From the NCBI GenBank assembly GCA_000934665.2, contig KZ538376.1:62001-87270 (forward strand): DNA of 25,270 nucleotides, read 5' to 3'. Positions 1 through 25,270 of the stretch are shown here, in pieces (the stretch's first letter is position 1; each line of letters begins with the position of its first letter). This DNA comes from Catajapyx aquilonaris (taxonomy: Eukaryota). The notes below the pieces were generated by a model, which was not told where the DNA came from, searched no databases, and saw nothing but the letters and a program-made list of their open reading frames with translations. The position numbers and the translations under genes are program-made.

Positions 1-243
1 TGTTTAGAAGACCCTATTAGCTGCTAATATTATGTTAATGTCTACATGGGGCCCCTCTTACAAAAGTGGGTTCTATTACTGACTTTTGGAAACAATAAAA
101 TCCATTCAAAATAATAAAAAAATTATCCAAAGGCTGAATGACGAATATGTACAAAAATCTTATGGAGCCTGTTCATCAAAATGCAGCGGTGCCCTGGAGC
201 ACTAATGACCATTAGCCAATTAAATCATACTCTCAACTGATTA

Positions 244-496
244 TAATGGATACCCCGTGATAGGCCTCCTTGGGCCTCTTAGGGGATCATCTTTTTGAAC
301 AACCGTCTTTAATCTTTGCCTGCGCTGTATTTGATAGTGAGAGGAAACGGGATAACCCCGAGAAAACCCACGCGAACACGGAGAGAACCCATCGAAACTC
401 TATCCACATAAGTATCCTCCGTCCGACTCGGGGATCGAACTCGGGACCTCAGAGGTGGAAGTCTGCGGAGCTAACCACTCCGCCACCGTGTCGCCC
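244..496 (-). mobile_element. tRNA-derived SINE with V-domain (V-SINE superfamily), full length
   Basis: The minus strand starts GGGCGACACGGTGGCGGAGTGG (A box) and contains GAGTTCGATCC (B box). It continues with TTCTCTCCGTGTTCGCGTGGGTTTTCTCGGGGTTATCCCGTTTCCTCTCAC, which matches the V-SINE central domain as I recall it. The 3' tail is CCCCTAAGAGGCC..GGCCTATCACGGGGTATCCATTA. A 16-bp direct repeat TACTCTC(A/G)ACTGATTA at 228-243 and 501-516 (1 mismatch) is the likely TSD. Confidence 0.88.
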
Positions 497-1134
497 TTAC
501 TACTCTCGACTGATTACAAATAGTAATTATTAAAATGTTACTGAAATCCATCACAGTTTGGTAGCAAAACATTCCCATTCAGCGATGGCCTATACAAGTA
601 CTTGTATTACACATTTGGCCCGCCGCGCCGTTAGACAATTCCCCTGTCAAGCAGACATTTCACGTGGCACTAGTCCAGTGCGGAATGCTTGCAATATCGC
701 ACATTCCATCATTAAATCTGAAAACTACGCTTCTTAAAATAACTCTGCGAGCTCCACGTGACAATTATTCGAGCTGGGCACAGAAAATGCATGTGATTAT
801 TGCACCTTGTACACGTCCTAAACTATGGGCAGGGTGTTGAAAGCCGGTCAGATGAAAGAGATTCAAAACAGTTTATCTCGTTGTTAACTGTTTTAATTGT
901 GAACGGGCCTATAACTATGAATTACAGGGTGGGGTGGCGTTATGGTGACGCACGGGGGGTGCTTTATGCAACACGCGGTGAAAACTAGGCCAAACTCCGG
1001 CCGGATTATTCGCATTCATTGCGGGATTAGATATTTCGCACTGATACGCTCAATTCGGCTACACTTCATTTGCATGAAAATCTCCGGCGCACTTGACTTG
1101 TCCGCAGGCGACAAAAAAAGGGTTGGGCCCTGGA

Positions 1135-1165
1135 GGGGGGGGGGGGGNGGGGGGGGGGGGGGGGG
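1135..1165 (+). repeat. poly-G tract containing an N (assembly join)
   Basis: Run of about 30 G with n at 1148. Confidence 0.9.
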
Positions 1166-1687
1166 CTAGACACTGAAAACCCCCTCCCAAATTTCGCGCC
1201 ACGACCTCCATATCTCACTACTTCAGCACAGCTTACTCTTCTTCTACCACTCCGCCCTTGTCCCACAAATTTCGCAAATAACCGAATTGGAAATCTTCCA
1301 GGACTGTCCCATTTTGCCAGATGGCTAACTCAGTCTGGATATGGCCTTTAATCGTAGCTTCTTTTTTTTCTTCAAAAAAGGCCCTCTGCGGACTTTGTTA
1401 CATGAAAACGGGCTTAGTTGTAATTTTGTCTGGCTTAAACGAACGGAGGAACGTTGAGTGGCCTTGTCCGAGTGAATAATAAAATATGTTTAACAGGAAT
1501 AGGAATATACTTGTCGAAACAGTTTGGTTCGGAAGTATACTTCTGTCCTACGGAAAAACGTCGCATCTGCACATTGCGATAAAGAAAACACGACCTTATC
1601 TGCACTTCAGGCCAGTTTTGTTTGAATTGGAATGAATTATTTAAAATATTTGAATTCATTTATGAGAATTCACCTAAAGCATGGTTG

Positions 1688-1899
1688 TAGTCTGACGGTT
1701 TCAGCAACTATACTAAATAGACCCGAGTGGATCTGGTCGTCTGCGTTAATTGAGAGTAAAGTTTTAAAAATTGCCATTTCTAGGCCTGTCAGTCTGTCTT
1801 GAGTCAAGAAATGGCAATTTTTAAAACTTTACTCTCAATTAACGCAGACGACCAGATCCACTCGGGTCTATTAGTATAGTTGCTGAAACCGTCACACTA
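1688..1899. mobile_element. palindromic MITE with ~94-bp inverted arms
   Basis: 1688-1781 is the reverse complement of 1807-1899 (1 mismatch, 1 indel), separated by a 25-bp spacer. The outermost TA on each side could be the TSD. Confidence 0.85.
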
Positions 1900-1957
1900 G
1901 AATCGCTGAATTGGTAGTTGTTATTCGTTATTACACTCATTAATCATGAGGTTGTAT

Positions 1958-2045
1958 GAGGTCCCGGCTGGTTCGCCAGCGACGGTACTCTCTTCCTCGA
2001 GCGGTCCTCGGACCTGACTCGCATTTTTTGGTCGGACGGGGTGCT
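1958..2045 (+). ncRNA. candidate (probably degenerate) HDV-like self-cleaving ribozyme
   Basis: P1 GAGGTCC/GGTCCTC (6/7); J1/2 hairpin GCTGG-TTCG-CCAGC; P2 GGTACTC/GGGTGCT; P3 TCT/AGC (2/3); L3 TCCTCG; GG for P1.1; P4 ACC..GGT; J4/2 CGGA. All occur in the canonical order. Confidence 0.4.
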
Positions 2046-2246
2046 TGGGAGAATATCCCACCCCCGTCCCTGGGTTGGACCCGGCATTGCAGTACAGCTG
2101 GGGCCAGCCCTCCTCTCCCCCGCCCTTCTCACCCACCCCTACCTTGCAATCCCACACCTTCCTCTCCTACCCCCGGCTGCCAAGGCCCGACTCAGACAGA
2201 GCCATACAAGCTGGGTAACCCTTCCTACCAACCAACCAACCAACAA
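1958..2246 (+). mobile_element. short non-tRNA retroposon-like element with (CCAA)n tail and a candidate HDV-like ribozyme head
   Basis: GC-rich island in AT-rich DNA, ending ACCAACCAACCAACCAACAA (2227-2246). There are no A/B boxes, the 5' ~90 nt fit an HDV-like topology (see findings), and I found no TSD. Confidence 0.5.
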
Positions 2247-2715
2247 GGCGCTCTACACATACATGGATGCTGAATATGCAGTTACTAGAGGCTAAAATAC
2301 CTATGTGGAATAGTCAGGCGTGAAAAGGTCATGCTTGGTTCGAAATTAGTCTGTCTCTTTTTGTGACATCATCGTCATTTGTAATCTTGACACAGCACTC
2401 AATATATTGCGTGTTGGCCATATTATAAATTCTGCACAGCGCAGCTGTTAGAATAGGTTGAAATAACCTATTTTATTACACTATCGTACTACAATGCTTG
2501 CATAACCTAATGCCAAGTGGTGTATTATTTACAGGGCTGGTACAGAATGTATATAACCTACAGTACACTGACATATACTATAATACAAGTAGGTCTATAC
2601 TGCCGTTGCATGAAAATGGGGTTCTTCGGACTATAAAACTTACAGTGCGTTACAAGTGAAACGTCCATACTTATGCATAAACCTCGTGTCGTTTCGGGGA
2701 CACAGATTAGTAATA

Positions 2716-2960
2716 TGGACGGTGTTATGCAATAATGAGTCAATCCACATGAGAACAATTTTGAGAAAAAAGGGCTATGAAGGTCATACCTGTGAAATTA
2801 ATTCAGTGTTCTTTTCGGTCATTTATGGCAGAAGTATTAGTGCTGATTTCACCAGCGTGATTTTAACTGAATGAAGTAGGATCCTTTAGGTATATATTCC
2901 TGGGATTAGATTAATTTCTGCATTTTTGTGGGTTGAGAAATTATTTCATAACACCATCCA
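2716..2960. mobile_element. old TIR element (TGGACGGTGTTATGCAATAATG ends) flanked by TA
   Basis: Left TIR at 2716-2737. A degenerate right TIR ends at 2960, with TA on both flanks. A second, perfect 22-bp right TIR lies at 3557-3578 in the duplicated right half. Confidence 0.6.
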
Positions 2961-3578
2961 TACACACCATTATTTCGTGAGTTAACTTTTCGGTCATTTG
3001 GGGCAGAAGTTTGCAGATTTCGTCACCTTGATTTTAACTGAATGAAGTACTATCAGGGAGCATATACTACATGCGCAAACATTCGATTTTTGCGTCTCTC
3101 TGTTTATAGGGCGTTGCCAAGGCTGGCGGCCATTTTGAAGTGTGTGGCACGCCAACGAGGTCTAAATAGGGTACAGGCAGGCCGTCAAGGTCAGCGGGGG
3201 TCCGCCATCTTTGATGGTTTTGGCTGCCATGGCAATACACGGCAATAACAATTTACTTACCCATTCCAATATCGAATTCAAATTCGTGCGTGTTCTTGCC
3301 GTGTAGTTGCCATGGCAGCCAAAACCATCAAATATGGCGGACCCTATTTTTGCCTGTACCCTATTTATACCTCGTTGGCGTACCACACACTTCAAAATGG
3401 CCGCCAGCCTTGGCAACGCCCTATAAACAGAGAGACGCGAACATCAAAGGCGCCGACAGAAGTTTGCGCCTCTTATGTAGTATATGCTCCCTGGTACTAT
3501 CCTTTGGGTGTATGTTCCTGGGCTTAACTCAATTGTGACATTTTTGTGGGTTGTCCCATTATTGCATAACACCGTCCA
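2811..3578 (+). repeat. diverged direct duplication of a ~150-bp unit; second copy interrupted by the 3054-3493 MITE
   Basis: CTTTTCGGTCATT..TTTTAACTGAATGAAGTA..CATTTTTGTGGGTTG..CATAACACC.TCCA occurs at ~2811-2960 and again at ~2986-3053 plus 3501-3578. Confidence 0.8.
3054..3493. mobile_element. foldback MITE with ~200-bp TIRs and a 7-bp TSD (P/Galileo-like)
   Basis: Termini CAGGGAGCATATACTACAT...ATGTAGTATATGCTCCCTG. Arms ~3054-3250 and 3291-3493. TSD GTACTAT at 3047-3053 and 3494-3500. Confidence 0.9.
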
Positions 3579-4581
3579 GTTGAGGCGGCAGAATATGGCC
3601 TTTGATATCTGTTTATACAGGAAAATGTTAAAGGATCAAAAAGGGTTCTGTCCATTTGGGACATACCTGTATTAAGGATAATCAATAAAATTGTGTAACT
3701 AAAATATGTAATAAGCTACTTTGTCATGAGGACTTAGCTTTAAAGAGACGGAATACGCTTTATACATTAAGTAATAGAGCTATTATTTTCACCAGCACCA
3801 TGCCATCAAGTTCCCCCTTTTAAGCAGGTTGGCAAACCCATAATATATTGGTGTTTGAAAATTAAGCATGTGCTTTCAATCTCATCAATTTTTAGTCAGC
3901 TCATTACAGAAAATTCTATGACAAAATAATGCCGTGTTATTATGCGGCAGAATAATGCATCGCCTTCTTGTTTTATTTTTTATTTAATAGACAAGCTGTT
4001 CATTTTACTATGCTGGGATACATCCTAACTCTTCAACAGCACGCATGTACTTGTATAAGAAGTAGATTCCAAAAGTACCATACTGTTTTAATATTAACCC
4101 TGGAATTGAAACAATATTGCATCACTGCTGGTGTCGTTTTGTGATAATGTATGTGCCCAACCAAATGAATGTTTTAATCCAAACTATTAAATGGATTTCC
4201 ACATAATCTACCTAGTATTTAAAATTTGGTTTATTTCAGGTTTAGTAAGCTTACAAGCAAAGTAACTTTTCTTACCCTCGTGGATTTTGATAATTTTTAT
4301 AAATTAAATTCTGCTTGGCCTGTAGTGTTGGGAAAACATCACCTCAGCTGCTAAATTCCACGTTAGCAGGGTGAAAATCCAGCCTAAAGGCGATGTTCCG
4401 TAAGCCACAACACCAGCGTTCGGTCGCGAGGCGCTTTCCAGGCTGCCCGGTCACGCTCGTCCCGGCTGCCCTGTCGCGGTCGGCTTTCACCGCGTCTGCA
4501 GCTCTCTCCGGTGCCACGAAGGAGAAGGGTCATCTCGTACGCTTTGCAGTCGAAGGCGATTATAATAATGGAGAGCCAGGA

Positions 4582-5358
4582 CAGGGGGCATAATACTACA
4601 TAAGAGGCGCAAACATTCGATTCGCCTGTCTCTGGCAAAGAGTGTGTATTGTATAGCGCAGTGTGGGATTATTGTAGTGGCAATAAACTTCTGGCAAACC
4701 ATTTTGCTTTTCGTGATGGTATTTTATTCACAGGTGTTCTACATCGTGTTTTGTCGTCAATTTTTACACCAACGAGAGTATACGAGTGCTTATAGCTTAT
4801 TTCCAACCTCTGGGGCTTTTATTGCCATATTTCCGGCACTGCCTCGATCTACCGTATTGTACAATACAGTATCGAGTTTCGCTGTCGACTCGCCAGGTGG
4901 CAGGTCAGTCGATTGGCGACACGGTTGCTATGCTACCAGCTGTTTTTTCCACTCTTCCTAGTATAAGCTCTTTGGTCTCTGGTTGATGGGGCCAACGGTG
5001 GCGGCCATTTTGAAGAGATGCCAACGAGGTGTAAATAGGGTACAGGCAGGCCAAAGCTTCGCCATCTTTGATTGTTTTGGCGGCGGCCATGGCACTTCAC
5101 GGCAAGAACACGGGCGAATTTGAATATTTTTGCCGTACTTACGGAATTAATACGTAGAAAAGTGCATTAAAGGAGCTCATACGGCAAAAAGATTCAAATT
5201 CAGCCGCCAAAACCATCAAAGATGGCAGACCTTTGGCCTGCCTGTACCCTATTTACACCTCGTTGGCCTCTCTTCAAAATGGCCGCCACCGTTGGCCCCA
5301 TCAAACAGAGACAGGCGAATCGAATGTTATGGCCTCTTATGTAGTATTGTGCCCCCTG
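4582..5358. mobile_element. inner foldback homologous to the 3054-3493 MITE family
   Basis: Starts CAGGGGGCATAATACTACATAAGAGGCGCAAACATTCGATT and ends GTAGTATTGTGCCCCCTG. Shares GGCGGCCATTTTGAAG, GCCAACGAGGT.TAAATAGGGTACAGGCA and CGCCATCTTTGAT blocks with 3054-3493. Confidence 0.85.
4636..4974. mobile_element. nested 339-bp non-autonomous DNA transposon with an 8-bp TSD (P- or hAT-like)
   Basis: Short TIR CAAAGAG...CTCTTTG. TSD GTCTCTGG at 4628-4635 and 4975-4982. It is absent from the mirror arm, which shows the empty site. Confidence 0.85.
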
Positions 5359-5831
5359 TCCTGGCTCTCCATTATTATAATCGCCTTAGACTGCAAAGCG
5401 TGCGAGATGACCCTTCTCCTTAGTGGCACCGGAGAGAGCTGCAGACGCGGTGAAAGCCGACCGCGACCGGGCAGCCTGGAAAGCGCCTCGCGACCGAACG
5501 CTGGTGTTGTGGCTTACGGAACAGCGCCTTTAGGCTGGATTTTCACCCTGCTAACGTGGAATTTAGCAGCTGAGGTGATGTTTTCCCAACACTACAGGCC
5601 AAGCAGAATTTAATTTATAAAAATTATCAAAATCCACGAGGGTAAGAAAAGTTACTTTGCTTGTTAGGTAGGACAACCCTATACATGTAATGAATAAGTT
5701 CACATAGTGGTCAGTAACTCACCCGAAATGGTCAGATGTATAGTACGATTCTTATTTGAACAAAATATAATCAGTATATTTTTTTGCATGTGAAGCTCTA
5801 TTATGACCACAATGTAGGCACATGCAATATA

Positions 5832-5960
5832 CAGGGTGTTTAAAAACTGTGTACAAATTTTAATGGAAATAGGGAACACCAAGAAAACCTTTTTAATCGG
5901 TGAATGTAGCCTACCCTGTGTCCGCTGACGTCATCCTTCGGCGCTATAGGGCCGCTGGTA
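5832..5960 (+). mobile_element. probable truncated Tc1/mariner-type end (TA|CAGGGTGTTT)
   Basis: Same terminal motif as 11507 and 22559. No partner end was found and the right boundary is approximate. Confidence 0.4.
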
Positions 5961-8900
5961 TTCTATACCAGTTGGAAACCAACCCATCATACATAAAGTA
6001 GAACGCGAGAACTATGTAACTATGACATTATAGCTCTATTATTTTAGAAACAGCATAATATTTTTACAATATTAAAGAGCACCTAGTGGAATTCTCGCGC
6101 AGAATGTGCCTGTTCAGTACGCTGCACAAAGTGGTTTTTTGACTCTATTTTTCAATGCTCTTTGAATATTGGGTATACCGGTACTGAATGCACAGATGAC
6201 CACCTATTTCAAGCTACATGTGGCGAATCAATAAATCCATCCAAACTGACAAATGGTAACTGCCAACTTTGCAATGTTAAGAGCTCCAATTCACATAATA
6301 TGGATTTAGGAGAATATTTTACATTAACATACTAGGACATTTTTTTACGAAAGCAATTTTGGTTGCCATAAGGCGGTTTTGTTAAGTTGAAATTAAATTC
6401 ATTATTGTACCTAAACACTCTCCGATCACCGTGTGATTTATTATTACGGTAACCCAGATATGCCTATCGTCCTATAATTATGTAGGACACTTGTACAGTT
6501 GTTTGATTTTTAGTCATTATGTTAGTTCTTCATTTGCTAATTTAAAAATTTGAAAATTAACCAAAATCATTCAGGCACATCTGGGTTAAGCTTACATCCG
6601 TATCGATGAAAATGTCACGGACGCTCCCTCATCAAGTTGGTACTCCTGAGCCAACCAATGAAACTTCAAACGTACAACGGGACCCCGTCGGATTTCTGTC
6701 AGAATTCCCCATCAATAGACATCTCTTTCAGCATCAGTGTCAGCACCAATCAAGACTTGAGCCCCAGTTACAAAGAAATTGTCCCTCATTTCACATAACA
6801 TGTAATCTGTGAAGCGCACTGATTCCAAATCTGGCCCGACTTGCCACCGCCTTAATTGAAGTGTGACTCGCATATCAGATGAGAAGGCTCGTTTCTCCCC
6901 GTCCCTTTTGAGTAATTATACACTCCTTTCTCTCGCCATCTTCTTTGGCTGGAGTTTCTTAACTGGGGAAGTCTCCGAGAAACCGTTAATCATTTTCCGC
7001 CCCTGCGAAACTCGCGGTTTGTTTTCCCGAGCCCCTGTCATTGCGATTTGTTTCCTGACCCCTAGGGACGGATTCTGCGACCTTAATCGACCTATTCACC
7101 AGCCTCATTTCCCAGAAAACAAAATAAATAATGGTCTACGTGCTATTGGCACTTGGGATGGGTGTAACGTTGCGGAGGACATTCTTGTGCAAATAAATGA
7201 ACCCTTGATGAACGATGGGGCTCGTTATGAATGAGTGAGGCTGACAGTCGCTGGAGCATCTTCATATTTCATGCCGAGGGGATATTTACTGGGGCTTGTT
7301 CAAGTGCGTCGAACTCTTATTGACTTGGCGATTAGTCCAGTCGTGTCATGGAAGCGAATTATGAGATCCGGAATTGCATAATTGTGTTTGGGGAGGCTGT
7401 GCTGTGTACAGATGAAGTGTCCGTTCGATCATTATTAAATGGCGGTCAATGCTGTAATGGATAACATGGTTGGCAGGTAATTTTTTTGACGTATCTATTT
7501 ATCTGACGTAAAATTTGGCCGCTGTCAGCGTGCTTAAATGGATTTATGCTCATCAAATTTGGGGCTACGGAGCGAAATATTTGCTGTCCAAACTACTAGA
7601 AAAATATTTTGTTTAATGATATTAATATTGTTTCCTTACATTTCAGGCCCAGCTGGAGTCATGGAACGCAAGGTGGTCGACAATAATTAAGAGGTTGATG
7701 AGGGGCACAAGTTGACGCCATTTTAAATAGTTCGGCGGGGAATCTGCATGCGAATGCGAATCATGGGAGAAGGAGGCGAAGTTAAACTGGGCAACAGAGG
7801 ATGTCGCCTGTCCAAATCCAGATACACGATTCCTATCCCGCTGGAACCTCTCAAGGTAACGCTCCATTTATTATTAATCTCTCGAGCCGCAATTGCGTAT
7901 TCAGTAAGCGACATTTATATCCAGTCGTACATCAGATTGTCACGCATAAAATAACAATGATCCTGAACTTTACGACGCAAGAAAATATTACCAGTGTAAA
8001 TTGCATCAAATTTGCATGGCCTGGTGGCTCTGAGGGCAACCAAAGTACACACCGGGAATATCTATACAGTATTCTCAAATAAAGGTAGGCCTACTATTTT
8101 TGAAGCATTAAATGGTATCCTAGGCAATGTCAGCACCCACACTTAATAATCCGACCTTGGTGTCCTGGACTTGCAAATGCAATGATGGACCAGTCCCGCA
8201 GAGGAAAGGGTGACGGGCAGCAGCTTTTAGCAATTAACTCAAAGGGGACGGCTTTCATTCTCTTGGGGAACGAGAAAAAAAATCCCCCGGATTATGCACA
8301 AAGTTTGGGACTAGTCTAAACACTCTCTGGAAGCTTCCCCGGGTTCCTAGGTTTATATACGTCCTGCCCGCGGCCTACCGCAGACTTAGTTCCAGCCCGT
8401 CTAAATCGGACTGTGGTACACCACACGCTAATGGATTACAAATCAAATAGTCTGATTGTGACGTTGTTACGGCGAAGCTTGACAACATTGGTCTTTTGGG
8501 TGGAATCGGTGGGTTTCACGCTTGGTTTCACGGATTTGCCTCTGAAATAAGATGTCAAATCATTCCTAATCGAAGAATAGCTATACTGCAGCCATTGTCA
8601 CCCTATACTAATGGCATTCTGGTGAAGGAATAGTTTCAAGTCAAAATTAATTATTCACATTTAATGCCTACATGAGTTTTGCAATATCCTTTAGACTGCA
8701 ACGTTTGATGCATGGAATTTGAGCCAATAATTTCAAAGATTTGTCATTATTGTACAACCACTCTGGTAGGTTAAATTGCGCTTATCACATCGGACCTGTC
8801 TACTTCAGCCTTTAGGGGATATACGAGTATCAGAGCGGGCTTGGTCAGAGTGGCTGGATTGGGTACGTAGTGATAATGGCTGCTCCAGATTTGCCTACAG

Positions 8901-9017
8901 CTTCAATACATGTGGAATAGGCGGATCCGATGTGTTGTTGCACAATATTACCAGAACTCACTGATGCTTACTGGCCGTACGATGTTATACCGCCAGCAAC
9001 TGCTGCTGTTTTGAGCC

Positions 9018-9057
9018 ATTTTGATCTATTTTTACCTATTTTGATCTATTTTTACCT
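9018..9057 (+). repeat. perfect 20-bp tandem duplication
   Basis: ATTTTGATCTATTTTTACCT x2. Confidence 0.95.
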
Positions 9058-10053
9058 ATGACTTTTTGATGACAAGTGTCAATATACAGTATATTAAAGT
9101 GGCTATCGCAGTAGGCGTATTTGTCAGGACAATGAAGTTCTTTGCGCATGCGTACATTCTTGTTTGTCTGCCCATTATATCCTACCATATTTAGGACATG
9201 ATGGCAGAGGATTAAGAGGTGAACACTAATTTGGGCCAAGTAATAGCTAAGCGATGATCAAACGTGAGTGCTCTTTGAGAGTTTTAAAGGATTCCGAACT
9301 GATGTTTTCAATGTCTGATTGGCTCTTTCATAGATTGATGGGAGACGAAGATGTGTTTCATATCGAAAGTGCTATATATCTCTCTGTCATTTTTAGATGT
9401 CACTCTATAAAATCCACCTTATCGATTGTACGCCTTTCCTTGAGCCATCTTTAGAAAGCAAATCCTATAGGGCCTGCAAAGGTCAGACACACATATTTGG
9501 TAACTTAATAATTAAGACCTTCACTATAGTGCTCTGGAGCCTCGAGCTTTGTGTATTTCACTAAAAGCGATAACTTGCGATAACACCGAAAAACAACAAT
9601 ATATCACACTTTCTGGTTCCACGCAATCCACAAGCTTCTGTACTCTGTCCACTTAAAACAGTTGCAAGTGAGAGACGTTTAGGTCCATCTTAGTGGAGCC
9701 GGTAAATCCGGTGTGTAAAATGTGTCCTCGTCTTTTTCTCCGCGGATCTTAATGGTGTGCAGAAGACGTATCTGGTGGCCCCCTTCTAAGTGAATCTCCA
9801 CAAGTCGCCCTTAAATTCCGGCAGATAAAGGCGAGACACGGACGCTGGTTGGGAGAATCCCGGGTTCAAACGACAGAAACGGAAAACTTTCGTCTCTTTT
9901 TACAACTCCTGGTAATTGCTTCCTCAAGCCAAGTGCTGACAAATGCTGCTGCATGGGACCAAAAACCTGCACTGCTAACTACTATAGCTGGTGCACTGCA
10001 CATGCAGCTATATAACAAATGCCCGAGTCATTTCAGGAGTCAAAAGGTTCGTG

Positions 10054-10342
10054 TGTAACCTTTCACCGGCAAATATTTATCTTTCGCCGAGGATGGCACA
10101 GTTAGAAATGGCCGGTTTGTCAGAACCGTCTATTTGCTAACTGTTACAAATTTGTCCATCATAAAATTACGAGGTTTAAAACTGTCAGAGCCAATTTGCT
10201 ACCGAATACTATAAATACCCGCAAATCGAGGGAGAGGAATGTAATCGTACTTGCAGAGAGATGCAAGTATTTCAATAAAAATACTGTGTGTTTCAGAAGT
10301 CAAATAAGTTTCGTTTGTACAAAATGATGACCTGGTCGTCAT
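10054..10342 (+). mobile_element. probable 5' LTR plus a degenerate primer-binding site (Gypsy-like)
   Basis: TGTA...TACA termini (10054-10321), TATAAATA at 10210-10217 and AATAAA at 10274-10279. Next comes TGATGACCTGGTCGTCAT (10325-10342), 13/18 identical to the tRNA-Trp PBS TGGTGACCCCGACGTGAT. Confidence 0.5.
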
Positions 10343-11350
10343 GACGAGTCAGCATGTTGCCGGAGTGTGTAGGTGCAAATTAAAGCAGACATAAACACAT
10401 TTGCCACGTAAGCTCCACACTTTAGTCTTTTAGGGAGGGTGTCGAGTGCACGGTTCCAGATCCGTTGAGCTGTAGAGAAGCAGGAGCGAATTACGAGCTA
10501 CAGAAGAAAATAAATGAGCTTTTGTATAAGAGTGAAGAAGCCCAACATCTGCTCCGTAAAGCTATCCATCTCGATGACAAGCTGACATTAACAACCTTGT
10601 AAATGTACAGAAGCGGAACGAATGGTGAAACTTACTTATTTGACACTTGTTCCAGCCTTACAGGTATAGAGAAAAGGCTGCGGAGTCAGAATGCCAATTG
10701 ATTGCACGACTTACCCTGGGACGTGGCATTTTAGGGTGGTCAACAATATTGGGGTCGCCATCTGACCTTAAAGTCATGCTCATATTGATGAATCAATCTT
10801 CGCACCGCGGCTGAAAATTGGGAACACTTTTCTTCAAATTCCTAAAGCGACTTAACCTTGAGATAGTATGGAATATCAGATGCGTTTCGCTTTATAACTG
10901 TCTTGAATAATGGATCACAAAATAATATCCTAAGAGCGATTCTAATTTCGCTATGTAAAACGCTAGCTGCCAATTTAAGAGTATACGCGGAAGAGATTTA
11001 GAGCCAAGCAATAGTGAATTTTTCTGAAACTTGACAAGAAAAGTGACAACACTTTCTTTTTGCGAGAGCTTCATGATATCCGGTGACCTGATGTATATAG
11101 ATGCACTTAAATAATCCAATCTATGGATCTATTTTAGGCGGGTACAAATGGGAACATCGTTCAGACCAAGATTGTTTACGAGCATTCCCTCTATTAGAAA
11201 AGGTGGATTCCAAAGCGACCTTTATCAAAAAAATTAATTTGTCTATCCGGACCTGTTTCTAGCGAAGTAAAAACGGATCAATCTGTTTTATGCCACAGTA
11301 GTCGTATGCTAAACCATGATTTTATTTTAAAACATATACCTTCCTGATAA

Positions 11351-11501
11351 AGGTGCATTTACATGTGAGCGATTTTACGAGCGAAATTTTCGCCGAGGCT
11401 GAAATTAACAATCGATTTTCGCCTCAAAAATATTGGTTACTTGGGTTACTCACCCTCGGCGAAGATTTCGCTCGTCAAATCGCTCACATGTAAACGCACC
11501 T
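11351..11501. mobile_element. PIF/Harbinger-type (Tourist-like) MITE, 151 bp
   Basis: 48-bp TIRs AGGTGCRTTTACATGTGAGCGATTT... at 11351-11398 and 11454-11501 (3 mismatches). TAA TSD at 11348-11350 and 11502-11504. Confidence 0.88.
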
Positions 11502-11506
11502 TAATA

Positions 11507-12264
11507 CAGGGTGTTTCACTAGGTAGTCCCCCCAAAGAACCGGCAGCTGTATTTCTCTTCCTACTCTACCTAGAAATATGATGTTTGGTTTACATAAGTT
11601 ACCTTAGTTCATGGGAATGTAGCACCATTCAAAATAAATGCTGTACTTGAGCTTCAACGACCTCCACACGCACTCAAACACTACTCGACGCAACGCTCCT
11701 TATTATCGAAGGCCCTCCGCATCATATCAACATTAATAGTCAGGATTGATGCTCCAAGTGTTTTGGACCAATACAGTGACAGTATTGATGACCTCCTTTA
11801 AAGGAAGAAAAAAGTGAAAAAGTGAAGCACAGGCTGCTGGAATGACCAAAAAAGTCATTACGATTTTGTCACAAGAAACCGGGCATCCTGTTTCCACCTG
11901 TCAAAAGAGAAGCCAATGGGGATATTTGAAGAGTTGTGTTTACAACAGTGAGCCTGGACTTTAGAAGACTTGGAAACCAACATCAATGCAGCAATACGGA
12001 CCATTTATGAGGATATGCTGTGGAGAGCCTTCGATAATAAGGAGCGTCGCGTCGAGTGAGTATGGAGGTCGTTGAAGGTCAAGTACAGCATTAAGTGCTG
12101 TACTTGACCTTCAACGACCTTCGTACGCACAATAAATTTTATTGTGAATGGTGCTATATTCCCATGAAGTTAGGTAACTTTTAAACCAAACATCACGTTT
12201 TTAGGTAGAGTTGCAAGAAAAATATAGTATATTCTTTGAGGTGACTACCTAGTGAAACACCTTG
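11507..12264. mobile_element. Tc1/mariner-superfamily non-autonomous element with ~250-bp inverted arms
   Basis: TA|CAGGGTGTTTCACTAGGTAGTC...GACTACCTAGTGAAACACCTTG|TA. Arms ~11507-11752 and ~11988-12264. Confidence 0.9.
11917..12075 (+). pseudogene. C-terminal remnant of a Tc1/mariner-type transposase
   Basis: Translates as WGYLKSCVYNSEP/(frameshift)TLEDLETNINAAIRTIYEDMLWRAFDNKERRVE*. This matches the WGYLKxxVY..P.TLEEL...I..........R...C....GG C-terminus of DD37D/maT-like mariner transposases. Confidence 0.8.
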
Positions 12265-15200
12265 TATTAATAGCCATGTTATACCCAAAGTTTCCAAAAA
12301 GTTTCATTAATGAATCACATAGCAATAGACAAATTGCTTGGTGGCATTTATACCGGTACTAAAATGTAACTTTGCAATGAGAACCTTGGGATCTTTGTTT
12401 CAATGTTATGTGAGGCCAATTTCTCCTGAATTCCAACCCCACTTTCCACATAGCTCAGATGAGTAATAAAATTTTGATGTCGACTGTGTCTACACGACTA
12501 CTCATTTTTTTCCGGTCTGTTGGCTCCGTTTATAACCCTGACACTGCAAATGTTGTAGGAAGAGGAGCCGCGAAAAAAAACAGGTGATCTTTCATCCACA
12601 CAAGAAAACATGGCTTCCTTTTATTTGTTCCATCTGGCCAGCAGAATGTATGGGTGTGCTCTTACGCTAGCTTTTCTATATTTGGAACAGGGAGAGAAAC
12701 AAACGGCAAGAAGGAAGCTTCATGTTCAGGTTTGACTGTTACATTCCAAGCAGAGAGTTAAGCTTTCATGATTATCCATAATAATTTCCCTGCATAATAA
12801 ATAATAATTAATGATTAATGAAAATACCTTTCCTGTACTTATAATATAAATACCTGATCGACATGATCTTGACAATTTTGGTATGAATAGAAAATATGGA
12901 GTTTTTCAAATGTACTAATGTAGATTGTAAATTTTCGGCTGTAGATTGATCCAATGTTTTTACGAAAGGCTACAGCATAAAAGTTTAGTAAAAGTTCTAA
13001 ATTTATTGTTGCTGTTACGTGACTGCATTTTGGGCATGAGTAGAATAGATTGCCGGGGATGTGTTGTGCTTTTCTTCGGCTTATTTCCATAGAAAACTTT
13101 GGGTAGATTGTCAATGCAGAATACAATGTGCCTGCAACGACTTCATTTCTTATTCACCTCGCACATCACATCTTTCCTATATACATTCCAATGATGGCTT
13201 CCAAACATAGAATAAGTGATCAACCGTTCGATATGGTTGTCCACTCCTGCACAGTACACAATACAGTACAGTAACTCATGGGATGCCATCCGATATAGTA
13301 AATGAATTTCACAGAGGTTCTGGCAAGGCAAACACGATTTAATGGAAAACGTGACAAAATGGTGAGAGTGGAAGTGCCATTCAATATTCAGATGCAGGTT
13401 GCTGGTACCTGGTTAAAATTTTGCAAATATATATTGATACATAATTATGCAGTTTATTCTTTCACATTACCCTATAGGCTCGAGAGCAGTCTTGCTGCTT
13501 TTAGCATCTGCAGGGAACACCTATGGCCACAAAAAAGTCTCATATAGCACGCAGTATATGGCTGTTGCTGGGAATGTTCCCAGTCTTCCTTGGACTGGTT
13601 CCCAATTCCTCATTCCTTTTGACTGCGCCAATTCTGCGAAGCCTTCGATACAGCTAAATAAGACCAACTTCTATTTAGTGTTCGCATTTGCAGAGAGAGC
13701 TATATGAAAAAAAGTGTTCCGAGTTTCAAAGGAAAGCCTGCGGAATCGTCAAGATCTTGAACATTTTCTATAAGAAAGTGGATATGGAATTTCTCGATTT
13801 CTGCTGGTAGCGGCAGCCACACAGAATCGGTTTAGTAATGTCCTCGGAAATTTCAAAGATGTCACCGCAAGATATTTTACCTGACGGTGTAAAATCTAGT
13901 TGCTGGAATCACAGCCATTCCACTCAGAATTTCAGTTGCCCAGGTGAAAACTCATATTTTAAATGAGAAAAGCACCACAAGTGCCTGTCGCGAAAATGTT
14001 AAAAGTGATGTAACCGCAGCAGAAGATGTGGTATACACGTATGTACAGTATACAGTACATTTACTTTAACTTCTATGCGATAGTCAACAGCTTGGCAGTG
14101 GTTACAGATGGATTAATTGATTATCGTGGGCGTAAATTAAATCGATATCGAGACAAATATTTTTTACTCCAACAGGAAATTTTCATTACATCTTCTCGAA
14201 AGAGCTCGAAAGGATAATCTGCGGGGACTTCATAATCAAAGTTATTCAAGTTCTCCGCGGAAAATCGGAGATTCAATAATCGAATAATCATTATCGCCTG
14301 ACAGGGATATAGTCTGATTCCTTGATCTGGTTTTGCTTTTCCTGGGCTTCCACATCAGAGGCATTCAGCATCAGAAATGAAGAGGAAATGAAGTGAGACG
14401 AGGGTAAAAATGGATCAAACATGACAGCATCCGTTCACGTCTCTGGGAAACGCTCAATCCGGATTTTTTTTTGACGAGCATGCTGATGACAGGACGTTGG
14501 GATCGAATTCAAAGAGTGTTAAAAGGTGATAAGCACTATTTTTAATTATGCCTGTCTATGTGCGTTCCACATCCATCATCACTAAATGTTAATAATTCCA
14601 AACTATGTGCTAATTATTGGCTTTTTCCACCCTGGCTTCATCGCATTAGCATTGCAAACTATATTTGCAGCAAACCAAACATGGGGTGCTTTTTGGCCAA
14701 GGGGACCTTACCCCGGGCCAAAATCAGCACATGTTTCCCATGGAAAGTGCATTTTACATTGTCCTCCTTTTTCCTACTACTCATGGGGTTCAGAGCGTGC
14801 CATCGGATTTTTCTGTCTCAACAACTTCAGTTTTTTTGTTTGCTGAAAATGTCCGCTACACCTCCCGCATACAGTATACACCGCGTGTGATAAATTAATT
14901 GCAAAAACATACATATGGATATTTTATGCCGCTGGAAACTTGTGTATGGAAACCTGAGCGTAGAATGAAAATGACGCAAAGTTTTAAAAAAAATACAATA
15001 CAGGTCTGTAGGCTACCAGACGTTTCTGACAGCAGGATGAGTATCTAATGCAAAATCCACATTGGTTTTTAAGTTTATGAATACACTATATTCTGGCCAG
15101 CATCAGTTAAAATGATCAATATTCAGTTGGAAATAGTATTTTATATAGTTTCCATTGCGTCAGATGGATTTTTACAAGCATAGTCAATTATTCGTTATTG

Positions 15201-15932
15201 CACTAGAGGCTTGTAATTCGATCTGTTCTAATGTTTTTGAATTGCAAATTTCCAGGATGAAAATAACGGTCGGGCATTAGTAGTGATTAGATTTTCAGGT
15301 TTTTGATGCATAACCACCTGCAATTACTTATACTCCAATAAATTTTGACTGTTAACATTTGACATAATGTATCTGGTTTGATTTTCCATCTGTGTATCTG
15401 CCCGGTGCTTGCGAATATTGTTGATTTTTCAAATGCTTCTCCCAATCCTATGATGCTACAGTGCAATATTTTTATAGATACATAATATATTATTTCGTCG
15501 AATACCCTTGTCATGGTCACATCATATCACGGCAGAAATAACATGTTTACATTTGGCAGTATGGAAACATTGAATCACTGACAGTGAGAGGGGAAGGGCT
15601 GTAATAATAATATTAATTTATTATTAATATTTTGACAAACATACAGTACATTTATTATTCCCGCATATGCACATTGTTCACAATGCATACTGATGTTGAA
15701 AATACCATTTCTTTTTTTTTTCTAAAATTTCTTTTTTCAAAAATGGACCAGTTTGGCCGGACCTCCCGTGTGGTGGAAATGCTCCCTCACATATGCGTTC
15801 CGCATCATGGTTGGAAGAAAAAAAGTCTATTTTTGGATTTTTGCTTTTCACTAGGTCCAGTTCCTGTGGGAATTCATAATCGAAGCCTAACTCGGTGGAC
15901 CAAGTGGCGATAAAGTTCCGGGCGGGTTCGGT

Positions 15933-16074
15933 GGGGGGGGNNNNNNNNNNNNNNNNNNNNNNNNNNNNNNNNNNNNNNNNNNNNNNNNNNNNNNNNNNNN
16001 NNNNNNNNNNNNNNNNNNNNNNNNNNNNNNNNNNNNNNNNNNNNNNNNNNNNNNNNNNNNNGGGGGGGGGGGGG
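15933..16074. other. assembly gap (121 N) flanked by poly-G
   Basis: N run 15941-16061 between G tracts. Confidence 0.95.
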
Positions 16075-16448
16075 CTTCATTAGCACGCAGGGCGAGAGTC
16101 GCCCACTTTCTATGGTCATATATTATACATCTGCCCATGACCAAATGACCAGAAATCTCTGTTTTTTTGGAAAGATTCAAGCACAGCCTACTGCGGCGTA
16201 CTGTACCCCCACGTTTCATGCAGTATGCACTGTAATATTGCAGAACAGACTGTACCTAACCGCAGATGCCTCGTATTACCAGGCTATATATCAGCAGGAT
16301 GGGAGCATTGGTTTAAAATTTATGAAGCAATTCTATAAAAAAAGCTGACAATTGGGATTTTGTCACTGAAATGTCCATATATTGTAATCTTTACCAAATA
16401 GGTTGTACTGGATGTGACATAATGATACGACATTCACAGAAAACAAAC

Positions 16449-16723
16449 GAAGCAGTTTGGAGGAGGGGATATGGTGTCCGACTGCTAATCGGGAGGTCCT
16501 GGGATCAAAGCCCGGGGCCGGCAACTCTGACCGTGGTTTACTGTGGTTTCCCACGGTCCTTCCAGGAAAATTCCGGAGTTGCTTCCGTAATTAATAGGCC
16601 ACAGCCGCCTCCTTCCGTCCCTATCCTATCCCAAAAAGCACAGTAAAACGAAAGCAAAGAGTTCCAGGCAAAACAAAGTTCCCCCCTAAAGAGCCGATGT
16701 CTGATAACGGGGTATGAATTATG

Positions 16724-16752
<29 letters not shown>
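16449..16752 (+). mobile_element. tRNA-derived SINE, family B, copy 1 (decayed A/B boxes, (ATT)n tail)
   Basis: Collinear and highly similar to 24732-25009. (ATT)n tail. TSD ATTCACAGAAAA at 16432-16443 and 16753-16764. Confidence 0.92.
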
Positions 16753-16755
<3 letters not shown>

Positions 16756-19700
16756 CACAGAAAATATATTGAGAAAATTTATAGCGTTTGTACGGGTATG
16801 GATATGTGTGCATGTGCAAGTGCTTCAGAAGAATAATTATGTAGTACAGCAGGAAACTTCCGATGAAATTCACAAAAGCATGAAGCTTTCAATAATGGCA
16901 AATGAGAAGAGAGTGTGAAATACGTATAAACGAAGCGTACATCAACATGAGGTAGATGGAGATATTTCGAATAATTGAATAAAATTATTTTAATGATGGA
17001 TTGTTGTTTCTAAGTTTAAATGCTGAAAGAGCATAACATCGTCAAAGTTCGCCTCAAATACACGTAGTCGCCACAATACAGCTCTTATGCAGCGAGATAA
17101 ATAGTATATTGCCTACTGTACTAATAATTGCAGCATCCACTTGTATTACTTGTAAAAGAAATTGGCCAATGAACCTCGAGCAAGGTGAAAGCTAAGGAAC
17201 AAAAACCTTCACCTTGCTAGAGCTGATATAGATACAGCGCCACGTTTCCTTTGTTTGAAACTTATATTATGTATAGGCTTGTATAGTATCATACTGTACA
17301 TTACGCAGTATGAGAAACTCCAGAATTCTGCATTACTGCATACGTGCAGTGCATATGCTCATACGCTATGTGGCATCAAGCATGACATCGAAAAATGACT
17401 ACAATGCAAATCTGCATAAAATGACATTTCCCCAACAATAGACATTTTTCTGCATCAAGAATGCATGTTGCGGTGAATTTTAATGCCTGCAACTGATCAT
17501 AGCAAAAGCGCATTGGTATCTCACCCCATCGACGCACTCATTTGGCTAAACCAATGTGTCTCTGTGATCACGAGTTTAATATGAAAATAGGCCCTTTATT
17601 ATGTACAATTTAGAACATGCTCCATGCGGCATTACTAATGCAGGGCAATAATTTAGAGTAATTAGCCGGTTTACATAACTGTAGTCTGGTCCGATTGACC
17701 GCACTCCCTTTGGCTCAGTTAATGCAAAGCTCGTGTACCAGGTAGAAAGCCTGTGATTTGTTATTCCAGGATTGGGATCGGCTGCCAAAGAGTTCCGACA
17801 CTCTTTGTGTGCTGGCCACTTCACTCTCGCAGGGGGTTGACGCAATATTCCCTGCCACATTGTGACTAACATAATAAACGCTCTTTCATCTCCACATCCA
17901 AAGTCTATCGACTCGGTTTGCTTGCCAGAGCTAATCGCGCCAAATATTGCACCGGTCTGACCTTTCGGAAACGTTCCAGATACTCATCACTGAGGGTTCT
18001 ATTATGTGATCGGGAATAATCGCAAATAGGGTCTGCTCTACTTATCACTTGTACGTACGCGACCTGACGTGCAGTGTTAGCCTGACGCCAATATATCGGT
18101 GATAGCTGGCGATAGACGCAAAAGAAAGGGCTGGTGCTTATTTGCAACCACGAATAGTCGCCAGTAGTTTGATGTGAGGTCGTAAACCAAGTCCGGCAAT
18201 AAAACGAAACCCATCTGTGACCCACATTGGATAGAACAAAATAAGGAATGTTTCAGACGACCCCTGGCATTGTCGAGCATTGCGTGAGTCTAGTAATATT
18301 CCCACCCTGTACTAGGTAAAAATTATTATACTTGCTGCTCTTTTGAATGCAAATTGGTCCACCTCATGGAGCTGGCGAACATTATACAGCATGAAAAATC
18401 CAGAAAAATCTTCGTGGAAATTTAATTCCAACCTTCAATCTGAATGTCTTATTACTGTCACCGACTTCTCTTTTCTTCCCAGCTACTTTTTTTTTTTAAA
18501 AAATTCGGCCCTTCTATTGTTGAGTCTGGGGACAGCTCATTAGACGTTCAACATATACGTGCTCGGGAGCCGTTCTTTTGTGGACTGAGTAAATCTACTG
18601 CAGCCCACGTGCTCATTCGTGCCTCACTTTTTTCGCGAAGGATGGTGAGGGAGGTGGGGTGTGGAAAAAGGCAGAAAAGGTGAACCAGCTCAGCCTGGCT
18701 CTGAATTGCAACAGCTGGATCGATGCTTTCATCTGGGAGGGTTTTTTGAACACCTAGCTCCTCCTTTTTTTTGCTTTTTGCATGCATGTATGGCACTGCC
18801 AAAAACTTCACTTCTGATGTTGACAAAGGACACCTCGCAAAAAAGGGGGGGCGATAAAGCGCGCCTCAGTGAGTACAGGCCAGTGGATATGAAATCGGTT
18901 CGTAGTTGAGTTTTTATGTTGACTGTACCCCGGCGTGAGTGGATTTGAAAATATTTGATGAATAAGTGGTATTGTTGGCTCGAAGCTAGAAATAGCCTCT
19001 GTCAGATACAGTGTGCTTTAGTGTGGCATAGCAAAATGTAGAGCGGCTGTGAGGTTAAAGTAGAACTAATTGTTTAGCGGAAAATGAGGCAATCTGCATG
19101 TAGGCACTGTGCCACATCCTGACAACAACAGACCAAATCTATACTACAGGGTGGAGCACGGTCTGACCTCTGTTTTTAGCAGGTTATTACATCTGCGATT
19201 TTTCAGACTGACCATTATGTTGCAGGGGCTTATAGTCTACATCGTTTTTTTCCCTTTGACGTTACAATCGATAGAAAAAAATCACATTTTCGGACCCTAT
19301 AGCATTTCTTTTTTTTTGTGACAGGATCATTATCGGAATTTTCCCCCACCTAATGGGACGGATGTTGGACTCACCCCATCTCCCCATCAGTATCCCAGAG
19401 GAAATTCCGGGTTGTTTACCCTAGGAGACAGAAGGCCCTTTGGGCTACTCCTTCAGCCATGTTTGCTCTCATCGCCTGAGCTGCAGGACGTCCACAAGGC
19501 GCCCCCAAAACCATTCCAATGTCAGGGTGGAGGGACGTTGGGGACACCCCCTCGTTATGTGGTCTATCTTCCTCTAATGAAACCTGCTTACTCACCGACT
19601 CCACTTGACTCAACTACAGATTACGTCAGCTACAGATGTCACGTATGCAGTGCGATCTGATCCTGAATGCTTAGCACGATTATCAATTAATTGTTAGATG

Positions 19701-22219
19701 CACTATTATGAAATTATGAAGTGTTAACATTACGCAGACTGCATATGCTTTTTAAAAACACGTCGTTTAAAGTCTTCTAAGTTTTTTAAATTAGTTTAAA
19801 ACTATTTACACTATATTATTCCCTAGCATGAGAATCAAGAATAAAGAGGGCTGAGTGCTAAGCACTCTTTAAACATCTACACTGATTAAATTCTTGCCAC
19901 GAACAGCTCAGTCATCTGAATGAATATTCAGCATTAGAAAGGCGCATTTCATCAGGAACGGAGATACGGTACTACATGAGGGTCGTGTAGTATAGGGCTC
20001 TAAGGGCAGCATATTTGGTTCTAACTGGATTGCAACTTCTTAACATAATTATTATACTGTGCCTCGCCGGGTCGAAATAGATTTTCGAAATATTACATTT
20101 GGGCACCCGTTTGTACAGTCATACTTTTAAAAAATGTGCTTTTAAAATTTTGATGTCAGAGAATGTATAGAAATATTCTGTCAGATGTGACGTGCAATTT
20201 CCTTTTCCTGCTTATTTTCCTAGCTATAACTTATAAGATGTTTATGTTTGTGCGTATTTTCCTTCTCAAAAACAATTATTGAAAATTTATTCTCTTATGA
20301 AGACTAAAAATGTGTCTTATAATATTTGTATCCTGCTTAAAACTACTCCCATTGTACCCTTCAGTATCTTTAGCACGTATTGGCCTATGCAATTTGCAGC
20401 TTGAAAGAGAGGATCCCAGAATGATATACCCGGATGGTGACACTCAAAATGATGCACAACTGGCACCATTGAAAATATAAGATATATCCTTTTTTTAAGC
20501 AGTATAATTACTTCCGCACAAGTCCTATGTTACTTCATAGTATAGGTGCCTCGTGCCGGAAATGCCATCGTTGTTGAAGCATGCACTAAAGCACGCGTTG
20601 TTAGTGAATACTTGATGAATTGGGCTAAATCTGTTCTGAAAGCGTGGAAATGACCCATACACTCCATGTGAATGGCTTATTTCCGAGCTATCCCCAAACA
20701 AAGCATTCACAGTGAGTGCTGATTCAGAACAAAATCTGGTTGCAGCTCATTAATCAGCCTCAAAGTGATGAATACGTGCGATTTCTATCAGTGACGGGCA
20801 ATAGGAGATTATGCTTAATTGGGACCGGGATTGAAGACACGTATGGCATGAATGCAGATCCAATCAAGGAGCTTGACAACGCAATTACCCTCCAAATCCT
20901 AACAAAAATGGGCGGCCTTATTAAATTGAACACCAGCAACTCGACAGCACCCGATTATTGTCTCAGGAAAACGAGTCCCCGCCATGTTGTCACAATGGGG
21001 CACACTTTGGATGGGAGAAAACTAATTATCGGGGCGTCCCGATAGAAGGTTCTTAGCTCGCGAAAGGTATTCGAGTTGCAGTAGGCGGGATTTTCACCCA
21101 ACAAAGTGGCACTTCCGGGCTTTGATAATTGCTGGTTCATTGCCCATTCTGGGGATTGCCAGAAAATAAACTGCGTCCTCAACAACACTCCGATTCGCAT
21201 CGCCTGTTACGGTTGCAAGGCACTTAGTCCCCAAAGCGAGTGGTTTTCTTAACCCTTCTGAGACCGATTCGTTGCCTTGATATAGACCGGCTTAGAGTGA
21301 ACATAGCTGCTAACTTTGTCTTCGGGTTCTGTAATTGTTTTGGTATGCACTTGGGAGATCACCACCTCACAGTCCTATTGTCAAATGTGCTCTCAGCCAC
21401 AGCATCTGTATTAAATTATTTTATATCCAACAATAACAATCCCAATAATTGCAGAAACCTTTCAAATCATAGGAAAAGTTAGGGGTGGAAATGCCACGAG
21501 AGCTCTGAAATTATTGTTAATGTGGTATTAAAACCTTCTTAAAAGCACTTTCCGAAAAGCTGAAATGAGATAATAACACGTTTTCAGCTGTTAGGCGATG
21601 AGTAGGTGCACTTTGGACATATCGCAACGGTCCCTCCAGAAAACATATAAAAGAATCATTTAATTTCGCAAAGATGAACAATAAATAGCGGAGGTTCATT
21701 ATGTATTTATCTGCTATGCAGAAGTGAAACTCGCATAGATAGTTCCTATCGAGCAAAATATCATCGTAGGGGACGTACTTTTGAAAAGTAATTGGCTTTT
21801 ATGCAAGCCGATGCAAGCAGTAAGAGGTTCGTAATTTATCAGATTTTCACCCACAATTCCACTTCACGGGAGCAAAACCCATATATTCCAGCTTATGACT
21901 TCGTAGTCAAATTCACTCCTGGTTAGCGATTCGCAAAAGTATGAAATCGCGTAGTTTGGTAGACCATGCATACTAAAATTGGGCAGTCCTGGCAAGTGAG
22001 TGCGACTGCCCCGATTCTATACCAGTAGAAAGCGATTAAGCAGAGCGTTACCGAGGCCTCCTCCCACATAAAACACAACAAGTACATCTGGCATGAATGG
22101 ACGATTCCATCACCCCCGCTCCTGCCCATTCCTCCCTGCCTCCCTCACACAGGGTTCCGTCCGTCCAAGCTAACCTAAAGGACACCGCAGCCGTTCCGGA
22201 AATGGAGCCGTCCGGACCC

Positions 22220-22355
22220 CGGATCCTAATAGTCCCTGCTGAGACTCACTCGTAATTCGGCCCATCTTCTCTGCCAGGATATATCCCGCCCACTACAACT
22301 TCCAACTGGTCAACATTACTTTACCACTTCCTATTTCTTAAATGGTTTCTAACCA
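22220..22355 (-). pseudogene. possible degraded RTE-clade LINE ORF C-terminal fragment
   Basis: With frameshifts, the minus strand reads VRNHLRNR...KL*WAGYI..REDG.RIT, resembling the RTE motif VRNxxIRxR...KLRWAGHxxRxxDxR. Confidence 0.38.
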
Positions 22356-22558
22356 AGAAAGTTAGCTCCATAACTATAGGTGGCGTCTAGGTGGTAGACG
22401 CGTAGACGCCTTTGGTATTGGTTATTACTGAGTAGCACTGGTCACAAAACTGTTACATGATCAAGATCCGGTTTTAGGATGTCCAGCTTAGAGGTCACTG
22501 TGGAAGCTATGGCATCCATAAGTAATGACTGTGAACAGTTAATTGATTTTAAATTACA

Positions 22559-22886
22559 CAGGGTGTTTAAACTTTTTTGTCCGAAGTTATCGGAAAATTG
22601 CACGTAGCTGCTACTTTGTAAGCAGTGACTTGCAAACGGTGATTTTTCGGGGGTACGGGGAATATTCCATGCGAATCGAAGGTTAAAGTGGCATATACGT
22701 GCTGCCGGCTGAAAATTGAGGGTCAAGCCTGGAAAAAAGAGGGCCACACATGCCATGGGATGTGACCCTCTTTTTCCCCATTCCCCATTCCTCCTACAAA
22801 TCACCGGTTGCAAGTCACTGCTTACAAAGTAGCAGCTACGTGCAATTTTCCGATAACTGTTCGGACTAAAAAGTTGAAACACCTTA
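22559..22886. mobile_element. Tc1/mariner-type MITE with ~87-bp TIRs
   Basis: CAGGGTGTTTAAACTTTTT.GTCCGAA..GTTATCGGAAAATTGCACGTAGCTGCTACTTTGTAAGCAGTGACTTGCAA at 22559-22645 is mirrored at 22798-22886. Flanks are CA and TA (a degenerate TA TSD). Confidence 0.88.
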
Positions 22887-24728
22887 TATTACTGGGCGAA
22901 CTAGAAAGAGAGAAATAAAGTGTCCAAAGAACAGGTTTTGAAACCGTACATTCAGTCACTTTCATGATCATATGACACACTGGCAGTATAACTTTTAGCG
23001 TGAACCTCGCTTTTTGTTAGATTTCATTGTTATCCGAACTGCGGCACCAGTTTTTTTCAACATTCTTTGAGCAATGTTACAAAACTCTTCTAGTTCCAAC
23101 ATCCTGTCACAAAATATTTACTCTATGTCGCCTTAAAATAACTCCTTTTACGACCACGTTTGTATCGACTTTCACAACCTCGTCGCTTAGACCGCTTTTT
23201 GCGCCTCGTTTTTTGTGGACTCACAAAAAGAATAGTAAGCCCAGTTTGTGCTGCATCGCGGACGAAAGAATCTCACGAAAACTGCACAGATAAGAGTTGC
23301 GTATAGTTCGTATCTTCTGCTCTCCACCACCACTAACACAAAAAAGACACGAGGCCTTGTTCGAAAGAGGGCTGCAGAATTGCATACCCTTCGCGAAGGG
23401 TTGTGGAGATATAGGCGAGATTTTGATCCGTCGTCGCATCGTAATTGTCCAGCAGGGAGGACGTGAAAATCGCCTTGGTTCCCGGATCCAACTGGCAAAT
23501 AATCCGGGGCGCTGTTAGGTCAGACAAGCATATAGAAAATATTGGGGGAGGAAGTAGGGGACATGCTCGAAGTTGGGGATCCGGACTGTTCGTTGCAGGC
23601 CGTTGCGTTTTCCACGCCAGGGAGCAGCGACAGGAAGGTCGCCTACGAGATGCTTACGTATTTCTTCTCAGAATGTGCGTATTCGACAAACGGACTTCTT
23701 TCCCCCACCCTCACCCCCCCTATTATCCAGGGCATTTACACACACAAAAAAACTGATTTAAATGCTGACGTTGATCAGTGGAACTACCTTCCTGTTGCCG
23801 CTAGAACAAGCACAAGACTGATTGTTAGCAACAAGATGTCAACTTCTCCCTCGTTTGGTTGGTAGACTTTCAGTCGGAAAATGCGTCTCTGGCAGTATTA
23901 CGTTGCACTGGAGAAGGAATACTGTCGTTCCTGGCCTATAACAGTGTATATCAGCATGCAATAGGCCACCCTGAGGGGAGAGGATTTCTTCACCTAGGAG
24001 GTGCCTCAAGTTAAGAACAAAGATCTTGCGTCCGTGAGTGAATGAGCTGGTATACAAAATTGTAAATAATTTTCATTCGCTCGATCATTAAATAACGGTT
24101 TTAACCGAACACACTCCTGAACATTAGGGAAAATGACATGGGTTAATTTTTATGTGCAATCGGCTCACTTCCACGACTCTCAAAATCCATAGGTACTGCT
24201 GACGTGAATTCACAATTGAGACCAGCAGGAGACATTTGGAAGCTGCTATTTGACATGGCGATGTCGGATGAAAACTACTTCATTAAAACTAATATACGGT
24301 ATCCCAGCTTCGTTTATACCTCCCAGCCAACCTTTTTCCATCATGCAGGCATCCCAGTAACCAATCTGTAATTCGAATTGCAATATTGATATTGCAATAT
24401 TTTTGTACTTCGTACCTTCCGAAATACCCGCATGACTGCTGTATACTGTCTTATGCTCGTAACAGGCCTTTCACGGAATATATAATGTTTTTTTTTTTAA
24501 TTTCCCTTCAACCTTTTGCATGTAAGTATGTTCATTTAGAAGTCATGATAAACGCTTCTAATAATGTTACAGAATTCCAAAGTTTCCGAACTCTACAGCA
24601 CAGGTATATCAGTGTAGATTGCGAAAAGTGTCGTTACCAACTTGAATAACAAACGTACTCTTTACGGTACCTATTATGTAGCTCTGGCCATGGCTTGCTA
24701 TACAGATGCGTGATTATAATGACTTAAT

Positions 24729-25009
24729 ACCGAAGCAGTTTGGCATAGTGGATAAGGCGTCCGACTGCTAATCGGGAGGTCGTGGGTTCGAATCCCGGGG
24801 CCGGCAACTCTGACCGTGGTTTCTGTGGTTTCCCACGGTCCTTCCAGGAAAATTCCGGAGTTGCTTCCGTAATTAATAGGCCACAGCCGCTTCCTCCCGT
24901 CCCTATCCTATCCCAAAAAGCGCAGTAAAATGAAAGCAAAGAGTTCCAGGCAAAACAAAAACTTCCCCCTAAGGAGCCGATAGGCTGATAACGGGGTATG
25001 AATTATTAT
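24729..25009 (+). mobile_element. tRNA-derived SINE, family B, copy 2 (intact Pol III boxes)
   Basis: A box TGGCATAGTGG, anticodon arm TCCGA-CTGCTAA-TCGGG, B box GGTTCGAATCC. Perfect 16-bp TSD ATTATAATGACTTAAT at 24713-24728 and 25010-25025. Confidence 0.95.
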
Positions 25010-25270
25010 ATTATAATGACTTAATGATAGCTTACTGCATCAAAATAAAAATGGGGCGATCATATTCCAGCGTAATATGTCAAAATGATGATTTCTGATT
25101 GTAGGTCATAAAACGACACTAAATTTTTACTATACCCAAAAGTTGAATATTAATTATTTATACAGTGTCTATCAGAATTAAACTGATACATTTTGCCATA
25201 ACCTGCTTATCCTCTTCGCCATAATTCCACGCACATCTCGCGCTTCCCATATTATATGATTAGAGCCCTA

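Follow-up and report, generated by a model that had tools for sequence, protein, structure and literature searches.

A probable composite retroposon of Catajapyx aquilonaris with a U2 snRNA-like 3′ domain, a (CCAA)n tail, and a drawable HDV-like ribozyme pattern

Known relatives of spliceosomal RNA within mobile DNA include the SINEU families (SINEU-1, -2, and -3), U2-derived SINEs of crocodilians with 5′ additions that arose by template switch (Kojima 2015, PMC4494074). According to the excerpted text of that paper, some SINEU copies share 5′ extensions, and the families owe their mobility to Tx1-Mar LINEs, Mariner-N4 being the preferred target; their mode of transcription is given there as unknown, and the excerpts report none outside crocodilians. 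Ribozyme-headed LINEs and non-autonomous elements form a second group of relevant systems (as outlined in excerpts of PMC6765202 and PMC3185411). The L1Tc ribozyme in particular, L1TcRz, is described in the consulted part of PMC3185411 as tolerating weak helices, as remaining active with a P1.1 of a single pair and, in one construct, with P2 missing, and as being inhibited by downstream sequence. In the literature searched, with Repbase and Dfam lying outside that search, snRNA-derived SINEs were treated only by Kojima (2015) and in papers citing that study, and we found no U2-derived SINE outside crocodilians; a (CCAA)-tailed non-LTR SINE was likewise absent from the literature searched.

Here, we analyzed a 25,270-nt stretch of DNA from Catajapyx aquilonaris (GCA_000934665.2, KZ538376.1:62,001–87,270, forward strand), referred to below as the window and numbered from its first base. 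An initial annotation, made from the sequence, had proposed that a GC-rich island at 1958–2246 is a short retroposon headed by a self-cleaving HDV-like ribozyme. Our analysis retains the retroposon and favors a different account of its 5′ part: positions 1958–2246 (1946–2246 for the window copy) are probably one member of a young, dispersed family of non-LTR retroposons that are non-autonomous and ~289 bp long. Such a composite would join a head, a U2 3′ domain, and a C-rich body to a terminal (CCAA)n tail, with the HDV-like pattern a coincidence.

The best reading of the element is a SINEU-like composite retroposon. As in SINEU, at least as the excerpts of PMC4494074 present it, U2 sequence is joined to non-snRNA sequence in a short dispersed retroposon without a recognizable promoter, some copies share 5′ extensions, and the origin is attributed to a LINE whose reverse transcriptase copied U2 RNA or switched to it as a template. 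Two SINEU features, U1/U2 sequence and dispersal in many copies of <500 bp, are thus present here, and two others, an snRNA as the 5′ head and a poly(A) tail, are not. Compared with the same excerpts, this element retains only the 3′ domain of U2, preceded by a 65-nt head without detectable likeness to U2, whereas the head of SINEU is the snRNA itself; the tail is (CCAA)n instead of poly(A); and the consensus lacks the oligo-T that most SINEU have. The excerpted text also describes snRNA–LINE chimeric retrocopies, which resemble the element in carrying an snRNA, up to its mature 3′ end, fused upstream of retroposon sequence; unlike those one-off chimeras, the present element is amplified as a unit, to hundreds of times the depth of its flanks (PMC4494074). 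With NARTc, which carries L1TcRz, and the R2-derived SIDEs, it shares the character of a short, noncoding derivative, here putatively LINE-mobilized, whose 5′ end is precise and which lacks a Pol III head (excerpts of PMC3185411 and PMC3414825), as well as an HDV-like pattern that can be drawn from base 1. In those elements, as far as the excerpts go, the ribozyme is the 5′ end of the LINE itself and cleavage is proven, whereas the fold considered here is suboptimal and unrepaired, and its key C is variable.

To characterize the repeat family, contigs of three DNA runs (X1–X3) were aligned to positions 1700–2500 at ≥80% likeness, giving 205, 231, and 291 aligned contigs. Four DNA runs of a single sample contain the locus, and X1–X3 therefore count as one observation, possibly from the very sample that yielded the assembly of the window. 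Contigs pile up over 1958–2243 at about 150–650-fold the level of the flank: the summed contig depth is 4,200–24,000 across 1943–2239, 31–38 across 2267–2500, and ≤147 upstream of 1943, a quantity that is not a copy number and is read here only as “hundreds of times the flank.” About half of the aligned pieces are ≥99% identical to the window, which indicates that the family is young. Among the breaks listed, the commonest at the 5′ end is G1958, where 6–7 contigs per run pass into long unrelated flanks; a second lies at 1946 (3 contigs per run among those listed, with unrelated sequence before it), and one further contig carries the bases of about 1950–1961 ahead of the element. The listed 3′ breaks at 2243, 2244, and 2246 comprise 10–11 contigs per run, and the sequence behind them is unrelated (agreement 0.43–0.60). 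The depth, the fixed ends, and the unrelated flanks together establish a 289-bp unit that is highly repeated and dispersed. They bear out the proposal of a short, multicopy, non-autonomous retroposon with a (CCAA)n tail, its expected multiplicity appearing as a depth hundreds of times that of the flank over 1958–2243 in three runs of one sample. The accompanying prediction that copies begin at G1958 holds for the commonest listed break (6–7 contigs per run) and fails for the class that breaks at 1946 (3 contigs per run). MITE, Helitron, and satellite readings were rejected, since the element does not end in inverted repeats and other copies lie in unrelated flanks.

Within the window itself, neither BLAST at word size 7 nor a repeat finder detected a second copy. 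A pattern built on the head had no match in metagenome, genome, and viral contig collections, the stem IV pattern of the element had none in viral contigs, and a tail-proximal 21-mer had none in genome and viral contigs. Run X5, which bears the same species label, yielded no aligned contig, a result that says nothing on expression. In each of two runs, a single contig passes from 2049 to 2141 and skips 91 bases; the junction marks a deletion variant in which most of the U2 stems are missing.

The element, which lies on the forward strand, has a G+C content of 62% in a window of 42%. The window copy and a minority of other copies begin with a 12-nt extension (1946–1957); on inspection of the sequence, the 7-mer at 1946–1952 is repeated at 1956–1962. 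The 65-nt head (1958–2022) is predicted to fold into two hairpins, 1958–1992 (inner stem 1967–1971/1976–1980) and 1998–2021. It is followed by an Sm-site-like U-run (A, six T, GG) at 2023–2031, an equivalent of U2 stem-loop III at 2034–2069, an equivalent of U2 stem-loop IV with the conserved loop ATTGCAGTAC at 2072–2110, and the end of the U2-like stretch at 2111–2117. A C-rich body (2118–2226) with a predicted 3′ stem-loop (2172–2178/2209–2215) leads into the microsatellite tail at 2227–2244, a (CCAA)n repeat of period 4 and 4.5 copies that agrees with the initial annotation and forms the 3′ end of the family. The window has 14 open frames of ≥110 aa, and no credible Pfam family was found in the 13 that lie outside the element.

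The assignment of the central part to U2 is based on covariance-model searches and on alignment to real U2 genes. At gathering scores, Rfam has no match anywhere in the window. At E ≤ 10 over 1850–2350, U2 (RF00004) is the sole family of 4227 with E < 0.1, scoring 27.8 bits (E = 0.001) at 1988–2117. This score lies below the gathering value of 46 bits because the match lacks 78 of the 192 model positions: 9 and 6 bases stand in for model stretches of 20 and 58 positions. The aligned parts comprise the Sm site (2023–2031), stem-loop III (2034–2069), and stem-loop IV (2072–2110), and the alignment continues to the last model position, 192, at 2117. For comparison, metagenome contigs were scanned for an Sm word and a loop word at U2 spacing and then filtered for a branch-site word; the scan gave at least 118 loci, the filter kept 11 of those listed, and 8 of the 11 are U2 genes by their 5′ end, the rest being chance matches. 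Stem-loop IV, in both sequence and pairs, is common to the element and these eight genes in the alignment. When 2023–2117 was aligned to the 3′ half of a real metagenome U2 gene, the score was 58, compared with 20.7 ± 4.2 for shuffled sequences, none of 2000 of which scored as high. The head behaves otherwise: 1958–2022 scores 14 against the first 100 nt of a real U2, and shuffles give 15.3 ± 2.7, which is not significant. A derivation of the head from the U2 5′ end, in which global MAFFT places the 1967–1980 hairpin near U2 stem-loop I, was considered and rejected, since the local alignment is not significant against shuffles. Based on these comparisons, 2023–2117 is, as judged by sequence likeness, the 3′ domain of U2 snRNA, that is, the Sm site and stem-loops III and IV up to the mature 3′ end, with the U2 5′ half absent from the element. 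This domain, which the initial annotation had overlooked, accounts for the Sm-type U-run and two of the GC-rich hairpins.

A contig that matches only 1996–2112 occurs once in X1 and once in X3 (352 and 329 nt; depth 9–12), with 17 differences, no gaps, and 85% identity, and is flanked on either side by unrelated sequence. This contig may represent a U2 gene of the host or a different repeat that carries U2 sequence, in which case the U2-derived part of the element would start near 1996, inside the proposed L3 of the ribozyme pattern.

The C-rich body may hold a further trace of the same RNA. Positions 2164–2226 weakly resemble 2055–2114, a segment that runs from the 3′ strand of U2 stem III through stem IV to the end of U2 (score 32, shuffles 21.1 ± 3.2, 11 of 2000 as high), and in the predicted fold the stems CCCGGC/GCTGGG and CCCGGCT/AGCTGGG recur in the element. 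The body at 2164–2226 may thus be an older, decayed second U2 piece, although its C-rich composition may inflate the score. Rfam searches of the body and tail (2100–2260) returned only two matches, with E values of 4.4 and 8.7, which we take as noise.

Sequence variation within the family was read from positions that differ from the window in ≥5% of the depth in at least one run. Six such positions lie in the element (1958–2246); three further ones, at 1848, 1856, and 1864, lie outside it, within an upstream inverted repeat. The consensus differs from the window copy only at 2027, 2099, 2122, and 2187. T2027C (99% of depth) interrupts the T6 run of the Sm-like site, and T2099C (96–99% of depth) converts a G-U into a G-C pair in stem IV (2080–2085/2097–2102), so that the consensus repairs a U2 stem; G2122A and C2187T account for 90–96% and 98–100% of depth. 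The two minority variants are C2033T, at 22%, 30%, and 31% of depth in the three runs (all 5′ ends pooled), and C1995A, at 3–11% of depth in 8–10 contigs. Of the 12 CpG sites in 1958–2117, the one containing C2033 is alone in being listed, the other 11 varying in <5% of depth, which suggests that T2033 is a subfamily marker and not scattered CpG decay, and hence that sources carrying T kept on amplifying.

These features bear on whether the copies are mobile DNA at all. They could be conceived as dispersed, functional genes for a variant U2-like or spliced-leader-like snRNA: like U2 genes (RF00004), they have an Sm-type site between hairpins, stem-loop III, and stem-loop IV with its conserved loop, both stem-loops being intact, and the consensus improves stem IV. 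The comparison with U2 genes breaks down in that the 5′ functional half, which is active in splicing, is absent, with 78 of 192 model positions missing and a score of 27.8 bits in place of the 46 required for gathering, and in that a body and tail follow. Moreover, the consensus interrupts the Sm U-run, and beyond the U2 part the copies have another 130 bases and the (CCAA)n tail in common before passing into unrelated flanks, which is the behavior of a retroposon and not of a gene driven by an upstream promoter. We consider such snRNA genes extremely improbable.

Returning to the retroposon reading, the element is not a standard SINE: it has no tRNA, 5S, or 7SL head. ARAGORN finds no tRNA in the window, and Rfam at E ≤ 10 matches neither tRNA, 5S, nor 7SL in 1850–2350 or in 1940–2050. 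The initial annotation had stated that A and B boxes are lacking. The A box is indeed absent from the element at ≤3 mismatches; as for the B box, two B-box-like sites are present (1970 and 2073, with 2 mismatches each). If the element were an ordinary Pol III SINE whose internal promoter is cryptic, with G1958 as the Pol III start, it could make use of the first of these words (1970–1980). This reading would also accord with the variant at 2027: the sole run of at least four T (2024–2029) is broken by C2027 in 99% of the family depth, so that the consensus, read against the window copy, contains no internal Pol III terminator, as would fit selection for read-through. In a type 2 Pol III promoter, the B box does not usually lie 13 nt from the 5′ end. 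The word at 1970 does lie only 13 nt from it, and together with the missing A box and the failure of ARAGORN and Rfam to recognize a tRNA, 5S, or 7SL sequence, this layout makes a Pol III SINE unlikely.

HDV-like ribozymes have a G-U wobble closing P1 at the cleavage site and an essential catalytic C in J4/2. On the ribozyme reading, the first 88 nt of the element would form an HDV-like double pseudoknot that frees it from longer host transcripts by cleavage 5′ of G1958, such that no promoter of its own would be needed. Every base that the initial annotation assigned to the pattern is present. P1 (1958–1964/2003–2009) has six of its seven pairs, with a T1962 × T2005 mismatch, and the pair at its base, G1958–C2009, is Watson–Crick and not G-U. 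All five pairs of the J1/2 hairpin (1967–1980) form; P2 (1984–1990/2039–2045) has seven pairs, three of them G-U; P3 has two of three pairs in the annotated register and a perfect 3 bp in an alternative one (1990–1992/1999–2001); and P4 (ACC/GGT) has 3 bp. L3 is TCCTCG at 1994–1999, the GG of P1.1 lies at 2010–2011, and the CGGA of J4/2 lies at 2033–2036, with C2033 as the proposed catalytic base and C1995 as one base of P1.1. The order of the helices is that of the nested HDV double pseudoknot, and all of them can be drawn. The caveats attached to the original proposal are also accurate, namely the U-U mismatch in P1, the mismatch in P3, the 6-nt L3, and a competing pairing, AGGTCC/GGACCT, which forms six of six pairs.

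P1, J1/2, the 5′ strand of P2, P3/L3, the 3′ strand of P1, P1.1, and the 5′ strand of P4 all fall within the head (1958–2022), the loop of P4 is the Sm site, and stem-loop III holds, on its 5′ side, J4/2 (from 2034) and the 3′ strand of P2.

To gauge how often such a pattern arises by chance, we used a descriptor that allows at most one mismatch each in P1 and P3, at most three G-U pairs in P2, a 3-bp P4, an L3 of 6–8 nt, and a J4/2 of C-N-R-A plus 0–2 nt. This descriptor was fitted after the fact and is just loose enough for the candidate, which is lost once the mismatch in either P1 or P3 is disallowed. On both strands of the window it matches two sites, 1958(+) and an unrelated one at 6831(−). 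The latter lies in ordinary AT-rich sequence and has no P1 mismatch and no G-U pair in P2; we take it as a chance match that shows the permissiveness of the pattern. In 100 dinucleotide shuffles of the window, the mean is 0.58 matches, with at least one in 31 of the 100, and a match somewhere in 25 kb is therefore unsurprising. Searches with such a loose HDV-like descriptor should accordingly expect a chance match about once per two windows of 25 kb. Of 3000 shuffles of the 289-nt element, 2 contain a match and none has it at base 1, a test in which shuffling also destroys the native hairpins that ease the drawing of alternative pairings.

The covariance models did not recover the pattern. Where the initial annotation had pointed to HDV-like models as a check, no Rfam ribozyme family matched, either at gathering score in the window or at E ≤ 10 in 1850–2350 and 1940–2050, and in 1940–2050 alone no Rfam family of any kind reached E ≤ 10. 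This miss is weak evidence against a ribozyme, since such models miss HDV-like ribozymes that have diverged, and E ≤ 10, spread over 4227 families, corresponds to ~0.002 per family.

Predicted energetics also weigh against the ribozyme model. P1, the J1/2 hairpin, P3, and P4 together contribute −14.2 kcal/mol, to which P2, as a free duplex, adds −6.8, so that the HDV-like fold reaches at best about −21 kcal/mol, compared with a minimum free energy (MFE) of −33.0 for the 88-nt RNA. The MFE falls to −50.6 kcal/mol once stem-loop III is present, and in the ensemble of 1958–2117, the pair probabilities of P1 and P2 are ≤0.001. Stem-loop III alone is worth −24.1 kcal/mol, and its formation ties up the 3′ strand of P2 together with J4/2 from 2034 on, the larger part of that joint. 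In these calculations, which treat secondary structure only and leave tertiary energy outside the model, the proposed fold is predicted to be at least 12 kcal/mol worse than its alternatives.

Several observations nevertheless favor self-cleavage. The helices and motifs can all be drawn in the right order; L3 reads UCCUCG, with CC opposite GG, and J4/2 starts with C-N-R-A; P3 is perfect in its alternative register; the A box is absent and no promoter is recognizable; and the loose descriptor is rare in element shuffles. Ribozyme-headed LINEs and non-autonomous elements are established, and L1TcRz tolerates a reduced P1.1 and, in one construct, a missing P2 (both according to the excerpts cited above). 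Cleavage is predicted exactly where the commonest listed 5′ end of the family lies (6–7 contigs per run). That the family begins exactly at the start of a drawable P1, a position matched in none of the 3000 element shuffles, speaks against coincidence.

The evidence on the other side comes from the model searches, the pairings, the family, and the fold. Besides the lack of an Rfam ribozyme match, even in 1940–2050 alone, and the helix energies that fall short of either MFE, G1958 pairs with C where a U is expected, P1 contains a U × U, P3 has two of three pairs, P2 three G-U pairs, and P4 only 3 bp. The initial annotation had named a consensus without improved pairings as a refuting outcome, and this outcome is observed: the family shows no change at the mismatch in P1 or P3, and the consensus mends a U2 stem and neither flaw of the HDV-like fold. 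C2033, the proposed catalytic base, is T in 22–31% of depth, and C1995 is A in 3–11%. Finally, bases upstream of 1958 are shared by at least three contigs per run, one more contig, and the window copy. Given the missing Rfam match, the unrepaired mismatches, the variable C2033, the uncompetitive fold, and the upstream bases that are kept, the HDV-like ribozyme as originally proposed is not upheld, and we judge it quite improbable. The HDV-like pattern is most likely coincidental, built partly from inherited U2 sequence.

A more specific version of the same idea would treat the head and the captured U2 together as a candidate degenerate HDV-like ribozyme, in which the cleavage site is closed by G-C and J4/2 and P2 draw on the 5′ side of U2 stem-loop III. 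It would be active only before stem-loop III folds and would free the element at G1958. We give this version little credence. If true, it would mean that a self-cleaving ribozyme was assembled from a spliceosomal RNA fragment, and it would explain the 5′ ends of promoter-less snRNA-derived SINEs, a question that the excerpted text of the SINEU paper leaves open (PMC4494074). Even then, a ribozyme head would be a variant of the already-known ribozyme-headed non-autonomous elements.

For the SINEU-like composite, which we prefer, we propose the following origin. A LINE reverse transcriptase would copy the element, recognizing its 3′ stem-loop and microsatellite tail. The U2 part may have been captured by a template switch of the LINE enzyme onto the mature 3′ end of U2 snRNA, as has been proposed for crocodilian SINEU, and the head would be a later addition. 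When a reverse transcriptase reaches the 5′ end of its template and then moves to the 3′ end of U2, the product carries, upstream of the retroposon sequence, a piece of U2 that stops at the mature 3′ end, as in the element. A small number of master copies would be transcribed, each from a promoter within it or next to it, and the discrete 5′ classes (1958, and 1946 with its 12 shared bases) would then be transcript starts and not ribozyme products. Several points count against the preferred reading: no partner LINE was found, and, in agreement with a caveat of the initial annotation, there is no target-site duplication (TSD), no word of ≥6 bases being common to both flanks of the element. The picture of the family also comes from three runs of one sample, the U2 score stays below the gathering value, and the main 5′ end coincides exactly with the start of a drawable P1.

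If correct, the composite reading extends snRNA-derived SINEs beyond the single clade and the single tail type represented in the literature searched and supports repeated capture of U2 RNA by LINE reverse transcriptases. For annotation of the Catajapyx aquilonaris genome, it would imply that matches to the Sm site and the U2 loop are mostly retroposon copies.

The window holds other repeats. A near-perfect long inverted repeat at 1685–1902 lies 55 bp upstream of the element; its inner arms (1716–1781/1807–1872) are 100% complementary and its outer arms (1685–1716/1871–1902) 94%, its contig depth is only about 2–4 times that of the flank, and it looks like a MITE or foldback element. A 31-base G run with one N at 1135–1165 and a 121-base N gap at 15941–16061 are likely assembly artifacts. 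Nested inverted repeats occur at 3082–3448 and 4250–5667, with arms of 210 nt (98%), 175 nt (95%), and 110 nt (95%) and with pieces common to both, and these are probably copies of one foldback-type DNA element. A tRNA-derived SINE is present in two copies, at 16448–16755 and 24731–25009, which are 89–96% identical. The copy at 24731 has clear A-box and B-box words, with no tRNA called by ARAGORN, and the copy at 16448 ends in (TTA)8.7 at 16730–16755; the genome thus also contains conventional Pol III SINEs, with a different tail.
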